DNA of 64,000 nucleotides from Shigella phage CM1. A model generated the notes under the pieces. That model did no database searches and had not been told where the DNA came from. It saw only the letters and a program-made list of their open reading frames with translations. Below, one piece after another: positions 1 to 64,000 of this stretch. The position numbers and the translations under genes were made by a program. The DNA lies in the sequence record MK962749; one strand, 5' to 3'. How positions within the stretch are numbered: the stretch's first letter is position 1; every line of letters begins with the position of its first letter.

Positions 1-23
1 CAGATATTTAAGTTTTTACTGGT

Positions 24-374
24 CTAACCAGTTGTTGACATCCGAATAACTTCTTCTGGTGGCAAAACTTTGGAAAATGTGCATCTTTTACCTCTCCCTT
101 GTGTGGATGTTTCAACCACCCCTGCACACTCTAAAGTTTTAACGCACGCTGCTGCTTTTGTTTTCTTTATCCCAACATCTGCTGCAATTTTCCTTGTGCT
201 GGGTGTGAAGCGTGAATTTCCTCCAAGCTTATACCAGTTGTGCAGGTAGCAGTATACGATCTTGTCATACAAGTCAAGAACAACAACCTCTCCAGTTGTG
301 TCATTCAAAACTTTTGACATAGACAGTATTTCAAGGGGGACTTTAAGATATAGCAGCTTATCCCCATCTTTCAT
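24..374 (-). CDS. hypothetical protein, possible HTH DNA-binding
   Basis: 116-aa ORF; segment TPSTRKIAADVGIKKTKAAACVKTL resembles a helix-turn-helix; no catalytic motif. Confidence 0.4.
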   Translation of the reverse strand: MKDGDKLLYLKVPLEILSMSKVLNDTTGEVVVLDLYDKIVYCYLHNWYKLGGNSRFTPSTRKIAADVGIKKTKAAACVKTLECAGVVETSTQGRGKRCTFSKVLPPEEVIRMSTTG

Positions 375-421
375 ATCTCCTGATTCTCCTTGTGTGGCAA
401 TTTTCTTTAAAATAGCAGGGA

Positions 422-976
422 TTACTCCCCGCTGTCAATAGCAAAACTCATTGCAATACGGTATGCCTCTTCTAATGGTAAGAGTCTCCCCCACACATCC
501 CAACCGACATCAAGCTGCCTGCCAAACAACTGTTGTGTGGTTCCGTGAGCATGACCGAACAGTTGGACTGATCCGTGAGGCTTTCTGTTCCACTTTGCAA
601 ATTGGTAATGGCTCATACAGATCAAATTCTTGTTGTGGCGAAGCTCGTAATAATCTACAACCTCATGACCGAACTCTTTCATAATTCTGACAGTCGTCCT
701 TGTGTCATGGTTGCCACGAACAAGAATAATATGTCCGTTCAACATATTTAGAATATCTGGAAGTAAGTTGTTGATATTCTTATCATTAGTGCACGCAATA
801 TCTCCCAAGTGGAACACAGTGTCTGCAGGTGACACAACAGAGTTCCACTCGGCGATGATTCCCGCATTCATACTGTCAAGATTGTGATCATACTGAGATC
901 TGTGTTTTTGACATGAATCGAACTCCATGACCCGCTGGTGGAGAAAGTGTGTGTCGCTTGTTACAAAGTATTTCAT
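422..976 (-). CDS. calcineurin-like metallophosphoesterase (putative 3' end-healing phosphatase)
   Basis: Start taken at internal MKYF (GGAGGG-like RBS upstream); motifs DxH (SDTHF), GD (HLGDIA), GNHD (RGNHD), GHxH (GHAHG). Confidence 0.75.
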   Translation of the reverse strand: MKYFVTSDTHFLHQRVMEFDSCQKHRSQYDHNLDSMNAGIIAEWNSVVSPADTVFHLGDIACTNDKNINNLLPDILNMLNGHIILVRGNHDTRTTVRIMKEFGHEVVDYYELRHNKNLICMSHYQFAKWNRKPHGSVQLFGHAHGTTQQLFGRQLDVGWDVWGRLLPLEEAYRIAMSFAIDSGE

Positions 977-983
977 ACATCCC

Positions 984-1394
984 TCATTTAAGTTTAATGC
1001 AGTTTTTAAGCTGGCGTTCCATACGATCCACAACCTTGTCTGGAACATCATGAATGCTTTTATTACCGTGGCGGTTTTCAACCACGATCACGGTATAACT
1101 ATACCCATGACTGATTGCCATGTCAACATATTCCTGCACATGTTTTTCTTTTGTAAACGTATTACTTACCACGATACGGTCGTATCCCATACGCATCGTA
1201 TCTTCTACGTTATCTTTGCACCATTTTGCTGCGAGTGTTACTTTACTTGCATCCCAGTTGTAATTGCCGTCATCGTCATACCAGAACATGTCGTTCTCAA
1301 AATGTGGATACAGACCCTCTAAAGATAGCGCATTTGCCAGTGTTGATTTGCCAGACCCTGGTAGACCACGCACGATATATAGCATTTTAGACAT
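984..1394 (-). CDS. P-loop polynucleotide kinase-like protein
   Basis: Start taken at MSKMLYIV (GGAGGG RBS); Walker A GLPGSGKST; size and layout like the T4 Pnk kinase domain. Confidence 0.6.
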   Translation of the reverse strand: MSKMLYIVRGLPGSGKSTLANALSLEGLYPHFENDMFWYDDDGNYNWDASKVTLAAKWCKDNVEDTMRMGYDRIVVSNTFTKEKHVQEYVDMAISHGYSYTVIVVENRHGNKSIHDVPDKVVDRMERQLKNCIKLK

Positions 1395-1494
1395 AGTAAC
1401 CCTCCGTTTTAATTTCGATGATAGTATACCTAACTGTTTTGTTAATTTCAAGTGTTGACACTGGGTTATTTGTGTGGCAGGATAAAGGGACAAA

Positions 1495-2430
1495 ATGACA
1501 AATGAGGAACGTATGATGAAGTATTTTAATGCAGACGACCTAGTTGACAAAGGTCTTGTAACCAGCAGATATCACCCAGACCTTGGGTTAAAGATCTATA
1601 AATATGCCAGAAAAGTATTCTACAACAACTTATGGCATTTGTCTCCTCGATTACTGGAGTGCCGAGGCATTGTTGTCGGTAATGAAGGAAATGTTGTGGC
1701 ATGGCCCTTTACAAAAGTGTTTAACTTGGGAGAAAACTCCACCAACCTGCCTGACAATAAGCTTGTGACGGCGGTAGAGAAAAAGAACGGATTCCTTGGT
1801 GTGGTGTCATCTCATAAAGGTGAACTATTGTTCTCAACAACCGGGTCTCTTGATTCTCCATATTGTAACCTTGCAAAGGAAACCATCCAGGAGCAATGTG
1901 GTAATTTAGATCTTATCAAGAAGGTTATGGGCAATGAAAATATGACATTCATGTTTGAAATTTGTCACCCCTCAGATCCGCATATTGTTCAGGAAGATCA
2001 TGGCGCATATTTGATAGGTTGCAGATATAATGATTCTGGAATAATGCTACCAGAAGCAGCTTTAGATGGGATTGCCAAATACCTTGGTGCAAAACGTCCT
2101 CACACTGTGCGTGAAATTCCGTTCAGTTATGCAAAAGAATTAGCTGCAGAAACAAGAGGTGAAGGGTATATGATTCGTAAGCCTTACTACCCTTATGATC
2201 TGCAGCTGAAGATTAAGTCTCCATACTATCTGGCACGGAAGGCCGTAATGAGGGGTAAAGCTTGGAAGATTTGGGATGATGATATCTTTAAACGTGTTGA
2301 CGAAGAGTTTTACGGCATGGTAAACTTCATTCGTAACAACTACACAGATGATGTATGGAACTGCCTCCTGGAGCAGGAACGCCGTGAGATACTCGATTAC
2401 TATTTCCACAACGAGAACTATATGCAATGA
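1495..2430 (+). CDS. RNA ligase (Rnl1-like)
   Basis: 311 aa; nucleotidyltransferase motif I KxNG (VEKKNGF) near residue 96, as in T4 Rnl1; divergent from kinase/phosphatase pair. Confidence 0.7.
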   Translation: MTNEERMMKYFNADDLVDKGLVTSRYHPDLGLKIYKYARKVFYNNLWHLSPRLLECRGIVVGNEGNVVAWPFTKVFNLGENSTNLPDNKLVTAVEKKNGFLGVVSSHKGELLFSTTGSLDSPYCNLAKETIQEQCGNLDLIKKVMGNENMTFMFEICHPSDPHIVQEDHGAYLIGCRYNDSGIMLPEAALDGIAKYLGAKRPHTVREIPFSYAKELAAETRGEGYMIRKPYYPYDLQLKIKSPYYLARKAVMRGKAWKIWDDDIFKRVDEEFYGMVNFIRNNYTDDVWNCLLEQERREILDYYFHNENYMQ

Positions 2431-2777
2431 AGAAGTTGATTGTGTGGCTAGATGACTTGAGAGATCCGTCAAATTACGGGCTCCAAGACGCTGTTTGGCT
2501 AAAGAATTCCTCCGAGTTTATAGATTTTATTAACGATAATAGAAAGCTCTACAGACGCGTTTCTGAGTGGCATATGGACAACGACCTTGGAGAGGTATTC
2601 GAAGGGTACGATTGCCTATCTATGTTGGAGGAAAAATTTGTATTTGGTAAGCCTCCTGTAGTTGCCAACGTGAAGATTTTCGTGCATACTTCTAACCCAT
2701 CAGCGGCTCGTAAATTCATGCTTGCAGCTGACTCGTTTAAAAAGTTTGGAATAGAGATTAAACAAAACATCTACTGA
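2427..2777 (+). CDS. hypothetical protein
   Basis: 116-aa ORF, start overlaps upstream stop (ATGA); no recognised motif. Confidence 0.45.
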   Translation: MKKLIVWLDDLRDPSNYGLQDAVWLKNSSEFIDFINDNRKLYRRVSEWHMDNDLGEVFEGYDCLSMLEEKFVFGKPPVVANVKIFVHTSNPSAARKFMLAADSFKKFGIEIKQNIY

Positions 2778-2785
2778 GGACACTT

Positions 2786-3547
2786 ATGCGACGACTGATT
2801 ATTATCTCCGGTGCTGGTTTGAGCGCTGAATCTGGTATTCCCACTTTCCGATCTGGTAGCACTGCAATGTGGGAGAATTTCAGCATCGATGAGGTGTGCA
2901 ACATCCACACCTTTGCCAAGAACTACTATAAGGTGCATGACTTTTACAATGCACGTCGTGTAGCTTTAGGCAGTGTTGAGCCTAACCTTGCACATCTTCG
3001 GATCGCTGAGTGGTATTCCCGCTGGTCTGGTCGTGTGATCAACCTTACCACCAATGTAGATGATTTGCTGGAGCGTGCTGGTGTAAAACATGAAGATATT
3101 TTACATGTCCACGGGTATTTGCCAGAAATAGTCTATGAGGACGATGAAGGAAGTGACGTCATTAAGGACATTGGATACTCTGAGGTAGACGCAGGAAAGT
3201 ATACCTGGGTTAAGCCTAATGTGGTGTTCTTCGGAGAAGTAGCTCCGAAGTATACAGACATGTATGACCTGTTGACTTCTTTTACGAGCAATGATATGGT
3301 TATCCTTGTAGGGTGCTCCAACACAGTTATCAATTTTAACTGGGAGCTATTCCCTGCCTGCAATAAGGGAACCAAACTACTGATCGTTAATAAATACGAC
3401 TCACAGCATCTAGAGGAGAATGGCATTTCACGTAGTGATATTTACCAGTATGAGGATCGCGGCATCCCAGTTTGGTTTAACGGTGCGGTTGATGCCTTCT
3501 CTGATAAAACATTCATTGAGACTGTAGAAAACTTTATGGAACTTTAA
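2786..3547 (+). CDS. Sir2-family NAD-dependent deacylase / ADP-ribosyltransferase, zinc-less
   Basis: GAGLSAESGIPTFRS (Rossmann GAGxS..GIPxFR), TTNVDDL, catalytic-His region HVHG, VVFFGE; no CxxC pairs between. Confidence 0.8.
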   Translation: MRRLIIISGAGLSAESGIPTFRSGSTAMWENFSIDEVCNIHTFAKNYYKVHDFYNARRVALGSVEPNLAHLRIAEWYSRWSGRVINLTTNVDDLLERAGVKHEDILHVHGYLPEIVYEDDEGSDVIKDIGYSEVDAGKYTWVKPNVVFFGEVAPKYTDMYDLLTSFTSNDMVILVGCSNTVINFNWELFPACNKGTKLLIVNKYDSQHLEENGISRSDIYQYEDRGIPVWFNGAVDAFSDKTFIETVENFMEL

Positions 3548-3560
3548 AAGGAGACCTTTA

Positions 3561-4274
3561 ATGCTGAATACTAAATTAATTGACAACCTGGAAAAACTAT
3601 CCCAACCTGAAAACTACCTTTGGTCTGCCAACTGGGTGGAAAACTGGAACCGTGTGGCAGCTAAAGTGAAAAAATCATACACACCATTCGAATTACAGCT
3701 TAGCTTCATTGAGGAAGAGTTCAATGAAGTTTTGGAAGAGCTGGAGAAAGGTGATGGTGGAGATCACCTGCTAAAGGAGGCCTGCGATCTTCACGTTGTC
3801 ACAAGTTATGCAGCTTATCTTGTTAATGACAATCACGAAAAGTGGTCAAACCTGTTTGATAATCCACAAGGTCTTAAGTTCAAGATCGGTGAGTTCTATG
3901 ACACACTGATCGCTGCGAAAAACACATCCAAGCAAAGAGCGTCAGCTTACCGTTTAGCGGAGTTGTCAACAGCTTTGCTGTTCCAGCTTCGCGGCGATGT
4001 GTGCGGGATGATGCGTAAGGTTCTCAAATCGAATGACAGCAAGTTTGCACGGGTCAACCATCTACGGTATTCACACGGTGCCAGTGCAGATATGCCTGCT
4101 GAACAACTCATAGAGTTGGAGATTAAAGATCTTGAGCGACGCTTTGATGGTCGATATGAAGGTTTTGTTGCTAAGGAAGAATTCTACAACGGTAATAAAG
4201 TTATCATATTCCTTGACAGTAAAGGTAAGATCATGAAGCCTTCGAGCTTCAAGGATGTAGCAGAGTATATTTAA
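3561..4274 (+). CDS. possible MazG-like all-alpha NTP pyrophosphohydrolase
   Basis: 237 aa; ExxE...ExxD acidic pattern (IEEEFNEVLEELEKG ... KEACDL). Confidence 0.35.
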   Translation: MLNTKLIDNLEKLSQPENYLWSANWVENWNRVAAKVKKSYTPFELQLSFIEEEFNEVLEELEKGDGGDHLLKEACDLHVVTSYAAYLVNDNHEKWSNLFDNPQGLKFKIGEFYDTLIAAKNTSKQRASAYRLAELSTALLFQLRGDVCGMMRKVLKSNDSKFARVNHLRYSHGASADMPAEQLIELEIKDLERRFDGRYEGFVAKEEFYNGNKVIIFLDSKGKIMKPSSFKDVAEYI

Positions 4275-4337
4275 CAACATGGCCGGGATTACCCGGCTTT
4301 ACTTGTTGTGGAAAGTATGCAAGTGAGGCAGATAGTT

Positions 4338-4646
4338 ATGTACAAGCACTCTAGAGATCTTGAAAACGATGCTGTGTTTGGGGATCAGATGAAAGAGTTG
4401 GTTAAACTTATAGGCAGGATAGAGGATAAGTTTGACACTAAGATCTACATCGATAGCAAGATCTTCAACCACAAAATATGGACAAATGTGTGTGTTGGGC
4501 TACATGGTGATAAAGATATTGTAAATTTGGTTGTAATAAAGTTCATAGTGTGGCAGAATAGGACTATACGTTATTCCGATCCACACTTACTTGTTTATCC
4601 TATAAAAGACCTACTACAGAAGGAGGACTGCAATGCCGTTATTTAA
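4338..4646 (+). CDS. hypothetical protein
   Basis: ORF 4308-4646; start placed at MYKHS with GAGG upstream. Confidence 0.35.
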   Translation: MYKHSRDLENDAVFGDQMKELVKLIGRIEDKFDTKIYIDSKIFNHKIWTNVCVGLHGDKDIVNLVVIKFIVWQNRTIRYSDPHLLVYPIKDLLQKEDCNAVI

Positions 4647-4902
4647 TCTTGCTAAACCTGTAGAAGCACACCAGTTTGATGGAAGCTCTTCATCAGTATC
4701 TGATCTGCAACGGTGGGTTGATACAGGTGTGTTTACATCGTCACCTGTTCGGACCAGAGATATTCGTCGCATGTGTGAGCTTGTTGAGCCGTTTGGCAAC
4801 TTGGTTTTGTACCAGGGAGATTGGTTAGTTGACTTTATGGGAGACTGGTTGGTAATGAGTAAAGAAGAGATGTTTAAAATTTTTAAGGAAGAGGCCGAGT
4901 AA
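4633..4902 (+). CDS. hypothetical protein
   Basis: 89-aa ORF, coupled to neighbours. Confidence 0.4.
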   Translation: MPLFNLAKPVEAHQFDGSSSSVSDLQRWVDTGVFTSSPVRTRDIRRMCELVEPFGNLVLYQGDWLVDFMGDWLVMSKEEMFKIFKEEAE

Positions 4903-6185
4903 TGCATCAAATCAAAACAACACTGTACGCACTGAACAAAGATGGCAGCTACCAACAGTGGAAAGTATTCACTGATGGCGAAAAGGTTATCGTAGAGTTT
5001 GGCAAGCTTGACGGTAAATTGCAGTACAAAGAGACGGTATGCACACCTAAAAACGTAGGTCGTGCCAACGAGACTACAGCTGAGCAACAGGCCGAGCTTG
5101 AGGCTATCAGCAAGTGGGAAAAACAAGTCCGTCTGGGGTATGTTGAAAACATGGAAGATTGCGAGCAGGGTGTTGATCTTTTACCTATGCTGGTGCATGA
5201 CTACCTGAAGCGTGGCAAGGCACTTAAATTACCTTGCTGGATCTTGCGTAAGTTAGATGGCCTTCGTCTGCTTGTTGTTTTCCAAAATGGTGAGCCTAAA
5301 TTTATTTCCCGTGGTAATAAGTCCTACCCTATTCAAGGAAAGCTTTTAGAGCAACTTCGTTCTTTCCATTCTACCACTGGGATTAAACAACTTGATGGGG
5401 AACTATACATTCATGGTCTTCCTTTGCAGAAAATAGTGTCTCTTGCTAAACGGTGGCGCACACAGGAAGAGATTCAGGCCGAGATCGATAAAGACTACAA
5501 GGCAGATAAAAAACGCCGTCATGCAGCAATTAAGGCAGGCTTATCAACATACAAAAACTTCAACAAGGTAGATATTCCTGTCGATGTTGAGCCTGTTCGT
5601 GATGATTTGCGTTACGGTGGATACTGTAGCTACGATCTGGAGTATCACATTTTTGATATTCCTAGCGACAAGGTGTGGTGGGATCCAGAAACAGAGTCTG
5701 GACGCTGCAAGGATCTTATGGATGCAGAGGATACCGTTACCACTCTGATGCTTGATCATATCAAGGTTGTTGACGCAGAGCTTGCGTACACAGTTGATCA
5801 TTGCGAAGAATCTGTTGGTATATTCATGTCCGAAGGATATGAAGGTACTATCATGCGTAATTTCTGCGGTAAATATGAGTATGGTCAGCGAACATCTGAA
5901 GCATTGAAATGGAAAAAGTTCAACGACGCAGAGGTGAAAGTTATTGACGTTGAGAAAGATAAGAATGATGAAGGTGTTCTTATCTGTGTTGACAAGGAAG
6001 GTGTTGTTGTTAAAATGAAGATGAAAGGCACGCACGAGGAGCGTAGCTATGACAGGATGCAGGAAATGATCGGCAAGTTTGTCACCTTCAAATATCAAGC
6101 AAGGACAGAAGACAACAACTACCAATTCCCTGTCGGTATCTGCGTCCGAAATGTTAACCCAGATACTTGGGAGGTTCTGGAATGA
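4902..6185 (+). CDS. ATP-dependent ligase (probable DNA ligase)
   Basis: 427 aa; motif I KLDGLR, motif IV-like EGTIMR, motif V-like LKWKKF. Confidence 0.65.
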   Translation: MHQIKTTLYALNKDGSYQQWKVFTDGEKVIVEFGKLDGKLQYKETVCTPKNVGRANETTAEQQAELEAISKWEKQVRLGYVENMEDCEQGVDLLPMLVHDYLKRGKALKLPCWILRKLDGLRLLVVFQNGEPKFISRGNKSYPIQGKLLEQLRSFHSTTGIKQLDGELYIHGLPLQKIVSLAKRWRTQEEIQAEIDKDYKADKKRRHAAIKAGLSTYKNFNKVDIPVDVEPVRDDLRYGGYCSYDLEYHIFDIPSDKVWWDPETESGRCKDLMDAEDTVTTLMLDHIKVVDAELAYTVDHCEESVGIFMSEGYEGTIMRNFCGKYEYGQRTSEALKWKKFNDAEVKVIDVEKDKNDEGVLICVDKEGVVVKMKMKGTHEERSYDRMQEMIGKFVTFKYQARTEDNNYQFPVGICVRNVNPDTWEVLE

Positions 6186-6309
6186 TGTAGGATGGTTTAG
6201 TAGGTAACGGTAGCCAATTGAATGATGGTTTTTCAATTGGCACCTACATAACCACACTATGCAGTGTTGTTGATCGGGTTAGTTATGAGCAAACTGGAGA
6301 GTATGAAAA

Positions 6310-6807
6310 ATGAAACTTGATAAAAATGTTCAACGAAAAGCTTTCTTGGATCTTATTGGCTGGGCAGAGGGAACAACAACCCACCCTGCCACTAAATGTG
6401 GAGGATACGATGTTGTAGCATACGGGATGGACGGAAAACCTGAAATCTTTACAGATTTTTCTACGCACCCTTTTGCAAACGGTCGCCCTGGTAAAGTGTT
6501 TAACTCAAAAGGGCAAAGAACTACAGCCTGCGGTAAATATCAATTTCTTGTCAAATACTGGGAACACTACAAAAAACAGCTTAAGTTGCCGGATTTTGGA
6601 CCAGATAGCCAGGATAAGTGGGCAATCCAGTTGATCAGGGAACGTAAAGCACTTGAAGACATAGATAACGGTCATATTAAATCTGCTATACGTAAGACCT
6701 CAAATATTTGGGCTTCGTTCCCATACAACCAGTACGACCAAAATCCAAAAACCATTGACAAGTTGCTTAAGAAATTTGTAGAGTTTGGAGGTGTTGTTCT
6801 GGATTAA
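6310..6807 (+). CDS. endolysin, lambda R-like lytic transglycosylase
   Basis: 165 aa; colinear with remembered lambda R (QRKAFLD, WAEGT, GYDV, SNIWASFP). Confidence 0.85.
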   Translation: MKLDKNVQRKAFLDLIGWAEGTTTHPATKCGGYDVVAYGMDGKPEIFTDFSTHPFANGRPGKVFNSKGQRTTACGKYQFLVKYWEHYKKQLKLPDFGPDSQDKWAIQLIRERKALEDIDNGHIKSAIRKTSNIWASFPYNQYDQNPKTIDKLLKKFVEFGGVVLD

Positions 6808-6861
6808 TGATCAAAAGGTAGGCCACTCGCCTACCTTTCTACACCAGAGGTGTGTTGAGAT

Positions 6862-7623
6862 ATGACGATACATTTCTTTTTTAATGATCACTATCCTTAT
6901 TGGTACAAGGATGGCGATCTAATCTTTTGGAAACCTGGCTACAGTAGGAATGGAAATAGGGCTGGACACTACAACAAAAAGACTGGATATTTCCAAGTGT
7001 ACAATAAGCTGACAAATGTTAAACGTGGCAGACATAGGGAAATTTTTGACATGTTTTATGGATGTGTCACAGATACTTGGCATATCGATCATATCGTCTC
7101 TAAGAAAAATTCTACTAACGGAGTGCCTGTAGACAAGATAGAAAACCTTCAAATGTTGAAGCCATGGGATAACTACTGTAAGAGAGCCTTGGAAAATGTA
7201 CAAAGCAATAATACCTCTACAGTGACTGGTGTGGTATGGCTGAAAAGAGAGGGTAAGTGGAGGGCAAGTAGAAGGATAAATAGGGTAAATGTTAGGTTGG
7301 GAGATTTTGACACTTTCGAAGAGGCTAAATCTAGGATTGAATGGTCGATAGCTAACCCGGAAGAGGCTTTAAAGATAGTTCCAAACCCGCACAAGAATAA
7401 TATCCTGCCCGGTATTGATTGGTCTAAGAAAGATACCTGTTGGAGGGCACGAGATAACAAAGGAAGAAACTTAAGGTGCTTCAACGACAGGAAGTGGCTA
7501 AATCCGTGGTGGGAGGCAGTTTGTGCAAGAAAGTCTTGGGAAGTAAACTGTCTCTACGGAGAGATGTCACTAACTGAGTGGAAGTTATCCAGAGGCTATC
7601 CAAGACCTTGTGTTGAGGATTAA
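6862..7623 (+). CDS. HNH homing endonuclease with AP2 domain
   Basis: HNH core HIDHIV...N...ENLQ; AP2-like TGVVWLKREGKWRASRRINRVNVRLGDFDTFEEAKSR. Confidence 0.75.
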   Translation: MTIHFFFNDHYPYWYKDGDLIFWKPGYSRNGNRAGHYNKKTGYFQVYNKLTNVKRGRHREIFDMFYGCVTDTWHIDHIVSKKNSTNGVPVDKIENLQMLKPWDNYCKRALENVQSNNTSTVTGVVWLKREGKWRASRRINRVNVRLGDFDTFEEAKSRIEWSIANPEEALKIVPNPHKNNILPGIDWSKKDTCWRARDNKGRNLRCFNDRKWLNPWWEAVCARKSWEVNCLYGEMSLTEWKLSRGYPRPCVED

Positions 7624-7686
7624 TCATTGACATAACCACACGGACGTGGTATTGTCACCTCATAAAATGTTTGAGAGGGTTTAACC

Positions 7687-7893
7687 ATGAAAGATTTTCT
7701 GTTGGCAATTTTGTTCATGGTAGCATGTCTGTCCTGTGGTGTCGTGTTTGCAGGTGAAACAGCGTATCTTGTCGATGTATATCGGGACAATGGTAAACGT
7801 ATTTGCCTTTATGAGACAAGTCAAGGTGAGCTCTACGAGCTTGTGAAACAAGGTGAGGCAGGTTCCTGCCCTCGCACCCATTTCTTTGAATGA
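7687..7893 (+). CDS. small secreted or lipoprotein-like protein
   Basis: 68 aa; N-terminal signal peptide MKDFLLAILFMVACLSCGVVFAG. Confidence 0.45.
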   Translation: MKDFLLAILFMVACLSCGVVFAGETAYLVDVYRDNGKRICLYETSQGELYELVKQGEAGSCPRTHFFE

Positions 7894-7921
7894 GGGAGAA
7901 CACGTGGAAGACGGACGTTTA

Positions 7922-8368
7922 ATGAAGTCTGAACGCAGGCTTATTGTGCAACTGATCCCAGAAACAGCTTGGTATAATAACCTCCGAAACGCTGTGAAGA
8001 AGAGTGAGTGGGATAAGATACGTAAGAAGTGCTATAGAGAAGCCAACTACACTTGTGAGGTGTGCGGCGGTAAAGGCAGCAAACACCCAGTGGAGTGTCA
8101 TGAACTTTACACTTTCGAAGAGGGAGTGATCCGGCTTGTCGGACTGATAGCACTGTGCCCGGATTGTCACACATCGGTGCATCCTGGGTTAGCAAATATC
8201 CGTGGAAAGTATGCTCAGGCAGTTAATCAGTTGGCTAAGGTGAATAAGATCACCAAGAGTATGGCAGAGGCGTATTACCGAGACTGCTTTGCAGAGTGGC
8301 GTGAGCTTAGTAAAGTTCCAGAATGGAAGACTGACTTTTCGTGGATAGAGGGTTACCTTGATGGCTAA
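7922..8368 (+). CDS. HNH-type zinc-finger nuclease-like protein
   Basis: Start at MKSERR; CEVCG...HPVECHE...CPDCHTSVH fits a CxxC/His-Me finger. Confidence 0.45.
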   Translation: MKSERRLIVQLIPETAWYNNLRNAVKKSEWDKIRKKCYREANYTCEVCGGKGSKHPVECHELYTFEEGVIRLVGLIALCPDCHTSVHPGLANIRGKYAQAVNQLAKVNKITKSMAEAYYRDCFAEWRELSKVPEWKTDFSWIEGYLDG

Positions 8369-8651
8369 GAGACCTGTAAAAGAGAAATTCGATAAGACAG
8401 CTTTTGTATTCGATACACCTCTGGACGACATCATTAGAGGTATGCAATCATTGTATCGGAAGGCTGAATCTGAGCAGCTGTCGGAATCAGAACTTTACTG
8501 GCTCGGTTGGTGGGAGTTAAACCTGCCTAAAGCTGAAAGTTCTTCTCTGAGAACTGTTAAAACGTGCGCCCAAGAAAACGCTGCACTTGGAATCTACCAC
8601 AAAAGGAAAAGATCAACAAAAAGCTCTCCAAGAAAGACTAAAAAGTCTTGA
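8358..8651 (+). CDS. hypothetical protein (basic C-terminus)
   Basis: 97-aa ORF. Confidence 0.4.
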   Translation: MMAKRPVKEKFDKTAFVFDTPLDDIIRGMQSLYRKAESEQLSESELYWLGWWELNLPKAESSSLRTVKTCAQENAALGIYHKRKRSTKSSPRKTKKS

Positions 8652-8678
8652 CAAAAGTGTTATTAATCTGATATTATC
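8648..8678 (+). promoter_or_regulatory. sigma70-like promoter
   Basis: TTGACA, about 18 bp, TATTAT, then GGAGAA RBS and ATG at 8711; approximate. Confidence 0.5.
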
Positions 8679-8710
8679 GGTCAGATATCTATAAACTAGG
8701 AGAACTAGAT

Positions 8711-9019
8711 ATGCTTAAAATTTTTATTGTTGAAGATAAAGATATTGTCCAGTTGTATGCAAACGAGAATCATAAAGGTATGATCCTGAAGAAGGCAAGC
8801 AACCTTCATGAAAACACAATTCAACCTGGCGATGTAGTTAAGATCTGTGGTTATATGATACCAGACTCCTTGATGAAAATAACCCACCACTGGGGGTCTA
8901 ATCCGTTCCTTTTTGAAAAGTATTGGGATGTTGAGTCACTTATTGCAGAGAGTGATGATGCATTCCATTACAGCATCCAACCATCTTGCAGAATAACTAA
9001 CAGGAGGGTCTTTGAGTAG
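8711..9019 (+). CDS. hypothetical protein
   Basis: 102-aa ORF downstream of promoter and RBS. Confidence 0.45.
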   Translation: MLKIFIVEDKDIVQLYANENHKGMILKKASNLHENTIQPGDVVKICGYMIPDSLMKITHHWGSNPFLFEKYWDVESLIAESDDAFHYSIQPSCRITNRRVFE

Positions 9020-10151
9020 AGAATATCCACTTATTGAGTCCATAGATTGTCTGGCTGATCTTCTTGAACCTGACGCTATAGTTTATTATGACTTCGATCA
9101 GGTTGCATATCAAGCTGCAGCAAGTTGTGAAAAAAGGACAATTGAGGTAACACACAAAGCCTCCGGACGTAAGAAGATGTTTAAAACACGAACAGAGTTC
9201 TGGGGGCGGCAGAAGAACACCGTTGGTGGTTGGTTAAAAGCTGAGAATACCAACCGTGAAGCTGCATGTAAAAAGGCTGGCAAGGAGTTTATTCCGTGGA
9301 CACGAGAAGATTTCGATGTCTTGGATATCCAAACCCCTGATCCTGTAGAGAACTGCTTGCACACAATTAAGTGTAAAGCTAATGCAGTCCTTAACTATCT
9401 CGGTATTCCGGAAGATCGGTGCGTGGGGGTACTTGGAGGCACAGGTAATTTCAGACTAGATCTTCCCATGCCGGAAAGATATAAAGCCAACCGTAACAAT
9501 ACTCTTCGACCACTGCTGCTTGGAGATGCAAGACAGTATCTCCAAAAGCAGTATAATGCTCAAGTGATCAACGGTATCGAGGCTGACGACTGGTTAGCTA
9601 TCCAGCAATTTGAAGGTTGGAACCACTACCAAAAAACAGGTAAGTTCAACAAGTTTATTATCTCTATTGATAAGGACCAAAGAACACTGCCGGGGCTTGT
9701 GTTCGATCCCATGCGAAACGATAAGGGAGATTTTGTAAGGGAAACCCCTATGCTGATCGATAACGGTATGGGGAACATCTTCATGAAGCCTAATGGAGAG
9801 GTTGGTGGTTACGGAATGCTGTTCTTCGGATACCAAATGCTGTGTGGTGACTCTGCCGACAATATCAAGCCGTATCAAGGACTTATCGGTAAGGGTAAGT
9901 TCGGGGATGCCTCAGCATTCTACCTACTGTCTCAGTGCAGCACTCCAAAGGAGATGTGGGTGGCTATTATTGATCAGTACAAGAAGTGGTTCCCGAAAGG
10001 TGTTGTTAAGTATACTGACTTCAATGGTGTTGATCGTAGAATTTCCGTAGGTCAATGGATGAGTATAATTTTTGACTGTTTGTATATGAAGCGAACATTC
10101 AATGATCAAACAAAACTTGTTAACGTTCTTAGAAATGTTGGAGCAATTTGA
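9012..10151 (+). CDS. 5'-3' exonuclease / flap endonuclease (T4 RNase H-like)
   Basis: N-terminal acidic YYDFDQVAYQ, GIEADDWLA, GDSADNIKP (GDxxDN) match FEN/T4 rnh signatures. Confidence 0.65.
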   Translation: MSREYPLIESIDCLADLLEPDAIVYYDFDQVAYQAAASCEKRTIEVTHKASGRKKMFKTRTEFWGRQKNTVGGWLKAENTNREAACKKAGKEFIPWTREDFDVLDIQTPDPVENCLHTIKCKANAVLNYLGIPEDRCVGVLGGTGNFRLDLPMPERYKANRNNTLRPLLLGDARQYLQKQYNAQVINGIEADDWLAIQQFEGWNHYQKTGKFNKFIISIDKDQRTLPGLVFDPMRNDKGDFVRETPMLIDNGMGNIFMKPNGEVGGYGMLFFGYQMLCGDSADNIKPYQGLIGKGKFGDASAFYLLSQCSTPKEMWVAIIDQYKKWFPKGVVKYTDFNGVDRRISVGQWMSIIFDCLYMKRTFNDQTKLVNVLRNVGAI

Positions 10152-10483
10152 TGACTAAAAATTCTGTAGATAGTGCAATTATGGAAGCTGTTTTTGAGGA
10201 TGATCATACAACAGGGACACTTAAAACAAAAAATACATTCGTTGTTGCCACAGGTATGTGGCGGTTGTATGAAGATGACACCATTTCATACATCCTGTAC
10301 ACTGATGATTACGCAGATGACCGTGTATGGTCTGCTGTTTTAAAAGAGGATTGTGAACTGATTGAGGGCGAGCGGTTATGCATGTTCACCAGTGTGGAAA
10401 CAGATGTTAAGCTTTGCTCTCTCGTCTTGTTCAAAGATAAGGCTTATGCTCCTGATGAAGGAGAGGAGGATGAGGAAGTATGA
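10148..10483 (+). CDS. hypothetical protein, acidic C-terminus
   Basis: 111-aa ORF ending EGEEDEEV. Confidence 0.4.
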   Translation: MMTKNSVDSAIMEAVFEDDHTTGTLKTKNTFVVATGMWRLYEDDTISYILYTDDYADDRVWSAVLKEDCELIEGERLCMFTSVETDVKLCSLVLFKDKAYAPDEGEEDEEV

Positions 10484-11109
10484 GAGAGCGTCTATTATCC
10501 ATAGACCAGTCGTTGACACACACAGCTTGCGTTGTATGGGACGATGGAAAGCCTGTTCATAAGGTTGTGTTACGAACTCAAAGCTCATCTGCAAAAGAGA
10601 AGAAACCAGGGACGGTTTCTTTTGCAACAGCTGCTGAGCGTATTGACTGGATCTGCAAACAGGTCAGATATTATATCCACACGCACGGAGTTGACACCGT
10701 GGTTATGGAAGGACTTTCCTTCGGATCTCGCGGGGATGCCACACGTGAACTGGCTGGGTTGTTTTACGGTCTCGAGGTTATGCTTTGGGATGCTTTAGCT
10801 GATTGTGAAAATGACGGCCTGTTTAAGGTTCACACAGTGACACCAACAACTGCCAAAAAGTTTGCTCGTAGTCATCTTCCTGAAGAACTTGCTTTTGAGG
10901 AGAAGAAAAAGCTTGACAAAAAGACAGGTAAAGAGCATACTGTGAAGAAACCTGTTACGATGGATAAAAAGTTGATGGTTAAGGCCTGCGAAGTATCTGA
11001 ACCAGGGTTCCTAGATGGGATCAATTTGGTACAAGGTAAGGCCGATCTCGCAGATGCTTATTGGATAGGCAGGGCGCATCTGGAGGGGTTATCGCAAAGC
11101 GTAAAATAA
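10480..11109 (+). CDS. RuvC-like Holliday junction resolvase
   Basis: LSIDQSLTHTACVVWD, VVMEGLSFG, LADAYWIG resemble RuvC/YqgF catalytic segments. Confidence 0.5.
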   Translation: MRERLLSIDQSLTHTACVVWDDGKPVHKVVLRTQSSSAKEKKPGTVSFATAAERIDWICKQVRYYIHTHGVDTVVMEGLSFGSRGDATRELAGLFYGLEVMLWDALADCENDGLFKVHTVTPTTAKKFARSHLPEELAFEEKKKLDKKTGKEHTVKKPVTMDKKLMVKACEVSEPGFLDGINLVQGKADLADAYWIGRAHLEGLSQSVK

Positions 11110-11666
11110 GAAAGAAAGCTGTCAAAGCCCCCGTTCATAGCGGGTGGCTAAAAGATTCTAAGGACATAGCCAACTTTCGAAAAGAATTGTCAGAGGAGCA
11201 GGATGGTCTTGATCCGATCTTGTGCGAGCCACTTCGTAAGCCTTGTTTAGATCATGATCATCTGACTGGTCGTTGCAGGGGTGTTTTGTCTCAGTGCACT
11301 AATACCTTTGAGGGGTATGTGCTTAAATACTGGATGAAATACTGTAACGAGTATACAGATTGCAGTTTATCAGAGGCGTTGCGCCGGATGGCTGACTATC
11401 TGGAGAAAGACTACAGCGACTTCCCGCTCCACAAAAACTACAGAGATGATATGACAAAGTTCTTGAGGAGATGCTCTAAAGCTACGATTATTGCACGAGC
11501 AGAATCAGATCTCAATCTTGTCATTAATCCAGAGTGCACCAAGCATGAGGCTATTGAGTCCTACATGCAGGAGTTTATAAAGAAAACTGAGGAGAGAGAT
11601 TTCTATGGGGATGAAAAAGGTATTCAATCCTTGCGACTCAGTCCTGATCAGGATGAAATACCGTAA
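11061..11666 (+). CDS. endonuclease VII-like resolvase (true start uncertain)
   Basis: CLDHDHLTGRCRGVLSQCTN matches the T4 endo VII LDHDH..G..RG.LC..CN motif; overlaps upstream gene by 49 nt. Confidence 0.7.
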   Translation: MDRQGASGGVIAKRKIRKKAVKAPVHSGWLKDSKDIANFRKELSEEQDGLDPILCEPLRKPCLDHDHLTGRCRGVLSQCTNTFEGYVLKYWMKYCNEYTDCSLSEALRRMADYLEKDYSDFPLHKNYRDDMTKFLRRCSKATIIARAESDLNLVINPECTKHEAIESYMQEFIKKTEERDFYGDEKGIQSLRLSPDQDEIP

Positions 11667-11826
11667 CTGGAAAGGTGTTGTTGCAGATCGCTGCGTTACT
11701 GAGCCTAATTTATGGTTTGGCTCTACAGAGTATCATAAAGAAGAGCAGTGGTTGATGCATGCCTTTGATGTAGACAAGGGCGAATATCGTGACTTCGCTT
11801 TAAAAGACATTCTTCAGTTTTACTAA
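11605..11826 (+). CDS. hypothetical protein
   Basis: 73-aa ORF overlapping the 3' end of the endo VII gene. Confidence 0.3.
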   Translation: MGMKKVFNPCDSVLIRMKYRNWKGVVADRCVTEPNLWFGSTEYHKEEQWLMHAFDVDKGEYRDFALKDILQFY

Positions 11827-11832
11827 GGAATT

Positions 11833-12822
11833 TTGACGATGATGACAAAGTTAACTCTTGAGCAAATTTTAACACTAAAGCAGCAGGGATACACTAATAG
11901 ACAAATTGCTCGTGAATTTTTAGGCCGTGAGTCACGTGAGAGTTGGATCCGACTACAGCTTAAACGTGCACAAGAGAATATGTCAGAGATTGTAGGAGAA
12001 GCAACGGAGCGCTTCCTTGAAGAACACAAAGGAGCTAAAGTTTGGGTGTATGATACAGAAACATCACCAACAAACGGCTGGTTCTTTGGGCACTATAAGA
12101 CCAACATTCAAACCTGCGGTATTGAAATTATGCCCTATATGCTAACTTTCGCAGGTAAGTGGTTAGACAGTCCTAGTGTGGTTGACTGCGCTCTTCCCGA
12201 TTACAAAATGTGGGATGAGGATATTCACAATGACCTCGAATTGATTCAGGACTTGTGGTATTATCTGGATAAATGTGATGTCGCAGTAGCCCACAATTCA
12301 GGTTTTGACTGTGGGTGGGCAAACCAACGATTTGCATTTCACGGGTTGCCTCCAACAAGCCCATACAAAGAGGTTGACACCCTTAAAATGATCAAGAAGG
12401 CATTCCGTTTGAATGCAAACACTTTGGAGTATGCATGCAAATACTTCCAACTTGCCCGACAGAAACTGATTGACCACACATTTGAAATGTGGATCAAGTG
12501 TGTTCATGGTGATCTTGAGGCGTTTAAACAGATGCGGGAGTACAATGTTGGTGATATCCTATCTCTGGGAGGCCTGTATTTGCTGGCACGCCCGTTTGCT
12601 AAGCAGCACCCCAACATGTCATTGTACTACCAGGATGAGGAGCCAAAAGTTCGTTGCCCACGCTGTGGTGGAGAACACCTTCACGAGGAAGAAGCTTTGG
12701 CGTATACTCAACTGAGTGCATTTAAAACATATCGCTGCGAAGGTTGTGGATCTGTTGTTCGTGACCGTAACAACATCCGTAGCAGAGAAGAAATGAAAAA
12801 CACCCTGATTCAGATAATCTAA
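11833..12822 (+). CDS. DnaQ-like 3'-5' exonuclease with N-terminal HTH and C-terminal zinc ribbon
   Basis: HTH YTNRQIAREF; Exo I VWVYDTETS, Exo II AHNSGFDCGW, Exo III YNVGDIL; C-terminal CPRCG...CEGCG. Confidence 0.6.
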   Translation: MTMMTKLTLEQILTLKQQGYTNRQIAREFLGRESRESWIRLQLKRAQENMSEIVGEATERFLEEHKGAKVWVYDTETSPTNGWFFGHYKTNIQTCGIEIMPYMLTFAGKWLDSPSVVDCALPDYKMWDEDIHNDLELIQDLWYYLDKCDVAVAHNSGFDCGWANQRFAFHGLPPTSPYKEVDTLKMIKKAFRLNANTLEYACKYFQLARQKLIDHTFEMWIKCVHGDLEAFKQMREYNVGDILSLGGLYLLARPFAKQHPNMSLYYQDEEPKVRCPRCGGEHLHEEEALAYTQLSAFKTYRCEGCGSVVRDRNNIRSREEMKNTLIQII

Positions 12823-12838
12823 TCAAGTATAGGGAGGC

Positions 12839-13687
12839 TTGCGCCTCCCTTTTCCTTTTGGAGGCACTTTGAGCAAGAAAGAGTCCAACGACAAATATTA
12901 CACAAACCCTGAGTATGCAGAATATCTTGTTGGTAAAGTAAAAGATAAGTATGGAAATTGTGCATACGTTGAGCCTTCTGCTGGAAGGGGTTCTTTTTCA
13001 AAACTATTTTCAGAGATACTGTCTTACGATCTGGTACCAGATCCTGAATTTGAAGGACCAACACCGTGCATTCAGGCAAACTTCTTGGAGGTGCATCCCA
13101 AGGCAGATGTCTTCATAGGTAACCCACCATTTGGCAAGAATTCATCTTTAGCTTGCAAATTCTTTAACCATTGTGCATCATTGCTAGAGCTTGGAGGGGC
13201 TATAGCCTTCATCTTGCCACGGACATTTGAAAAAATATTTTTTGCAAACAAACTGGACATGTCTATGCACCTTGTCTACAGTGAAAGGTGCCCTAAGAAC
13301 TCGTTTCTACTTAATGGCAAACCTTATGACGTGCCGTGTGTTTTCCAAATTTGGGAGAAAAAGGCGTGCAACAGGGATCCTGTAGAGATTGGAGAGAATA
13401 AGTTATTTTCTTTTAGCACCCCAGATGACTACGACTTCTGTGTAAGACGTGTTGGGTATAATGCTGGAAAAATATTGGAGGATGATGATCCAAAATCTGA
13501 AGAATCGACATATTTCATAAAATCTTTAGTTGACGGTGTTGACAGAGTGTTTGCTGAATGCTATTCTTCTTTTCAAGAAGAAGCAGGTAAGACTGCTGGA
13601 ATGAAGAGTATAGGTAAGAAAGAACTACAATACATTTTGGAGACTAGATATGATCAAAAGCATAGACTTGACCAAAGAACTTACTGA
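12839..13687 (+). CDS. DNA methyltransferase (N6-adenine or N4-cytosine class)
   Basis: SAM motif EPSAGRGSF; catalytic IGNPPFG. Confidence 0.6.
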   Translation: MRLPFPFGGTLSKKESNDKYYTNPEYAEYLVGKVKDKYGNCAYVEPSAGRGSFSKLFSEILSYDLVPDPEFEGPTPCIQANFLEVHPKADVFIGNPPFGKNSSLACKFFNHCASLLELGGAIAFILPRTFEKIFFANKLDMSMHLVYSERCPKNSFLLNGKPYDVPCVFQIWEKKACNRDPVEIGENKLFSFSTPDDYDFCVRRVGYNAGKILEDDDPKSEESTYFIKSLVDGVDRVFAECYSSFQEEAGKTAGMKSIGKKELQYILETRYDQKHRLDQRTY

Positions 13688-14108
13688 TGCAAAAGCTTTT
13701 GGTGAGACAGCGGTACAAAGGGGGCAGGCGATGGGGCTGGCACTACCTTTTGTCTTAAAAGAGCACTTTACAGATTTTCAACTCATCAAGGGTGATAAGG
13801 GAATGCTTATCCTGGAGCATAAGTTGAGTAAGAAACGCTATAAAGTTGTTTTTAATTCTAAAGCTCCAACAAAACTGGGATTCAGAACTTACAATCTTAA
13901 CCCATCCTACACTAAGGGTGTTGGAAGGGTAGAGCAACAGCATTTCAGTGCCAGAGCTTCTTTAGCCCCTTTGATGCTAAATTTCTCAGGGGTGGCTTTA
14001 GGATACCTTGATAAGAAAAGAGTTCTTCATGTCCGTTTCACAGACTTTGTAACGCTTCTAGCCAACAACGAGGTTGATGAAAAGGGACGTGTAAAAACAA
14101 ACTTCTAA
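13650..14108 (+). CDS. hypothetical protein
   Basis: 152-aa ORF. Confidence 0.4.
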   Translation: MIKSIDLTKELTDAKAFGETAVQRGQAMGLALPFVLKEHFTDFQLIKGDKGMLILEHKLSKKRYKVVFNSKAPTKLGFRTYNLNPSYTKGVGRVEQQHFSARASLAPLMLNFSGVALGYLDKKRVLHVRFTDFVTLLANNEVDEKGRVKTNF

Positions 14109-14123
14109 TAACGCATAGTATGA

Positions 14124-14327
14124 TTGGAGACCACAATGACACTAAAGTTAACAATTCCAGACAGCTTTTCAGAAAACTTTATCCCAGAAATGATGGGTAA
14201 GATGCGATCATTGCTTGATCAGATTGAGGAAGCTGTTTGGGAAGACGATGCTGTAGTGGCTAACGAGCTGGTAGATAAGTGTAAAAGTATTATTGATGCA
14301 GTTGAAGAATACCACGGAGGTTTTTGA
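14124..14327 (+). CDS. hypothetical protein
   Basis: 67-aa acidic ORF with RBS. Confidence 0.4.
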   Translation: METTMTLKLTIPDSFSENFIPEMMGKMRSLLDQIEEAVWEDDAVVANELVDKCKSIIDAVEEYHGGF

Positions 14328-14941
14328 TGGATATTATTGCTCTTAACGCCCCACCTAGCAGTGGTAAGGATCACATTGCAGATCTCTTGTTGGAAGCTAT
14401 TCCTAACTCACACCACCGTGAGGTTAAGGAGATGCTCTTCAGTGTGGCAATTAAGGCAGCTGGTGTAACTCCTCAACTCTGGAATGCACTTTATGACCGC
14501 CACTACAAAGAAGAGCCTTGCCCTTTCTTAATGATAGACGGCAAGCATGTTTCTCCGCGAGAATGGATGATCCATTGTAGTGAAAATCTGATTAAACCTA
14601 TCTTTGGTGAAGATGCTTTCGGTAAAGCCGCAGTCGCATCTTTGAAGAAAGATTTCCCTGAAGGTAAAGGGGCTGTTGTTTACTCCGATGGTGGATTCAA
14701 AGAGGAGCTGGCATGCCTTAGCGAGTACGCATACAGCACAGGTGGAGATCTGTTGTTGTTCCGTATTCACCGTGTCGGATATGACTGGGGAAATGATTCC
14801 AGAACCTACCTAAGTCTGGAAAAGAACGGAATAAAAGGGGTTGAGTTTGATGTTGTAAACCCTGAAGGTGCACCTTGGGAATGTGCATCGGAGATTGTGT
14901 GCAAGTATATTGATGCTAAAGAGGCCCAAGAAGAATGTTAA
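14324..14941 (+). CDS. deoxynucleoside monophosphate kinase-like P-loop protein
   Basis: N-terminal P-loop ALNAPPSSGKD; size like T4 gp1-type dNMP kinases. Confidence 0.5.
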   Translation: MMDIIALNAPPSSGKDHIADLLLEAIPNSHHREVKEMLFSVAIKAAGVTPQLWNALYDRHYKEEPCPFLMIDGKHVSPREWMIHCSENLIKPIFGEDAFGKAAVASLKKDFPEGKGAVVYSDGGFKEELACLSEYAYSTGGDLLLFRIHRVGYDWGNDSRTYLSLEKNGIKGVEFDVVNPEGAPWECASEIVCKYIDAKEAQEEC

Positions 14942-15528
14942 TCGGTATTGATGTAGATTTGACACTGGTAGATTCAGGAACAGCATGGTGGGAGTGGTTG
15001 GAGCGTTTATATGGTCCAGCCAGTAAGACAGTCACTAAACCTTCTAATGGGTTAATGTATTACGATCTGTCAAAGTATTGGCCTGATCGCCCCAAAGAAA
15101 ACATCATAGGGCCTTTTGATTTCTGGAGTGACCCGTTCCTCTACGACTTTCTTAAGCCTGAAGAGGGGGCTATTGAGGTTATGAAAGATTTGGTGGCTCG
15201 TGGTCACAAGCTTGCATTTATCTCGGTATGCAAGAAAGGTCACCTTGCATCTAAATCAAGGTTCTTAAAGCGTTGGACTAGTGATTTTATGGATCTGGAC
15301 GATCACACCCAGGGTCACGGCTTCTACGCCACGCATTTCAAGGGAAATGTGGCTGTAGATGTTATAATTGACGACAGGCATGAATACCTGAACCAATTCG
15401 CTTCACGCCCTGAAGTTATTAAAATCCTAAAAGATACGCCTTATGAGCAATTTGAGGAGTTAAAGGTCAGTGTTGACTATACCGCTAATAGCTGGTATAA
15501 AATAGGAAAGTTTTTAGAAGGTATTTGA
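14935..15528 (+). CDS. HAD-superfamily 5'(3')-deoxyribonucleotidase-like protein
   Basis: N-terminal HAD motif IGIDVDLTLVDS (DxDxT). Confidence 0.5.
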   Translation: MLIGIDVDLTLVDSGTAWWEWLERLYGPASKTVTKPSNGLMYYDLSKYWPDRPKENIIGPFDFWSDPFLYDFLKPEEGAIEVMKDLVARGHKLAFISVCKKGHLASKSRFLKRWTSDFMDLDDHTQGHGFYATHFKGNVAVDVIIDDRHEYLNQFASRPEVIKILKDTPYEQFEELKVSVDYTANSWYKIGKFLEGI

Positions 15529-15529
15529 A

Positions 15530-15730
15530 ATGGGCAGATGTTCTAAAGGTGGCGATCCTGTAGTCAGATACGGTGACTGGCTAGAGGTGTATGATCTGGG
15601 AGGTAAGCTGGTGTATGCCTCCAGGATCACCCAAGACATGTGCTCCGATATGTTCAACAGATACCTTGCATTTAAGGCCAACATAAACCCAGACGAAATT
15701 TCCAAAATTAAAACAAGGAGAGCAAAATAA
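15530..15730 (+). CDS. hypothetical protein
   Basis: 66-aa ORF coupled to thyX. Confidence 0.4.
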   Translation: MGRCSKGGDPVVRYGDWLEVYDLGGKLVYASRITQDMCSDMFNRYLAFKANINPDEISKIKTRRAK

Positions 15731-16713
15731 TGCTAAAACTGTGCACTGCAAAGATCATTGCTGACAGCATTTCCGAGAAAGGTAAGCGCATCACCACTTT
15801 TGAGCTAGAGTATCCTCGAATTATTCACTCAGAGCTTATGACGCACCGAGTGTTCAGCCGAAACGCCATGTCTTCCCGTGCAGTGCCTGTCGGAAAGATG
15901 CTGCAACAGATTGTGGAGAATCCGGCAATGCCAGTTCGCTTCGGTGTAAATAAGCGAGGAATGGAAGATGGTGGGGAACACGATCAAAAGATCCGTGTAG
16001 AGTACACTGATATGGGGCTAACTCCGGAAGAGTTTTGGAAAGAAGCTGCAAAAAACGCCGCTTGGCATGCAGAGAAGTTTGCCCTTGCTGGTTACCATAA
16101 GCAAGTATGTAACCGCTTAGTGGAGCCTTTTCAGCGCATGAAAACAGTTGTAACAAGCACCGAGTGGAATAATTTTTTCCACCTCCGTTGCTGGCACGAT
16201 GCGGATCCTACGATTCAGATGTTAGCTAATTGTATGTGGGAGGCTCTTGTGAATAGCACTCCTGAAATCCTTAAACCGGGTCAATGGCACACTCCATATG
16301 TAGAGCACGTTTATTTGGACGGGGAGTTTAACTACGCTGTACGTGACACAGAAGGAAAGCTCTGCATTCTCGATACTAAAGAAGCTCTGTCTATCAGTGC
16401 TAGTTGCTGTGCACAAGTATCTTATCGAAATATTGACAGCACGTTTGAAAAGGCAGACAGTGTGGCTAAAAAATTGATTGGTGGGGATCGTATTCATGCA
16501 AGCCCTTACGAGCACCAGGCAACACCTATGGATCACGATAACGCAATGGAACGTTTAAACTACTACCTGTCTTCATGTGAAATCACACAAGACATCAGTA
16601 CTTGGCAGGAAGGTGTAACCCATCAAGACCGTGATGGTAAATTCTGGTCTGCCAACTTTTGTGGGTGGGTTCAGCACAGACAACTGCTTAATAACCACTT
16701 CGTGAAAGGTTAA
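15730..16713 (+). CDS. thyX: flavin-dependent thymidylate synthase (ThyX-like)
   Basis: THRVFSRNAMSSRA fits the ThyX RHRxxSxxxxSxR signature. Confidence 0.6.
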   Translation: MLKLCTAKIIADSISEKGKRITTFELEYPRIIHSELMTHRVFSRNAMSSRAVPVGKMLQQIVENPAMPVRFGVNKRGMEDGGEHDQKIRVEYTDMGLTPEEFWKEAAKNAAWHAEKFALAGYHKQVCNRLVEPFQRMKTVVTSTEWNNFFHLRCWHDADPTIQMLANCMWEALVNSTPEILKPGQWHTPYVEHVYLDGEFNYAVRDTEGKLCILDTKEALSISASCCAQVSYRNIDSTFEKADSVAKKLIGGDRIHASPYEHQATPMDHDNAMERLNYYLSSCEITQDISTWQEGVTHQDRDGKFWSANFCGWVQHRQLLNNHFVKG

Positions 16714-16742
16714 TCCTATCACAGCGATAGGTAACTTTTGTG

Positions 16743-16771
16743 TTGACTAATAGTATTAGATAATCTATAAT
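16743..16771 (+). promoter_or_regulatory. sigma70-like promoter
   Basis: TTGACT, 17 bp, TATAAT just upstream of ATG 16773; approximate. Confidence 0.55.
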
Positions 16772-16772
16772 A

Positions 16773-17294
16773 ATGGCTCACTTTGTTAGTGAGCCAGAAA
16801 TGGAGACAGATATGAGTAATGTTATGATTCCTAAAAAGACATTTATTTCAGTTACTTTGGATTTCCTATCTACCGTTCCCGGGTTTAACGTTCGCACACG
16901 AAACGGTCTCCGAGCTGCACTCTTTGCCGTAGGGTTTGATTTAAAAAGTATTGATGTTCTTCGTGGAAAAAACGTTCGATGCAAAAATAAGCCAACACAT
17001 TATCGAAAGGCAGATGTATTTGCTGGTGTCATGCGTGCAGACTTTAGATACCCGCAAATGTATAACGGTGTAGATATTTTAGATGTAGATAAAGCACCCG
17101 GTGAGGCAATGCTTGTTCAAGATCTTCCGTATGATATCCCTGTAGAGGATCGTGTTAATGTAAGAAAGTATACAAAACAATCTGAAAAGGCTGAAGATAT
17201 TCATATTGTTGATGAACCTTTCAATTTTGAAGATCTGCATCGCCTGGAAAAATTATTCGGTATTGAAAGCCAAGGTGGTGAAGATGAGTCATAA
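16773..17294 (+). CDS. hypothetical protein
   Basis: 173-aa ORF downstream of consensus promoter. Confidence 0.45.
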   Translation: MAHFVSEPEMETDMSNVMIPKKTFISVTLDFLSTVPGFNVRTRNGLRAALFAVGFDLKSIDVLRGKNVRCKNKPTHYRKADVFAGVMRADFRYPQMYNGVDILDVDKAPGEAMLVQDLPYDIPVEDRVNVRKYTKQSEKAEDIHIVDEPFNFEDLHRLEKLFGIESQGGEDES

Positions 17295-17514
17295 CTCCAA
17301 GTGGAAGGATCTTGGTTTTGCAAGTCGGGCAGAGTATGTTGGTTGGCTTTGGTTCAACGGCCTGACAAACGATATTAAAATGTATGATGATGTTTATTAT
17401 GACGAGTATACAGGTAAAATTATAAATATCTCTGTAGAAGAGGATACCTTTATCCAGCAAGATACTGATACCTGCCTTGATAAATACGTTAATGAAGTGG
17501 AGGAAGCAAATTGA
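17284..17514 (+). CDS. hypothetical protein
   Basis: ORF 17206-17514; start at MSHNSKW with GGTGGTGA RBS. Confidence 0.4.
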   Translation: MSHNSKWKDLGFASRAEYVGWLWFNGLTNDIKMYDDVYYDEYTGKIINISVEEDTFIQQDTDTCLDKYVNEVEEAN

Positions 17515-19826
17515 TCACCAAGGTAATTAAAAGCAACGGATGTGAAGTGGCATTCGATCCAGAACGTTTAAATAAGGCAGCTATTTTCGGTGACGACGGT
17601 AACGGCAATTGGTCACATATTGCACTGGATGCCTACAAGCGGTTGTATGATGGATGTACAACCAAAGAAGTTAACCAAGCTATTATAGACTCTTGTGTTA
17701 GCCGTAAAGACGAAGCACATTCCCGTATGGCTGGTCGTGTTCTTATTGGTCAGATCTATAAAGAGGCTTTTGGAGGGTTTACAAAGATCCCTTCCTTACC
17801 ATCATTTTACAATGACATGGTTGAGAAAGGTTATTGGGAGGATATGGGTTATAGCTTTACCGAGCTAAACACTTTAGACGCTGTTATTGACCACAGTAAA
17901 GATCTCGGTTATGGCTATGCAGTCCTTAAACAGTTTCGCGACAAATACGGGATCAAGGATACTCTTAAAGACACCTTGTTTGAATCTCCCCAGATGATGT
18001 TTATGGGGATAGCAATGGCTGTCATGAAGAATATGCCGAAAGAACGTCGTATCAACGATGTTGTAAAATTATACACTTATCTGTCCGACTTAAAGATCAA
18101 TGCCCCGACACCGTACTTAAACGGGCTGCGCACAGGTAAGACAGGGTATGCATCTTGTTGTGTAATAAAAGCTGACGATACAGCAAAATCTATTGGTGTG
18201 GCACGTGAAGTTGCGTACACAATGACGGTTAACCAAGCAGGTATCGGCTACTACTTATCCTCAAGATCTGCAGGCGATGGTGTTCGTGGTAACACTATTA
18301 AACATATGGGTAAGATTCCATATTATCGAGGTATTGATGCTGGTGTTAAGGAGAACAGACAACAATCACGTGGCGGTTCTGCAACAGTATCATTCCTTGC
18401 ACTAGACCCGCAGATTGATGAGCTAATCCGCTTGAGAAACCCTATGACTGTTGCTTCAAAAAGAATCAACACCATGGACTACTCCATCGGTATTAATAGG
18501 TCGTTTATCAACCGTGTGGCTAAGAATTTAGATTGGATGCTTGTTTCTTATAAGCACGCCCCTCAACTGCATGAGGGTATCTTCACCATGTCTATGGAGG
18601 AGTTCGATGCAGAGGTTGAGCGTATTGCTAAAGATGACAGTATTCCTAAGACATGGATCCGGGCTAGAGATCTTGCTGTTGAGCTGATCACGCAGCGTAC
18701 TGAGGTGGGAAGGCTGTACGTATACTGGACAGATGAGATGAATAGACATACACCTTTTAAAGATGTGATCTATTCAAGCAACCTGTGTGCAGAAATAGCC
18801 CTCCCGACAAAAGGCTATTCAGATATGCGTAATATCTTCAAGTACGATGTTGATGATGGTGAGGTTGCATTGTGCTTCCTGTCATCTCTTGTAGCTGGAA
18901 GGGTTACCCCAGAGGAGTATGAGGATGTTGCATACTACACGGTGCTTATGATTGACAATGTTATGGAAATCATGACATATCCGTATGAAAACATGGAGAG
19001 TACTGTTAAAAAACGCAGATCCATCGGGGTTGGCCTTACCAATGTTGCACATTTTATTGCCAGCCACAAGGTTACTTACGGATCTCCTGAAAGTAAACAG
19101 CTTGTTCACGATCTTGCAGAACTTCACAGCTACAGCTTGCATAAGGCAAGTTTACGGTTGGCAAAAGAGCGTGGTGTCTGCGAGTGGATGTATAAAACAA
19201 AATATCCAGAAGGTTGGTTACCAATCGACACTTATAACAAAGAGGTCGATAGTGTGGTGAAAGATCCTTCTCTTAAACAGGATTGGGAAGGGTTACGTAA
19301 AGAAATCATTGAAAATGGTGGGCTACGTAATAGCGTTCTTGAAGCATATATGCCTAATGAAAGCTCTTCGCTGGCAACAAACACCACTAACGGGGTTTAT
19401 CCTGTCCGTGAGCACATTATCTTTAAAAAGTCGCCACAAGGGCAGGTGCTGTTTATCGTTCCTGACTATGATGAGTTGAAAGAGTATTACACCTCGGCTT
19501 GGGACGTTGATACTAACGACATGATCGATATGTATGCCGTGATTCAAAAATTCACAGGTCAGGCAATCAGCGCGGATTTATACATAGACTACACCAAGTT
19601 GAAAGATGGTAAAATTTCAATGAAGGAGCAGTTAGGGTACCTTATCCGTGCCACTAAATTCGGGATGAAGACATGGTATTATTTAAACTCTAGGGTTGGT
19701 GCTGGTGACTCCTTGGCAGAGGAACTTCATGCCAAGAAACAGGCTGAAGATGAAACCAGAAAGAACTATCCTTTGATTGCAGATAGTTCAGTTGAAGATC
19801 CGTATTGCGAAAGCTGTGCACTATAA
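17511..19826 (+). CDS. nrdA: ribonucleotide reductase class Ia large subunit
   Basis: 771 aa; N-terminal ATP cone; active-site SSNLCAEIALP. Confidence 0.9.
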   Translation: MITKVIKSNGCEVAFDPERLNKAAIFGDDGNGNWSHIALDAYKRLYDGCTTKEVNQAIIDSCVSRKDEAHSRMAGRVLIGQIYKEAFGGFTKIPSLPSFYNDMVEKGYWEDMGYSFTELNTLDAVIDHSKDLGYGYAVLKQFRDKYGIKDTLKDTLFESPQMMFMGIAMAVMKNMPKERRINDVVKLYTYLSDLKINAPTPYLNGLRTGKTGYASCCVIKADDTAKSIGVAREVAYTMTVNQAGIGYYLSSRSAGDGVRGNTIKHMGKIPYYRGIDAGVKENRQQSRGGSATVSFLALDPQIDELIRLRNPMTVASKRINTMDYSIGINRSFINRVAKNLDWMLVSYKHAPQLHEGIFTMSMEEFDAEVERIAKDDSIPKTWIRARDLAVELITQRTEVGRLYVYWTDEMNRHTPFKDVIYSSNLCAEIALPTKGYSDMRNIFKYDVDDGEVALCFLSSLVAGRVTPEEYEDVAYYTVLMIDNVMEIMTYPYENMESTVKKRRSIGVGLTNVAHFIASHKVTYGSPESKQLVHDLAELHSYSLHKASLRLAKERGVCEWMYKTKYPEGWLPIDTYNKEVDSVVKDPSLKQDWEGLRKEIIENGGLRNSVLEAYMPNESSSLATNTTNGVYPVREHIIFKKSPQGQVLFIVPDYDELKEYYTSAWDVDTNDMIDMYAVIQKFTGQAISADLYIDYTKLKDGKISMKEQLGYLIRATKFGMKTWYYLNSRVGAGDSLAEELHAKKQAEDETRKNYPLIADSSVEDPYCESCAL

Positions 19827-19864
19827 TTTTAAAGGGGCTTCGGCCCCATTTTAGAGGTAGAATA

Positions 19865-20953
19865 ATGGCTGTATTTAATGCTGAGAACACCGCTCATAAA
19901 ACTGGTGACTATCCGCTGTTTCTGGGACAGCAAATGGGTATGTACGACTCTATCAACAAAAAATATCCACAACTGTTTGAACTATACAAAAAACAAAAAG
20001 AGCAAGATTGGGCAGAGGATGAAGTGGATTTGTCGCAATCTATTTCAGATTTTGTAACATGCTCAAAGTCAACTTATGACGTGATGGTGCAGACCTTGAT
20101 GTGGCAATGGGAGGCTGATAGCGTTGCGGCAAGATCGATCATCTGCCTCTTTTCACCATTCATCACTAATAGTGAGCTTTTCACTCTATTGATGAAACAG
20201 TCAGAGATTGAAGTTCTTCACGCACTAACTTACTCAGAGATTGTTAGACAATGCCTCCCCAATGCCCGTGAGATTATAGAAGAGATTCAGGAAAACCAAA
20301 ACGTTCTGAGCAGATCTGGCGTTATTGTCAAATACATGCAAGAGCTTGAGGTTATTGGTGCAAAATACCGACTGGATACTTCTAGTGTTGAAGAAGATAT
20401 TGTGCGGAAATGCATTCTTAGAGCGCTTTTTGCACTTTTAGCCCTGGAAAGTATTGAGTTTATTGCAAGTTTTGCATGCACTTTCGCAGTAGCTGAACAG
20501 GGTATTTTTGTTCAGGTGGCGCAGCTTGTTCAAAAAATCATGCTTGACGAAATGCTACACTCGAAAGGTGATTTTGCCATCATTGATATCCTGCTTAATG
20601 ATCCAGCATGGGAGAAAAGCTTCCTTGAGATAAAAGGGGAGTTAAAAGAGATTCTTGATGAAGTACGAACCAAAGAGTACGGTTGGAGTGACTATATTTT
20701 CAGCGAAGGAAGAGCGATTATAGGTCTTAACTCACCGTTGCTTAAAGAATGGGTTGACTATAACTGCTCACCGATTTATGATTACTACGACATCGACAAA
20801 GACTTTGTGCCGCCAACAAAGGACCCGCTACCGTTTATGCAGGTGTGGATGAAACCTTCATTGCAACAGACGGCAAACCAAGAAATGTCGAACACTGACT
20901 ACCGCGTCAACACAACTGTTAACGACGCTGAAGAAGAAATTTGGGAGTTTTAA
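19865..20953 (+). CDS. nrdB: ribonucleotide reductase class Ia small subunit
   Basis: Start at MAVFNAEN (GAGGTAG RBS); di-iron/tyrosyl-radical helices. Confidence 0.85.
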   Translation: MAVFNAENTAHKTGDYPLFLGQQMGMYDSINKKYPQLFELYKKQKEQDWAEDEVDLSQSISDFVTCSKSTYDVMVQTLMWQWEADSVAARSIICLFSPFITNSELFTLLMKQSEIEVLHALTYSEIVRQCLPNAREIIEEIQENQNVLSRSGVIVKYMQELEVIGAKYRLDTSSVEEDIVRKCILRALFALLALESIEFIASFACTFAVAEQGIFVQVAQLVQKIMLDEMLHSKGDFAIIDILLNDPAWEKSFLEIKGELKEILDEVRTKEYGWSDYIFSEGRAIIGLNSPLLKEWVDYNCSPIYDYYDIDKDFVPPTKDPLPFMQVWMKPSLQQTANQEMSNTDYRVNTTVNDAEEEIWEF

Positions 20954-20956
20954 TAT

Positions 20957-21235
20957 ATGAGCTGCGAAAAATCTTTTTTCATCATCATCTACGGTAAGGA
21001 TAACTGCCCACATTGTGTCAGAGCAAAAGAAGTTGCAGTTAGCAAAGGTATACCTTTTGTATATAAGACACTTGGAGAGGGCTACACAAAAGAAGAGCTT
21101 ATTGAGAAGTGTAGTCCAATCGTCCCCAGAACGTTGCCGCAGATCTTTTTAGAAAGCGCTCTTGAAAGTGTCCATATAGGCGGTGCCGACGATTTCATCT
21201 CTTTTGTTAAGAATGGTTTTGGAGAGAAAAAGTGA
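20957..21235 (+). CDS. glutaredoxin-like redoxin
   Basis: 92 aa; CPHC active site; between nrdB and nrdD. Confidence 0.6.
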   Translation: MSCEKSFFIIIYGKDNCPHCVRAKEVAVSKGIPFVYKTLGEGYTKEELIEKCSPIVPRTLPQIFLESALESVHIGGADDFISFVKNGFGEKK

Positions 21236-22095
21236 AAGTTGTAAAACGGGACGGTAGAGAAGAGTTCTATAACGGAATTAAGGTGATCAAGGCGGCAGAG
21301 TCCGCCTTACTTGAGTCTGGACATACTGAAGAAGAAGCTTACCGGATCGCCTGCGCGGTTAATGAAGTTGTTGCTAACAATCTACCAACCGACCAGTGCA
21401 CGATCTCTGTAAAAAATATCCATATCCTTGTTGAAGATGCTCTTATGGATATGGGTTTAAAATGTGCAGCCAGAGAATACATCCAGTATAGACAGACAAG
21501 AGATAATAACAGAGAGGCAGGTGGAAAACTGCTTGCAGATATTAGTGGCTTCTTGGATCGAACTTGTGATGAATTTACAAAAGAAAACGCAAATAAGCCT
21601 ACCAATCATGTACACACTCATCGTGACCTGCTTGCAGGCATCCTTAGCAAACACCTTGCATCAACACAGATCCTGCCAGACCGTGTCTCCGAAGAGCACA
21701 ATAAAGGCTTCATCCATGTGCATGATCTTGACTACCTGATTAGTCCGTTAACAAACTGTTGTTTGGTAAATTATCCGGATATGTTGGAAAACGGATTCAA
21801 CATTGGTAACGCCCATGTCAGTAAGCCGAAGTCAATAGGGGTTGCAACAACAATCCTTAGCCAAATCTCTAGTGCAGTAGCTAGTGCTCAATATGGTGGT
21901 CAGACTATGAGCCATATTGATCATTACCTGGCACAGTATGCTGAAGCAACCTATGAGAAGAACCTTAAATTCTGCCAGGAACATTGGTTGCCAGATGCTG
22001 AGACTGTTGCAATGCAAATGACAGATAAAGACGTGTTTGACAGCATGCAGACGTTGCTTTATCAGATCAACACACTAACCTCGGTAAACGGTTAA
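21232..22095 (+). CDS. nrdD: anaerobic ribonucleotide reductase, exon 1 (3' boundary approximate)
   Basis: ATP-cone N-terminus; C-terminus of exon continues in ORF at 22380. Confidence 0.75.
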   Translation: MKVVKRDGREEFYNGIKVIKAAESALLESGHTEEEAYRIACAVNEVVANNLPTDQCTISVKNIHILVEDALMDMGLKCAAREYIQYRQTRDNNREAGGKLLADISGFLDRTCDEFTKENANKPTNHVHTHRDLLAGILSKHLASTQILPDRVSEEHNKGFIHVHDLDYLISPLTNCCLVNYPDMLENGFNIGNAHVSKPKSIGVATTILSQISSAVASAQYGGQTMSHIDHYLAQYAEATYEKNLKFCQEHWLPDAETVAMQMTDKDVFDSMQTLLYQINTLTSVNG

Positions 22096-22379
22096 CAAAC
22101 TGGCCGTTTTAAAACTCTGCTAACCTCAGTATGAGGGGTCAGCTGATCGCTGGCTAACGGGGAACGCTAAGGCGAAAGCTATGCCAATCCCGTGACTAGC
22201 TTCACAAGGAGTGAGGCGGTTGTAACGACTAACCTTTTGGTGTAGGGATTATGGAAGATTCCGAAACGCAGGGGTCTGATTAAGAATCACACGGTGTGAT
22301 TTCAGGCAAGAGATAGTCTGGCCTTGTGGAAACATAAGGGTGGGGACCGCAAACCCCTTTTATCACATTAAGTTTAGGT
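22096..22379 (+). other. ORF-less group I intron in nrdD (boundaries approximate)
   Basis: About 285 nt between the nrdD halves with group I P/Q/R/S-like elements (GGTTGTAACGACTAACC, AGAGATAGTCTGG); in-frame stop directly after exon 1. Confidence 0.6.
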
Positions 22380-23627
22380 TTGGACACTTCGGTCTTTGGT
22401 AGAATGATTACCAAAAATTACTTGAAAGTCCACAAAATGGGTCTTGGTGAAGAACGTATCACACCTGTGTTCCCTAAAGTGCTGTTCTTCCTGGAAGAGG
22501 GTGTCAACATGAACCCTGGGGATCCTAACTATGATTTGAAACGATTAGCTCTGGAATGCTGTGCAGAACGTATCTATCCTGACTTCGTATCTGTACCACT
22601 AAATAGAAAAGTGACAGGCTCGACAGATGGCAAAGTAACTAGCATGGGTTGCAGGAGTTTTCTTAGCAAATACAATGACTTGGAAACAGGCGAGGAGAAA
22701 TACCTTGGCAGATTTAACTTAGGCGTTGTTAGCCTTAACCTGCCAATGATTGCGGCAAAAGCTAAGACGGAAGGTGTTGATTTCTTTGCAGTTCTTGACG
22801 AATACTTGGATCTTGCATATGAGGCTCACCTTGTAAGGGTTAACCGTCTAAAAGGAACAAAGGCAGGGCAGAACCCCATCATGTGGTGTGAAGGCGCTCT
22901 TGCTCGCCTGGATCCTGAAGAGAGTATTGATAAACTCTTCTATGACGGGTACGCTTCCATCAGTATTGGGTATATTGGTGTGTATGAAACCTGTCAGATT
23001 TTGGGCAGAGAGGGTGACAAGGCTTTAGCTCTTGGAATCCTTCAGCACATGAGAGATGCTTGTGAGCGATACAAGAAGGAAAGTAGACTAGCATTTAGCT
23101 TGTACGGCACTCCTTCTGAGAGTCTATGCTATAAAGCTGCAACCTGTCTGGATCGTGAATATCCGGAAGTGTTGAAGCACGAGCATGAATATCTCACCAA
23201 CAGTTTCCATCAGCCAGTGTGGATAAATAGCTCTCCTTTTGATAAGTGGGAGTATGAGGAAGGTTTTGCTATGATCTCCTCTGGTGGCAACATTGGATAC
23301 GTAGAGACACCTAACCTGAAAAACAACCTGGATGCTTTAGAGGCTCTTGTTGACTTCGGGTATAAACATATTATGTATTTTGGTATTAACCAACCTGTGG
23401 ATAAATGTCTCAAGTGTGGTTTCTCTGGTGAGTTCAGTGCAACAGCTAAAGGGTTCTGCTGCCCTGCGTGCGGATGCCACGATGAACAATATATCTCAGT
23501 GATCCGAAGAGTGTCTGGCTATCTCTCCAGCCCGAACAGTAGGCCGTATAACACAGGTAAACAAGCAGAGGTTATCGAACGTGTTAAACATGTTGGGAAT
23601 GTAGACTGTTGTCCGTTGAGTAAATAA
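22380..23627 (+). CDS. nrdD: anaerobic ribonucleotide reductase, exon 2 (5' boundary approximate)
   Basis: C-terminal Zn site CLKCG...CPACGC and glycyl-radical motif RVSGYL. Confidence 0.8.
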   Translation: MDTSVFGRMITKNYLKVHKMGLGEERITPVFPKVLFFLEEGVNMNPGDPNYDLKRLALECCAERIYPDFVSVPLNRKVTGSTDGKVTSMGCRSFLSKYNDLETGEEKYLGRFNLGVVSLNLPMIAAKAKTEGVDFFAVLDEYLDLAYEAHLVRVNRLKGTKAGQNPIMWCEGALARLDPEESIDKLFYDGYASISIGYIGVYETCQILGREGDKALALGILQHMRDACERYKKESRLAFSLYGTPSESLCYKAATCLDREYPEVLKHEHEYLTNSFHQPVWINSSPFDKWEYEEGFAMISSGGNIGYVETPNLKNNLDALEALVDFGYKHIMYFGINQPVDKCLKCGFSGEFSATAKGFCCPACGCHDEQYISVIRRVSGYLSSPNSRPYNTGKQAEVIERVKHVGNVDCCPLSK

Positions 23628-23635
23628 GGAAAGAG

Positions 23636-23672
23636 GTGGAGAGCAAGGATGCTCTCATTTTTTTTTTTTGTT
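23636..23672 (+). terminator. rho-independent terminator after nrdD
   Basis: Hairpin GAGAGCA-AGGA-TGCTCTC followed by a T run of about 11; approximate. Confidence 0.6.
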
Positions 23673-23676
23673 TTTA

Positions 23677-23703
23677 TTGACTTCTATTCCTCTTTTCTAT
23701 AGT
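23677..23703 (+). promoter_or_regulatory. sigma70-like promoter
   Basis: TTGACT, about 15-16 bp, TATAGT upstream of ATG 23744; approximate. Confidence 0.4.
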
Positions 23704-23743
23704 ATGCAATATAAAGTGAATAGCGGAAGGGTCTGGTCTGGTA

Positions 23744-24553
23744 ATGAGAAGACTAACAACCGAAGAGTTTATAGAAAAAGCTCAGACTATACATGGTGAC
23801 AAATATGATTACTTCAAAGTGGAGTATAAAAACAACAAGACACCTGTGTGTATAATTTGTCCTGAGCACGGTGAGTTCTGGCAAACCCCTGTGGCACATG
23901 CTTTCAAGAATCATGGTTGTCCAAGGTGTGGTGGGTCAGCGAAAAAGAACACTGAAGAGTTCATAAAAGAGGCTATGGCTGTTCATGGGGACAAGTACGA
24001 TTACTCATTAGTCAAATATGCGAACATGAGAACGCCTGTAAAAATTGTTTGCCCTGAACACGGTGTGTTTGAACAATACCCTGAAAACCACTTATACCAA
24101 AGAAACGGCTGCCCAGAGTGCTATGACTTAAGACGTGGGCAAAGTCAAGCGTTAACCCATAAGGAGCATGCTGCAATTATCCACAAAGCCAACCCAGACA
24201 TAGAAATATTAGAGAAAATTGCCAATGATAACACAAAAGTGCAATGTAGGTGCAAAATTTGTGGGTATAAGTGGTCTGCTAAACCTAATAACCTAAAAAG
24301 TGGTCGTGGCTGCTGTAAATGCGCACAAAATGGATTCTTATCTCATGAGTACGGTAAACTCTACATTATGGTTGATGACTTAGAAGTGCCAACACTTATG
24401 AAAATCGGTGTATGCGTTAAAATGCACAGGAGGAAAAATGAGGTGCTTAACAGTGCTCGTAAATCTGGCGCAGGTGTCCACACTCTTCACGTAGTAAAAA
24501 CATGGAGCGGATCAACTCAAAACATGGTAGATTTAGAAAAAATCTGTGCATAA
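23744..24553 (+). CDS. putative homing endonuclease (Zn-ribbon repeats plus T5orf172/GIY-YIG-like C-terminus)
   Basis: Two repeats HGDKYDY...CPEHG.F...GCP.C; C-terminal YGKLYIMVDD...MKIGV; inserted between nrdD and nrdG. Confidence 0.4.
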   Translation: MRRLTTEEFIEKAQTIHGDKYDYFKVEYKNNKTPVCIICPEHGEFWQTPVAHAFKNHGCPRCGGSAKKNTEEFIKEAMAVHGDKYDYSLVKYANMRTPVKIVCPEHGVFEQYPENHLYQRNGCPECYDLRRGQSQALTHKEHAAIIHKANPDIEILEKIANDNTKVQCRCKICGYKWSAKPNNLKSGRGCCKCAQNGFLSHEYGKLYIMVDDLEVPTLMKIGVCVKMHRRKNEVLNSARKSGAGVHTLHVVKTWSGSTQNMVDLEKICA

Positions 24554-24729
24554 GGCCTTGAGCAAGTATAAAATAAACTTTCCTGTAAAATTTGACGGTA
24601 GCACTGAGTTTTTCTACTACAGGCCTGAAGTGTTTGACACGGTAGAAGAGGTATACAAGAAGATTTGTGGTAAATGATTGTAGAAAGATATGCATATCTT
24701 AAACATGCTATTAACTAAGGAGGTGCAGT

Positions 24730-24846
24730 ATGTCATCAGGTATTTATAAAATTTGCAAGTGCGGCTGTAGTTGCAATCTTCGTTGGTGCAAGGCACTAGA
24801 CGATTTTATTTGGCATTGCCCTAAATGTGATGCGGAGTATCTATGA
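24730..24846 (+). CDS. small Cys-rich zinc-ribbon protein (38 aa)
   Basis: Strong SD TAAGGAGGT; MSSGIYKICKCGCSCNLRWCKALDDFIWHCPKCDAEYL; stop overlaps nrdG start. Confidence 0.4.
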   Translation: MSSGIYKICKCGCSCNLRWCKALDDFIWHCPKCDAEYL

Positions 24847-25316
24847 ACATTGTCGGATACACAGAAATATCCTACACCGAAGGGCCAGGTATTAGAACTG
24901 CCTTGTGGGTATCTGGGTGCCCACACGCTTGCCCTGGTTGCTTTAATCAGGCATTTTGGTCAAAAGATAAGGGGAGAGAGTTCACTGAAGAAGACTTGCA
25001 AAAAATCTTGTCAGATCTAGATAACCCGTCTGTGTGCGGTATCTCTCTGCTGGGTGGAGAACCCTTAGCATACTATAATGAGCCAGGTATTATTAGCCTG
25101 ATGGAGAAAATTAAGGAAAAATTTGGTGACAAGAAAACCATTCTTGTATATACTGGGTTCACATTTGACCATATCTCTAGTGATGTTCTTAAACTGGCTG
25201 ATATCATCATTGACGGTAAGTATGTAAAAGATTTACCAACCAAGAAACCGTTCCGAGGCAGCGATAACCAAAGAATGTTTAAAAAAGTAGCAGGCGGTTG
25301 GGTTAAGGTAGACTAG
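24843..25316 (+). CDS. nrdG: anaerobic RNR activating enzyme (radical SAM)
   Basis: CPHACPGC radical-SAM cluster motif; downstream of nrdD. Confidence 0.85.
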   Translation: MNIVGYTEISYTEGPGIRTALWVSGCPHACPGCFNQAFWSKDKGREFTEEDLQKILSDLDNPSVCGISLLGGEPLAYYNEPGIISLMEKIKEKFGDKKTILVYTGFTFDHISSDVLKLADIIIDGKYVKDLPTKKPFRGSDNQRMFKKVAGGWVKVD

Positions 25317-25318
25317 TT

Positions 25319-25350
25319 GTTGACAAAGCTTGGTGTAGATAGGTATAATT
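25319..25350 (+). promoter_or_regulatory. sigma70-like promoter
   Basis: TTGACA, about 18 bp, TATAAT; approximate. Confidence 0.5.
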
Positions 25351-25380
25351 ATCGTAAAATGAAAGCAGAGGAGGTGCCAA

Positions 25381-25494
25381 ATGGCTAAAAAAGCCTTGAA
25401 GAAGGCGTACAAGAAAGAGATTGCGCTTGAGCTTAAGAAAAAACACAAGCGTGAAAAGAAACATCATGAAGATGAAGAGGGGGTGCAACAGTGA
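25381..25494 (+). CDS. small highly basic protein (37 aa)
   Basis: SD GAGGAGGTG; MAKKALKKAYKKEIALELKKKHKREKKHHEDEEGVQQ; not in ORF track. Confidence 0.35.
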   Translation: MAKKALKKAYKKEIALELKKKHKREKKHHEDEEGVQQ

Positions 25495-25841
25495 CACAAG
25501 AACGTATCGATTTGGCTAATAAGTTTGTAGACCTCATTTTGCCACGGTTAGTTACTCAACATGCAGATGCTATTTCTACTAATCTTGATGGCTTACGCCT
25601 AATGCTGAATCGCACAGATGACCCTCGTATTCGGGCTGATTTAGAAGCCTCTGCCAACAAACTGGAAAAGTTCTTGCAAGTAGACACGCAAGAAGCCTTG
25701 CACAAGATTATGGTGGAAGGTTTCTCTAAAGAATTTACCATTAAAGAGCTTAAGGAGCTGATCCACCAAGAAGAGATGAATATCCGAGTTCAGGCTGTTG
25801 CAAGCAGCATGGAAGAGGCTATTGAAAAACTGTTGCAGTAA
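25491..25841 (+). CDS. hypothetical protein
   Basis: 116-aa ORF, GTG start overlapping upstream stop. Confidence 0.4.
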   Translation: MTQERIDLANKFVDLILPRLVTQHADAISTNLDGLRLMLNRTDDPRIRADLEASANKLEKFLQVDTQEALHKIMVEGFSKEFTIKELKELIHQEEMNIRVQAVASSMEEAIEKLLQ

Positions 25842-25879
25842 AAGTACTTGGCACATCTCAATCTGAAAGGAGTCCCAAC

Positions 25880-26668
25880 ATGGGTCGAGCTAAAGAAACA
25901 AAACGCATGCGTGATGAAGCTAGAGAGGCTCGCAAATCTGATCGCCTGCGTAAGGCTGCTGAGAAATTTGCTGACGAAAGAGAGCACACCGCTCCAGCTC
26001 TCCGACCAATGAATAAGAAGCAGCAAAAGTATCTTGATTATCTGGGGTCACGTAAGATTATTATTGTAAACGGTGTGTTTGGATCCGGTAAGACATTTAT
26101 GGCATCTGCATATGCAGGTGATCTTCTGCGTAAGAACGAGATTGATAAGATCATTGTTGCACGTCCTTACGTCCAGACAGGAAAGACTTCAGGATTTAAA
26201 CCCGGAAATGCAATGCAGAAACTGTGGCCCTATCTTCGAAGCATGATGGACACGATTTGTCGTCGTGTTGGCAAAGGTGCTTTTGCCGCAATGCTGGGAG
26301 ACGGTCAGAACAGTCGTATCGAGATTTGTGAAGTTGAAAGCATTCGTGGTCGTAGTTTCGATGAGCGATGCTTTGTCCTGATTGACGAGGCACAGCAAAC
26401 TAACCCTGAAGAAATGTTGTCAATTATCACAAGGATCTCTGATCAGGCCACCCTTGTAATTATGGGTGATAATAGCCAACGTGACATCCCTGGTAAATCT
26501 GGCCTTGCATGGGTGACGGATTTCTTTACTCGTCATCCAGATCCTGAGGTTGGAATGATCAGCTTTGATAGTCCAGACGATGTCGTTCGTTCCGGGTTGG
26601 GTCGTCAGATCGCACTCAATCTTATTGAGGATCGTGCAAATCATATTTGGACCCCTGTTTCCGAGTAA
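25880..26668 (+). CDS. phoH: PhoH-like ATPase
   Basis: Walker A GVFGSGKTFMA; Walker B VLIDEAQ. Confidence 0.8.
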   Translation: MGRAKETKRMRDEAREARKSDRLRKAAEKFADEREHTAPALRPMNKKQQKYLDYLGSRKIIIVNGVFGSGKTFMASAYAGDLLRKNEIDKIIVARPYVQTGKTSGFKPGNAMQKLWPYLRSMMDTICRRVGKGAFAAMLGDGQNSRIEICEVESIRGRSFDERCFVLIDEAQQTNPEEMLSIITRISDQATLVIMGDNSQRDIPGKSGLAWVTDFFTRHPDPEVGMISFDSPDDVVRSGLGRQIALNLIEDRANHIWTPVSE

Positions 26669-26712
26669 TACAGAAGGGTGGTTATTCCACCCTTAAATAT
26701 CTAAAACAGTTG

Positions 26713-26741
26713 TTGACAAATAGGTAAGCTTTAGATATTAT
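26713..26741 (+). promoter_or_regulatory. sigma70-like promoter
   Basis: TTGACA, 17 bp, TATTAT; approximate. Confidence 0.5.
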
Positions 26742-26769
26742 TATCGGACAAAACAGAGAGAAGGACAGT

Positions 26770-27081
26770 ATGGCTACAATACAAGAGAAACTGAATAAAA
26801 TATACTGCCTGTTTGTCTACAACGGCGAGACAATTTTGGCAAATAAAGGATCCAAGAATGTGTGGATCAAGGACAGCGGTGGTAATATAATCAACTTAGC
26901 GTTGCTACGTGAGCGCCGACACAGATTCTTTATCGAGTCTCGGATTATTGAAAGCAGTACCTGCTACAGAACAGGCGATAAAGTAATTGTTGACAATGAT
27001 ACGTGGTATGTGGTAGACTGGCAATCATTGAGCTGTGATGCTTCTGACAATCGTAAGTATTCACTGGTGATTGCTAAATAA
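26770..27081 (+). CDS. hypothetical protein
   Basis: 103-aa ORF. Confidence 0.45.
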   Translation: MATIQEKLNKIYCLFVYNGETILANKGSKNVWIKDSGGNIINLALLRERRHRFFIESRIIESSTCYRTGDKVIVDNDTWYVVDWQSLSCDASDNRKYSLVIAK

Positions 27082-27141
27082 AGGTAAATGTGAATCAGGT
27101 TTAAATAAATAGCTTTCAACTTCCAATATTAAGGATTTCTC

Positions 27142-28191
27142 ATGAATTTAACACCTCGCAGCACCATGGTACACGGCATGAAAGAAAAACAGAACGGTTT
27201 CGAACCTATGAGTAATAAAATGTTCGGTATGCCGGGTGGTATTATGGAGACATACAGCTACCCAACACCTGTTGTTGACCACGTTCTTTATATCGACGAT
27301 TTGGAAGACCTGCAGGATCATATGTCTCGCCTGCAGACGATCCGTATGGCTCAGCCTGAAGAAAGCATTCGAGTGATCATTAACAGCCCTGGTGGTTGCG
27401 TGCACATTGCGATGGCTTATCTACAGGCATTCCGCGAGTCTCAGGCAAGCGTTGTTGCACATGCTGAAGGGATGTGCTGCTCTGCTGGAACAATCCTATG
27501 GCTGGGTTGCAAAGAACGCACTGTGGCTCCGGACACAGAGTTTATGTTCCACTACTATCAAGGTGGCACTTATGGTAACGGTGTGAACATGAATACTCAG
27601 GTCAGCTACTGGAAAAAGCGTTTCGAACGCCTGATCGAAAAATACTACGGTTGGGTGCTGACAGAAGATGAGATCGCATCCATCACAGCTGGTGGTGAAG
27701 TGTGGTTGGACGGAGAGGAGCTGGCAGCTCGAACTGGAGCTATCATTCTGGATGAAGGTAACATACAACGCATCCAGAACGGACAAAAACCGAAAAAGCT
27801 TCTGGCAAAAGGTGATGAAGAAGGTGTGTTAGGTGAAGCAGGTCTCCCGGAGATTCACCAGTGTACCTCTTTAGATGAGTTAGTTCATGCTGTTGAATCT
27901 GCAAAAGCTGGTGGTTCGAAAGGTGATGTTCACACTGTGTTCCTGAACCTGCAGATGGAAAGTGGTGAGACCGTTAAGATTGCCTTAGGTGAGATTACCT
28001 CAGAAGATCTGCAGCGATTCTCTGTCGTTGAACTTCAAGACATTTTGTCCCAATTGAAGACAACCCTAAACGGCGGTGAAGAGGTTAAGGTAAAAGATAA
28101 GACTCGCAAGCGTCTGGTGGACAATATTATTAAAACAGCAAAAGAGCTCAATGAAAAAATCCTGGGTGCAGGAATTGTCGAAGAAGCTTAA
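27142..28191 (+). CDS. ClpP-like serine protease with C-terminal extension
   Basis: IINSPGGCV, AEGMCCSAGT (Ser), FMFHYYQGG (His); about 150-aa extension. Confidence 0.5.
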   Translation: MNLTPRSTMVHGMKEKQNGFEPMSNKMFGMPGGIMETYSYPTPVVDHVLYIDDLEDLQDHMSRLQTIRMAQPEESIRVIINSPGGCVHIAMAYLQAFRESQASVVAHAEGMCCSAGTILWLGCKERTVAPDTEFMFHYYQGGTYGNGVNMNTQVSYWKKRFERLIEKYYGWVLTEDEIASITAGGEVWLDGEELAARTGAIILDEGNIQRIQNGQKPKKLLAKGDEEGVLGEAGLPEIHQCTSLDELVHAVESAKAGGSKGDVHTVFLNLQMESGETVKIALGEITSEDLQRFSVVELQDILSQLKTTLNGGEEVKVKDKTRKRLVDNIIKTAKELNEKILGAGIVEEA

Positions 28192-28242
28192 ACATTAATT
28201 CTAAAGCCCTCTTCGGAGGGCTTTTATGATCTGGAGATTTGC

Positions 28243-28776
28243 ATGACTTGTGCTCGAAAACCTGATGAACAACGTAACGCCTACGATGAGTATGTGACAC
28301 CGGAGTGGTGTGCAGAAGGGCTGTATGACCTTATTCCGTTCCCAGAAGACTGGACCTACTTAGAGCCTTGCAGGAATAGTGCCTCAGGTGTGTTCTACTC
28401 CCGTATGCCGTTAGGATCTGCATGGGGAGAAATACAAGAAGGTGTTGACTATCTGAATACAGAATACAACCATGTTGACTGTATTATCACCAACCCACCA
28501 TACAGCCTGGCTCGTGAGTTTGTAGACAAGGCGTTGAAAGATGCTGACGTAGTTATTATGCTTTTGCGTCTTAATTTTCTGGAAAGCAAAGCCAGATTTG
28601 AATGGTGGCTTGATAATGCACCTACCACTGTGATCACAATATCTAAGCGTCCGTCATTTCAATCAAATGGCAGAACTGACGGGCAAGCATATGCATATTT
28701 TGTGTGGGATAAGAAAAACCGTTTAGACTTGCCGCCGTTTATGTGGTTGGCACCCCCAGAGGTAGACCTGAAATGA
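28243..28776 (+). CDS. DNA N6-adenine methyltransferase-like protein
   Basis: Catalytic CIITNPPYS; size typical of small phage N6A MTases. Confidence 0.6.
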   Translation: MTCARKPDEQRNAYDEYVTPEWCAEGLYDLIPFPEDWTYLEPCRNSASGVFYSRMPLGSAWGEIQEGVDYLNTEYNHVDCIITNPPYSLAREFVDKALKDADVVIMLLRLNFLESKARFEWWLDNAPTTVITISKRPSFQSNGRTDGQAYAYFVWDKKNRLDLPPFMWLAPPEVDLK

Positions 28777-29057
28777 AAATGAGTGCTAAGGACAAATTAC
28801 ACCAGCTAGCGCTAAAACGCCCTGTAACGCTCCCTGACGAGCTTAACTCCATTTATGATGCGATTGTAGGGGAGATACAAAATAAAGCGTTAGCAGGCTT
28901 TCTGGGGTGCGGATTTTCGATAAATCTACCCTCGCATCTCTCAGATTACTTCCCGCACATTGTTGGAGATTTAAGGGCAGGAGGTCTGCAGGTAGATGTT
29001 GTTGGCATCTCCCCAGAGAAAAATAATACGGTTGCCTACTTGACAGTAACCTGGTAG
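28743..29057 (+). CDS. hypothetical protein
   Basis: 104-aa ORF. Confidence 0.35.
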   Translation: MVGTPRGRPEMKMSAKDKLHQLALKRPVTLPDELNSIYDAIVGEIQNKALAGFLGCGFSINLPSHLSDYFPHIVGDLRAGGLQVDVVGISPEKNNTVAYLTVTW

Positions 29058-29333
29058 TTGTGTATTGTTGTTTTCAACAAGAGGGGGTCATTTATGTACA
29101 AGTCATTTTCAATCTACTCAAGACAGGCGAAACACTACACAGAGATCCTGATCACTCAGAAAAAATCTGTGGAAGGTGAGTGGGAATATCACCATAAAAT
29201 GTTGCGTCCAGACTGGGTTTTTGATAGACTTATTGCTATGATCCCTCTCGGAGAAGTATACCCTCTGACAGCCCATCGCGATGCTTGGGATTTAATTGAT
29301 TACATAGATTCATTTAAGGAGCCTAGATTATGA
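29058..29333 (+). CDS. hypothetical protein
   Basis: 91-aa ORF. Confidence 0.4.
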   Translation: MCIVVFNKRGSFMYKSFSIYSRQAKHYTEILITQKKSVEGEWEYHHKMLRPDWVFDRLIAMIPLGEVYPLTAHRDAWDLIDYIDSFKEPRL

Positions 29334-29728
29334 AGATTGAGATTACTAAAGAAGGTAAGAAAGTGTCCGGCAACTATGCAACAGTAATTCGGGATTTAAT
29401 GTTTGAAGCCACCAAGATCGGTACATCTAAAGTTGGTCAAACTGTTAGTGTGAAAAGTAATATCTCCACAGGAGAGAAGGTATTCATTGTGGTCAAAGGG
29501 CAGGATCCCGTGGAAGGAACAGTGGGCCGAGGTGGCTACCTGTGCATTTCTGAAGAGCCGCGTATGTTAGTGACTGACGCTACTATGGGTGGGAAACGTG
29601 TGTGCGAGGCGGATGAGGTAATGATTATCCAACCTGTTGATCCAGATGACCCAGCAACTTGGGTGGTAGGAAATGAAATCTTCTCTTTAGAAGAGTTATC
29701 CTTCCCAGCACCGCGCTCTGTTCAGTAA
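29330..29728 (+). CDS. hypothetical protein (MKIEIT-type N-terminus)
   Basis: 132-aa ORF. Confidence 0.45.
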   Translation: MKIEITKEGKKVSGNYATVIRDLMFEATKIGTSKVGQTVSVKSNISTGEKVFIVVKGQDPVEGTVGRGGYLCISEEPRMLVTDATMGGKRVCEADEVMIIQPVDPDDPATWVVGNEIFSLEELSFPAPRSVQ

Positions 29729-29765
29729 TAATTTATCTTACCAGGGATGGTAGGTAGGAGGTAGC

Positions 29766-29999
29766 ATGAAAGTTAAATTTCTTACAGATTTAGGGTACCC
29801 TTCCTTGGTTGACTGTGTTGGTAAAATTGTGGAAGCAAAACGGCTATCTGCAAACGAGAATGTTGTCCTGGTTAAAGGGAAGGATTTACTAGCTGCAGGT
29901 GCAGAGTCTGGCAGGATCTCTCCTGATTATATGTATTACCTATCTTTAAGTAATCTGCCAGAGCGAGGCGGTAAAGGCCTTGAAGTTGTGGAGGAGTGA
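29766..29999 (+). CDS. small acidic protein, paralog family member
   Basis: MKVKFL...VKGKDLLAAGAES...LEVVEE. Confidence 0.45.
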   Translation: MKVKFLTDLGYPSLVDCVGKIVEAKRLSANENVVLVKGKDLLAAGAESGRISPDYMYYLSLSNLPERGGKGLEVVEE

Positions 30000-30529
30000 C
30001 AGGTATGCTTCTGATTAACTGGGAAGACCTCTATGGGGACAAAGACCCTGTTGCGTTTGTTGATCGTAGGTGGAGATACACTGAAGAACAACTGGCGGCA
30101 AAAAATTTAACTGCAAAACGCAGAAAGATCATCCAGTGCAAGTACAAATACGCACAGTTTGCTGCAAAAGTGTCTCCACAAATCGAGAGCTTTGTGCTTA
30201 AATTGTATGACGAGTACCTCAAATTCAAATTGGATTTTGTGCAGGTGTACCGTGCACAGGTACGACCAGATACCAACATATGTAGATGGAAGGTTGTTTG
30301 TGAAGGTAAAGATTTGCCGCTCAGCTTGACAATTGAGTGGCGTTATGGGTATCATGAGTGCGGTCTGTATGATATTTGGGATGTCATTGTAGATCCTGCT
30401 AAGCATCTGAACACAGAGGAGCTGGAATATATCAATAAGGTTATTCTCGATATGTTTTTCAGCTACACACATGAAAACTCTGAGAAAGAACGGGATAATT
30501 TTCTTGACACCCTCAGCGACCATTTGTAG
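29996..30529 (+). CDS. hypothetical protein
   Basis: 177-aa ORF. Confidence 0.45.
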   Translation: MTGMLLINWEDLYGDKDPVAFVDRRWRYTEEQLAAKNLTAKRRKIIQCKYKYAQFAAKVSPQIESFVLKLYDEYLKFKLDFVQVYRAQVRPDTNICRWKVVCEGKDLPLSLTIEWRYGYHECGLYDIWDVIVDPAKHLNTEELEYINKVILDMFFSYTHENSEKERDNFLDTLSDHL

Positions 30530-30559
30530 TATACAATTTAACCTACAAAGGGAGGACCA

Positions 30560-30796
30560 ATGAGTATAAATGTTGTGCTAATAGGTTACCTGGTAATGTC
30601 CGTTATAACAGCGGTATTCTTGACAGGTGTATGCATCGTGTCCAGACGAAGGGTGAAGTTTGATGATTTTATCACCATCATCACTGCTGCACCTTTTTGG
30701 CCTGTTGTTATCTTCATCGTGATAATGTGCTTGGTTGATTACTACAAGAATATCCGTAAGGAGAAAAAGGAGGGTAGGGATGGAGACCGCACCTAA
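30560..30796 (+). CDS. small membrane protein
   Basis: 78 aa; two hydrophobic helices. Confidence 0.4.
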   Translation: MSINVVLIGYLVMSVITAVFLTGVCIVSRRRVKFDDFITIITAAPFWPVVIFIVIMCLVDYYKNIRKEKKEGRDGDRT

Positions 30797-30932
30797 AACT
30801 GTTTATACTGTTCTTAAAGAGATTGCGTTCTACGCAGATCTTAGCCAGGCACCTTTATGGGAAAAGAGCATGTATTTAAAATGGTGCGTTAATTTAGGGA
30901 GGCCTTCCAGTGTTTCAAGCCATGTTTATTGA
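30780..30932 (+). CDS. hypothetical small protein
   Basis: Internal ATG of ORF 30735-30932 with AGGAGGG RBS. Confidence 0.3.
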   Translation: METAPKTVYTVLKEIAFYADLSQAPLWEKSMYLKWCVNLGRPSSVSSHVY

Positions 30933-31015
30933 GATGCTATCTGGGGTATTGTTACTGGTAGCCATCTTAGGTGGTGCAGTTCTGATGTATAACTATCTTG
31001 AAAAAGGAGACAGCA

Positions 31016-31201
31016 ATGGTAAAAAATAAATCTTTAGAGCAGGCTGAAAACCTTCTCCACGAGCTGGTAAAGGAGTGGAAAGTTGAATACTCAGATTTTA
31101 ATGCACGAAAGGGTGAAGATTATTGGCCTACGGAGCGCTCAGAGGGCGAATGGTATCAAGATTTTATAGAGTGGTTATATCAGACGTGCGATGAGGGGTG
31201 A
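31016..31201 (+). CDS. hypothetical protein
   Basis: ORF 30998-31201; start at MVKNKS with AAGGAGA RBS. Confidence 0.4.
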   Translation: MVKNKSLEQAENLLHELVKEWKVEYSDFNARKGEDYWPTERSEGEWYQDFIEWLYQTCDEG

Positions 31202-31668
31202 CGATGTTTGTTAAATATGTAAAAACGTGCCTCAACAGTCTTGGCAGAGAGCATTGGTACACCTTGCTTGAAAAAGGGGAAATTTTAACAAAATCTGGAA
31301 AGATAACTTTGATACCTCTTGATAGTAAAGGTAAAGACCCGTCACGACTTGTTATAGATGATTACGTTACAGGTGTGACGTTCGAGGTCTCTGTGGAGAG
31401 GTTAATACGCAGAGCTGGCGGCCCTTATGACCGAAGAGAGTATGTTTTCGATTCCGTTACAGAGATGGGGGAGCATCCGTCTTTAATGTTCAGGATGGTA
31501 ATCAGAGATATGAGGTCATCTATAGATAGGATCGTAAAGGACATTAAGGAACCTTTTAGAGTAAAAGTTAAGAAGTTTTTCGATTCTAAGATTAACATAC
31601 TTGCCGTTGCACTAGGTGTAGTTCAACTTCTGTTAATTTTGCACTATTTTGAACTACTATTTAAGTAG
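31198..31668 (+). CDS. hypothetical protein with C-terminal TM helix
   Basis: 156-aa ORF. Confidence 0.4.
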   Translation: MTMFVKYVKTCLNSLGREHWYTLLEKGEILTKSGKITLIPLDSKGKDPSRLVIDDYVTGVTFEVSVERLIRRAGGPYDRREYVFDSVTEMGEHPSLMFRMVIRDMRSSIDRIVKDIKEPFRVKVKKFFDSKINILAVALGVVQLLLILHYFELLFK

Positions 31669-31730
31669 TAGTTGAGATATGGCACAAAGGATGTGCCATA
31701 GTGAAATAAACTAAGAAAGAGGTAGAGAGA

Positions 31731-32078
31731 ATGCCAAAGATTAAAACGTTATTACTGTGGGTAGCTGTTTTAGCTTTTATAGGGTACTGGACTTGGGAAA
31801 CTGAATTAAAAGATATCGGATATACCAGTCTTGAGAGCAAGGCGTGCATTGGCATAACCGATGCGTTCAGGCAAAATGCTATGGATCACGAATGTGTTGA
31901 TGCAGATATAGATGAGAAACTGTCTAAGGACAAAGATTTTTACCATGGGCATGCTTTACTTGATAGTGGTGACACTGTAGAGTTCTGGTCGTGGTTTCGT
32001 GAAGATGGAACAATAAAAACAGCAGTAAAGATCTCTAACAAAGAGTTAATGCTGTTGCAGCAAAAGGAGGCTCAATGA
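31731..32078 (+). CDS. hypothetical membrane-anchored protein
   Basis: 115 aa; N-terminal TM LLLWVAVLAFIGYWTW. Confidence 0.4.
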   Translation: MPKIKTLLLWVAVLAFIGYWTWETELKDIGYTSLESKACIGITDAFRQNAMDHECVDADIDEKLSKDKDFYHGHALLDSGDTVEFWSWFREDGTIKTAVKISNKELMLLQQKEAQ

Positions 32079-32362
32079 TCTGGATATCCTATGCTGATGG
32101 CACCATGCTGTATACTGCAGGTACCAGATATGAAGTTCAGGAGAACGATAAAAAATTTATCGTAAAAACATTTGACAAGGACGACAACCTTTTGCTAGAA
32201 TTGACTTACAAAGTTGGAGAGGTATCCAATATCCAGTTGGATTGTGGTCATAAAGATAATCCACTCAAAAAACCTGGAGTAGGTAAGGCTTCAGAAGAAC
32301 GTCTGTCTCGTATTGCAGAAAGCGTTTCTCCCCAAAAATCTAAGAAGAGGACTAGAAAATGA
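32075..32362 (+). CDS. hypothetical protein
   Basis: 95-aa ORF. Confidence 0.4.
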   Translation: MIWISYADGTMLYTAGTRYEVQENDKKFIVKTFDKDDNLLLELTYKVGEVSNIQLDCGHKDNPLKKPGVGKASEERLSRIAESVSPQKSKKRTRK

Positions 32363-32553
32363 AAAACTTACGTTTTAACACTTATTACTACAACACATTG
32401 AATGATTTGTATTATATTGTTCGAAGTAAAAGTCTTGAAACAGTCCTATTCTGCCGCGAACCTTTCAAAGGGGAGGAAGTAGAGTCTGAGATGAATGTTA
32501 GCCAGATCACCTCTTTGTTGCTCTCAGGCGCAATGGAAGAAGCAATATTCTAA
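32359..32553 (+). CDS. hypothetical protein
   Basis: 64-aa ORF. Confidence 0.35.
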   Translation: MKNLRFNTYYYNTLNDLYYIVRSKSLETVLFCREPFKGEEVESEMNVSQITSLLLSGAMEEAIF

Positions 32554-32571
32554 ACCAGGCGGGAGGGTTTT

Positions 32572-32757
32572 ATGAAGCACTATTGCCTGTCTGGTAGAAT
32601 GGGTGCAGATTGTGATTGGGTTTTCTTAAAACTTGTCAGCATTCGAGAGTTCATCCCAGAGGAAGAGCAAGAAAGCGAGCTGATGTCATGGATCAACCAT
32701 TACGGTAACACTTTTCGGCATGTTAAGGTAGAAGAGTTGCCAAGCGAGGCTGATTGA
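32572..32757 (+). CDS. hypothetical protein
   Basis: 61-aa ORF. Confidence 0.35.
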   Translation: MKHYCLSGRMGADCDWVFLKLVSIREFIPEEEQESELMSWINHYGNTFRHVKVEELPSEAD

Positions 32758-32759
32758 CT

Positions 32760-32849
32760 ATGATTGCATCAATATTAACGTTTATGGGTGGCGTGGCATT
32801 CGGATTCATTGTTTGCCTGTTTATAGTGATTATGTCTATGCGAGGCTGA
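32760..32849 (+). CDS. 29-aa hydrophobic membrane peptide
   Basis: MIASILTFMGGVAFGFIVCLFIVIMSMRG; fills the gap between adjacent genes. Confidence 0.3.
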   Translation: MIASILTFMGGVAFGFIVCLFIVIMSMRG

Positions 32850-32852
32850 ATT

Positions 32853-33149
32853 ATGAAACTTTTTGAGTGGTTTAAAAAGTTTAAATATAAAGCTGTAGCC
32901 ATCGTGCCGTGGTCCATTCAGTGGGTTGATGAAGGTGGTCTACCGATACCTGGTGACAAAGATACTGGGTACTGGATTATGATGGAGAACGGGTTTGGAA
33001 AGCGAAAGTATACGTGCACAAACTCTACTCGATCTGCACTTAATAGAGTGCCTGGTTACAAACTTATGGTTGTGTGGAAAATGTCAGGCGTGCCTCCAGC
33101 CAATGCTCAATTTCTTACTGACAATCCGACCACGGTAGAGGGAGATTGA
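32853..33149 (+). CDS. hypothetical protein
   Basis: 98-aa ORF. Confidence 0.4.
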   Translation: MKLFEWFKKFKYKAVAIVPWSIQWVDEGGLPIPGDKDTGYWIMMENGFGKRKYTCTNSTRSALNRVPGYKLMVVWKMSGVPPANAQFLTDNPTTVEGD

Positions 33150-33433
33150 TAATGAAAAAGATTAACAGTAGTGAAGTAGAGTTTAAACTTGTCGGAAAAG
33201 GCACTTACTGGGAAGTTCGTCAAAAGGTATATTTGTTCGGTCTTATTCCCTACTGGTCTAAATTCTACTGGGGAGCTAACGAGTTGGGAAGATACGCCAC
33301 CAAATCAATGGCACTTATTGGTATAGCAGAGTACATTGCAGCCAGAGATAGGGTTGGAGACACTTATTACTATACTGCGGACGATATTCGTAACAGTGTT
33401 TACGTCCCACAACCACCTGATGGAGACCGTTGA
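33146..33433 (+). CDS. hypothetical protein
   Basis: 95-aa ORF. Confidence 0.4.
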   Translation: MIMKKINSSEVEFKLVGKGTYWEVRQKVYLFGLIPYWSKFYWGANELGRYATKSMALIGIAEYIAARDRVGDTYYYTADDIRNSVYVPQPPDGDR

Positions 33434-33657
33434 TGAAAGTTAAAGTTTTAAATTCAAGCTTCTATATTGGTCAGGAGCCTTTAGTAGGAAAAGTGTTTAC
33501 TGCTGTCCCTAACGAAGATTACCCTGACCTTTTAAAAATAAAAGGAGCAGATCTTATTGCCGCTGGTGCATCTCAGGAATGCTTTGACAGTCAGTGGACC
33601 TACAACTTTGCCCTAGGTGAGGATGTAGAGGTAGTGGAGGACGATCATGAAGGTTAA
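33430..33657 (+). CDS. small acidic protein, paralog family member
   Basis: MMKVKVL...IKGADLIAAGAS...VEVVEDDHEG. Confidence 0.45.
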   Translation: MMKVKVLNSSFYIGQEPLVGKVFTAVPNEDYPDLLKIKGADLIAAGASQECFDSQWTYNFALGEDVEVVEDDHEG

Positions 33658-33901
33658 AATTCTTGATTCTAACGTCTACTTGGGACAATCCTTCCTGAAT
33701 GGGAAGGTCGTTCCTGCGGTATACTTTGAAGGGTTGCCGTGGGAGGATCCTGTGCGGCAACATCACAGTTATGTAGGCCACAACGTGGTGTTTATCTTGG
33801 GATCAGACCTGATCACCGCTGGTGCACCTGAATATTATTTCGGGGAAGGGTCCTACTATGCCTTTGGGGTAGGGTCAGATGCAGATATTGTAGAGCTGTG
33901 A
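33647..33901 (+). CDS. small acidic protein, paralog family member
   Basis: MKVKIL...ILGSDLITAGAPE...DADIVEL. Confidence 0.45.
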   Translation: MKVKILDSNVYLGQSFLNGKVVPAVYFEGLPWEDPVRQHHSYVGHNVVFILGSDLITAGAPEYYFGEGSYYAFGVGSDADIVEL

Positions 33902-33913
33902 TGGGTAACCGTT

Positions 33914-34312
33914 GTGAAAAATAAACTGTTTAAAGTTACAATGAAAATTCGCGGGGCTTGGAGCGTAAAGCAAGGGCGTATTCCAGAATTTGAGAAAGAC
34001 TTCTACGTAGTCTCCACCTCGGAGGAGGCTGCATGCTGGCAGGCTGGCTATGCCTATGCAAGAACCTGGTACGAAGGATACCAGACTGGGGGCTATGACG
34101 GAGAAATTATCAGCAAGGGTGTAGAAGAAATTAATGTGTTGACAAGTGAAAAAGTTTTTGTTATAGTGCATCCAGATTCCAGAGTGAAGCATTACTGGAA
34201 TGCCAGAACAAAAACTTGGACACCGTTTGCAGATTCTGCTACGCCACTTTTAAACCAGAAAGCTCTTGACTCTGCCCCAAGTTATGGGGTTGTTGAAGAA
34301 AAGCTAAACTGA
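33914..34312 (+). CDS. hypothetical protein, paralog of 36119-36514
   Basis: Shares the pattern V..HP.S...YW...WTP with ORF 36119. Confidence 0.45.
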   Translation: MKNKLFKVTMKIRGAWSVKQGRIPEFEKDFYVVSTSEEAACWQAGYAYARTWYEGYQTGGYDGEIISKGVEEINVLTSEKVFVIVHPDSRVKHYWNARTKTWTPFADSATPLLNQKALDSAPSYGVVEEKLN

Positions 34313-34329
34313 AACAGTGAGGTGTCACC

Positions 34330-34620
34330 ATGATGGATTTAATTCTAAATATTGATAACGCAGGAGAGTTTAAAGACGATGGTGTAACAAGCGTGGACAA
34401 ACCCTGCTCTGCTAAGGTTGACTCAAAATGGACCTACAAGTTTGACGGAGAGATCTTCGCAAATGATGAGAAGGTTGTAGATGCTGCAGCCATTTTAAAC
34501 GCTCTAGGGTACGACCCTGTGAATTCTTTGATCAAGGATCCTGTTGAGTTTGCAGAGTATGTTCGAAAAATGGCAGATCTTGCTGTGGATATTTTAAAAA
34601 CTATCGACAACAAGCTGTAA
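34330..34620 (+). CDS. hypothetical protein
   Basis: 96-aa ORF. Confidence 0.4.
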   Translation: MMDLILNIDNAGEFKDDGVTSVDKPCSAKVDSKWTYKFDGEIFANDEKVVDAAAILNALGYDPVNSLIKDPVEFAEYVRKMADLAVDILKTIDNKL

Positions 34621-34625
34621 AAACT

Positions 34626-34654
34626 GTTGACACAACGCTTCAGATTTAGTATCA
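34626..34654 (+). promoter_or_regulatory. sigma70-like promoter upstream of hpf-like gene
   Basis: TTGACA, 17 bp, TATCAT; approximate. Confidence 0.5.
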
Positions 34655-34702
34655 TTGTTTTCAAAGAGGGTTTGGTTCCCTCTTCTTTAAAAGGAACACG
34701 TT

Positions 34703-35020
34703 ATGCAAATTGAAATCACTGGCAACGTAGAAATCACTGAAGGTATGGTGTCTTTCATTTCCCACAAAATGTCTAAGCTGGAGCGTTTGCACCCCTCTGC
34801 CAACTATGCACGTGTGAGTGTAAAAGTTGAAAATGATCACCAGGAAGTTATGGCGCTCATTTTTGACAATTCTGGAAAAGAAGTTATTGCCAAGGCTAAA
34901 GGTAGTGATGCTTACGAGGCAACTGACCGTATGGTAGATGTTGCAGCACGTCAGTTGGCTAAATGCGGTGGAAAGAAAGGTAAGGGGAAAGGCAAAGTAA
35001 AGATTGACTTTGGAGAATGA
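34703..35020 (+). CDS. ribosome hibernation promoting factor / RaiA (YfiA) family protein
   Basis: MQIEITGNVEITEGM...KLERL...VSVKVE...DAYEATDRMVDVAARQLAK is colinear with remembered E. coli HPF/YfiA. Confidence 0.75.
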   Translation: MQIEITGNVEITEGMVSFISHKMSKLERLHPSANYARVSVKVENDHQEVMALIFDNSGKEVIAKAKGSDAYEATDRMVDVAARQLAKCGGKKGKGKGKVKIDFGE

Positions 35021-35157
35021 GGTGCTACAATGGGTGTGATTAAGAAATTAGCCCCAAATGTAGAGATTGCATGCTTTGAAATTATGTTTGCAATCGCAGT
35101 TGTAGTTAATGTGTTAGGTTACGGCTATTAATATCAAATAATTGAGGAGACCTCTAA

Positions 35158-35427
35158 ATGAAAATTAAATTATTCAAAACTGAGCTGGCAGACAAAAACT
35201 GTGGACTGGTTGAAGGCATGATTGTCGAAGCACAACCAGTTGACTATATGAAGGTGGTTCGTGATGCCCTGGGTGAAGGTTTTGATCTGATGGAGCCAGC
35301 TCTGCGAGAAGATGTTATCGAGATGGCTAAAAAGCACACACCTGAAGGAATGGTGGTGTTTGTTGCACCGGGTAACGGAGAAGAGTTGATTGTAACTCCG
35401 GATGTGTATGAGATTGTAGAGGAATAA
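35158..35427 (+). CDS. small acidic protein, paralog family member
   Basis: MKIKLF...FVAPGNGEELIVTPDVYEIVEE. Confidence 0.45.
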   Translation: MKIKLFKTELADKNCGLVEGMIVEAQPVDYMKVVRDALGEGFDLMEPALREDVIEMAKKHTPEGMVVFVAPGNGEELIVTPDVYEIVEE

Positions 35428-35518
35428 TCCTGCTTGGATTAGCATACTTCCTCGACAAGGAAGGTTTGTAATTATTTGTGGGAAAGGAATCCCAATCTCT
35501 TACCAGAGGTGATACTAT

Positions 35519-35782
35519 ATGATTGTTTATTTTAAAACTTCAGGTGGATACCCTGATTCTCAAAGCTTGATCGGAAAAACGTGCACAGCATACTCACCTC
35601 TTGATGAGGAGGTAAGTGATATCCTACGAGATATGTATCGGATTGACCCCCAAGAAGCCTTTGATCAAAACCTTGTATTTGTCAAGGGCTCAGATATGAA
35701 GTCTTTGGGAGCATTCCCTGAAGCAGATGATGATGCCGTTTATTCGTTCATGACTCCTTTTGAAGCTATGGTTGTTGGGTGA
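35519..35782 (+). CDS. small acidic protein, paralog family member
   Basis: FVKGSDMKSLGAFPE core shared with family. Confidence 0.45.
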   Translation: MIVYFKTSGGYPDSQSLIGKTCTAYSPLDEEVSDILRDMYRIDPQEAFDQNLVFVKGSDMKSLGAFPEADDDAVYSFMTPFEAMVVG

Positions 35783-35786
35783 TAAT

Positions 35787-36119
35787 ATGAAAGTACGCTT
35801 TATTGGTGAAACAATTCCTGTGCATCTCCGGTCGCCTGAGGATTCTGCAGATCTTGCATCTCAAAAGGCGAGAGGTTATGATAAGAAAGTAACCTCAACC
35901 GATGTAGTGCTTGAGGCTACTAGTCTACCTGACCCTGCTGCATTCTTTAATCATTATGGGTACTATTTCAGCAATCTGATGAATATCGGTGAGCTTGTGT
36001 TTATTAGTGGTGGAGAAATTGTTGGCAAGCTTGGCGGCGATCCGGATATCTTTCATGAAACCTGTCCTTTTGCATTTGTGGTAGGTTCAGATGTGGAAGT
36101 TATTGAGGAGGTGCGGTAA
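35787..36119 (+). CDS. small acidic protein, paralog family member
   Basis: Start at MKVRFIGE; ...FVVGSDVEVIEEVR. Confidence 0.45.
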   Translation: MKVRFIGETIPVHLRSPEDSADLASQKARGYDKKVTSTDVVLEATSLPDPAAFFNHYGYYFSNLMNIGELVFISGGEIVGKLGGDPDIFHETCPFAFVVGSDVEVIEEVR

Positions 36120-36514
36120 TGGTAAGCCTATACCGTGTTGAGTATAGCTCAGATACTGTATACAACGTAAGAAGCAAAGATCGCAGCGACAGAGTGCAAG
36201 AAATGTATGTTCTTGCCGACAGTCCGTTATCTGCAGCGTTCAAGGCAGGGGCTCTTGCATCTCGTTGGAAATTTGAAGGTGGATCTTTCTATGAAGAAAC
36301 CCTTGAAGATTCTGTTGTTATTTCTTCTGTAGAGGTTTCAGATGACTACGAAGGGAAAAAGTTCGTAATGCGGCACCCACACAGCAACATTGCGTACTAC
36401 TGGGATGTTCTGAACAACGAGTGGACCCCAGATCTTCAGAAGGCTACTGTGCTAACACCGTTTTTGGCAGATAAGTTCCCACCAGAAGGTAATTTATCCG
36501 CACTGTTTCAGTAA
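36119..36514 (+). CDS. hypothetical protein, paralog of 33914-34312
   Basis: 131-aa ORF with shared HP..YYW..WTP segment. Confidence 0.45.
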   Translation: MVSLYRVEYSSDTVYNVRSKDRSDRVQEMYVLADSPLSAAFKAGALASRWKFEGGSFYEETLEDSVVISSVEVSDDYEGKKFVMRHPHSNIAYYWDVLNNEWTPDLQKATVLTPFLADKFPPEGNLSALFQ

Positions 36515-36590
36515 TTTTCTTGCACACAGGTGTTGACAACGCCAACCCTGTGTGAAATAATACCTTCATCTTAACAAGACAGGGGACCGA

Positions 36591-36851
36591 TTGATGAAGA
36601 TTAAATTGAAAAACCTTGAAACGGCAGAGATTCAGGACGGTGTTGATTTCCGTTCTAAAGATGGTGACATCTTAGAGGTAAATATTCCAACCTACGAGCT
36701 GATTAAAGGTTTTGGCAACGTTCCGGAAGAGGATATTACAGAAATTCTTATGATGTTGATTATTGACGGAACTGTGTTTGTAGGTGAAGGTGAGAACGCT
36801 ATTGCAATCCCAGGCCATTTTTATGAAGTAGTTGACGAAGAGGTGCTGTAA
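36591..36851 (+). CDS. small acidic protein, paralog family member
   Basis: MMKIKLKNL...HFYEVVDEEVL; promoter-like TTGACA upstream near 36533. Confidence 0.45.
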   Translation: MMKIKLKNLETAEIQDGVDFRSKDGDILEVNIPTYELIKGFGNVPEEDITEILMMLIIDGTVFVGEGENAIAIPGHFYEVVDEEVL

Positions 36852-37202
36852 ATGAAAGTAGAAATTACCGGTTTTGATGTGAATGTGGTTCCGGAAGATA
36901 TTTTAGCTAAACTTCCAGAAGGTTTTGGTAACGGCGTTGTGGTGGATGCTGTTCCTCCTACCAAAGACATTCTGCTGCAGTATGGTGTAGCAGAGGAAGA
37001 TGTCGATAAAGTTCTTACAATGATGGCAATCGATCGTGTTGTCGTTGTTAAAGGTCTCGATAATTTTGAGAGTGATCCCCTGATTATTCGTGGAGATGAC
37101 TACAAAATCATCGATAATGAAGGCCAAGAGTTCTATGAACCTTGTGCAGAAGATATTCTTAACTTATTACTGGAAGCAGGTACCGAAGAGGAGGACGAAT
37201 AA
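36852..37202 (+). CDS. small acidic protein
   Basis: MKVEITGFD..., acidic C-terminus EEEDE. Confidence 0.45.
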   Translation: MKVEITGFDVNVVPEDILAKLPEGFGNGVVVDAVPPTKDILLQYGVAEEDVDKVLTMMAIDRVVVVKGLDNFESDPLIIRGDDYKIIDNEGQEFYEPCAEDILNLLLEAGTEEEDE

Positions 37203-37531
37203 TGAAGATTGACCCGTTACTGAAGGCTCGTGCAGAAAAAGCGTACACCATTAAGCTGACCAACCTGGTTCCTACTTATCATCCAGATGTAGGTTGGCCT
37301 GAAGGTCTGGTAGAGGGGACTGTAACAGCTGCATACCTCCCTAACATCAAATACCTTATGGAAATCTTGGAGCTGGATGAGGAAACGGCAGAAGAGTTCC
37401 AGTTGGACATGAAACAAAGTGGGACTCTGGTTATTCACGGGTGGTATAATACTAAAGACGCAGAAGATCCTCTTGTAACTTCTAATCTGGCATATGAAAT
37501 CTTAGGACCTTTGAACCTGGGGGAAGACTAA
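37202..37531 (+). CDS. small acidic protein
   Basis: 109-aa ORF, translationally coupled. Confidence 0.45.
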   Translation: MKIDPLLKARAEKAYTIKLTNLVPTYHPDVGWPEGLVEGTVTAAYLPNIKYLMEILELDEETAEEFQLDMKQSGTLVIHGWYNTKDAEDPLVTSNLAYEILGPLNLGED

Positions 37532-37818
37532 TGAAAGATCTGGTTAAGATTAAGATTAAAGATACCAACGGCGAACTCAGCCATTTTGGAATTAATGATG
37601 GTGACGAGCTGATCGCACACCTGCCTACCAAGGAAGTTGTAAGCAAAGCAGTTGCCGGAGAAGAAGATGCAATGCAGGCTGCAGGTGTGGATGAAAACTA
37701 TGTAGCCATGTGCATGTGCCGAGACCAGGTTGTTCTGTATAAAGCGTATCGACCAAACGGAGCCACGGAGTGGCTTGTATTCCGACCCGAAGGATATGAA
37801 ATCTTAGAGGCACTATGA
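37531..37818 (+). CDS. small acidic protein
   Basis: 95-aa ORF, translationally coupled. Confidence 0.45.
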   Translation: MKDLVKIKIKDTNGELSHFGINDGDELIAHLPTKEVVSKAVAGEEDAMQAAGVDENYVAMCMCRDQVVLYKAYRPNGATEWLVFRPEGYEILEAL

Positions 37819-37907
37819 TAAATCTTGCCAAGGTTGCAACGGCACTGTTAATTATTTGCTGGTCAGTAACCTTAACACTGTGTCTTGTATTTCAGTAAGG
37901 TGCTTAT

Positions 37908-38171
37908 ATGAACATCCTGATGTGGGTTGTAGCAGTGGCGTTTGTTGCATGTTTTTGCTGCTGGGTTGCGGTGAGGATTTCTGTAGCTACCCTTCGGAAG
38001 TTGGGGTTCTCAGAGTGGGATATTAATATCCTTTCTTTTCGCAATGAAACAATCTCAGCCGCCCTGCTCTGTAAGAAATTCAAGTGGGAACCTTGCGAGG
38101 TCATGAACTATCTAAGAACGGGAGATATCCCTGAAAGATTTAAAAAAGTTCTTGACGACAAGGATAAATGA
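37908..38171 (+). CDS. small membrane-anchored protein
   Basis: 87 aa; N-terminal TM ILMWVVAVAFVACFCCWVAV. Confidence 0.4.
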   Translation: MNILMWVVAVAFVACFCCWVAVRISVATLRKLGFSEWDINILSFRNETISAALLCKKFKWEPCEVMNYLRTGDIPERFKKVLDDKDK

Positions 38172-38326
38172 TAGTATAGTGACTAACAAGAGGTGAGGAA
38201 TGACTGATTTTACTGAAGCTTTAATGATGGCCTTGTCTGTTTTAGCGCTATCGGTGTGTTTTGGGGCGTTATTTACATCTCTGGTTAAAGTTTTACATAC
38301 AGTATTATTACCTAAGGGGCGCAGTA

Positions 38327-38578
38327 ATGACGAAGATTGACTTGAATGCTGGCGACCATGTTGTTGTCAAATGCATCGGAGATTATCTTGGATTCACAAT
38401 CGGCAATACTTACGAGGCGGTAGTGGCGAAGGTTTATCATGATAAAGTCCTCAGTCTTGTATTTGACTGCGATGATGATGGAGATGACCGATACGTCTGT
38501 GAGGTGCTGGCACGAGACGACAGTGAAGACCAGAAATTCCTGGTTATTGAACTGAACGGTATTTTTGTAGAACGTTAA
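38327..38578 (+). CDS. hypothetical protein
   Basis: ORF 38261-38578; start at MTKIDL with AAGGGG RBS. Confidence 0.4.
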   Translation: MTKIDLNAGDHVVVKCIGDYLGFTIGNTYEAVVAKVYHDKVLSLVFDCDDDGDDRYVCEVLARDDSEDQKFLVIELNGIFVER

Positions 38579-38606
38579 TTTAAAACAACATAAGGAGACT
38601 CTTACT

Positions 38607-38912
38607 ATGGCTAAATCTAAAGTTGAACTGTTCACCTCTCTTCCTTCTGACACTGCAGAGCGTGATCGCCTTCGCAAGACAATCGAAGAACTGGTGGAAC
38701 TCCAACTTCAGATTAAAGATCTGAAAGATGCCATTAAGGATATCATTCTCGTTGAGAAGCAGGATCACCTGTATTCTCCTAAATTCATCAAATCTCTGGT
38801 GGCTACCGAGTTCGATATTCGCTATGAGGCTGAAAAACGTCGAGCTAAAATCGAAGAAGAGGTTGAGCACATGTCCGAGGCAGACATTTTGTTCAAACGC
38901 TCTGTAGAATAA
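38607..38912 (+). CDS. hypothetical coiled-coil protein
   Basis: 101 aa with RBS AAGGAGA. Confidence 0.45.
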   Translation: MAKSKVELFTSLPSDTAERDRLRKTIEELVELQLQIKDLKDAIKDIILVEKQDHLYSPKFIKSLVATEFDIRYEAEKRRAKIEEEVEHMSEADILFKRSVE

Positions 38913-38966
38913 TGACAAAAAGAGGGGCTTGGGCCCCTCTTTTACTATCTATGAAGGAGATTTGAG

Positions 38967-39293
38967 ATGGGTATACCGATCACTGTAAAAGAATTGAATG
39001 AACGTGATGCAGGTGGTCTATGGCCTGCACGAAAAATCCGCTGCGTCTATATGAAAGAGAATCTTGAACATCTTGATCAACAGATAAAGGTCGGCGATAT
39101 TTTCGAGGTCTTCTATTCCAATCGGCGCAACTGGGAAACCATTCAGCCTTCTGGTTTTGTTCTTGCCAAACTTGACACTGGAGAAGTGATTATCCCTGGG
39201 TTGGATATTGTCTTCGAAATTATCCAAGAGTGGGATCCGGATAAGATTAGATACGAAGAATTATTCGGTAAAGGTATTATCAAACCTGTGTGA
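38967..39293 (+). CDS. hypothetical protein
   Basis: 108 aa with RBS GAAGGAGA. Confidence 0.45.
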   Translation: MGIPITVKELNERDAGGLWPARKIRCVYMKENLEHLDQQIKVGDIFEVFYSNRRNWETIQPSGFVLAKLDTGEVIIPGLDIVFEIIQEWDPDKIRYEELFGKGIIKPV

Positions 39294-39601
39294 GGTGGAT
39301 TATGTCTACAAAGGCGGCTAAATACTCCTATATGCCATCAACCTCTGCAGAGGTAGACTTTAGTTTCGATGTGTTTCCACTGTTTGAGGTGATTCTGGCA
39401 TACCCAACAATACTATCTACTCCTGAATCACTTGTACCTGTTAAGTTGCAGAACGCTATGCATTCTATGCACTACAACAATAAATGTAGGCACAGATGGT
39501 GTCAGGACGAGGAAAAAGATTTGGATAGTTTGAGGGATTTTGACAGTCACCTTTTGACACCTTTCAGCTACTCCAACCTTGATAAGCCCTCATGGGTATA
39601 G
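39290..39601 (+). CDS. hypothetical protein
   Basis: 103-aa ORF. Confidence 0.4.
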   Translation: MRWIMSTKAAKYSYMPSTSAEVDFSFDVFPLFEVILAYPTILSTPESLVPVKLQNAMHSMHYNNKCRHRWCQDEEKDLDSLRDFDSHLLTPFSYSNLDKPSWV

Positions 39602-39619
39602 CAAAATATCAAATTTAAG

Positions 39620-39655
39620 ACACCTAGGACGCTCTGTGGCGTCCTTTTCTTTATC
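39620..39655 (+). terminator. rho-independent terminator
   Basis: Hairpin AGGACGC-TCTGTG-GCGTCCT then TTTTCTTT; approximate. Confidence 0.55.
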
Positions 39656-39863
39656 TGGTGCACGATTGCATACCTTGGACAGATAATCTCGTTACAGAGC
39701 GTTTAAGAGCTTTCTACAAACAAGTCTCTCTTTCGAGCGTAGCGAGAACGCACGTCCGTTTTGACCCAAATCACCATACGCTCGGATTTTAACCAAACCC
39801 TCGCGGCGTTTCTGTTGACACATTACCGCTCCAGTGATAGTATCCACACATAGTTTGGAGAAT

Positions 39864-39965
39864 ATGGAATACACAATGAGAACATTGTCTGAAGTTTTAG
39901 TGGTGATCCTGATGATCATTACGTCCATAGCGGCTGTTGCCGGAATACTCACGGGTGGAACATGA
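39864..39965 (+). CDS. 33-aa membrane peptide
   Basis: RBS GGAGAA; MEYTMRTLSEVLVVILMIITSIAAVAGILTGGT; stop overlaps next start. Confidence 0.35.
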   Translation: MEYTMRTLSEVLVVILMIITSIAAVAGILTGGT

Positions 39966-40165
39966 TCAACACACATGCATCTGAAGGAGTGACGACCATA
40001 TGTAACCTGGATGAGCCAGTTAAAGAGGAAAACTTAGATTCTGATGACTCTTCATCTTCGTCCCAGACAGATCCTGAGGCTGATGACCTAACGTGGGAAG
40101 ACATCGTAGACATCTGGTTCTCTATTATGCCTGAGCACGAAGAGTTCAGAGGTGGTAGACTATGA
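39962..40165 (+). CDS. hypothetical acidic protein
   Basis: 67-aa ORF. Confidence 0.3.
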   Translation: MINTHASEGVTTICNLDEPVKEENLDSDDSSSSSQTDPEADDLTWEDIVDIWFSIMPEHEEFRGGRL

Positions 40166-40286
40166 AGCACCGAGCCCACACAGGTTCCTCATGCTAAAGC
40201 ATGGCCTGAAGAGGCAAACGTGCATAATTCCAGCGTATTGGAACGTATAAAACCCTGTTCACACTCTCATTTCCAGAGGAGATTTC

Positions 40287-40502
40287 ATGAAGATAGAAAT
40301 ATTTGGTGGAGCTGACAACACTCGTGGCCTGATTTACCTTGAATTCGATGAATCATACCTGCCAGAGGTGTTAAATATAGACTCTGTTGCTGAGGCTTTG
40401 GGAGTAAACCCTAAAGAACTCCACTCTTGTGCTGAGATCGATGGTTGGGAAGAGACCATGAACATTGATTTCAGTGAAGTAGAGGATGAACCGCTGGACT
40501 GA
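40287..40502 (+). CDS. small acidic protein (MKIEIFGG N-terminus)
   Basis: 71-aa ORF with RBS AGAGGAGA; last plus-strand gene before the gene desert. Confidence 0.4.
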   Translation: MKIEIFGGADNTRGLIYLEFDESYLPEVLNIDSVAEALGVNPKELHSCAEIDGWEETMNIDFSEVEDEPLD

Positions 40503-41533
40503 CACACAATTAGCTGCCCGGCTAAAGTGCTGGAAGCGCACCTATAACACATCTTTCAACTAAATTTCCCACCACCACAATCACTTACCTTCCACACATG
40601 ACTGTTTGCTTGTTTAGTGAGCAGTCATGCCTTAACATTCTTGCCTATCCTGATAAAATTAAGTTCTTCTCTTTTCTTTTACCGAGTAATTCGGGTTTTC
40701 TGTTCTCTTCGGTTTGAAGGGGTATGGAGATACACCTGAGTGAACAGGGTGAACAACCGAACATTTGGCTATGGCATTAGCATGGCGAAGCGGACGGGTG
40801 ACGAAAGAGGGGCCGGAGGACACCAGTCACTGCCATATGATATATGGGTGATAACCTGAAGAGTCTGAATAAGTGTTTAAGTACCAGTCAGAGGAAAAGG
40901 TGAATGGTAGCCGAAGGGGGAGGGGGGTTTCTTGTATCTTTAATTTGTATATTATGTATACACTTGTAAACCAATATCATCTAAATCTGTTTACCACACA
41001 AAGTGGATAGAGACAAATATTACCTATTAAACTTGAATTATTTATAGAAAATACCACAACACCACTTAAGTCTTTGATTTTACACACAAATCTTACAGAT
41101 ATTCAACCCCCATATTTAACATACCTGTAACATATTCCATACTCTACCCGCCTGATCAATTTCCCCAACTACATCCCCCATATTTCCCCCGTCTGTACTA
41201 CCACTGCCCCGCCGGGAGTCCCGTCATATCTGGCTTTCCAGCAAATATCACACCCACAAATATCATTGCCTGAAGAGGGTTTCATCCCATAATACATGCC
41301 TTACCTGAAGAGCGCTTCATACACCACGTAAATTTTTTAATTGACCTGCAATTTCTCCTCAGATATCCCCCTGTCCCGCCGGAGAGGTTGTCTTTTCCCA
41401 CACAGACCTGAAGAGTCAGTCAGAAATATCTGAATAGTCCCAATTCTACCACGATTTTGACCTGACCTACAGGGAGGCCCGAAGGGTCTAGCTTTCAGCT
41501 AGAGCCCTTGCAGGACCTACAGGAGCGCTGCCA

Positions 41534-42579
41534 GGCGGACGGAATGGGAATACTTCTCATTCTTATAACAATTCTCAAATATCGAGGCAGTGAGAGAAAT
41601 TAATAGGCCAGGCCGTTCACACAGTGGCACAACATTTGCAACCTATTTTGTGTGGATGAATGAGAATACCTATCATTGTGAGAACTGTTATCATTACGGG
41701 CAATTTAACATAATACCCATTATGCGCACCACTGGCGATACATACAGGGATTGATAACATGGGTTACTGTTTACGCACATAACAATTATATTTCTTATTA
41801 TTTGTGGGGGATATAGTTAGCAGCCAATAGATTAGATATTGACCTGCAGACTTCTGACCGTCTAGACGTCTAAACGCCCACACATCAAGGGTTATACATA
41901 CATTACTGAATGTAAACAAGGCCGCAAAAATGCTACCATACCAGTTTGTAAATTTTTCATGCAGCACTTGACAAAGAGGAGGAAAACTTGTCTGACATAC
42001 TGTGACATAATATGACATAATAGTGACACACTGGGCATACTCAACACACTGGATACGGCGGACGGAATGGGAATACTTCTCATTCTTATAACAATTCTCA
42101 AATATCGAGGCAGTGAGAGAAATTAATAGGCCAGGCCGTTCACACAGTGGCACAACATTTGCAACCTATTTTGTGTGGATGAATGAGAATACCTATCATT
42201 GTGAGAACTGTTATCATTACGGGCAATTTAACATAATACCCATTATGCGCACCACTGGCGATACATACAGGGATTGATAACATGGGTTACTGTTTACGCA
42301 CATAACAATTATATTTCTTATTATTTGTGGGGGATATAGTTAGCAGCCAATAGATTAGATATTGACCTGCAGACTTCTGACCGTCTAGACGTCTAAACGC
42401 CCACACATCAAGGGTTATACATACATTACTGAATGTAAACAAGGCCGCAAAAATGCTACCATACCAGTTTGTAAATTTTTCATGCAGCACTTGACAAAGA
42501 GGAGGAAAACTTGTCTGACATACTGTGACATAATATGACATAATAGTGACACACTGGGCATACTCAACACACTGGATAC
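41534..42579. repeat. tandem direct repeat, 2 copies of about 523 bp
   Basis: Minus-strand track ORFs 41764-42153 and 42287-42679 share an identical 96-aa C-terminal segment; likewise 41892 and 42415; both offsets 523 nt. Confidence 0.85.
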
Positions 42580-42599
42580 AATAACAATTGTTACTATTG

Positions 42600-42960
42600 C
42601 ATGCCTCACTGTTCACGCATAGATGATAAGCCATGCCATTCGTTTGCATGAAAACAATTAACAAGATAACAATCGACAAGTTAATAATCTTTCGCTGGCT
42701 ATGCCAGGTGACTAGGTCACCCCTTCGGGCGTTCCTATGACATAATATAAAAGCAGGGCAACTATTAGCAGATCTATAGTTGCCTTGCTTGTTATGTCAT
42801 GATTAACTAAATACAAGGCAACTATGATCTGATTAATAGTTTGCAGACAAACTATCACGGGGGTGATGGTTACTGCTTTTATATTATGTCGCGACTCCGT
42901 CGCGCCATGCCATTCGTTTGCATAGTTGCCTTATTGTTACAGATAAAATAATTGTATTGT
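42600..42960. repeat. cluster of inverted and direct short repeats (iteron-like)
   Basis: GGCAACTAT-N10-ATAGTTGCC; 18-bp inverted pair GACATAATATAAAAGCAG / CTGCTTTTATATTATGTC about 110 bp apart; GCCATGCCATTCGTTTGCAT twice; palindrome GGTGACTAGGTCACC; approximate. Confidence 0.6.
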
Positions 42961-43539
42961 TAATTATTTCTTATCTTTCTATTAGTCATCTAATGATTTC
43001 AGTTAATATAGTAACGTACAGTAAACATTAGACGACTAAAGATTTCTCTGCTTATGGTAACCTAACGTGACAATTCCAGACTGTTTACGAAAAATGTTGA
43101 CACCTGGGCCGATTTATGTTATGCAGTTTACACGAATAATTATTTTATGCAGGTATTGACTATTCCGTTATTCTATGGTTGGAATAAATGCTTAGCAGGC
43201 TATAGAATGGCGAGCGTACGTAAATTCTGAGATCTGGCGGCTATAGTTATACTCAATTTTTCACGTAGAAAACGTTTTTGTAGTTATGTAAGTGTATGAC
43301 TTATAAAGATTTTTAGTTGTTGACAAGCTATTGAAGATATGCATCAGGTTAAATTTTGTGCAATAGCGGCATTACGTGCACTTTTGGGAGAGAAAACGGG
43401 TAAAAATGGACTTGCTACCACACAATGAAAAATTATGCAATAGTTATTTTCCATGTATATTTGTACAGTATGTGGGATTGATGGCTAGTCCATTATTCCA
43501 CTTGCCAGGTAGGGCCGTTTATGGTAGGAGAAGAGCAGA

Positions 43540-43570
43540 CAAAGAGAAAGGGGCCTAAGCCCCTTGATAA
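43540..43570 (-). terminator. rho-independent terminator at end of minus-strand gene array
   Basis: Hairpin AAGGGGC-CTAA-GCCCCTT, T-rich tract following on the minus strand; approximate. Confidence 0.5.
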
Positions 43571-43583
43571 TTCAGTTAAAAAA

Positions 43584-44003
43584 TTATAATGATTCGTATA
43601 TTTCAAAAATCCGATTTGCCAGGTCGTTACGGTAGCGGAATTTTTCCTCACGTTTGATCATAAGATCTTTATAGCCGTACTCTTTAAGCACTTCATTAAC
43701 TTTATAGCGGCATACTTTCATATTATCCTGCGCGTCACCAATAAATCTGTTGCTATGGTGCATGGCTTTAATTTCTTCTTCCAGGACCAGGGCAACTATG
43801 CGGACCGGATCAAGCTGATAGGCGGTAACATCCATGCGGCATTGTAAACGGCTTTTTACGTCTGCCACCGGATATACTGCAACCTCTTCCCCGTCAACAT
43901 TGACAATAATTAGTTTACCATCGATTTCGAATCCTTTCGCCGCCGGACCGTGACAAAAAGCGTTATCAAAGCTATATGCCGGATTATTAGATTTAATGTT
44001 CAT
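43584..44003 (-). CDS. hypothetical protein
   Basis: 139-aa ORF. Confidence 0.45.
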   Translation of the reverse strand: MNIKSNNPAYSFDNAFCHGPAAKGFEIDGKLIIVNVDGEEVAVYPVADVKSRLQCRMDVTAYQLDPVRIVALVLEEEIKAMHHSNRFIGDAQDNMKVCRYKVNEVLKEYGYKDLMIKREEKFRYRNDLANRIFEIYESL

Positions 44004-44148
44004 GGTGTTTTTACCTCTTAGTTAATTTTCTTACAACTTCCCTTTAAAAAAGAATATAGCAAAACTGCCGATCCCTGTCAACCAGGGATAGCATAATTTT
44101 TTATGTGATCAAGGGGCTTTATTGCCCCTGACCATGTAACTTGTTGTA

Positions 44149-44412
44149 TTATTTGTTGCTCATCCAGTTTTCCCAAGCTGCCTGATAATCTGCCTCACTA
44201 CGGCGGATCTCTTCTTGCTCTTCAAGGCGGATCTCTTCTTCCAGGTACCCCAAGATGTCAGCCTTTTTAGTCTGGCGTAGCATCCAGTCATCTTTTTTGC
44301 GAGTGAAGATCTTATAAGCTTTCTCGCAAACCTCTTTTTTGCTACCTTTCTGGACTTCAAGAACACGATAAGCCATATATTGAACTAATTTGAGCTGATC
44401 AAGACGTTTCAT
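44149..44412 (-). CDS. hypothetical protein
   Basis: 87-aa ORF. Confidence 0.45.
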   Translation of the reverse strand: MKRLDQLKLVQYMAYRVLEVQKGSKKEVCEKAYKIFTRKKDDWMLRQTKKADILGYLEEEIRLEEQEEIRRSEADYQAAWENWMSNK

Positions 44413-44472
44413 GATGTTTACCTCTTTGTGCGGTTCTGATTAGTGGGCCTTTTGGCCCGTGTCATTATCTTA

Positions 44473-44745
44473 TTACTTATGGCGGCAGAATTCAAGCGTT
44501 TTTAATTGATAATCTTCCTCAGCTTGGAGTACGACCGCCTCGATCATTTCGTTGGCATTGTTAAAGCCATAACCTTTAGCGAACTCATCCGCGCCACCTT
44601 CGTGATCATGTTCTGCGTTCATCGCTTCCACAAAATGGAATTCCAAATTGTTGAGGTAGGGGCTTGATGTTCCGTCCTCTTTTTCGATGAGATCCCAAAT
44701 AGCATTAAAACGTGATTCGACTTCTTGATTAATCCAGCTTGACAT
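44473..44745 (-). CDS. hypothetical acidic protein
   Basis: 90-aa ORF. Confidence 0.45.
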   Translation of the reverse strand: MSSWINQEVESRFNAIWDLIEKEDGTSSPYLNNLEFHFVEAMNAEHDHEGGADEFAKGYGFNNANEMIEAVVLQAEEDYQLKTLEFCRHK

Positions 44746-44962
44746 AGTGTTTTCCTCTCTCCTGGTTGTTGTGTGGGCACTTTTGCCCCTTCAAGATAAA
44801 TGTTACCTCACCCCATGGCAGATGTCAACGGTTTTTATAGTTCTTATATGACAGGCAGACCTGGTGATTGTCTCCCCCTGTTCCCAAGTGCCGCCCGTTT
44901 AATAAGAATAGCAAAAGGGGCCGAACAAGTCAACCCCAAAATCAGTACCAAAACACTTTTAT

Positions 44963-45274
44963 TTATACGGTCCGATCATTGGCCTTTGTCCAGGACCTGG
45001 CGATCCGTTTCCCGGTCACCTGGAACGGAGGCTGCATTGTGTGTAATGAGTCCAGAGTAAGGGAGGACCGTTTACGGCGTATCTTCAGGATTGCTAACGT
45101 ATTGTCCATCTCACGGCCAGGTCCTGGGCGGTATGGTGTGCCTCCAGCGTTAAGGTTGATGATCTCATGTATTGAGATCCGGCGTTGTTTTGCTTCCGCA
45201 TCTTTGAAGATAGCCAGCGGAGGCGCTATGCGTTGCCGATACCAATCTAAAACGGTTGGCGTAATAGCGATCAT
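44963..45274 (-). CDS. hypothetical protein
   Basis: 103-aa ORF; plus-strand ORFs overlap it. Confidence 0.3.
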   Translation of the reverse strand: MIAITPTVLDWYRQRIAPPLAIFKDAEAKQRRISIHEIINLNAGGTPYRPGPGREMDNTLAILKIRRKRSSLTLDSLHTMQPPFQVTGKRIARSWTKANDRTV

Positions 45275-45462
45275 ATTTTACCCCCTATGTAGTCCGGTCG
45301 GTTTTTCTCTGTCATACGCTTAAGCAATTCTTGCATGTTGCTTATGGCTTGTAGTGTATCCTCTTCAAGGGATGAATCAAGATAATCAGGATCATTCTTC
45401 ACCTTGCAATGATTATGATAACGCAGTACCGCCAGTACTTTTTTAACTTCTTCCGCTGTCAT
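45271..45462 (-). CDS. hypothetical protein
   Basis: 63-aa ORF. Confidence 0.4.
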   Translation of the reverse strand: MTAEEVKKVLAVLRYHNHCKVKNDPDYLDSSLEEDTLQAISNMQELLKRMTEKNRPDYIGGKI

Positions 45463-45470
45463 TATCGCGC

Positions 45471-45605
45471 CTAAAACAATGAGTTAATATATAACACCAG
45501 ATCGCTGACTACCAGGACAACATTAATCAGCACATACCTAACCATAAAGGGAAAGATCACCAACATTGCCGCCACGATCCCCATGGTAATAATTATCTTT
45601 CTCAT
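45471..45605 (-). CDS. 44-aa membrane peptide
   Basis: ATG 2 nt after upstream stop; MRKIIITMGIVAAMLVIFPFMVRYVLINVVLVVSDLVLYINSLF. Confidence 0.35.
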   Translation of the reverse strand: MRKIIITMGIVAAMLVIFPFMVRYVLINVVLVVSDLVLYINSLF

Positions 45606-45607
45606 GG

Positions 45608-45892
45608 TTAACGGTTCACGTAAGTTTTCCCGTTTACGGTTATCGGCAGATCCTCCAGGTCTGGATCTTCTTTAAGGTCGTGAGCAAGTTCACCGCACCG
45701 AACGCCCTCGAATCCGTAGTACTCTGTCGTGCCATCCTGGAAAGTTTTAGCGGCAAGGCATAGGCGATAAGTAACACCGATTTGATTGACGGCATGGATA
45801 TCAGTTAGATCTACCTCTTTTGCCAGCTCTTTGGCCATTACAGGCGCATTAAGTCCAACAACCAGGGCAACCACTGCGATCATCTTTTTCAT
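45608..45892 (-). CDS. small secreted protein
   Basis: 94 aa; signal peptide MKKMIAVVALVVGLNAPVMA; two Cys in mature part. Confidence 0.5.
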   Translation of the reverse strand: MKKMIAVVALVVGLNAPVMAKELAKEVDLTDIHAVNQIGVTYRLCLAAKTFQDGTTEYYGFEGVRCGELAHDLKEDPDLEDLPITVNGKTYVNR

Positions 45893-45983
45893 TGTATCTA
45901 TCCTCTTTCTGCTACGTTTAAGGCGGCGGCAACCGCCTGTTTATGCTTTGTTGGTTAATTTTCGGGTATCGGTATAAATTAAA

Positions 45984-46199
45984 CTATGCTGTACGCTCAA
46001 CTATAACAACGGCTTGAGGGATCTCACCTTCCACCACTATCAAGGCTTTTTTCTGCGTAATGGATATCTTTACCCGCTTCAGCGTGGCGGTAAAGTCTTT
46101 CATTTCGTCGCGTGGTGTTTTAGTGCAATGCCAGATCTCAGGCTTGCCGATCTGCAAGTTGCGTAAAAATTCTGTTTTGCCTGTTTTGTTAGTGATCAT
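45984..46199 (-). CDS. hypothetical protein
   Basis: 71-aa ORF. Confidence 0.4.
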   Translation of the reverse strand: MITNKTGKTEFLRNLQIGKPEIWHCTKTPRDEMKDFTATLKRVKISITQKKALIVVEGEIPQAVVIVERTA

Positions 46200-46207
46200 T
46201 TGCCAAC

Positions 46208-46312
46208 CTCACCCGATACCGTTGGAAGATAAGATCACATTAGCCATGGTTGCAATCAGGCCAATACCCAGGGCAATAACCAGGATCACCGCATCAATTA
46301 ATTTCTGTTTCA
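46208..46312 (-). CDS. 34-aa membrane peptide
   Basis: RBS GAGGAA; MKQKLIDAVILVIALGIGLIATMANVILSSNGIG. Confidence 0.35.
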
Positions 46313-46654
46313 TTTTGTTTTCCTCTTCTTGTTCCAGGTGGCGGACCATTCCACCGCCTTATGTATTATGCTTTGTAAGATGGTTGTTTGTTTTCAAACT
46401 ATTTTAACGATAATCATCGTACGCTTTATTAACCTGGCGAATATAACATTCAAAAGCCAGATCAATAGATTTATATTCACGGATATACTCACCATAGGAA
46501 ACCACATACATTTCTATAGCTTCCTCATATGCGAGGAGAATAGAATCCAAGCCTACGATCTCAGTCTTTGCAATAATAGCCATGATTTTTATCCTCTTTG
46601 TGGTTGGTGGGGCTTGCCCCTTTGATTTATATACTACAGTCTTATATGGTCATG

Positions 46655-46888
46655 TCAACTATTTTCAAAAAATTTTTCTGCTGTGATATTTTTCCCGGTA
46701 GGATTGGCTACTTTTAAAATTCTATCATGCACCGGACGCCCGAAAGAATAAGATCCGTATACAGTAAACCAATAATCGCCGTCAGGTTGTACTATTACCG
46801 CCGCATATGGTACGCCTTTTTCGTTTTTGCTGACAAAATAGATCACATTGCCATTAATAGCCTCAGCGCGTTTAATTTGTTCCATCAT
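46655..46888 (-). CDS. hypothetical protein
   Basis: 77-aa ORF. Confidence 0.45.
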   Translation of the reverse strand: MMEQIKRAEAINGNVIYFVSKNEKGVPYAAVIVQPDGDYWFTVYGSYSFGRPVHDRILKVANPTGKNITAEKFFENS

Positions 46889-46942
46889 GATGATTTACCT
46901 CTCTTTATTTTCATAATTGGGGCCTTTTCGGCCCCGCCAGGT

Positions 46943-47227
46943 TTATTTATTGATAGCGTGCAGCGGGAAAGGTACGCCAGGTTGATAGATAACTTTTACA
47001 ACCTCATCAGGGCAAAAGAAATTGCAGAATTCACCCTGATAAGCCTCATCCTCTTTTAATTCTTCATCAACATACTGGAAAAAGTAGTCAATGCTTGGAT
47101 AATCCTGACCGGGATTATATTCAACCATGGTTAATAACAATTCTTGATCATTCCGTACGATATGCATACCAGCTTTTAAGTATTTGGCTTCCATTTCTAC
47201 TACATCGCCAACGGTAACAATAGCCAT
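46943..47227 (-). CDS. hypothetical acidic protein
   Basis: 94-aa ORF. Confidence 0.45.
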   Translation of the reverse strand: MAIVTVGDVVEMEAKYLKAGMHIVRNDQELLLTMVEYNPGQDYPSIDYFFQYVDEELKEDEAYQGEFCNFFCPDEVVKVIYQPGVPFPLHAINK

Positions 47228-47374
47228 GGTTTTAACTCCTATCTATCCGGTTAATGATTGGAGGCCTCACCGCCCCCGACACCCTTTATTATCCATATTG
47301 TAGGACTTGATGCAAGTACTTCTTTAAAAATTTTTTAAGCGCCTTGGGGGCCGCTGTAACGCCAAAATAATAAA

Positions 47375-47410
47375 GGCTATGCAACCGCATAGCCTTTATG
47401 TGATTATATC
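47375..47410 (-). terminator. hairpin terminator, possibly bidirectional
   Basis: 8-bp stem GGCTATGC-AACC-GCATAGCC flanked by T-rich runs on both strands; approximate. Confidence 0.45.
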
Positions 47411-47432
47411 GCTGCAGGCCCTGCCAGGGGCC

Positions 47433-47783
47433 TTATTTTGCATTCTTTCCTATATTGCCGCTACGGTACCAGCGTTTACGGTGAAAATGGTAATAATCAC
47501 CATCGGCATTAAACATCAGATGATTTTCAATAACCAGCTTACGAAGGTGGGCCGGATCTTGTTCCATTCTTGCCAGATTCTGGCGGCTGTTACGTAAGCG
47601 GATAAATTCCATATTCAGGCCGTTGATTGCAGCATGGATGTCAAAGTAACCACCTTTGAGACGTTCACGCATGGCGTTAAGCTCAACACAATATACAGAT
47701 TTCTCACAAATCAAGGTATTAGCCAGGGCGCGGACCTGGGCAAGGGGGTTAAGCTCATTAAGGTAATATAGTTTTACTTTCAT
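47433..47783 (-). CDS. hypothetical protein
   Basis: 116-aa ORF. Confidence 0.45.
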   Translation of the reverse strand: MKVKLYYLNELNPLAQVRALANTLICEKSVYCVELNAMRERLKGGYFDIHAAINGLNMEFIRLRNSRQNLARMEQDPAHLRKLVIENHLMFNADGDYYHFHRKRWYRSGNIGKNAK

Positions 47784-47800
47784 AAAATCACCTGCTGAAA

Positions 47801-48100
47801 TTAGTTTGAGAAAACATCGTTCACAATAGCGATCACAATGCCGCCCACCTTGTCACGGTCAACAATGCACAAATCACCATAGATCATGTGGTAGTCTGGA
47901 TGATCTTTGACGGAATAGTCGATAAGTGTTTTCTTGTCATCCAGCTTACTAACTTCCATTCTCATAACGATATGAGAATCATCAAAGGCATTATTCCGAA
48001 AAGTCATAACCTGACCGCCAGGGCACCCGGTGATTTCCACCTCCACGCCGTCTACGATCTGACCATCAAAGAAATAAAGATTATTAGCCTGGATAAACAT
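47801..48100 (-). CDS. hypothetical protein
   Basis: ORF 47801-48121; start at second ATG with AAGGAG 8 nt upstream. Confidence 0.4.
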   Translation of the reverse strand: MFIQANNLYFFDGQIVDGVEVEITGCPGGQVMTFRNNAFDDSHIVMRMEVSKLDDKKTLIDYSVKDHPDYHMIYGDLCIVDRDKVGGIVIAIVNDVFSN

Positions 48101-48143
48101 GATCATTACTCCTTTTTGCACTGATTATTTTAACAGGGTTTAA

Positions 48144-48188
48144 ATTTACTTTATTGATGGCCCTGGAGTCAAGGCCATCTAAAAATAA
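48144..48188 (-). promoter_or_regulatory. conserved 45-bp hairpin element, copy 1 of 3
   Basis: TTTACTTTATTGATGGCCCTGGAGTCAAGGCCATCTAAAAATAA; minus-strand reading gives TTGACT-18-TAAAtT; approximate. Confidence 0.45.
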
Positions 48189-48191
48189 ATT

Positions 48192-48392
48192 TTACAGGCC
48201 TACAATCTCTTTAATTCGTTTTACTGCTGCCTCAGCGCCTTGAGGGTAAAAATTATGGTAACCAATCACGCGAGTGATACTAATCGCCGTTTGATGATCT
48301 TCATAATCACCTTTAAAGATTTCTTGACCGTCAATCAGCACGGCAATTTTTTCTTCTTTTTTGAAGTTAATAACGCGGATATTGTTGCTCAT
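48192..48392 (-). CDS. hypothetical protein
   Basis: 66-aa ORF. Confidence 0.45.
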   Translation of the reverse strand: MSNNIRVINFKKEEKIAVLIDGQEIFKGDYEDHQTAISITRVIGYHNFYPQGAEAAVKRIKEIVGL

Positions 48393-48531
48393 TTTGTTTC
48401 TCCTTTTGGAACTTTGTCTATGCGGTGGGGAGTGTCTCCCCGTTGATTGATATTATCCATATTCTGGATCGGATTGCAACACTCAGGGAGAAAAAATTTG
48501 AAAAGTTAGGCCCCAGGGATCGGGGCCGTTA

Positions 48532-48651
48532 TCAGTTACTTACAGCGATAAAATACATCCCTACGCCTAACAATATTTCAAGGGCGATGATCTCAAGCCA
48601 TACCATAACACGGCGCGCCTTATCGGTGCGGGGCTTATCCTTGGGTGTCAT
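48532..48651 (-). CDS. 39-aa membrane peptide
   Basis: Strong SD AGGAGG; MTPKDKPRTDKARRVMVWLEIIALEILLGVGMYFIAVSN. Confidence 0.35.
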   Translation of the reverse strand: MTPKDKPRTDKARRVMVWLEIIALEILLGVGMYFIAVSN

Positions 48652-48760
48652 CGTCTCCTCCTTTCCTCCTGTTAGCAGTGACGTGGTTTGCAATGGCCCC
48701 CAGGAGTATTATCACCACGCACATTACAAGAAAAATTATCTCTGTCGTTGTTCGATCCAT
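48635..48760 (-). CDS. 41-aa membrane peptide
   Basis: Internal ATG of ORF 48635-48817; MDRTTTEIIFLVMCVVIILLGAIANHVTANRRKGGDDDTQG. Confidence 0.3.
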   Translation of the reverse strand: MDRTTTEIIFLVMCVVIILLGAIANHVTANRRKGGDDDTQG

Positions 48761-48870
48761 TGTTATAAAATTCCTTAAGATCAGGCCTGAAAATAAAGCT
48801 TTCGTTATTGAATCCATCCCGCCAGGCGGCTGGCTTCAAATCTTCACTAAAGGGGTTAATTAACGTGGCA

Positions 48871-49242
48871 TTATTTAAACGGCTGGTCCACATATTTTCT
48901 ATTCCTCTCAAATAGGCGATCCGCCTCAGTTAAACAAATCTCATGGGCGTGATCTCTGGTTTTAGCTTCATCGAAAACCTGTTGTGCAAGGCTGCAACGT
49001 AGGGAGACTGGAAGATCGCTGTAGTAGGCGTTGACAAATGTTTGAGCGTCGTACAGGTCTGAAAATACTTTACCCTTTCTATTATTCCCCTTGTCAACAA
49101 TTGCAAGGATAACCAATACAATAGTTGCAACCACTCCCAGGAAAATAGATATAACAAACCATAGAAAAGCGGATCTACCCATCTTGCCAGCGATCCAGGC
49201 GTTGAACAAGGCAACTACTACAGCCAAAATAATAAATTCCAT
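48871..49242 (-). CDS. membrane protein (two TM helices)
   Basis: ORF 48871-49275; start at MEFIILAVVVALF. Confidence 0.45.
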   Translation of the reverse strand: MEFIILAVVVALFNAWIAGKMGRSAFLWFVISIFLGVVATIVLVILAIVDKGNNRKGKVFSDLYDAQTFVNAYYSDLPVSLRCSLAQQVFDEAKTRDHAHEICLTEADRLFERNRKYVDQPFK

Positions 49243-49306
49243 TCTATGTACCTCTTTTGCAGTTCTGTTTAACAATAAGGCGGCAAATATGCCGCCTGTT
49301 ACCTGA

Positions 49307-49687
49307 TTAAAAATTATCGCCGTAAATCTTTCCGCTTTCTGCCCACACCACCACGCGGGGCATGTTATCCCATACGTCTTGTTTTAGATTTAACGCGTGC
49401 AATTCTTCTGTGGTGCTCATACCAGGCACGGGCTGATTGTATACTGCAAAACGACCACCTGCATAATCATAAGCTAAAGTCAAATCGCACTGAATCATTT
49501 TCTTGATCATGGCGTTAAGCATAGCGTTAGCCGCGTACTGGTCACGTTTTAAAGGCAACTCTTTGATTAGTTTGCGATAGTTTTCGATATGGTCGCACAC
49601 TGTTTCACGTGGAAGATCTTTCATATCTTCACGGAATGTAACCAGGTTAAACATAACGGTGTCAATAGCTTTAGTAGTGTTTTTCAT
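49307..49687 (-). CDS. hypothetical protein
   Basis: 126-aa ORF; promoter-like TTGCAA-17-TATTAA and leader hairpin upstream. Confidence 0.45.
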   Translation of the reverse strand: MKNTTKAIDTVMFNLVTFREDMKDLPRETVCDHIENYRKLIKELPLKRDQYAANAMLNAMIKKMIQCDLTLAYDYAGGRFAVYNQPVPGMSTTEELHALNLKQDVWDNMPRVVVWAESGKIYGDNF

Positions 49688-49778
49688 GATGTTTTCCTCT
49701 TTGTTTTGTGTGGGGGCAAGTCATCTCGCCCCCTTAAGTTTTAATATAGCAGGTTTTTAGATTATTGCAACACTTTAT

Positions 49779-50402
49779 TTATGAAAAACTCATCTCTCCA
49801 TATTCATCCACATCAAACCGCCAATCATTGGCTTCAATAAGGCCGATCAAGTTTTCGGTAGTAAACTGTTCAAGATAGGCCTCCTCCAGGTCTACATAAA
49901 CCTTGCGGGATAGCTCCCGTACCGTCTCGGTGATCAGCTCTTCCAGATCTTCCACTTTATTTTCTTGTTTTGCGGTCAGATCTAGCCAGGCAGTATCAAT
50001 ATATCCGCTTACAGTGTTTTCATGGCTGTAATGGCTGTACTTGTCGCGTTCAACACTGGCTGATAGTTCGCCATCGTGCATTGTGCCGAACAAGTGACGA
50101 ATTGATCGGAACTTGGTCAGGGCCTTGACTTTACGCAAGAATTTCTCTAAGTCTACATTTTCAGCACTAATTGACGCGCCATCGCCTTGACACCAAAAGC
50201 CGGACCAATGTACATCGGTATCTTCAAGGCCGTACTCTGGAAAAACTTGTTCTTTATAATATTCAATTACACTTTCTGCGAAAAAATCCTCTCCGCTGTG
50301 TTCTTCTCTTTCGCGGACCATTTCAATAGCTTTTTCTTTTTGTTCGTCGGTCAGCACGTCGAAAGATAAATTGCAACCTGTGGTAATGTTAACGGTAGTC
50401 AT
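49779..50402 (-). CDS. hypothetical acidic protein
   Basis: 207-aa ORF; promoter TTGACA-16-TATACT and leader hairpin GGCGGGAAAACTTCCCGCC upstream. Confidence 0.5.
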   Translation of the reverse strand: MTTVNITTGCNLSFDVLTDEQKEKAIEMVREREEHSGEDFFAESVIEYYKEQVFPEYGLEDTDVHWSGFWCQGDGASISAENVDLEKFLRKVKALTKFRSIRHLFGTMHDGELSASVERDKYSHYSHENTVSGYIDTAWLDLTAKQENKVEDLEELITETVRELSRKVYVDLEEAYLEQFTTENLIGLIEANDWRFDVDEYGEMSFS

Positions 50403-50485
50403 GATATTTTCTCCTATTTTCTTTGTTAGTGGCGGGAAGTTTTCCCGCCTGTGTGTTTAAGTATACTTATTGAGGCTTACTTGTC
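50403..50485 (-). promoter_or_regulatory. sigma70-like promoter plus 5'-leader hairpin
   Basis: Minus-strand reading: TTGACA, 16 bp, TATACT, then GGCGGGAAAACTTCCCGCC, then GGAG RBS; approximate. Confidence 0.5.
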
Positions 50486-50737
50486 AACACTATTTTTTAA
50501 ATTATTGTGGCGTAAAATGTTTAGAATCTCTTCAACGTCATCAACACGGCGGCAATTTTTAAACGCTACCAATTGCCCCATGATTTTAATCACTGGGCGG
50601 CCTTGCCAGTGCCCCTGGAGAAAGCGCGCCTTGACTTTATCGGTGGAACTATCACGCCACCAAATAGCCTTGTTGTTGCAGTAGTAAAAATTATTCAGGA
50701 CAACATCAACTTTATCAAAATTTTTTAATTTACGCAT
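50477..50737 (-). CDS. hypothetical protein
   Basis: 86-aa ORF. Confidence 0.45.
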   Translation of the reverse strand: MRKLKNFDKVDVVLNNFYYCNNKAIWWRDSSTDKVKARFLQGHWQGRPVIKIMGQLVAFKNCRRVDDVEEILNILRHNNLKNSVDK

Positions 50738-50949
50738 GGCGTTTACTCCTTTCTCTCTTTGATGTGGTTAGTATAGCTAACCTGTTTAAGATGTCAAGCT
50801 TTAAATAAAATCACTGTCAATGATATTTTTAACGCCATAAAACGGCCCTAAGCGATGTTTTCAGGTTAAAGGGGGGCGATTGCATAGGTGGGGCCTTTTT
50901 GGCGCTTACAGGGCCAACCAGGGGCGCTATTCGTAGGATAGAAATAAAA

Positions 50950-50990
50950 AGCCCCGCACAATGGCGGGGCGTTGGTTGTTATTTGTCTTT
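50950..50990 (-). terminator. rho-independent terminator (minus strand)
   Basis: Minus-strand hairpin GCCCCGCC-ATTGT-GCGGGGC followed by TTTTTATTT; approximate. Confidence 0.6.
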
Positions 50991-51164
50991 ATGGCGGTAT
51001 CGTTCTGCCTGTCGTTCACGTTCCAAAAGTAGGCCAGGCAATTTACGATCATAATGATTCCGCCAGATCTTCCCAAATCTTTTTGGCTTATTCAGTTTAT
51101 TGTTGCGCTGGCGACGTTCCGGCAACTCTTCGGAATCATGAGGGCGCTTTACAATTTTTCGAAA

Positions 51165-51518
51165 TTAATTTTCATAACTTCCCCCCTTACTGATCTCAAT
51201 ATTTGCCTGAATCGCCCGGATACGCCGTTTTATAACCTCCTGATCCTTGCAATCATATCCCCAAAAGTCTACGATTTTTGCGCCTCCAGCCTTTAGGCGG
51301 TATAGTGTTTCTTGCATCTTGTAGGCCGGGATCGGTCGCGGTGTTACCTGGTCGCCCTTCTCATTCTTGTACTTGATAATGTAGTCTTCATTGTCGTTGA
51401 ATACCCAAAATGGGTATTCTGTGAGCGCGTTGCTCTCTTTTTCGTTTTTAGATTGGATCTTGTTTACAATTAAAGCCGTAGCAATAGCGCCAATAATAAA
51501 ACTTGCCCCACTGATCAT
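51165..51518 (-). CDS. membrane-anchored protein
   Basis: ORF 51165-51536; start at MISGASFIIGAI with AAAGGAGAAAG. Confidence 0.45.
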   Translation of the reverse strand: MISGASFIIGAIATALIVNKIQSKNEKESNALTEYPFWVFNDNEDYIIKYKNEKGDQVTPRPIPAYKMQETLYRLKAGGAKIVDFWGYDCKDQEVIKRRIRAIQANIEISKGGSYEN

Positions 51519-51594
51519 GTTACTTTCTCCTTTCATTGTATTGATAAACTATCTTTATAGATGGCCCTGCTACCAGGACCACCGAAAAAACAGT

Positions 51595-51840
51595 TTATTT
51601 GACGATACCGACAAAACAGATCCCGCCTTCCCCTATATAGGCAATATCGGTAATTTTATAATTTGTCAAGATCCGCGTGTTCAGCTCATTAATAAAATCT
51701 GTCATCGCGTTGGTGTAGTTGTCTTCCGTGTCTAAGGCATAATCCCAGGTGTAAACCTTTTTACGTCCGAAGCCTTTTACCATGATACGGGCGCTTTTGG
51801 TGTTGGTAGGGGCATAATATTTGGTGATTAGTGCTGCCAT
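51595..51840 (-). CDS. hypothetical protein
   Basis: 81-aa ORF. Confidence 0.45.
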   Translation of the reverse strand: MAALITKYYAPTNTKSARIMVKGFGRKKVYTWDYALDTEDNYTNAMTDFINELNTRILTNYKITDIAYIGEGGICFVGIVK

Positions 51841-51882
51841 GGTTTTAACTCCTATGCATTAGTTCAGTGTTAACAGTATAAA

Positions 51883-51927
51883 GTTTACTTTATTGATGGC
51901 CCTGGAGTCAAGGCCATCTAAAAATAA
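51883..51927 (-). promoter_or_regulatory. conserved 45-bp hairpin element, copy 2 of 3
   Basis: Same GATGGCCCTGGAGTCAAGGCCATC hairpin with T-rich flank; approximate. Confidence 0.45.
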
Positions 51928-51929
51928 TC

Positions 51930-52280
51930 TTACTCGTTTTCTTCCAGCTCCGCAAGCTCTTCTTTTGCTTCTTCCAACTCTGTCTGTAATTCCTGGTATT
52001 CTTCATCGTCCTCAATATCCAGGCTGTCGATGTAGTCGCTAAATCCGCAGCGGTAAGCGATAGGATCTAGCTCTTTGAGGATACGCGACGGAAGAAAAGA
52101 AATGTTTCCGATCATAATTTCGCCGTAGATCTCGTCTAACCATTCATCATAGTTTTCGTCGTACTTGTCCTCGTCGATTTCAAAGTTATCGATCTTGTCT
52201 TCAAGTTCTGCAATCTGTTTTTTCAGGGCGGCGATCTGCAGGGCTTTTTCTTCGGCGGTCATAGTGATGGAAGTATTCAT
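51930..52280 (-). CDS. highly acidic coiled-coil protein
   Basis: 116 aa, D/E-rich with heptad-like N-terminus; promoter TTGACA-17-TATAAT and leader hairpin upstream. Confidence 0.5.
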   Translation of the reverse strand: MNTSITMTAEEKALQIAALKKQIAELEDKIDNFEIDEDKYDENYDEWLDEIYGEIMIGNISFLPSRILKELDPIAYRCGFSDYIDSLDIEDDEEYQELQTELEEAKEELAELEENE

Positions 52281-52360
52281 AATGTTTTCTCCTTTTGGTG
52301 TTCTGGGAAGTTTTCCCGTTTATGTGCTTAGTATTATACTGATTTAAGTTAGCTTGTCAA

Positions 52361-52480
52361 TTAAAAGTTTAAGAAAAATTTTGCGAAATCATTGGCGCTA
52401 CTCATCAACATTTGCGCCAGGATGTAACCAATGATGCAAACGATAATAGTTACCTTTGTGTGCTGGCGTGTAGTGCTCAT
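52361..52480 (-). CDS. 39-aa membrane peptide
   Basis: Strong SD AAGGAGG; MSTTRQHTKVTIIVCIIGYILAQMLMSSANDFAKFFLNF. Confidence 0.35.
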   Translation of the reverse strand: MSTTRQHTKVTIIVCIIGYILAQMLMSSANDFAKFFLNF

Positions 52481-52508
52481 CTTCAAGCCTCCTTTTTAAC
52501 TGGGATTA

Positions 52509-52553
52509 GTTTACTTTACTGATGGCCCTGGAGTCAAGGCCATCTAAAAATAA
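52509..52553 (-). promoter_or_regulatory. conserved 45-bp hairpin element, copy 3 of 3
   Basis: Same GATGGCCCTGGAGTCAAGGCCATC hairpin; approximate. Confidence 0.45.
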
Positions 52554-52555
52554 AC

Positions 52556-52951
52556 TCAATAAGTTTTTAGTACTTTCCCGTCCAATCTGTCAAGCTGGAT
52601 CTCGATAGCTGCAGAAAACCTATTGTAAACCACATCGCCCAAGGAGTCCAGCCAATCTATGACGTTATACACCTGCTCTTTATTCTTGCAAGTCCGGATC
52701 CGTTTCATTACGTAAGACGGATCAATATTAGCGCTCTCGTTGTTGTGGTCATGCTCCTGGCCTGCTGCATTAGTTATAGATTTTACAACCACCTGAAAAG
52801 GCTTTAAGGTGCCTTTTGCGTTCATCTCACGCGCTTTTGCGGCGCGGTTGTTATATGTTACACAACGGCGGCAAATGTTGACCAAATGCATGTCAATAAT
52901 TTTTTCATCGTTTGCCAGTTCGTTCATGATGCGGCGTACGTTCTTATTCAT
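52556..52951 (-). CDS. hypothetical protein
   Basis: 131-aa ORF; upstream TTGACA-16-TAAACT and hairpin GGCGGGAATGTTTCCCGCC. Confidence 0.45.
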   Translation of the reverse strand: MNKNVRRIMNELANDEKIIDMHLVNICRRCVTYNNRAAKAREMNAKGTLKPFQVVVKSITNAAGQEHDHNNESANIDPSYVMKRIRTCKNKEQVYNVIDWLDSLGDVVYNRFSAAIEIQLDRLDGKVLKTY

Positions 52952-53033
52952 GATCTTTTTCCTTTGTGTTGGCGGGAAACATTCCCGCCTTTTGTGATTA
53001 GTTTACTTGAATTTTGCAGCGTGTCAACAATTT

Positions 53034-53432
53034 TTATTCGTGGGCGCATGTTACAATGTGCTTTTTATAGCCCAGGTGGTTAGCAAGTGCCGACAAAAAC
53101 TCTTCTTCATAGATCCAGCCGTTGGCAGTGATCCCCATAGCATTTAATGCGCTCTCAAGTGCTGCATTAGCTTTATCGTAACCGTGACCGCTCGCCTTCC
53201 CGCCAGTATAACCGTACTTATTGTTCTTGTTGTCGTGAATCCAAAAAACGCAGTATTGAGTGTTCCCGCTGGCGGCGGCATAATACCGGATCTCAGCTAC
53301 TTCGTGCAAATTATTGTCATCGTCCAGGCCCACCAGATTATAAGCCTTGTAAAATCCACGATCCCGGCGGCAGTTCTTGACATCAGAAAAAGAAAAGTCC
53401 GCATTATCAAAATTAAAGGTAGTGGTTTTCAT
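53034..53432 (-). CDS. hypothetical protein
   Basis: 132-aa ORF. Confidence 0.45.
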   Translation of the reverse strand: MKTTTFNFDNADFSFSDVKNCRRDRGFYKAYNLVGLDDDNNLHEVAEIRYYAAASGNTQYCVFWIHDNKNNKYGYTGGKASGHGYDKANAALESALNAMGITANGWIYEEEFLSALANHLGYKKHIVTCAHE

Positions 53433-53496
53433 GATTTTATCCTCTTAGTGTCTTTTGTGCTTTTAGTGTATTTGGTGTCAGACTATATGTCAATAC

Positions 53497-53694
53497 TTAT
53501 TTTTTATTAAACCAGTGGTTGATCTGGCCTTTTGTCAGGGCGCAACGATTAAGCTGTTGCCGGGTATAGCTCTGACCGCGACGGAATTTATAAAGGCCTT
53601 GCCCGTTGTTGATGGTTACGTCCACCTGGCAAACCATTTGATCGGTGACGGCCTGGTAAGTGTTGCGACGTACTTTAATTCCGTAGGCGTTCAT
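53497..53694 (-). CDS. hypothetical basic protein
   Basis: 65-aa ORF. Confidence 0.4.
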   Translation of the reverse strand: MNAYGIKVRRNTYQAVTDQMVCQVDVTINNGQGLYKFRRGQSYTRQQLNRCALTKGQINHWFNKK

Positions 53695-54089
53695 GATTTT
53701 TTATCCTCTCTGTTAATTAGTGTGGTGTTGTTCACCTTGCGAGGATAAGAATAACAGAACTCTCCGAGCTGTCAACCATTAGTTAGAATTATTTTTTGGG
53801 AAGAATTCTCCAGCCGCCGCCCCTGCCAGGTTAACCATCATTTTTCGTACTCTTCTTTATGTTCCAACGCTCCCGCCATAGCCTTTTCAACCAGGGTGAT
53901 AACTTCAGCGGCGTTGATCGCTACATTTTCCAGGGGATTATATTACTTTTCATTTTTGTACCTCCTCTTCAATTGTTACCTGCCCTGTAGCATAGGCCTG
54001 CCAGGCTGGCCCCGCCAGGTTGCAACGGTTAGCGCATCAGGTTAGAAAAATTTTTTGAAAAGTGTTGACAGCGGCCCCGCCAGGTGGCA

Positions 54090-54330
54090 CAATATACCTA
54101 TCGAAAGGACGGCAGGCACCGGTGACGGGGGAGACAACCACCGGGGATGGGCGCTGCATAAAATGAGAACGGTTATCATTATCATTTAAAAATTTATGCA
54201 AAAAATCCTTGCTTTCTTTGTCCTGTGTGATACTATAATAACAAGCCGGGGCAACAGGGGCCGGGAGACAATCACCGGGGGTGCCCGTTATTCTGCAAAC
54301 GAGAATGATTATCATTCAAAATTCTAAATG
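54090..54330 (+). ncRNA. two tandem related GC-rich units, candidate small RNAs or regulator-binding module (strand uncertain)
   Basis: Unit A (CACCGGTGACGGGGGAGACAACCACCGGGGATGGGCG...GAGAACGGTTATCATT) and unit B (GGGGCCGGGAGACAATCACCGGGGGTGCCCG...GAGAATGATTATCATT), each after a promoter-like TTGACA or TATAAT; approximate. Confidence 0.3.
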
Positions 54331-54419
54331 AGAACTCCTCGCATTTAATAAATTTAATTAGCGTGCTAATTACCCTCCGTAACAATTTCCTATAAAACAG
54401 TATCCCATAAAATATTCCC

Positions 54420-54640
54420 ATATAGAAATTTTAAAAATCCATTTCTGAAAACGAAAAATCGATTTCGTTCCCAAAAATTTCAGGTCGAGCTCCGGAACGA
54501 TTTCCAGAAAATCCGATTCAGAAAACGAAAAACAGATCGAGTACTGAGAAATTTATCGAGAAAAATTTTCAGAAAATTCAATCTTTGAAACGAAAAACAG
54601 ATCGAGTACCCGGAAAGCTGTACCGCAACCTCAAGATAGT
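54420..54640. repeat. array of three imperfect direct repeats
   Basis: GAAAACGAAAAA(T/C)(C/A)GAT(T/C)... three times at about 65-80 bp spacing, each preceded by AATCC(A/G)ATT; approximate. Confidence 0.6.
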
Positions 54641-54921
54641 GGTTAGACTATTACCATAAAAAGTAAAGGGTAAGTGGAGGAAGTTCTAGTAGAAGGATGT
54701 GAGCATGTGCGGGAAATCTGTAGTGGTGGTCTGGAATATGGTGCAAACGATAGGATGAGCGATTCAGCTTGTCGCGCCTACTCTGAAAAATCCATTTTAG
54801 TTTTCGATCCATTTTCTGATTTTCTAAGAATTTTAAAATATCTGGTCCGGTGAAATATCAAAAGGAGGAAATCCATTTTAGAAATCCTCCTGATCTCTAG
54901 CAACCTGATAACTTAAAAATA

Positions 54922-55254
54922 TCAGGTGCCCAGTTTGTTCTTTCCTTTATACAACCGTAAGGGTATAGTTTTTGTAACAGTCCATCTCCCCAGCCCTTCC
55001 CAGTTCCAGTTGTAGGCATGGTACCCGGTTACGCATGCACTGCTAGAATGGTCATAGGCATAAGAGAACGCTATACGCACCAAATGGAACCAGTCTTTCC
55101 ACGGTTGTGGTCCGTAAGCTTTTCTCCAACACCGACACAAACTAAATGTCTCAAGAATAGGTAGGATAACAAATCCATACACCGCCACCAGAATAGCCAG
55201 CGCAATGATTGTCAGGAATACATACCCTGCAGTTGAAACGATGATCTCTGTCAT
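54922..55254 (-). CDS. membrane protein
   Basis: 110 aa; N-terminal TM helices. Confidence 0.45.
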   Translation of the reverse strand: MTEIIVSTAGYVFLTIIALAILVAVYGFVILPILETFSLCRCWRKAYGPQPWKDWFHLVRIAFSYAYDHSSSACVTGYHAYNWNWEGLGRWTVTKTIPLRLYKGKNKLGT

Positions 55255-55454
55255 TTGTCGTCCCCTTTCTTACGGATATAGATGTGAGAGCCTGCCTGTA
55301 TATAAATTTCTCGACCATCTTCTGCAAAGATATGAAATACACGATCACCTTCATACTCGATACGTGATATCTTCATAATGGTCTTTCCACCTGGGATGCG
55401 GATCTCGTCCCCCACAGCGATGTTCCATGCAGATTTAAGCTTAAACATCTGCAC
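55251..55454 (-). CDS. hypothetical protein
   Basis: 67-aa ORF. Confidence 0.4.
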   Translation of the reverse strand: MQMFKLKSAWNIAVGDEIRIPGGKTIMKISRIEYEGDRVFHIFAEDGREIYIQAGSHIYIRKKGDDK

Positions 55455-55686
55455 CCTCCTTTGGGAGCTCTAACTCTGGCATAGCCATATACGCCACAAC
55501 AGGGTTGTAATCAAAGTAGAAATGACCGTTAATTATCCCAGTTTTGTGAGCATAGTCACCAGATCCTGCAAGAACAACCTCGCAAACTCCGAAATCCACC
55601 TTGCCATTCTCATCTGCCATGGCTACAATATACTTTCCTAGAGGCATGTTTTTAACGCCGTCTACAAATGTCCACCCTTTGTTCAT
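55441..55686 (-). CDS. hypothetical protein
   Basis: 81-aa ORF. Confidence 0.4.
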   Translation of the reverse strand: MNKGWTFVDGVKNMPLGKYIVAMADENGKVDFGVCEVVLAGSGDYAHKTGIINGHFYFDYNPVVAYMAMPELELPKEGADV

Positions 55687-55706
55687 ACTTTATCTCCTGC
55701 ATTCTC

Positions 55707-56039
55707 TTAAGGTAACCAGTAAACAATCTCGCCTTTCAGCTTCATGTCGTTTCCAACATAAATTTGCCAGCCATCCATCTTAGCAGCTGCAGGCCCAAAG
55801 TCATCCGCACCCCTTACCTCTTTCCAGGTCCCGTAGTCAGGTTGCCAGATGTAAAATCCACCTTCTTTGTCCCATGCTCCATACACTACGTTTAACAAGT
55901 TTCCCATTGCAACAATAGTGGGCCGTGGGAACAATGCATCTACAGATGCGCCACAATATTTGGTATCTTTTAAATTGCACTCCCAAAAGATGTCTGCCAG
56001 TGTGGCGGCGATAGCTTTACGTCTTTCTAATGTTACCAT
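55707..56039 (-). CDS. hypothetical protein
   Basis: 110-aa ORF. Confidence 0.45.
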   Translation of the reverse strand: MVTLERRKAIAATLADIFWECNLKDTKYCGASVDALFPRPTIVAMGNLLNVVYGAWDKEGGFYIWQPDYGTWKEVRGADDFGPAAAKMDGWQIYVGNDMKLKGEIVYWLP

Positions 56040-56046
56040 ATCATAC

Positions 56047-56238
56047 TCACTTGTTGTTAATAAGTTCTAAAACTTTCTGTCTTACCTTATCAATATCTGT
56101 TGATTCAAAAACTGTACGATATCCCCAACTTTGCCCATAAGAATGGCTGCAATCACCATAACACCATTGCTCAATTTGATAGTATTCAAGGAACGGGTGC
56201 TGTCTAACTATGATACCGTCCCGGTTAAAAATTACCAT
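56047..56238 (-). CDS. hypothetical protein
   Basis: 63-aa ORF. Confidence 0.4.
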   Translation of the reverse strand: MVIFNRDGIIVRQHPFLEYYQIEQWCYGDCSHSYGQSWGYRTVFESTDIDKVRQKVLELINNK

Positions 56239-56301
56239 AATACATCACTCTCTGTTAGTTTATGCGTATATTATACACTGCAGTTTTCAGATGTCAACCT
56301 C

Positions 56302-56496
56302 TTACAGATTGCTCCAGTACAATCGGCATTTACATTTTGGGCAATGAGGTTCTTTTATGTAATAACCGTCAGTCTTTGGAACACTTTTTGGTGCAGTTTT
56401 AAGATTGTACCTGGTAAAACATCGGAAGCAGGTTACCTCTCCCACCTGTTGATCGTTGATCCACTCACCAGAGTAAAGTTCTTTCTTGTTTCTCAT
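56302..56496 (-). CDS. small zinc-ribbon protein
   Basis: ORF 56302-56553; start at MRNKKE with GGGAGAG RBS; CFRC...CPKCKC. Confidence 0.4.
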   Translation of the reverse strand: MRNKKELYSGEWINDQQVGEVTCFRCFTRYNLKTAPKSVPKTDGYYIKEPHCPKCKCRLYWSNL

Positions 56497-56522
56497 AATT
56501 CTCTCCCAAATCCTCTGCAATC

Positions 56523-56693
56523 TTATACCAAAATCTCCAGCCAGAAAGCACACGGGAACACTTTGAGGATTGAATCTTTACTTGGCTCGGAAGTTCTTTT
56601 TCCGTATGGTAGGTAGAAATACCCTCCTGCAGATTCGAATATAGCTCCTTCGGTTGTATCTACCACAGCAAGAATTAAGATTTTAGTCTCCAC
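56523..56693 (-). CDS. possible 56-aa small protein (GTG start)
   Basis: AGAGGAGAG then GTG; VETKILILAVVDTTEGAIFESAGGYFYLPYGKRT...; not in ORF track. Confidence 0.25.
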   Translation of the reverse strand: METKILILAVVDTTEGAIFESAGGYFYLPYGKRTSEPSKDSILKVFPCAFWLEILV

Positions 56694-56747
56694 AGTGCTC
56701 TCCTCTCTTAGTTGTCGTGGAAACTATATCACCTCAGAAGATGGTCG

Positions 56748-57206
56748 TCAACACTTTTTGTACTCCACCACGACAATATCTATGTCGAAAGTGGCAAGGT
56801 TAATAACGTCCTCTACGTGTTCCCACTTCAAACCGCCTATGCCGCACCCGATCTTAGGTATGTAGAATGGTAAAGTCGATCCGCTGAATACTTCATTGAC
56901 TAGCTCAAAGCCTTTCAGGATTGAGAAATACTCAGCATTAGGTCCTGGGTAGAACTGGGTATATAGATTGATTCCGTAGACAATACCTATCGGAGATAAG
57001 TGCTCCCATCGGGAGAACGCACCCAGTTTACTTAGGCAACCGTATCTAGTCTCTTTGTCGGCTGACAGTGCTTGAGGAAACTCACGGGCAATCTGTTTTG
57101 CTATACCCTTGCCCATTGTGTGGAAGCAGTTACAACCGTGGATCAGGTGACCAGCACCGCTCTTAAAAAGGGAGATTAAATCTCCCTCTACAGTATCAAT
57201 AATCAC
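56748..57206 (-). CDS. macrodomain protein, TARG1/OARD1 (DarG-like) family ADP-ribosyl hydrolase
   Basis: GAGHLIHGCNCFHTMGKGIAKQIAREFP and IPKIGCGIGGLKWEHVEDVI match remembered TARG1 segments; start set at GTG (about 152 aa). Confidence 0.65.
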   Translation of the reverse strand: MIIDTVEGDLISLFKSGAGHLIHGCNCFHTMGKGIAKQIAREFPQALSADKETRYGCLSKLGAFSRWEHLSPIGIVYGINLYTQFYPGPNAEYFSILKGFELVNEVFSGSTLPFYIPKIGCGIGGLKWEHVEDVINLATFDIDIVVVEYKKC

Positions 57207-57621
57207 GGTAAGCCAGCTCCTCTTCCGCAATTTCAAAAAACTCAGTCCAGCACTGTGGCATATTGGAGTTACCGAAGTGGCTTTCATAGTAAAGGTTCTT
57301 ACCGCTAGGAAGGTAGAAATCTGTTACCTCATAAAATCCACAATCGTCGCACTCACCTTCTTCAAACTTGGCCTTAACCTTAATACCGAGGAAGGTGAAA
57401 AGTTTATGGACATCTTCAGTTTCGAACTCCCAGGGAATGTTGTTTTCCGCATCGGTGTAGAACTGGATCAGCAGACCATTGTCCAGTTTACCAAAATACT
57501 CTGTGAAGTAACTTCCTTCCCAGAAATCTTTATGACAAATAATATCCATGCGTTTGCCCATAATAATGGTGTGAGCGTTTTGGGCATCGTCACGAATCAG
57601 TTTTGGCATTTCATAGATCAT
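57196..57621 (-). CDS. hypothetical protein
   Basis: 141-aa ORF. Confidence 0.45.
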   Translation of the reverse strand: MIYEMPKLIRDDAQNAHTIIMGKRMDIICHKDFWEGSYFTEYFGKLDNGLLIQFYTDAENNIPWEFETEDVHKLFTFLGIKVKAKFEEGECDDCGFYEVTDFYLPSGKNLYYESHFGNSNMPQCWTEFFEIAEEELAYRDY

Positions 57622-57689
57622 CTTAGTTCTCCTGGTTCAACAGGTGGTGGCGCTACAGGAAGATCATAAAACATAGCTATCACAGTCTC

Positions 57690-57887
57690 TTACACAGGAA
57701 TTGCTTCAAACAGGCCGTTATCTATACCGTCCTTCAGATAGAGATTATATTCTATGTCGGTATCTGTGTAAAGGGCAGCATCCAGCATTCTATCTGTGAG
57801 TCCATCCATTGGGTGGAGAAACCACCACCCACGCCAGTCAAAGTAACAGCCTGGTGCATCTTCTTTTACACGGATTCGATAAATCAT
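57690..57887 (-). CDS. hypothetical protein
   Basis: 65-aa ORF. Confidence 0.4.
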   Translation of the reverse strand: MIYRIRVKEDAPGCYFDWRGWWFLHPMDGLTDRMLDAALYTDTDIEYNLYLKDGIDNGLFEAIPV

Positions 57888-57983
57888 GGGCAGTGGCCTC
57901 CTGTTAGTTATACATCCCAGTTTTCTTCGTTCATCACGTCCTCCCGTTCTATGAAGTTATAATTGCACACCTTTCAATCTGTG

Positions 57984-58400
57984 TCAACAGAAAACTTCAA
58001 CAAATTCTTCCACAGTTTTAATGTCGTGGGAAAAAGGTTTACGGCTATAACGGGCAATAGCACTATCAACCACCGCCCGGTACTCCAAATCTTCAGAATA
58101 TTTCATGAAGCATTGTAGCGTCTCTGGACAGATAGCTAAATAGCTCCACCACCCCTCTTCAGATTGGTAGTCGAATCCCATACTCTCCAACCATGAAGCA
58201 TATACGCCTGCACCCTCAAGCCAGTGAGTATTTTCATCCAGAAACTTGTTAATAGACATGTGAGCTTCTAAGCATTTATCCAGCTCTTTTCCGTTAACCA
58301 GCCACGCACTGACCGTGGCGCATCCAAGGTCTACAGATTGAGTTGACAGGTTGTATTGGTCATAGTTCTCAGGCTTAACAATGATATCTTCTAATGTCAT
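57984..58400 (-). CDS. hypothetical protein
   Basis: 138-aa ORF. Confidence 0.45.
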   Translation of the reverse strand: MTLEDIIVKPENYDQYNLSTQSVDLGCATVSAWLVNGKELDKCLEAHMSINKFLDENTHWLEGAGVYASWLESMGFDYQSEEGWWSYLAICPETLQCFMKYSEDLEYRAVVDSAIARYSRKPFSHDIKTVEEFVEVFC

Positions 58401-58462
58401 TTTTCAGATCTCCTTATACAAAAATGCCCCACCCTTTCGGGCAGGGCTATGTCAGTTAGGTG

Positions 58463-59086
58463 CTAAAAGTATTCATAGAGGTATCCATCGGGAGCTGGAA
58501 TTTTTTCATGAATGTAGTAATCAACACATATTCCGGTTTCTCTTCTACAAGAATTGTGGGATACCCATTCTTTAAGAACGTTGCCATTCATGTCCAGCCT
58601 CCTTACATTTTTACACCGTCTACCGCTGGTGCTTCTATGCAACAGAATATCCTCCGTCTGCTTGTCTTTATTTTCTCCCCAGGTCGTTAAACGGATATTA
58701 TCAAAAGAGTACCCTTTGAAATCATCTATCCTATCACAAGAAGGCTTTTTCCTTTTGTCGTATCCGCTGGCTACCCACTGATCATACAACTCTTTGTAAC
58801 CGTTCAGGTATAGCCACTCCTTAAACTCCTTTTTGGTGTAAGTAGGAGGCGGGTGACCTCTCTTCTTACTGTTGCACTTTTGAGTCTTGTACAACACGCG
58901 GATAACACCTTTTTCTGAAGAGTCGTGGGAAAATTGGTCAGCCTCCCTGCTGGCCTTCTTACAACACTCTTTGCACTTATTAAGATGACCGTCAGACATC
59001 TTTGGGTGTTTGTAGAACTCGGAGAGGTTTTTCACCTCTCCGCACTTGATGCACCTCTTACAATGCGTGGATTCTACTTTTGCCAT
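58463..59086 (-). CDS. zinc-finger HNH-like putative homing endonuclease
   Basis: Start at MAKVEST (GGTGGG RBS); CKRCIKCG...CKECC; HNH-like [22 protein letters not shown]. Confidence 0.4.
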
Positions 59087-60329
59087 ATTGCAAACCCACC
59101 GGAGCGAAAGGTATGTCATCACAGAAGTCATACTGTGCTGGATTCTGATCCATTGGGTCATCTTCCTCATCATTTACAGGAGGAGCGTCTACAGTGTTTT
59201 GCTGTGGAGCTGCTTCCTGTTTGGCAGCCTGGGGTTCTTGATAGTCAGTTGACCCAGCACCGTTCTTGATCCAATCGTACAACGGCTCAGCCAGATTAGT
59301 CAAGACATCTTTTGCTTCTGCAGTAATTGCCGCTGCAAAATCATCAACTTTCGTTTTCTTGTCAATACGGCGACAAGCGTTCAACACCGCATTGCCGACA
59401 CTGGCACCTACTTCATCTTCAGTTCGGTTGGTGGCTTGAGCATACTCTTTCTTAAGCTCAATGGTGACTACGTGCAGTGTTTTAGCCACGCCTAGTGGGT
59501 CGTCCACCTTAAACCCGCGATCCAGGATGATCTGCAACGCATTGATGCTATGTCCCGTCTCCACACCGATAGGGTCGTAAGAGGATTTACGCTTGCCACC
59601 AGAGCCTTGAGTGCCGTTCTCTGCCTTAGGAGGATAGGCCTTGAAACCACTGATAATGTTTCCGGTGTCTTTGTCAACAATGGCTGCAACACGACCACCT
59701 ACCACCAGGTCTTTAAGCTGCTCATCAGTGACAACCATAGCACCTTCGCCAATCTTGTGGTCATTAACAGTAACCACGTTGCCAACAATCTGAGTCACAT
59801 CACCATAGATGCGTAAAACGTCTTGATTGGCATTCTGCTGAGGTTTCTGCTTCTGGCCTTGTGATTGTGCACCTTGTTGCTGTTTTTGCTGCTGAGTCGC
59901 TGCTGGAGCCTCTCCTGCACCCAGCTTAACCATCTTAGCCAGTGAGCCTTTGTAATAGGTCTTACCGTTATGCTCGTTTGCCTTCAAAGGGATATTTACG
60001 ATCCATCCTGGCGTTACGGTTTCCCACTTGTCATCAATCTTAACAGAGACAGAGTCTTGATGACCCGGTTTAAGCAGTTTATCACCCATACTGATCCAGA
60101 CTTCTTCACCACCTTGAAGCAGGTTATCAGAGGAATCCAGTTCAGAAATCAGTAAAGAGATGGTGTGGCTGGATTCAATTTTCTTACCTTGCCACACAGT
60201 GGTTTTAATACCTGTTGTAGGATCAGCACCTTTGATAGGCTTGATGCTGACACGTTTAATCATGCCGTGAGCCAGTAAAACAGTTTCACGCGGATTCATC
60301 GGGTTAGCGAATTGTTGAATAACGCTCAT
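59058..60329 (-). CDS. Q-rich linker protein, possible ssDNA-binding protein
   Basis: 423 aa; low-complexity linker [20 protein letters not shown]; acidic DEEDD...DFCDDIPF resembles the SSB tail DDDIPF but is not C-terminal. Confidence 0.35.
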
Positions 60330-60694
60330 TATTTGTCTCCTTGTTCTTCGTTAGTGTTTGCCGTGTGTGCAAACCCTGCTTGAATTAATTTGTCCTGAAC
60401 TTGAGCCAACAGCCCCATTGCAAAACTTGTGGTCCCAGAGAGGGCCATCAGCATATCTCGTTGTTGAGCTACCCAACCTAAGGCATAGTCCAAACGACGA
60501 TATTTTTCTTCTTCACGCAGAGCTTGAAATAATTGTTCAGCCTCTGGTTGTTGTGTGAGCTCCTGAAGTCTTCCCATGAAAGAAGAAAGCACTAGCAGAA
60601 GAGACACTTGATCTTTACTTAACCCTAAGAAAAATTCTTGAGGTTGTTCTTGCTCGTTCATCGCAACCGACGCTTGATCGTTCATTTGTTCCAT
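60329..60694 (-). CDS. hypothetical protein
   Basis: 121-aa ORF. Confidence 0.45.
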   Translation of the reverse strand: MEQMNDQASVAMNEQEQPQEFFLGLSKDQVSLLLVLSSFMGRLQELTQQPEAEQLFQALREEEKYRRLDYALGWVAQQRDMLMALSGTTSFAMGLLAQVQDKLIQAGFAHTANTNEEQGDK

Positions 60695-60777
60695 TATGGA
60701 ATCTCCGATTTTATTTGAACAACATAGAAGGAGACACTATTTTAGCATCCCCTTCTGCAAATTACAATAGGTATTTG

Positions 60778-61023
60778 TTAGCCAATCACTTCGAAAGTTC
60801 CCCAATTCCCGTCCAGCAGGCAGGTGATCGGCTCCCCATCGTCGTCAAAGATTTCAAAGTTTTCAGCACCCAGGATGTGGCCCTCGAACACAATACTTTC
60901 GTCGCCACCACCAGAAATAACAGCGTATTCCTTACCTTGAGTCAAGTTTTGACACCCTTTGCCACCAAAACCTACTTCCACACAACGTACTTTCTGTCCT
61001 GCGCGAGCAACTACTTCAGCCAT
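60778..61023 (-). CDS. hypothetical protein
   Basis: 81-aa ORF. Confidence 0.4.
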   Translation of the reverse strand: MAEVVARAGQKVRCVEVGFGGKGCQNLTQGKEYAVISGGGDESIVFEGHILGAENFEIFDDDGEPITCLLDGNWGTFEVIG

Positions 61024-61040
61024 CTTAAGGTCTCCTGATA

Positions 61041-61361
61041 TTAATCGTCAAGTTCAAAATAGATTTTAACAGCTTCATCAAAGATTGGAATCCCGATGTT
61101 GTTGATAAGCTGCCAAACTACCATATCTTTACCTGGGTCTGGGAGAATGTCAACCTTTCTCCATGCGCTGTATATCCAGTTCGGACCACCTTCTGCACTA
61201 ACTGGCAGATTTTCACCAGCCTCCTGCAGATACTTATACAGCAAAAGATACTCTGGATACTCTAGAATACTGTCCTCTGTAGTGTATAGCAGTTCACGGT
61301 ATACTTTTAAGAACCCTGCGGGGGTGATGTTTTCAGTCTTCATTTGCTGCCTCTCCTGCAT
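61041..61361 (-). CDS. hypothetical protein
   Basis: 106-aa ORF. Confidence 0.45.
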   Translation of the reverse strand: MQERQQMKTENITPAGFLKVYRELLYTTEDSILEYPEYLLLYKYLQEAGENLPVSAEGGPNWIYSAWRKVDILPDPGKDMVVWQLINNIGIPIFDEAVKIYFELDD

Positions 61362-61722
61362 TCATCAGATCTGCCATAGCGTCACCAACGAAGAGAACAA
61401 CCACATCGTTGACAGCGTCAGTATCATCTTTGTTGACGTTGCTGAATTTAGGACACACAGCAATGATCATATAGACACCGTTACCCACCTGAACTGTCCG
61501 TGTGGTGCACATCATGGCGGTATTTGTGCCTTCTTTGAAGGCGAAGCCTTGAAGACGCTCCTCTAGAGTGTTACCGGTAGACTTCAGAAGCGCCAGCTCG
61601 TCCAAGGCATAGATGATATCTCCGGAAGTTAGTGTTGCCTTGCCATCAGACACCATAATCACTCCATCAGCACCGTCAAGCTTAGAGGCTTCAAAGATAT
61701 CAATATCCCAAATATTTTTCAT
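61333..61722 (-). CDS. hypothetical protein
   Basis: 129-aa ORF. Confidence 0.45.
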   Translation of the reverse strand: MKNIWDIDIFEASKLDGADGVIMVSDGKATLTSGDIIYALDELALLKSTGNTLEERLQGFAFKEGTNTAMMCTTRTVQVGNGVYMIIAVCPKFSNVNKDDTDAVNDVVVLFVGDAMADLMNAGEAANED

Positions 61723-61994
61723 TACGCTTCCTCGTCATCTAAGTAATCATCAAGAGAGGTGAAGATTTCACCGAAGTATTCTAAGATTTCTAGCTCACGT
61801 GTGGTGCAGCAAACATAATCGCCTTGGTCGTCCTTAATAGTGGCCTCTTTACCCAGAATATCTACTTCAAGTTCATCGTTCAACAGGACGGCCCCTGTGT
61901 AAACTTTGTCAGCTGTGCAGTCCCGAAAAGCAGAGTCCTTCTCCAGACAGTCCGGCTTAACCTTGGCTTTAATTCGTTGATATTGTTTGGTCAT
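61722..61994 (-). CDS. small acidic Cys-containing protein, paralog of 62059-62310
   Basis: Shares KP(D/E)C.E.D.AF.DCT with ORF 62059. Confidence 0.45.
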   Translation of the reverse strand: MTKQYQRIKAKVKPDCLEKDSAFRDCTADKVYTGAVLLNDELEVDILGKEATIKDDQGDYVCCTTRELEILEYFGEIFTSLDDYLDDEEA

Positions 61995-62058
61995 TGCTAT
62001 GGTCTCCTTTTTCTTAGAGGGGGACCATTATATCTGGTCCCATCTTTCTTGTCAAGTA

Positions 62059-62310
62059 TTAATGTTCAGGTTTTACAAAAACCACTTCGTTAACGGTGCA
62101 CCAGACAGAGTCTCCTTCATCATCTTTAAAGGTAAGGTACTGTGCTGAGTTTTCCAGCTCATCGATCTCTTCTTGTGATAAAGAGCCTTCTTCCAGAAGG
62201 GCTTTTACCAGAGGGTTCTCACAAAACTCTGCTTCATAAATTGCACCGATTGTGCAATCTTTAAAAGCTCGGTCATTTTCAACGCATTCTGGCTTCAGAG
62301 TAATTTTCAT
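62059..62310 (-). CDS. small acidic Cys-containing protein, paralog of 61722-61994
   Basis: MKITLKPECVENDRAFKDCT... Confidence 0.45.
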   Translation of the reverse strand: MKITLKPECVENDRAFKDCTIGAIYEAEFCENPLVKALLEEGSLSQEEIDELENSAQYLTFKDDEGDSVWCTVNEVVFVKPEH

Positions 62311-62386
62311 CTTAGCTGTCCCCTTAAGTGTTAAACAATAAACGCTCTGTTTGTGTGAAGCATCTTATATCTAATCTTACTTCTTG

Positions 62387-62758
62387 TCAACGACTATTTT
62401 CAATCATCCACACAGGGTCGAGGTAAATTTGTTGACGTCTTGCCCAATGACAAACTTCATTGTACATCTGAATCTCTTTGTCAGTCAGTTCACGAATAGG
62501 CTCATCTATACCCTCATTTTTGTGGTAATCCCAGTCGGCATCGATTTCCCACAACCATGACTTGTTGTCACCACGCTTACGCACACAGAAGTCACCGGGA
62601 CGGCCTGCCAATGCATTTAAGAACTCGTTCTCCGCTCGCTCCTGAAGAATACTAAGGAGCAAAACGTTGGAGCATGACCGTAAAATATGCTTCAGCTCAC
62701 AATCATCAATCTCAACTTCAATACGTTGTTTGACTGTGTGGGTACCTTTTACTAACAT
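62387..62758 (-). CDS. hypothetical protein
   Basis: ORF 62387-62785; start at MLVKGTHT with GAGGAGGT RBS. Confidence 0.45.
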   Translation of the reverse strand: MLVKGTHTVKQRIEVEIDDCELKHILRSCSNVLLLSILQERAENEFLNALAGRPGDFCVRKRGDNKSWLWEIDADWDYHKNEGIDEPIRELTDKEIQMYNEVCHWARRQQIYLDPVWMIENSR

Positions 62759-62768
62759 CCTACCTCCT

Positions 62769-62963
62769 CTAAACGAACTCTGCAAGAGTTGTGTTGTTCA
62801 CTGCACCGCAGTAAATGGAGTATCCCAGCCCATTAGAGTGCAGAAACCACGGCGTGCCGAAATTATCTTTCACGTAGACATCGCCGTTGTTTGTAAAGGG
62901 CCAATATTCTTCACCAAGGGTAAAATACCTATTCATACCTTCAGCAAGATACTTTACTTTCAT
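62769..62963 (-). CDS. hypothetical protein
   Basis: 64-aa ORF. Confidence 0.4.
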   Translation of the reverse strand: MKVKYLAEGMNRYFTLGEEYWPFTNNGDVYVKDNFGTPWFLHSNGLGYSIYCGAVNNTTLAEFV

Positions 62964-63187
62964 AGGTCCTCTTCAACAACTACAAACTTGGCAAGCAAAG
63001 TGGTTCCGTAGATATGATACTCACCGTTTGCCAGGTGAGAGATATACCAGTCAACCCCTTCCTCGTCTTTAATCATTTTGTTTGCACGAGCTTTATCGTA
63101 ATAAACCTCGTAGGTCTTTCCTTCTTTAAAGAATGACATGTCTGTCATCTTTTCTTCTACAAAGGTAGCTTTAACCAAAGTTGTCAT
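62960..63187 (-). CDS. hypothetical protein
   Basis: 75-aa ORF. Confidence 0.4.
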   Translation of the reverse strand: MTTLVKATFVEEKMTDMSFFKEGKTYEVYYDKARANKMIKDEEGVDWYISHLANGEYHIYGTTLLAKFVVVEEDL

Positions 63188-63546
63188 TGATCGGTCTCCT
63201 TCTTGTTAAATCTGAATACTGCAATAATAGCATTCCCAAGGTGCAGTGTCAAGTCATTTCCAAGATACCACAGCATTCCACGTTCATCTTTAATGAAAGG
63301 GTAACAATCTGGTGCCTTCCAGACATTGTACACTTTCCCAACCTGAAAGAAATCAGGCCCTGTTGGGATTTTGGTGCCAGGCCACACTTGAGATACCTGA
63401 ACACACTCCACCTGCATAATAACAGGGATAGTCATGGATGTAAATGTTTTTGTTGGTTCTACTACCATAAAAATCTCCTCTTTGCTCAACAGCACCTCCC
63501 TGTGCTGATAGTTTACATTAGTGACAATCACCCCAGTTCCGACCAC
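63184..63546 (-). CDS. hypothetical protein
   Basis: 120-aa ORF. Confidence 0.4.
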   Translation of the reverse strand: MVGTGVIVTNVNYQHREVLLSKEEIFMVVEPTKTFTSMTIPVIMQVECVQVSQVWPGTKIPTGPDFFQVGKVYNVWKAPDCYPFIKDERGMLWYLGNDLTLHLGNAIIAVFRFNKKETDQ

Positions 63547-63874
63547 ACAAGTATTCGCCTGTGATCTGGAATGGAACGCCCATCATTTTAGAAGCTTGCC
63601 AGAAGCAATGCACCACCATTTCACCCACAGGGCTCCAGATAAGTTCAAGCTTTCCGTCATCGTTCAGGATAGGATCGTACACCGTGTTTCCGTCTCTGTC
63701 AACCACTTCGTTTCCGTCTTCATCCTTGCGTGCCTTTTTGTACTTATGACCGTCGAACACATGAAGTTTGGCTTCCTGCTCTGCCTTAAATGCTTCCAGC
63801 TCTTCAATTGTGTCGAAGGTGTACACAGTCTTATACTTAGGCGTGTCAGGGACCTGAAGTTGGTACTCATCCAA
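63518..63874 (-). CDS. hypothetical protein
   Basis: 118-aa ORF; an equal-length plus-strand ORF overlaps. Confidence 0.35.
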   Translation of the reverse strand: MDEYQLQVPDTPKYKTVYTFDTIEELEAFKAEQEAKLHVFDGHKYKKARKDEDGNEVVDRDGNTVYDPILNDDGKLELIWSPVGEMVVHCFWQASKMMGVPFQITGEYLCGRNWGDCH

Positions 63875-64000
63875 TAGTTCAGGTAGGTCGTTAAGCTACC
63901 CCGCACCATTACGTGCACAGCCATACGGTTTCCTGTATGGATCGGACTATCTCATTACCTTGTTACCAAGGCACCTCTCATTTCGACCGCACTTGCTGGC

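Follow-up and report, generated by a model that had tools for sequence, protein, structure and literature searches.

A predicted RNA break-repair module of phosphoesterase, mini-kinase and Rnl1-like ligase in Shigella phage CM1

Gene content and layout of the locus

The window analysed here, a 64,000-nt stretch of Shigella phage CM1 (MK962749), is from a Vequintavirus (rV5-like) genome. Region 422–2430 contains the three ORFs that a preliminary description had placed there, and the arrangement it gave, a phosphoesterase and a kinase gene on the minus strand facing a divergent ligase gene, is borne out. The module extends past 2430, where that description had it end: cREC, Sir2 and MazG-like genes lie beyond this point in the same operon as the ligase. 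The full unit comprises six genes over 422–4298; its features, followed by a neighbouring gene outside it, are:

422..976, minus strand: binuclear metallophosphoesterase, 184 aa; aq_1665 / PHROG 547 clade; predicted RNA 3′-end healing
984..1394, minus strand: stand-alone mini P-loop kinase, 136 aa; polynucleotide-kinase-like; predicted 5′-OH kinase
1395..1494: intergenic control region of the divergent kinase and ligase genes; consensus promoter matches only
1495..2430, plus strand: Rnl1-like ATP-dependent RNA ligase, 311 aa; short KxNG clade; PF09511
2427..2777, plus strand: cREC (cyclic-phosphate-processing receiver-like), 116 aa; PF20274, 5e-15
2786..3547, plus strand: Sir2-family protein, 253 aa; PF02146, 4.6e-27; phrog_2162
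3561..4274, plus strand: MazG-like nucleotide pyrophosphohydrolase candidate, 237 aa; phrog_671, 5.3e-22
4281..4298: GC-rich, terminator-like hairpin, GGCCGGG-ATTA-CCCGGCT followed by a T-rich tail; both strands
4902–6185: DNA ligase, neighbour of the cluster

The phosphoesterase gene had been read as an ORF at 422–1081 with a TTG start. The gene itself stands, and its true start is an ATG (MKYFVTSDTHF) that gives 422–976, in agreement with homologues and GenBank records. The kinase ORF at 984–1394 begins with ATG (MSKMLYIVRGLPGSGKST); kinase and phosphatase are, as described, separate proteins from distinct genes. Seven nucleotides separate the kinase stop from the phosphoesterase start, and the Shine-Dalgarno sequence overlaps the kinase stop codon. 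The ligase may start at ATG 1513 or 1516 (305 or 304 aa), because its homologues open with MKFNVDDL and GAGGAA lies just upstream. Its stop overlaps the cREC start (ATGA), and the ligase, cREC, Sir2 and MazG-like genes form a single operon closed by the hairpin at 4281–4298.

The kinase and ligase genes point apart across ∼100 bp. Consensus matches in this control region, and they are matches only, comprise sigma-70-like sites at 1451→1423 and 1445→1418 on the minus strand, upstream of the kinase, and TTGACA at 1455–1460 and an exact TTGTGTGGCA at 1470–1479 on the plus strand. Exact copies of this 10-mer lie at 390 and 1470; at most one mismatch allowed, it has 14 matches, against 6.0 ± 2.7 expected. 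We rejected it as an operator because the enrichment is too weak (2 of 100 shuffles reach 14).

The surrounding 6-kb region is found in 122 phage records at 90–99% identity, 114 of which cover at least 80% of it. This recurrence, together with thousands of homologues per protein, indicates that the locus is no chance finding. The cluster adjoins DNA ligase and nucleotide-metabolism genes. No tRNA genes were found within the 64-kb window; in relatives, a tRNA cluster lies ∼2.5–3.3 kb outside window position 1.

The phosphoesterase, kinase and ligase families

Domain searches uphold all three original assignments, of metallophosphatase, P-loop kinase and Rnl1-like ligase, and examination of each family refines them. 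In Pfam, the phosphoesterase passes the gathering score of two models, Metallophos_2 (1.9e-6) and Metallophos (7.2e-6). An alignment of 44 sequences gives the invariant residues D8-x-H10, G58-D59, G88-N89-H90-(D91), H123 and G141-H142-x-H144, the motifs of a binuclear metallophosphoesterase. The comparison with the phosphatase of bacterial Pnkp holds to this extent; the protein falls outside the lambda/PPP-like clade, which is marked by GDxxDRG and close structural similarity. It resembles, in sequence and fold, the aq_1665-type family (PHROG 547), which contains >8,000 representative clusters. Aquifex aeolicus aq_1665 itself (PDB 1xm7) is a structural-genomics protein of no known function, so no function can be transferred from it. 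A BFVD fold search returned only phage proteins, unnamed or labelled ‘putative phosphoesterase’. Among the best 150 representatives we found no Rosetta-stone fusions of phosphoesterase to kinase or ligase; the few long proteins (429–498 aa) carry Metallophos or no domain.

The kinase matches Pfam AAA_33 (2.4e-10) and the PHROG polynucleotide kinase family (8e-10). It is carried by 621 sequenced phages, whose hosts include Escherichia, Pseudomonas, Vibrio, Klebsiella and Acinetobacter. Across 43 sequences, the P-loop G10-x4-G15-K16-S-T18 and D35 are invariant. D35 aligns with T4 D35 and with the Asp of Pnkp1 RDDF, and the Thr partner is retained (T79, aligned with T4 T86). The description of this protein as Pnk-like is sound for the P-loop, D35 and the fold, and fails at the DxxR arginine of RNA-repair Pnks: the protein reads D35-M-F-W38, with a family consensus of DMFF. 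This arginine (T4 Arg38, Cth Arg41) is essential for first-phosphodiester binding in Pnk (PMC3902929). Single-sequence PDB searches with the kinase, and likewise with the ligase, gave nothing significant, and profiles were required. The best matches of the kinase profile are stand-alone RNA 5′-OH kinases of like size (9d8a, 5e-6); its fold is nearest to polynucleotide/tRNA kinases, T4 Pnk above all, and not to NMP kinases. A pairing of lambda-type protein phosphatase with dNMP/adenylate kinase is rejected on these relationships.

The ligase scores 56 bits against Pfam RNA_lig_T4_1 (PF09511; 6.4e-15, cut-off 28.3) and 39.7 bits against the NCBIfam equivalog TIGR02308 (cut-off 242), and the family profile matches T4 Rnl1 (2c5u) at 4.4e-30. 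Alignments of 20 and 19 sequences show R57, K74, F76, K96-x-N98-G99, E155, E223-G224 and K239-x-K241 to be invariant. Motifs I, III, IV and V align to T4 K99, E159, E227/G228 and K240/K242, and equivalents of T4 R54, K75, F77 and G102 are likewise present. The role of the R57, K74 and F76 counterparts in T4 Rnl1 and Trl1, as well as the principle that appended domains define ligase clades, has been described (PMC6379707).

The profile match to T4 Rnl1 and the nucleotidyltransferase motifs agree with the initial Rnl1-like assignment, and three T4 features do not: KxDG, Lys119 and the T4-type C-terminal domain. N98 and T116 (STTGS) stand in place of T4 Asp101 and Lys119, which Wang, Ho and Shuman reportedly found in 2003 to be essential in T4 Rnl1. 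All 19 members of the short clade show both substitutions; the long clade retains KxDG and AT(R/K)GS. The clade-B ligase profile covers only T4 residues ∼50–251, and the tail beyond motif V measures 61–98 aa in the short clade versus 115–150 aa in the long one. In the window ligase, a 70-aa tail replaces the ∼130-aa C-terminal domain of T4 Rnl1, the domain that confers tRNA specificity. Judged by its sequence, the window ligase does not appear to be a T4 Rnl1 orthologue. Because it lacks both the Asp101/Lys119 equivalents and the tRNA-specificity domain, tRNA is for now a presumptive substrate.

Linkage across phages and operon partners

The three families are strongly linked across distant phages. 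We examined ∼120 distant, non-redundant phage loci for neighbours within 6 kb: 61 IMG/VR loci seeded with the kinase (42–51% identity) and 59 seeded with a 20-sequence subset of the 44-sequence phosphoesterase alignment. The phosphoesterase family lies within 6 kb in 41 of the 61 kinase-seeded loci, always on the same strand and in both gene orders. Twenty-four of the 61 contain an Rnl1-like ligase and only six a DNA ligase; in the phosphoesterase-seeded set, the ligase is present in 31 of 59. Rough binomial bounds under a generous null (p = 0.12) are 6e-14 and 7e-13. In a fused phage family (phrog_8238, 737 aa), the N-terminal part matches the kinase and the C-terminal part the ligase. Thirteen kinase loci lack this phosphoesterase, five of them with an Rnl1-like ligase and eight without a ligase match as well. 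Their neighbours include HAD_PNKP, an Rnl2-type ligase, cREC and a CCA-adding-type nucleotidyltransferase, a case of non-orthologous displacement. AAA_33, HD and PTP ‘Swiss-army-knife’ phosphatases also occur in loci with both phosphoesterase and ligase.

Of the operon partners of the ligase, the cREC protein matches PF20274 at 56.4 bits (cut-off 27); it contains the conserved WLDDLRDP, HxDNDLG, VHTSNP and K96 elements and keeps the Rec-like acidic pocket (D9-D10, D51/D53, T88-S89, K96). The Sir2 protein matches SIRT5/CobB (4e-21) and keeps the catalytic His in LHVHG, without the Zn-ribbon CxxC pair. The MazG-like protein has no sequence match in Pfam, NCBIfam or PDB, and its gene accompanies the module in rV5-, PVP-SE1- and phi92-like loci. 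All 45 KxNG-ligase loci contain the phosphoesterase and 39 of them have neither cREC nor Sir2 within 6 kb. Over the same distance cREC occurs in 6/45 and Sir2 in 5/45, versus 0/18 KxDG loci, an association that is not statistically significant (Fisher p = 0.17 for cREC). In this sample the phosphoesterase, kinase and ligase form a widely conserved core, with cREC, Sir2 and MazG limited to few lineages.

This cluster has been predicted before. In a purely computational study, Iyer, Burroughs, Anantharaman and Aravind (Viruses 2022, PMC9503650, section 3.7.3) described a type-2, sirtuin-centred phage RNA-repair neighbourhood, with Escherichia phage V5 and Proteus phage Mydo as prototypes and a T4-like tRNA ligase, cREC, nucleotide kinase, sirtuin, MazG pyrophosphatase and calcineurin-like phosphoesterase as its genes. 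The window comes from the same phage group and carries all six within 422–4274. Unlike in that account, where the phosphoesterase is regarded as occasional, it is here part of the conserved core. The Bas54 record already annotates the phosphoesterase, kinase and ligase trio. The cluster prediction is thus published and partly in GenBank annotation, which limits the discovery value of the present analysis. Literature searches turned up no experiments on RNA repair in Vequintavirus, and likewise no biochemical or genetic work on the three enzyme clades.

Proposed function and alternative routes

The analysis establishes the gene structure, the integrity of the catalytic motifs, the fold relationships and the linkage of the three families across distant phages. 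We consider it probable that this segment encodes the core of a phage break-repair module, in which the ends of broken RNA, most likely tRNA, are healed and sealed. The mini-kinase would use its P-loop, with Asp35 as general base, to phosphorylate the 5′-OH; the metallophosphoesterase, via its two-metal centre, would open and/or remove a 2′,3′-cyclic or 3′-phosphate; and the Rnl1-like ligase would be adenylylated on Lys96 and then seal the break. Cyclic/2′-phosphate ends or NAD-derived by-products are probably processed by the cREC, Sir2 and MazG-like proteins, whose genes are transcribed together. In this scheme we infer all enzymatic activities, the tRNA substrate, the assignment of steps among the phosphoesterases and the host nuclease countered. 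Steps could be shared among several candidate phosphoesterases, given the proximity of cREC, Sir2 and, often, HD or PTP enzymes.

The chemical logic, a 5′-kinase, a 3′-end phosphoesterase and an Rnl1-type adenylyltransferase, matches that of T4 Pnkp and Rnl1, the tRNA-repair pair that counters the PrrC anticodon nuclease. T4 Pnk is nearest to the window kinase in fold and T4 Rnl1 is the best match of the ligase profile. The differences are that the window phosphatase is a two-metal MPP rather than a HAD acylphosphatase, that kinase and phosphatase are separate proteins, and that the kinase has no DxxR arginine. Bacterial Pnkp/Hen1 (Clostridium thermocellum) and Pnkp1-Rnl-Hen1 systems are also among the closest known systems. 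Fungal and plant Trl1 and Tpt1, including the split kinase/ligase of Mucorales, provide size-matched stand-alone RNA 5′-OH kinases (PMC11571804), and share with the window a KxNG motif I and, in its operon, an NAD-using enzyme. In contrast to those systems, the window module lacks a 2H CPDase and Tpt1/KptA, for which cREC and Sir2 are proposed analogues.

Because cREC, Sir2 and the MazG-like gene are co-operonic with the ligase, an NAD-dependent route of the eukaryal type is a live, if rather unlikely, alternative to the classic T4 route. Here cREC, or the phosphoesterase acting purely as a cyclic phosphodiesterase, would open the 2′,3′-cyclic phosphate to 3′-OH/2′-PO4; the kinase would add the 5′-phosphate, and the KxNG ligase would join only 2′-PO4-bearing ends. 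Sir2, in the place of the non-homologous Tpt1/KptA, would then use NAD+ to strip the junction 2′-phosphate, and MazG, cREC or the phosphoesterase would clear ADP-ribose cyclic-phosphate. The Sir2-as-KptA analogy was proposed for this neighbourhood by Iyer et al. (PMC9503650). The shared KxNG is consistent with such a route, as are the clade invariants His163 (Glu155+8) and Lys249/Arg253 (Lys241+8/+12); in Trl1-LIG the 2′-PO4 mimetic is bound by Asn150, His227 (Glu218+9) and Arg334/Arg337 (Lys325+9/+12). However, the clade-B profile finds T4 Rnl1 (1e-13) but gives no Trl1-LIG match at E ≤ 1, and these likenesses therefore rest on spacing rather than on alignment or structure. Likewise, although cREC and Sir2 accompany only KxNG ligases, the cREC association is not significant and most KxNG loci have the phosphoesterase and neither partner. 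We also know of no case of a sirtuin acting on an RNA 2′-phosphate. That the rV5-type module in particular performs eukaryote-style, 2′-phosphate-dependent healing and sealing, with a ligase that needs 3′-OH/2′-PO4, a zinc-less Sir2 replacing Tpt1/KptA and cREC and/or the phosphoesterase as cyclic phosphodiesterase and for by-product clearance, strikes us as unlikely.

Two further readings reassign individual enzymes. The phosphoesterase might be a nuclease rather than a phosphatase, trimming damaged single-stranded ends before ligation like the ligase-associated MPE/PdeM of bacterial DNA-repair clusters. This is quite improbable: PdeM scores 20 bits against a cut-off of 150, MPE is no nearer to the window protein than LpxH, MJ0936 or YfcE, the partner is an RNA and not a DNA ligase, and loci without the phosphoesterase have HAD_PNKP phosphatases in the same niche. 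Very improbable, in our judgement, is that kinase and phosphoesterase are not RNA-end enzymes at all and serve nucleotide or NAD/ADP-ribose metabolism, or DNA-end healing for the DNA ligase at 4902–6185. Such roles would fit the missing DxxR arginine, the adjoining DNA ligase and nucleotide-metabolism genes and the occurrence of NAD and sugar-nucleotide kinases within the AAA_33 and zeta-toxin families; Iyer et al. label the kinase merely a ‘nucleotide kinase’ (PMC9503650). 

Genetically tractable BASEL phages, Bas54 among them, carry the module, which makes the RNA-repair reading directly testable. Bacterial anti-phage systems often target tRNA or other RNAs, among them PrrC, RloC, PARIS, some retrons, prokaryotic Schlafens and Cas13. 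If the module works as proposed, it would be a widespread repair-based counter-defence and a complement to the tRNA genes that the phage itself carries. The large aq_1665 phosphoesterase family would then also gain a first function.

Gene content and surroundings of a proposed RNA-repair locus in an rV5-like phage

The first 6 kb of the window matches 122 phage records at 90–99% identity, nearly all of them Vequintavirus (rV5-like) E. coli myoviruses, and at least 80% of the 6-kb query is covered in 114 of the 122. The genes at 422–2430 therefore come from a known phage genus, in a region that is conserved and well sampled. We set gene limits from a mechanical ORF listing, comparison with homologues and GenBank annotation. 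These sources, together with Pfam and PHROGs domain searches, confirm the phosphoesterase, kinase and ligase genes of the preliminary description, and the unit extends beyond them:

422–976, minus strand, metallophosphoesterase, 184 aa
984–1394, minus strand, mini P-loop kinase, 136 aa
1495–2430, plus strand, Rnl1-like RNA ligase, 311 aa
2427–2777, plus strand, cREC (PF20274, 5e-15), start overlapping the ligase stop
2786–3547, plus strand, Sir2, 8 nt after cREC
3561–4274, plus strand, MazG-like gene (phrog_671), 13 nt after Sir2
4281–4298, GC-rich hairpin

The first three proteins score above the gathering thresholds of Metallophos/Metallophos_2, AAA_33 and RNA_lig_T4_1, respectively, and carry the PHROGs labels phosphoesterase, ATPase/polynucleotide kinase, and ‘RNA ligase and tail fiber attachment catalyst’. 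A longer phosphoesterase frame proposed earlier (422–1081, TTG start) found no support. The ligase may instead start at the ATG at 1513 or 1516; its homologues open with MKFNVDDL, and GAGGAA lies 5′ of 1513. At the junction of the two minus-strand genes, the kinase stop codon overlaps the Shine-Dalgarno sequence of the phosphoesterase, whose ATG follows 7 nt later. Kinase and ligase genes diverge from an intergenic region of ∼100 bp with predicted sigma-70-like hexamers facing the kinase. cREC retains a Rec-like acidic pocket, and Sir2 retains its catalytic His and lacks the CxxC zinc module. PVP-SE1-, 4MG- and phi92-like relatives carry the genes co-directionally (phosphoesterase, ligase, cREC, kinase, Sir2 ... 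MazG), which points to a local inversion in rV5-like phages that kept the linkage.

Several other features surround these genes. The exact 10-mer TTGTGTGGCA occurs just twice in the 64 kb, at 390–399 and 1470–1479 (plus strand); both copies are intergenic and flank the kinase–phosphoesterase operon. Allowing at most one mismatch gives 14 sites, where 6.0 ± 2.7 are expected and 2 of 100 shuffles yield as many; the 10-mer may serve in regulation or be a chance repeat. A small HTH protein (24–374, minus; HTH_36 2.3e-5, DUF6945 slightly under the cut-off) is encoded immediately downstream of the phosphoesterase and in the same orientation. A predicted sigma-70-like site (438→409, TTGACA-18-TATTTT with TG) overlaps the phosphoesterase coding sequence at its 3′ end.

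Public records of relatives propagate annotation errors for two of these genes. cREC (2427–2777) is mislabelled ‘RNA ligase 1 and tail attachment protein’ in GenBank relatives, and the mini-kinase (984–1394) appears as ‘phosphatase’, ‘putative phosphoesterase’, ‘3′-phosphatase, 5′-polynucleotide kinase’, ‘ribose-phosphate pyrophosphokinase’ or ‘NEDD4-binding protein 2’. Between 18 and 23 ‘Campylobacter phage’ records (host C. jejuni) share ∼97% identity with E. coli rV5-like phages, which suggests a mis-assigned host or contamination.

The remaining genes of the window run on the plus strand from about 6,200 to 39,600 and on the minus strand from 42,000 to 64,000; gene orientation and GC skew both switch near 40 kb. 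They include genes of nucleotide metabolism, namely aerobic and anaerobic ribonucleotide reductases (in the relative Mangalyan, an HNH endonuclease splits the anaerobic one), ThyX, glutaredoxin and NT5C, as well as PhoH, ClpP and a RaiA/S30AE-type ribosome hibernation factor. An ATP-dependent DNA ligase (4902–6185, plus, 427 aa) matches the Pfam adenylation domain over the last 54 profile positions only, plus the OB domain; Pfam misses the N-terminal two-thirds, which have diverged too far, although a KLDG motif I can be made out. A 179-aa ORF (56751–57287, minus) that overlaps a neighbouring ORF in a different frame (57199–57621) matches Pfam Macro at 3.5e-6 (27 bits against a cut-off of 22, profile positions 1–31 only). 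Macro is a family of ADP-ribose-phosphate processing; if real, this domain would lie ∼55 kb from the Sir2 operon.

Relationships of the three proteins

In an alignment of 44 phosphoesterase homologues none of the five metallophosphoesterase motifs varies, so the protein is very likely a two-metal hydrolase. It belongs to the clade of aq_1665, an Aquifex aeolicus metallophosphoesterase (PDB 1xm7), and at E ≤ 1e-30 its very large family counts 8,392 representative clusters, whose members almost all stand alone; a search among the 150 best representatives found no informative fusions. Motif II has no GDxxDRG, the signature of the lambda/PPP clade, so the earlier comparison with the phosphatase of bacterial Pnkp holds at the superfamily level and fails for any closer kinship. 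We infer the 3′-phosphatase role from gene context.

The kinase represents a very large family of stand-alone proteins of ∼130 aa (7,990 of 8,000 scored candidates were significant) carried by 621 sequenced phages. R9, G10, G15, K16, T18, D35, N78, T79, E106, N107, H109 and H115 are invariant in 43 sequences. The family profile matches Pnkp1, T4 Pnk, PSTK, CthPnk and the experimentally proven Mucorales RNA 5′-OH kinases (PMC11571804), and profile alignments place D35 on the T4 general base Asp35 and T79 on T4 Thr86. In the mini-kinase family Trp or Phe replaces the Arg of the Asp-x-x-Arg motif, which RNA-repair kinases of bacteria, phages and baculoviruses have in common and which T4 and Cth Pnk require (PMC3902929). 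The kinase is Pnk-like in fold and core catalytic pair, yet falls outside the strict T4/Cth Pnk family. Arg9, directly before the P-loop (VRG-x-PGSGKST), is invariant across the mini-kinase family and has no T4 Pnk equivalent; it might substitute for the absent arginine.

A 20-sequence ligase profile matches T4 Rnl1 at 4e-30, far above fungal Trl1-LIG and Rnl3, and the equivalents of T4 R54, K75, F77, K99, G102, E159, E227, G228, K240 and K242 are all invariant. Sixty-three ligases from related loci sort into two clades. The long, T4-like clade has motif I KxDG, motif Ia AT(R/K)GS and a tail of 115–150 aa after motif V. The short clade, which includes the window ligase, has KxNG, STTGS/T, SDPHI after motif III, YLxxKxxxR after motif V and a tail of 61–98 aa. 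The short-clade profile aligns to T4 residues 50–251 only, leaving the T4 C-terminal domain outside. Under a scheme that sorts RNA ligases into clades by their appended domains (PMC6379707), the window ligase is probably an Rnl1-like adenylyltransferase whose C-module is short and unlike that of T4, so that the tRNA specificity of T4 is not transferable to it.

Gene linkage and candidate pathways

Among 61 non-redundant viral loci seeded with the kinase (42–51% identity, neighbours within 6 kb), the phosphoesterase family is present in 41, on the kinase strand in every case and with either gene first. An Rnl1-like ligase occurs in 24, both partners together in 18, and a DNA ligase in only six. 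Seeding with the phosphoesterase recovers the ligase in 31 of 59 non-redundant loci and the kinase, by HMM, in 11. For 14 ‘kinase-less’ loci of this set, Pfam domains were assigned to 132 neighbouring proteins; 10 of these carry AAA_33, and others are HD and PTP ‘Swiss-army-knife’ phosphatases, an Rv2179c-type exoribonuclease and an Rnl2-type ligase. Thirteen kinase loci lack the phosphoesterase; five of them have an Rnl1-like ligase and eight have no ligase hit either. Among the genes next to the kinase in these 13 are Rnl1, Rnl2-type ligase, HAD_PNKP, cREC and a poly(A)/CCA-type nucleotidyltransferase. The phosphoesterase adjoins all 45 short-clade ligases. Against a generous null (p = 0.12 within 6 kb), the linkages give binomial tails of 6e-14, 3e-7 and 7e-13. 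This conservation across non-redundant loci strongly supports cooperation of the three families at RNA ends, and gives the joint function proposed in the preliminary description its main support.

Uncultivated IMG/VR contigs (L087, L094, L101, L103, L106, L120, L149 and similar) carry compact ‘RNA-repair islands’ with an aq_1665-type phosphoesterase, an HD_4 phosphohydrolase (e.g., L094 6546–7055), a PTP ‘Swiss-army-knife’ phosphatase, an AAA_33 kinase and a short KxNG ligase, sometimes with DUF7788/DUF2828 proteins.

In the best-supported reading, which we consider probable, a heal-and-seal pathway mends RNA after metal-independent host ribonucleases have cleaved it. The kinase would act on the 5′-OH end and the two-metal phosphoesterase on the 2′,3′-cyclic or 3′-phosphate, and the ligase would seal the healed ends. 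In the main variant, a Trl1/Tpt1-like route, the 2′-phosphate would stay in place through ligation, after which Sir2 would remove it with NAD+. The operon structure suggests this route, as does the proposal of Iyer et al. (PMC9503650) that Sir2 is an analogue of KptA, and the short clade resembles the Trl1-LIG 2′-PO4 site by position: both share KxNG, a His 8–9 residues past the motif III Glu and basic residues 8–12 past motif V. However, the resemblance is one of spacing only, the short-clade profile does not match Trl1-LIG, and most KxNG loci lack Sir2 and cREC nearby; we regard the route as unlikely. That the phosphoesterase is instead a nuclease seems improbable, and a role unconnected with RNA ends slightly more so.

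Relation to earlier predictions and to phage tRNAs

The finding is real and sensibly interpreted, and was already known as a prediction. In the record of the BASEL phage Bas54 the three genes already bear the labels ‘putative phosphoresterase’, ‘polynucleotide kinase’ and ‘RNA ligase’; our literature search found no experimental study of Vequintavirus RNA repair. By comparative analysis we add that the three genes form the conserved core, in which the phosphoesterase is no occasional extra, that this enzyme is of the aq_1665 clade, that the kinase has no DxxR arginine and that the ligase falls in a distinct short KxNG clade.

A tRNA gene search of the 64-kb window found none. In relatives, a tRNA cluster lies ∼2.5–3.3 kb beyond window position 1 on the strand of the phosphoesterase operon (1–483 in locus L001, 2817–3541 in L082 and 422–1234 in L163), and encodes a set that varies between records and is drawn from Pro, Ile/Met, Thr, Lys, Ser, Tyr and Arg tRNAs. 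Anticodon nucleases classically target several of these isoacceptor types, so the phage may both replace tRNAs and repair them.

Follow-up and report, generated by a model that had tools for sequence, protein, structure and literature searches.

A zinc-less sirtuin gene beside RNA-repair genes in an rV5-like coliphage

The ligase-cREC-Sir2-MazG operon

The DNA analysed here, a stretch of 64,000 nucleotides referred to below as the window, comes from a Vequintavirus (rV5-like) myovirus of E. coli. Its identity with rV5-type genomes is 97-99%. Over bases 1400-4400 there are 120 phage records of at least 90% identity, among them rV5_ev147 and slur16 at 99.2%. The gene that concerns us, an open reading frame running from ATG to TAA, specifies a Sir2-family protein of 253 amino acids, and most public records annotate it as "Sir2 NAD-dependent deacetylase." It and the other features discussed are collected in Table 1.

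Table 1. Features of the window, in order of position
Feature	Coordinates	Strand	Basis and remarks
Calcineurin-like metallophosphoesterase, 184 aa, downstream of the kinase	422..976	-	Pfam Metallophos_2, E 1.9e-6; RefSeq "phosphoesterase"
P-loop kinase (AAA_33, polynucleotide-kinase-like), 136 aa	984..1394	-	Pfam AAA_33, E 2.4e-10; start taken from slur16
Rnl1-type (T4 RnlA-like) RNA ligase, first gene of the operon	1513..2430	+	Pfam RNA_lig_T4_1, E 6.4e-15; slur16 RefSeq annotation
cREC (cyclic-phosphate-processing receiver-like), 116 aa	2427..2777	+	Pfam PF20274, E 5e-15; translationally coupled to ligase and Sir2
Zinc-less sirtuin	2786..3547	+	Key residues: catalytic His109, Asn90/Asp92, Tyr54-x-x-Arg57 anion-binding pair, FGE loop
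MazG-like nucleotide pyrophosphohydrolase, 237 aa, last gene of the operon	3561..4274	+	PHROG 671, E 5e-22
GC-rich hairpin with T-rich tail, likely intrinsic terminator of the ligase-cREC-Sir2-MazG operon	4281..4298	+	Terminator scan
ATP-dependent DNA ligase (context only)	4902..6185	+	Pfam DNA_ligase_A_M and OB_2
Poa1p/Adpp-like macrodomain (ADP-ribose-1''-phosphate phosphatase family)	56751..57212	-	Pfam Macro, partial, 27 bits; PHROG 335 "phosphatase", E 6e-59

The sirtuin gene is the third in an operon of Rnl1-type RNA ligase, cREC, Sir2 and MazG-like genes, which ends in a terminator hairpin. The ligase frame is open from 1495, position 1513 being the annotated start in slur16, and its product matches the NCBIfam model TIGR02308 at E 3e-10, under the model's cut-off. 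The cREC frame overlaps the ligase stop by ATGA (2427-2430); its own stop (2775-2777) is followed, after 8 bp, by the Sir2 ATG, with a GAGGA Shine-Dalgarno sequence, and 13 bp separate the Sir2 stop from the start of the MazG-like gene. The hairpin has a 7-bp stem with six GC pairs, and phage EdH4 has a terminator annotated at the same place. A reading made earlier from the sequence alone had placed the Sir2 gene in one operon with RNA-repair genes, 8 bp behind a coupled small reading frame and ahead of a MazG-like gene. The overlap, the two short spacers and the terminator bear this out, the small frame being cREC.

The acidic pocket typical of REC domains is invariant in the cREC homologues (WxDD, FDNDLGE, VH(T/S)SNP and KFMLA). 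PDB sequence searches with cREC and with the RNA ligase gave no usable match. Erwinia-type relatives carry a 161-residue protein in place of cREC, which matches nothing in Pfam or the PDB and only phrog_652. The MazG-like protein is labelled "nucleotide pyrophosphohydrolase" in RefSeq, and its Pfam match is to PRA-PH only, at E 0.095. The kinase and metallophosphoesterase genes are transcribed divergently from the operon. The DNA ligase gene is in synteny with the same cluster at loci L022, L024, L039, L050 and L085 of our survey. Taken together, the metallophosphoesterase, kinase, Rnl1, cREC, Sir2 and MazG genes look like a kit for repairing breaks in tRNA or other RNA.

This neighbourhood was described, as type 2, by Iyer, Burroughs, Anantharaman and Aravind in 2022 (Viruses 14:1977, PMC9503650, section 3.7.3), with Escherichia phage V5 and Proteus phage Mydo as prototypes. 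In their account it contains a sirtuin, a T4-like RNA ligase, cREC, a nucleotide kinase, MazG and a calcineurin-like phosphoesterase, with no adjacent macro gene, and the sirtuin is predicted to play a KptA/Tpt1-like role, removing 2'-phosphate from RNA (PMC9503650). The cREC family had been defined by the same group in their 2021 jumbo-phage paper. All five neighbours were found in the window by Pfam, and both gene and neighbourhood are those of the published clade, with no difference in identity; the KptA-like function was published as a prediction. Gene family and neighbourhood have thus been known since 2022, and there is no new entity here. What the present survey adds is that the clade is uniformly zinc-less, that the linkage to repair genes has been lost in Phapecoctavirus, and that it is absent in T5-like phages. 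A literature search on phage sirtuins, T5 Sir2 and Vequintavirus Sir2 found no experimental work or biochemical test.

Class of the sirtuin and loss of its zinc ligands

The Sir2 protein matches the Pfam profile SIR2 (PF02146) at E 4.6e-27, scoring 95.6 bits where the cut-off is 24, and its residues 9-181 cover positions 1-178 of the 180 in the profile. The Rossmann, NAD-binding motif is GAGLSAESGIPTFR (residues 9-22), and it is followed by TTNVDDL (88-94), HVHG with His109, and VVFFGE (146-151). In an alignment of 24 clade members G9, A10, G11, S16, G17, F21, R22, N90, D92, H109 and G110 are invariant, as are Tyr54, Arg57 and Arg58. From such residues one can safely predict an intact sirtuin active site that consumes NAD+ and includes a Tyr/Arg pair for binding anions. 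There are three cysteines (C38, C177 and C192), none of them between His109 and Phe148, the segment in which zinc-type relatives carry two CxxC pairs. An AF2 model built from the 24-sequence alignment has the sirtuin fold (pLDDT 89.6, pTM 0.88), and β-hairpins are still present in it at 110-128 and 142-146. Because the model retains these hairpins of the ribbon, the zinc ribbon appears to be degenerate rather than deleted.

Its sequence and modelled fold make the protein a derived member of the class III (CobB/SIRT5-like) sirtuins. In a PDB sequence search the best matches are human SIRT5 and E. coli CobB (E about 4e-21), and the Tyr-x-x-Arg pair of class III is aligned, FYNARR in the phage protein standing against FYHYRR in SIRT5. 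Tyr54 and Arg57 thereby align with Tyr102 and Arg105 of SIRT5, residues which bind an anionic group. The top NCBIfam matches are "NAD-dependent protein deacylase" models, both below their curated cut-offs (NF001753, 122 against 243 bits; NF040867, CobB, 103 against 320). With class III sirtuins, of which E. coli CobB, SIRT5 and Archaeoglobus Sir2-Af1 are the best matches in sequence and fold, the phage protein has in common a core of about 250 residues and the motifs GAGxSxxSGIPxFR, Y-x-x-R, xxNxD, HG and FGE. It differs from them in that the four zinc cysteines are replaced, TQNID has become TTNVD, a clade-specific IGY hairpin motif is present and GTS(x)VxP is altered; it also scores below the curated family cut-offs and is carried by virulent phages only.

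The sequence-only reading had recognised the Rossmann, TQNID-like, catalytic-His and VVFFGE motifs and the missing CxxC ribbon, all of which are found as described above. It went on to call this architecture typical of SirTM-type ADP-ribosyltransferases and of defence Sir2 effectors rather than of housekeeping deacetylases, and here it fails: SIRT5 and CobB rank first, zinc cysteines are missing from many bacterial CobB-like proteins as well (see below), and the protein groups with CobB-type sirtuins, an outcome which that reading had itself named as telling against it. In SirTMs the catalytic HG is replaced by QG, the zinc-coordinating domain is retained and a macrodomain is adjacent or operonic (Rack 2015). 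The phage protein belongs to the same Sir2 superfamily as SirTM and the defence Sir2 proteins (ThsA, DSR1/2, Sir2-HerA, SIR2-APAZ), but shows none of these three features: HG is invariant, zinc ligands are absent, and no macrodomain adjoins. SirTM was not the closest relative by structure or sequence, and we reject membership in that group. Defence Sir2 proteins are zinc-less, as is the phage protein, but they are fused to or paired with sensors and are similar only remotely. Among the PADLOC defence profiles only PDC-S65 responded, at E 0.0076, with no stretch passing, and no fusion or pairing with SLOG, HerA, pAgo or a large C-terminal domain was found; membership among the defence proteins is likewise rejected. 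The absent zinc ligands and a macrodomain in the same genome are what an ADP-ribosyltransferase paired with that macrodomain, or a defence-type NADase effector, would have in its favour, and we regard either as highly improbable.

The macrodomain gene that the sequence-only reading had noted at 56.7 kb does exist, and PDB matches of its product are to ADP-ribose 1''-phosphate phosphatase. The proposal that it is the partner of the sirtuin did not stand. It lies 53 kb from the Sir2 gene on the other strand, and we do not consider it a specific partner because its family is found in 2775 phage records, most without this Sir2, T4-like phages among them. A homologue in Vibrio phage Gary dephosphorylates ADPR-1''-phosphate and counters the aRES defence (bioRxiv 2026.01.28.702374).

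A large protein database contains 859 relatives with E no higher than 1e-5, and the contigs that carry the best of them are 105-155 kb long. Eighty viral loci split cleanly. Those numbered L001-L061 are at least 43% identical to the phage protein and have TTNVD and no CxxC pairs, the zinc cysteines being absent at all of these loci and in all 24 clade members. Among the more distant sirtuins, from jumbo phages, the picture varies. Most (including L062, L064-L067, L069-L074, L076 and L077) have two CxxC pairs about 20 residues apart together with TQN(I/V)D; in a few, a simple scan picks up only a single CxxC, and in L075 and L079 it picks up none. The zinc-type sirtuins of jumbo and T4-like phages are 31-45% identical to the phage protein. 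Domain fusions in longer relatives (300-530 residues) were limited to tandem Sir2 or WG repeats.

In a neighbour-joining tree, which carries no support values, the zinc-less phage sirtuins form one group, whose sister is a zinc-containing phage group. The latter comprises compact sirtuins of KVP40, Serratia phage BF and metagenomic jumbo contigs, which have the IGY motif and a short small domain in common with the zinc-less group. Loss of zinc correlates with the change from Gln to Thr: in counts drawn from 150 representatives at 50% identity, 75 were zinc-type with Gln, 35 zinc-less with Thr, 10 zinc-type with Thr and 9 zinc-less with Gln. Species genomes of bacteria and archaea, 185,579 in all, offer no match better than 42% identity, and the zinc-less clade is therefore essentially phage-restricted. 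Very probably the clade branched off from compact zinc-containing class III sirtuins of phages, losing its four zinc cysteines but retaining the hairpin scaffold and a catalytically intact, NAD+-consuming enzyme. The zinc cysteines are also missing in 35 of 80 bacterial CobB-like homologues sampled (Bacteroidota, Caulobacterales and others), in at least two further independent groups. Judged from these sequences, zinc loss is recurrent among CobB-like sirtuins and so is not diagnostic of a changed function.

Linkage to RNA-repair genes

The cluster of metallophosphoesterase, kinase, Rnl1, cREC, Sir2, DNA ligase and MazG genes is found again with seven Sir2 lineages whose identity to the window protein is only 46-56%. 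T5-like phages have another neighbour, a HAD_SAK_2 phosphatase (Pfam E 1.3e-20), whose gene is found 124-1311 bp downstream of Sir2 or, in one sublineage, 281 bp upstream; the adjacency was seen at 30 loci belonging to three Sir2 lineages. HAD_SAK_2 is the "Swiss-army-knife RNA repair" HAD domain. The T5-like arrangement does not depend on that of the rV5-type phages and has survived rearrangement; with it as a second, independent adjacency the data partly support a connection of the sirtuin with RNA repair. Several zinc-type phage sirtuins adjoin tRNA genes or NAD-salvage/Nudix genes. Genes for tRNA flank the jumbo-phage relatives at L063, L068 and L077, and the relative in Serratia phage BF precedes a gene annotated as nudix hydrolase, which is a Nudix-cREC fusion according to Iyer et al. 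(PMC9503650). In slur16 (locus L001) a cluster of seven tRNA genes is located about 3.5 kb upstream of the window.

Other observations argue against the connection. The numbers of phage records with Sir2, Rnl1 and cREC are 1023, 840 and 356 respectively; Salmonella phages account for 290, 14 and 14 of these and Klebsiella phages for 131, 39 and 39, from which we conclude that T5-like carriers of the sirtuin are without a phage Rnl1 and cREC. The distribution of cREC among enterobacterial phages follows that of the RNA ligase. In Phapecoctavirus ECO340P2 a cREC-phosphoesterase-ligase-kinase-DNA ligase-MazG cluster is intact at 100.8-106.4 kb, and Sir2 is located at 131.4 kb, 28 kb from it, beside a methyltransferase-like gene. 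The record counts and this layout indicate that cREC tracks the ligase and not Sir2. The sirtuin itself has an acidic pI of 4.8 and a net charge of about -15 (the clade ranges from pI 4.7 to 5.8), and no gain of basic residues specific to the clade can be seen; an RNA-binding enzyme would not usually look like this, and the case for RNA is weakened. Furthermore, a metallophosphoesterase, a kinase and a ligase would already make up a complete repair pathway of the T4/Clostridium type, which leaves no 2'-phosphate. Weighing the two sides, we consider a link between the sirtuin and RNA repair to be a serious possibility which falls just short of probable.

Candidate reactions of the sirtuin

In the Tpt1 reaction a phosphate oxygen attacks C1'' of NAD+; nicotinamide is released, and ring closure by the ribose 2''-OH gives a 1'',2''-cyclic product. 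A sirtuin uses an acyl oxygen as nucleophile, its catalytic His serving to activate the 2''-OH. The two reactions would on this comparison be closely parallel. Because of this parallel and the recurrent phosphoesterase partners, the best single hypothesis is, in our opinion, that the phage sirtuin performs an NAD+-dependent RNA-end repair step analogous to that of KptA/Tpt1, as predicted in 2022. We put this forward tentatively, and chemistry of the Tpt1 type specifically with slightly more reserve. What has been shown is the fold with its residues, the operon and the repeated linkage to phosphoesterases; the substrate, and a chemistry on phosphate, we infer as follows. An oxygen of an RNA phosphate, namely an internal or terminal 2'-phosphate remaining from the opening of a 2',3'-cyclic end, would be held at the anion site formed by the invariant Tyr54 and Arg57; its attack on C1'' of NAD+ would drive out nicotinamide; and phosphoesterases and pyrophosphatases (cREC, macro and MazG) would dispose of the product. 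The macrodomain could thus deal with a downstream product of a KptA-like reaction, while nothing ties it specifically to the sirtuin.

The proposed chemistry is shared with Tpt1/KptA, as is a setting of kinase, phosphodiesterase and ligase. The likeness would be a functional analogy only, since the Tpt1/KptA fold is that of an ADP-ribosyltransferase and unrelated to the Rossmann sirtuin; SIR2 was the only Pfam match of the phage protein, and the Tpt1 domain PTS_2-RNA did not match. Such a phage might carry out a yeast-like heal-seal-dephosphorylate repair of tRNA assembled from unrelated folds, with cREC replacing the 2H phosphodiesterase and the sirtuin replacing Tpt1. That the protein is a non-homologous replacement of Tpt1/KptA, and the first sirtuin to have an RNA phosphate rather than acyl-lysine as its substrate, strikes us as rather unlikely.

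Nearly as likely as the KptA-like reading, though also on the unlikely side when taken by itself, is an ordinary lysine deacylase of the CobB/SIRT5 type, probably preferring anionic acyl groups (succinyl, malonyl) and stripping acyl marks from host or phage proteins. Its targets, to speculate, might be the neighbouring RNA and DNA ligases, at their catalytic lysine, or other enzymes blocked by acylation from acetyl-phosphate or succinyl-CoA. Nor does the phage protein lack any residue that ordinary acyl-lysine deacylation requires, and the FGE loop, the catalytic His and the residues of the hydrophobic tunnel are invariant; SIRT5 and CobB, in which the Tyr-x-x-Arg pair is aligned, are the best relatives. 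An acidic pI suits a protein-directed enzyme, and the gene is present in phages without any RNA ligase and at unlinked loci. The loss of zinc, moreover, is seen in many chromosomal bacterial CobB-like proteins, counted whether or not each is the sole sirtuin of its genome. On the other hand, the deacylase models that head the NCBIfam list are matched so far under their cut-offs that the phage protein is not an equivalog, the substrate staple GTSxxVxP has become GCSNxVINF, and we know of no characterised zinc-less deacylase among the sirtuins. Deacylation also leaves unexplained why cREC, HAD_SAK_2 and Nudix genes, rather than macro or esterase genes, recur beside the sirtuin.

If the KptA-like prediction is true, the chemistry of sirtuins would reach beyond protein deacylation into the repair of RNA ends, and the presence of the gene in about 1000 sequenced enterobacterial phages (T5-like, rV5-like, phi92-like and Mydo-like) would be explained. 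If the enzyme is a deacylase instead, these phages would be resetting the acylation of host or phage proteins. The KptA-like idea has been in print as a prediction since 2022, and only its demonstration would be new.

Phages that have the ligase-kinase cluster and no Sir2 bear on the same choice. By annotation, the equivalent slot in PAK_P2, Aeromonas phage 2L372X and Vibrio phage Athena holds no KptA; non-orthologous displacement is therefore not supported. In two of these three, PAK_P2 and Athena, NARP1-type NAD+-reconstitution genes and a macro phosphatase stand there instead, again by annotation, directly downstream of the homologous cluster. The zinc-type sirtuin of Serratia phage BF shares a block with NMNAT/ADPR pyrophosphatase, NamPT and Nudix genes. 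With such layouts the link could be that of a shared NAD+/counter-defence island and not of a pathway, and the common theme may be a gene island of this kind rather than one series of reactions.

The sirtuin might accordingly be an NAD+/ADP-ribose-centred enzyme of counter-defence or metabolism, making or consuming a soluble ADP-ribose derivative; a speculative version would have it rebuild NAD+ by nicotinamide base exchange from the ADPR-1''-phosphate-like products of host NADases. We judge this distinctly improbable. To our knowledge no sirtuin runs a reaction of the base-exchange type productively, a plain NADase would harm the phage, and no PADLOC or anti-defence family was matched by the protein; the positional equivalence, too, may reflect chance clustering of accessory genes. 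Consistent with a role of this sort, besides the neighbourhoods of PAK_P2, Athena and BF, is that the phage also encodes the Adpp/Poa1p-like ADPR-1P phosphatase homologue, and the MazG, HAD and Nudix partners could act on ADP-ribose derivatives.

Repair cluster of related phages

No cREC, the cyclic-phosphate-processing receiver-like protein, was detectable in the Erwinia-type relatives (L039, L050 and L053, all loci of the zinc-less Sir2 clade). The gene following the kinase and lying directly upstream of Sir2 in these three loci, which is roughly the position held by cREC in Mydo-type relatives, encodes instead the phrog_652 protein listed in the table. This protein, which has no match in Pfam or the PDB, could be an enzyme with an analogous role in processing ADP-ribose or phosphate. 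The cluster of cREC, phosphoesterase, Rnl1, kinase, DNA ligase and MazG genes is complete in Phapecoctavirus (loci L085, which is ECO340P2 at 97-109 kb, and L084). Sir2 is located 28 kb from it, adjoining a C5-methyltransferase-like gene (phrog_757), and a gene for an Acb2/Tad1-hairpin protein is found 4 kb upstream of this Sir2.

Positions of features in the window and in related genomes
Feature	Location	Coordinates	Strand	Remark
161-aa protein, phrog_652	L039 (Erwinia-type)	~9300-9790		function unknown
	L050 (Erwinia-type)	9079-9564
	L053 (Erwinia-type)
Poa1p/Adpp-like macrodomain ORF	window	56751-57212	-	probable ADP-ribose-1''-phosphate phosphatase
Zinc-type phage sirtuin block	L086 (Serratia phage BF)	52.9-63.6 kb
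Sir2-less Rnl1-kinase locus	L168 (PAK_P2)	5968-10831
Sir2-less Rnl1-kinase locus	L170 (Vibrio phage Athena)	5995-11744
253-aa ORF, HNH-like motif HIDHIVSKK	window	6862-7623	+	directly after endolysin gene
7-tRNA cluster	L001	11-832		~3.5 kb upstream of the position matching the window start, a short way outside the window
7-tRNA cluster	L081	1268-2081		as for L001

NAD-related gene neighbourhoods

The context of the zinc-type sirtuin in Serratia phage BF is one of NAD salvage, its block also carrying an NMN adenylyltransferase/ADPR pyrophosphatase, NamPT, a Nudix gene and PhoH. In PAK_P2 and Vibrio phage Athena, both of which are devoid of Sir2, NARP1-type (NAD+-reconstitution) genes, one PRPP-synthetase-like and one NamPT-like, come after the homologous Rnl1-kinase pair, as does a macro phosphatase gene of the Poa1p-like type. 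Genes for RNA repair and for NAD reconstitution are therefore repeatedly co-localised. No NARP1-type NamPT of Shigella phage CM1 is found among the matches listed.

Sirtuins of bacterial chromosomes and public records

The four zinc cysteines are absent from 35 of the 80 chromosomal CobB-like sirtuins sampled (bacterial genome loci L098-L163, from Bacteroidota, Caulobacterales and others), which points to several independent losses of zinc among apparently ordinary chromosomal sirtuins. Two Sir2 homologues, P0059 of Klebsiella phage vB_Kpn_3 and H122 of Pectobacterium phage DU_PP_V, are publicly labelled "tail assembly protein," which is likely a mis-annotation. Some 18-25 records titled "Campylobacter phage" (host C. 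jejuni; MG065655, MG065652 and others) exhibit 93-99% identity to E. coli rV5-like phages over the stretch matching window positions 1400-4400, and from these sequences the assignment of C. jejuni as their host looks doubtful.

Other features of the window

The ORF following the endolysin gene is probably a homing endonuclease; the matching region of slur16 carries a different annotation. Cumulative GC skew reaches its maximum near 40 kb, where the coding strand bias reverses, and this position marks a change in the direction of transcription between two arms of the genome. There are no tRNA genes within the 64 kb of the window. The cluster of seven in related phages includes one odd tRNA-like gene with a four-base anticodon (atcc).

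Follow-up and report, generated by a model that had tools for sequence, protein, structure and literature searches.

The nrdD gene of the analysed window, a stretch of 64,000 nucleotides, is very probably interrupted by a group I intron of the IA2-like kind, which spans positions 22093–22349 of the + strand, is 257 nt long, contains no ORF and is putatively self-splicing. The assignment draws on a match to the Rfam family RF00028, on covariation and on the reading frame that is restored when the segment is excised. A total of 120 Vequintavirus records match the window at 90–99%, and, as judged from the sequence, its source is a Vequintavirus (rV5-like) coliphage.

Results

The nrdD gene and its two exons

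Two + strand ORFs, located at 21232–22095 and 22380–23627, lie on either side of a gap of 284 nt (22096–22379), in which no + strand ORF of at least 30 aa was found. Exon 1 (21232–22092, + strand) begins with a GTG start codon that overlaps the stop codon of the glutaredoxin gene and ends in ...TSVNG with the codon GGT; its ORF contains an ATP-cone (aa 1–91) and positions 1–154 of the NRDD profile, according to Pfam. Exon 2 (22350–23627, + strand, stop codon included) opens with CAA ACC CCT (QTPFITLSLG...), and its ORF contains positions 172–562 of the NRDD profile together with the glycyl-radical domain (Pfam). Exon 2 carries the Zn(Cys)4 site and the glycyl-radical motif as well as the catalytic Cys block; in the alignment with T4 NrdD, both the zinc site (Cys4) and the radical glycine (RRVSGYL) have their counterparts. 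The first 30 nt of this exon (22350–22379, encoding QTPFITLSLG) are coding sequence that lies 5′ of any start codon. Further downstream on the + strand, nrdG (24843–25316, Pfam Fer4_12 and Radical_SAM) encodes the radical-SAM activase that is the partner of NrdD.

An earlier note on this DNA had proposed that nrdD is split into an exon with the ATP-cone and an exon with the Zn site and the glycyl-radical motif, and both the Pfam domains and the alignment with T4 NrdD agree with this division; the stop codon that it placed right after ...TSVNG is indeed there, as a TAA directly adjoining in the sequence. It had also described an ORF-less gap of about 285 nt with group I-like core elements. The core elements (RF00028) and the lack of an ORF are borne out, while the length is corrected to the 257 nt of the intron, and the statement that there is no ORF holds for ORFs of at least 30 aa and not for traces, as a remnant of an HNH endonuclease gene is present at 22277–22301. 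A minus-strand ORF of 44 aa (22280–22414), which overlaps the region from P8 to exon 2, was regarded as due to chance.

Predicted splice junction and reading frame

In-silico splicing yields a CDS of 2139 nt encoding 712 aa, a length shared by inoa_66 and I29_103, which have no intron. The peptide spanning the predicted spliced junction is ...LTSVNGQTPFITL..., and its central part, SVNG|QTPF, is identical in the spliced product and in the uninterrupted nrdD of sister phages. The spliced NrdD also aligns without gaps with T4 NrdD (1h78), so that alignment to uninterrupted NrdD, which had been suggested as a check, puts the insertion precisely at the Gly287/Gln288 boundary in a product that is colinear with the sister-phage and T4 enzymes.

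The first three bases of the intron form an in-frame UAA (22093–22095, + strand), and the intron ends in the terminal guanosine (omega G) of the 3′ splice site at 22349 (+ strand), directly before CAA ACC. The last base of exon 1 is a U that pairs with a G in P1 and the last base of the intron is a G; no boundary other than that at G22349 agrees with the reading frame and the U...G rule alike. The codon at the splice site is GGT in both types of intron-bearing allele and GGG in the intronless alleles. A shift of both splice sites by one base (GG|T...C|G) was considered, as it restores the frame and reproduces the intronless GGG; it was rejected because it would leave G as the last base of the exon and C as that of the intron. 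Translational bypassing of the kind found in T4 gene 60 was considered as well, because the stop follows a Gly codon, and was rejected on account of the 257-nt gap, the lack of a matching landing codon and the presence of a ribozyme fold.

Relative to an intronless allele, the codons of the two exons show 46 synonymous differences and no nonsynonymous ones. Purifying selection acts on both exons.

Rfam match, fold and covariation

The match to RF00028 extends over 22083–22339 and covers the full model (1–253) with 29.3 bits and an E-value of 1.8e-5 when 701 nt were searched; in the whole 64-kb window the E-value is 0.0017, and it is the sole match to any RNA family. The alignment includes the J8/7-P7 block AAGAGAUAGUCU. 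The score lies below the Rfam gathering threshold of 50 bits, and a default scan lists nothing, so the Rfam check that the earlier note had suggested is answered by a full-length match that is sub-threshold. Intron-bearing relatives score 27.7–35.3 bits against the same model, with the forms that bear an HNH gene scoring no better, suggesting that the general RF00028 model is weak for this phage clade and not that the sequence is a poor one.

The stability of the intron fold exceeds that of all 200 shuffled sequences (MFE z-score −4.0), and the centroid structure yields P1, P3, both hairpins of the two-hairpin module described below, P4-P5, P6a, P7.1, P7.2, P8 and P9. In intron nt 19–183, compared among 12 sequences, 95.7% of the cells are paired, against 78% after shuffling and 37–45% when the pairing is slid, and both sides change in 32 of 48 pairs, a count attained by none of 500 shuffles, while in P8 and P9 99.2% of the cells are paired and both sides change in 14 of 17 pairs; these alignments were fitted by a covariance model to our own structure and are biased in its favour. 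Alignment by covariance model was preferred since choosing P3 automatically, as the best 6-mer complementarity, gave wrong partners in four of 22 loci.

Helices and motifs of the intron

P1 (22086–22109, + strand) is formed by the exon sequence AAACGGU (22086–22092) and the internal guide GCCGUUU (22103–22109), as indicated by the Rfam alignment and by both the MFE and the centroid folds, and it places U22092 opposite G22103 in the U·G wobble expected at a 5′ splice site. The 5′ strand of P3 (CUCUGC, 22115–22120, + strand) pairs with its 3′ strand (GCAGGG, 22268–22273, + strand), a helix found in the fold and by covariation, in which pairing holds in 100% of the cells and five of the six pairs differ on both sides; the pair G27-C177 (intron numbering), for example, becomes C-G in the HNH variant. 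Rfam places P3 differently (intron nt 56–63 with 175–181), a pairing that is broken in the HNH variant, whereas the pairing of 23–28 with 176–181 shows compensatory changes in every lineage and agrees with the layout of the T4 sunY intron.

Between P3 and J3/4-P4 lies a module of two hairpins (22124–22155, + strand), with hairpin A at 22124–22136 and hairpin B at 22137–22155, which is supported by the folds and by covariation in four of five and four of seven pairs, respectively. Two hairpins at this position are foreign to the canonical group I layout, which counts against the assignment.

P4 (ACGGGG/UCCCGU) encloses P5 at 22157–22193 (+ strand); P4 is invariant and the distal part of P5 covaries in three of three pairs. 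P5 has a CUAAG/UAUG motif and a GAAA loop, and we take the former to resemble the known 11-nt tetraloop receptor motif. P6 and P6a (22194–22221, + strand) change on both sides in seven of 10 pairs. The 5′ strand of P7 (CGACUA, 22226–22231, + strand) forms a pseudoknot with 22314–22320 (UAGUCUG) and is presumed to belong to the guanosine-binding helix; the two strands are complementary and match the Rfam consensus AGACUA...UAGUC, and they are invariant across the family, so that covariation speaks neither for nor against P7.

P7.1 (22232–22241) and P7.2 (22245–22262), together spanning 22232–22262 on the + strand, covary in three of three and six of six pairs, and their layout is like that of the T4 sunY intron. 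Such peripheral helices are typical of subgroup IA, and the intron is called IA2-like by helix layout alone, from the position of P7.1 and P7.2 between the 5′ strand of P7 and the 3′ strand of P3. P8 (22276–22305, + strand), which contains the HNH remnant, covaries in eight of 10 pairs. It is followed by J8/7 and the 3′ strand of P7 (GCAAGAGA UAGUCUG, 22306–22320, + strand), the best-conserved block of the Rfam alignment, in which J8/7 (AAGAGAUAGUC) agrees with the consensus, and by the P9 hairpin with a GAAA tetraloop (22322–22339, + strand), where six of seven pairs covary and the pair U232-A245 (intron numbering) becomes C-G in the HNH variant. P10 is weak, with two base pairs to the 3′ exon. 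All the elements of a group I core were thus found, with the domains P3-P8 and P4-P6, a P3/P7 pseudoknot and a J8/7 that fits the consensus.

Alleles in the genus and the HNH-bearing form

Three nrdD alleles occur in the genus, namely an intronless one, one with the ORF-less intron, and one with a 797-nt intron that harbors an HNH endonuclease gene. The ORF-less intron was observed in 13 records from independent isolates, which are at least 99% identical. The 797-nt intron, present in FFH2, FV3, slur16, WalterGehring, isim and others, shares the insertion site, P1 and the architecture with the window intron, and the cores of the two are about 87% identical. However, P7.1 is longer in the 797-nt form, and its P8 carries an ORF of 177 aa (HNH_3 plus NUMOD-like), whose AUG lies in P8 and whose ribosome-binding site falls within the P3′ strand, whereas the window intron has no ORF. 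In GenBank the 797-nt form appears either as two pieces of nrdD with an HNH homing endonuclease between them or as one joined CDS. A further nrdD intron, inserted at the identical site, was detected in an unrelated uncultivated phage, L029.

No + strand ORF of at least 30 aa, and hence no homing-endonuclease gene, was found in 22093–22379. This region retains a 25-nt HNH remnant (22277–22301), which matches codons 7–15 of the 177-aa HNH ORF at 20 of 25 positions, a value that none of 2000 shuffles equalled. Because the remnant is retained, the ORF-less intron is considered a deletion derivative of the HNH form, relative to which it shows two deletions.

The exons that flank the 797-nt intron are about 80% identical to those of the window around the site. 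The exon tract flanking the window intron (22033–22388, + strand, made up of 22033–22092 and 22350–22388) is 80–82% identical to the other alleles, with all differences synonymous, and is read as a probable co-conversion tract that travels with the intron.

The downstream endonuclease gene

A free-standing endonuclease gene of the T5orf172 type (GIY-YIG-like), with N-terminal zinc-finger repeats, lies outside the intron at 23744–24677 (+ strand). An apparent extra A in the run at 24537–24542 causes a +1 frameshift, which splits the T5orf172 domain in the window; the 269-aa ORF on its own gave no T5orf172 match at an E-value of 0.001 or better. The intact homologue inoa_68 matches PF10544 with 32.2 bits (cut-off 20) over aa 207–307, and I29_104 is annotated as T5orf172. 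The type of endonuclease that had been named for the gene after nrdD thus stands for the intact homologues, with the correction that the gene is frameshifted here. The description of the nrd locus as a hotspot for selfish elements also held up, as nrdD has two intron sites in the genus and the stretch from nrdD to nrdG holds free-standing endonuclease genes that vary.

Discussion

Comparison with known introns

That the nrdD of phages can contain group I introns has been known since T4. The T4 nrdD (sunY) intron, a group IA intron that carries I-TevII, shares with the window intron its host gene, the conserved protein block and an in-frame UAA at its start. Both have the core order P3, J3/4 UAA, P4, P7.1, P7.2, P3′, P8 and P9, and their cores are alike (AAAA-P3-UAA...ACGACUA-P7.1-GUAGGG..CCGAAAC-P3′-P8-AAGAKAUAGUCU-P9), with near-identical junction motifs and a P4 of CGGG. 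However, in the alignment the two do not share an insertion site, that of T4 being located in the Tyr codon (GAGT|AT) of AYE|YEVNTLFSSNGQ and that of the window at GGT|CAA (Gly|Gln), 32 nt downstream. The T4 intron is 1033 nt in length with a GIY-YIG gene 3′ of P9, whereas the window intron has 257 nt and no gene, and the HNH gene of its relatives lies in P8. In addition, the two-hairpin insert after P3 is lacking in the T4 intron, and GUGA takes the place of the window's GAAA in the L9 loop.

Natural deletion derivatives are known from the Streptococcus thermophilus phage lysin intron and from the T4 nrdB intron with its truncated I-TevIII, and such introns persist after partial or complete loss of the endonuclease gene, beside ORF-bearing and intronless alleles. 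Their host genes and intron lineages differ from those of the window. T4 nrdB and I-TevIII are treated in PMC1865063.

The strand between P3 and P4 of group I introns normally makes base triples with P6. In the subfamily considered here this strand holds the two-hairpin module, which could therefore serve as an alternative scaffold that compensates for the missing P2. The module is common to about a dozen distinct intron lineages of IMG/VR, Bacillus phage S4-2 and the vequintaviruses, and it was absent from the introns of T4 sunY, Listeria LP-114, Bacillus W.Ph. and Vibrio 184E37.1 with which it was compared. Among bacterial genome contigs the subfamily pattern appeared in two MAG contigs only, with nothing to connect it to a bacterial intron that has been studied experimentally, and text searches of the literature found no description of the P3-P4 insert or of the intron, which older structural literature could still hold. 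We tentatively suggest, while regarding it as rather doubtful, that the module at 22124–22155 is a previously undescribed peripheral domain that would set apart a subclass of IA2-like group I introns carried mainly by phages.

Proposed splicing and spread

We propose that nrdD shares a transcript with nrdA, nrdB and the glutaredoxin gene, all upstream of it, and that ribosomes translating exon 1 would halt at the UAA at the intron start (5′ splice site), leaving the RNA free to fold. The guide at 22103–22109 would then form P1 by pairing with the last bases of exon 1, with U22092 facing G22103, and the core would assemble from the P3-P8 and P4-P6 stacks and the P7 pseudoknot, buttressed by P7.1 and P7.2 and by the subfamily-specific two-hairpin module, while the GAAA loop of L9 probably docks onto the receptor-like motif of P5. 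An external guanosine would attack after U22092, and the freed 3′ OH would attack after G22349 and join GGU to CAA, so that the spliced mRNA would give a single 712-aa NrdD working with NrdG.

The intron appears to descend from an HNH-bearing intron at the same site through a deletion of about 490–540 nt in P8 and a shortening of P7.1. Devoid of an endonuclease, it may persist or spread passively only, by recombination that carries flanking exon sequence along, and its presence would split the presumed target site of the HNH enzyme.

Alternative explanations

The intron might be a decayed relic that no longer splices, nrdD having become a pseudogene for which the aerobic NrdAB suffices. The loss of the endonuclease gene and of part of P7.1, the sub-threshold Rfam score and the weak P10 could be taken in this way, and the neighbouring endonuclease gene is already frameshifted, showing that decay happens at the nrd locus. 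Nevertheless, we consider a relic very unlikely, since both exons are intact and differ from an intronless allele in synonymous codons only, all core helices are intact with the shortened P7.1 and the rebuilt P8 still forming hairpins, the intron has been kept nearly unchanged in the independent isolates, and the relatives that have the HNH gene score no better with Rfam. Even less probable is a gene split without splicing, in which a 287-aa N-terminal fragment and a C-terminal fragment would be translated separately and assemble into active NrdD. Several GenBank records do give two CDSs (nom_104 and nom_105, for example), an ATG is available at 22404, and phage RNR genes that are split and not spliced have a precedent in nrdA of Aeromonas phage Aeh1, where, according to the part of PMC7344957 that cites the case, NrdA is split by insertion of the endonuclease gene mobE and, with no ribozyme and no splicing, two polypeptides assemble. 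What Aeh1 nrdA has in common with the gene of the window is that selfish DNA interrupts a phage RNR gene, whose annotation shows two ORFs. In the window, however, the intervening RNA has a group I fold supported by covariation, its boundaries follow the U...G rule, sister phages have a single 712-aa chain, and the sequence after the 3′ splice site looks translated, all of which argues for splicing. The 18 conserved codons that separate the 3′ splice site from the first ATG (QTPFITLSLGLDTSVFGR, 22350–22403) would be untranslated in a split gene, yet they align with T4 NrdD and all eight of their differences from the intronless allele are synonymous, which contradicts the separate NrdD subunits that the earlier note had raised as a possible refutation.

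The ORF-less intron might also be mobilised in trans by the neighbouring T5orf172 endonuclease, which would cut intronless nrdD at the insertion site. The distance from the intron to the free-standing endonuclease gene is 1.4 kb, and collaborative homing of this sort has been described for other phages (review PMC3984707). We give mobilisation in trans the least credence of the three alternatives, as the endonuclease gene occurs together with an intronless nrdD (I29, inoa), is missing from the intron carriers AlexBoehm and 241Ecol014PP, and is frameshifted in the window, and the mosaic block that accompanies it comprises the last ~150 nt of nrdD and not the intron site.

Implications

The observation made in the earlier note is confirmed and its interpretation supported, with corrections that concern the length, the ORF trace with the origin by deletion, and the frameshift. 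The nrdD intron is a well-supported but ordinary instance of a known phage element, and it overturns nothing. For annotation, the true product would be one 712-aa enzyme that starts at the GTG at 21232 and is joined at Gly287|Gln288; the BASEL GenBank records already give nrdD as a joined CDS, and about two thirds of the database records with the ORF-less intron list it as two unrelated ORFs. The putative ribozyme is a small one of 257 nt, and groups working on structural RNA might be interested in its two-hairpin insert, which departs from the canonical layout. For the genus, the alleles form a compact natural series at one site, from the empty site, to an intron with an HNH gene, to an intron after loss of the gene, in which the cycle of endonuclease gain and loss would be seen in closely related, culturable coliphages.

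The split nrdD gene and its predicted splice sites

The 2.4-kb nrdD region of Shigella phage CM1 matches 120 phage records at 90–99% identity, nearly all of them Vequintavirus (rV5-like) coliphages, and the gene order at the locus is nrdA, nrdB, glutaredoxin, nrdD, an endonuclease-like ORF, a 38-aa ORF, nrdG and phoH. Nineteen entries in the phage database are "Campylobacter phage" records (MG0656xx, host C. jejuni), and this host label looks doubtful because their nrdD is 95–99% identical to that of E. coli vequintaviruses. ORF and Pfam analyses bear out the earlier note's description of nrdD as two plus-strand ORFs, an N-terminal half with the ATP-cone (21232..22095, Pfam NRDD positions 1–154) and a C-terminal half with the glycyl-radical domain (22380..23627, NRDD positions 172–562); in line with it, a stop codon (TAA) directly follows the end of exon 1 (...TSVNG), and the plus strand between the two carries no ORF of at least 30 aa.

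Upstream of its first possible start codon, the exon 2 frame spells QTPFITLSLGLDTSVFGR as far back as 22350. Joining 22092 to 22350 in silico gives a 2139-nt CDS of 712 aa, which aligns without gaps to T4 NrdD (1h78: ...SSNGQTPFVT...) and to 9d3x; the uninterrupted nrdD genes of phages inoa and I29 match it in length and in junction peptide. Based on this agreement, the intron is placed at 22093–22349, so that reading frame and comparison with uninterrupted NrdD revise the roughly 285 nt first estimated to 257 nt. Moving both boundaries by one base also kept the frame, but only GGU|...G|CAA provides an exon-final U and an intron-final G. The site codon is GGT in both intron-bearing allele types and GGG in intronless alleles. 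The BASEL GenBank records already join the two parts into a single nrdD CDS; according to the BASEL paper, comparative genomics served to set intron boundaries. Their CDS starts further in, at the ATG corresponding to window position 21445, and so lacks the ATP-cone that Pfam detects at aa 1–91 when translation begins with GTG 21232, a codon overlapping the glutaredoxin stop.

Group I identity and intron structure

At Rfam gathering thresholds no match was obtained anywhere in the window. In E-value mode, the group I intron model RF00028 matched 22083–22339 over its whole length (29.3 bits, E 1.8e-5 on 701 nt), and a scan of the whole 64 kb against 4227 families with an E-value limit of 0.1 gave no match but this one (E 0.0017); annotated related introns scored no better (27.7–35.3 bits). 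The predicted fold was more stable than 200 of 200 dinucleotide shuffles (z −4.0). With the RF00028 match, fold stability and covariation in agreement, the sequence evidence indicates that the nrdD intron is real, that the group I interpretation was correct and that splicing is to be predicted.

The structure was derived by comparing the window with an HNH-bearing variant and with T4 sunY, the nrdD intron of phage T4. On the plus strand, P1 (22086–22092 with 22103–22109) pairs U22092 to G22103, and is followed by P3 (22115–22120 with 22268–22273), hairpins A and B (22124–22155), P4/P5 (22157–22193) with a CUAAG/UAUG receptor-like motif in P5, P6/P6a (22194–22221), the P7 pseudoknot (22226–22231 with 22314–22320), P7.1 (22232–22241), P7.2 (22245–22262), P8 (22276–22305) containing an HNH remnant, J8/7 (22306–22313), P9 (22322–22339) with a GAAA loop, and the terminal G at 22349. 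P10 is weak, with 2 bp. The presence of P7.1 and P7.2 assigns the predicted intron to subgroup IA, and the overall order of elements mirrors T4 sunY. Both introns start with an in-frame UAA, which, by analogy with work cited in PMC3984707, would keep ribosomes out of the ribozyme.

A core pattern was used to gather relatives from IMG/VR, and the subfamily pattern matched 21 loci there versus 2 in 185,579 bacterial genomes. A covariance model built on intron nt 19–183 recovered the compact relatives, with E-values between 1e-12 and 1e-18. Across these nucleotides in a 12-sequence alignment, 95.7% of cells pair, versus 78% in shuffles and 37–45% with slid partners, although the covariation alignments were fitted to our own structure and are therefore biased towards it. 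Both sides changed in 32 of the 48 pairs (P3, 5/6; hairpin A, 4/5; hairpin B, 4/7; P6/P6a, 7/10; P7.1, 3/3; P7.2, 6/6), while P4 was invariant. In a second model, covering the 3′ part, 99.2% of cells pair and both sides change in 14 of 17 P8 and P9 pairs; the P7 strands, CGACUA/UAGUCUG, are complementary but invariant. We argue that the covariation signal is real despite the fitting bias, given the slid-partner controls and a hand-checked P3 table.

Hairpins A (22124–22136) and B (22137–22155) sit between the P3 5′ strand and J3/4–P4, whereas the classical IA2 relatives T4 sunY, Listeria LP-114, Bacillus W.Ph. and Vibrio 184E37.1 pass from P3 straight to J3/4. This module recurs, with covariation, in the mostly phage-borne subfamily; a literature search for a P3–P4 two-hairpin module found no description, and it is possibly an undescribed structural embellishment. 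Weaker second matches to the intron-core model on two IMG/VR contigs (L015 2304–2441, E 7.6e-5; L021 7400–7560, E 4.6e-4) could be additional introns belonging to this subfamily.

Intron alleles and nrdD insertion sites

Only 42 Vequintavirus records hold the intron, 13 in the 257-nt form (at least 99% identical) and 29 in a longer form (about 797 nt) with about 87% identity in the core; the other records match the in-silico junction as one continuous piece and are therefore intronless. A literature search for a publication describing the Vequintavirus nrdD intron found none. The long form contains a 177-aa HNH_3/NUMOD-like ORF within P8. As seen in the phage WalterGehring intron (L002 3540–4125), the P3 3′ strand is also the RBS (GGAGAGG) of this ORF, the P8 5′ strand (CUCUAUG/GUAGAG) contains the AUG, and there is overlap between the stop codon and J8/7, so that ribozyme folding and endonuclease translation should be mutually exclusive. 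The short form keeps 25 nt (22277–22301) that agree with HNH ORF codons 7–15 at 20 of 25 positions, a level reached by 0 of 2000 shuffles, and its P7.1 is shortened relative to the long form; the 257-nt intron is thus a deletion derivative rather than a primitive ORF-less intron.

The 1033-nt T4 nrdD intron shares the conserved block but not the site, as it interrupts a Tyr codon lying 32 nt further upstream. In L029 (IMGVR_UViG_3300033120_000502, minus strand), an uncultivated phage that is AT-rich and unrelated, the Gly|Gln site (..NTLFTTNG|QPFVTV..) is likewise occupied, by a 739-nt intron of this subfamily that contains an ORF, making the site a recurrent homing target. The relatives navn, 241Ecol014PP, A147 and A135 carry another group I intron (about 2919–3713 in L005), which contains an HNH gene, has a 5′ core resembling T4 td and separates the Gly codon from the Cys codon in the catalytic block ...SMG|CRSF...; this td-like intron is absent from the equivalent window position, 22649|22650.

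Flanking exons and the downstream endonuclease gene

Over the whole of nrdD, the window and intronless inoa differ in 46 codons, all 46 synonymously, which shows purifying selection on both exons, including the exon 2 codons upstream of any start. A split gene that is not spliced, in which those codons would precede any start, and a dead nrdD gene are both hard to reconcile with this selection. About 20 of the differences fall in codons 268–300, around the junction, where identity is 80–82% in the 100-nt bin versus 96–100% elsewhere in nrdD. Phage nom has the whole synonymous tract, AlexBoehm has it on the 5′ side but for no more than about 26 nt on the 3′ side, and none of the intronless records carries it. 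Being clustered, shared with intron carriers and absent from intronless records, the tract looks like exon co-conversion from a diverged donor.

The earlier note had also placed a T5orf172-type endonuclease gene after nrdD. The type holds, since intact 310-aa homologues have a T5orf172 domain (32.2 bits), but the window's copy is not intact: the run 24537–24542 has one A too many, which shifts the frame and divides the domain between the ORFs 23744..24553 (plus strand; DUF723, CapR and DUF4379 zinc-finger repeats) and 24546..24677, owing either to pseudogenisation or to a sequencing error in the homopolymer. I29, inoa and navn carry intact genes, and the gene is found both with and without the intron. 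It co-occurs with a mosaic block, the last ~150 nt of nrdD (approximately 23480–23627), which is 100% identical to inoa and 45–70% identical to other vequintaviruses and encodes the C-terminus ...VGNVDCCPLSK in place of ...HYGSCGC. Co-conversion driven by a free-standing homing endonuclease would be expected to leave such a block, and because gene and block travel together, the enzyme probably targets the nrdD 3′ end region rather than the intron site. Further downstream, the 38-aa Cys-rich ORF (24730–24846) has two CxxC pairs and a 4-nt overlap with the nrdG start; it is kept in all vequintaviruses compared and is labelled inconsistently, at times as "putative anaerobic ribonucleoside-triphosphate reductase".

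Some database annotations already imply the Vequintavirus nrdD intron, an uncharacterised new representative of a very familiar type of element.
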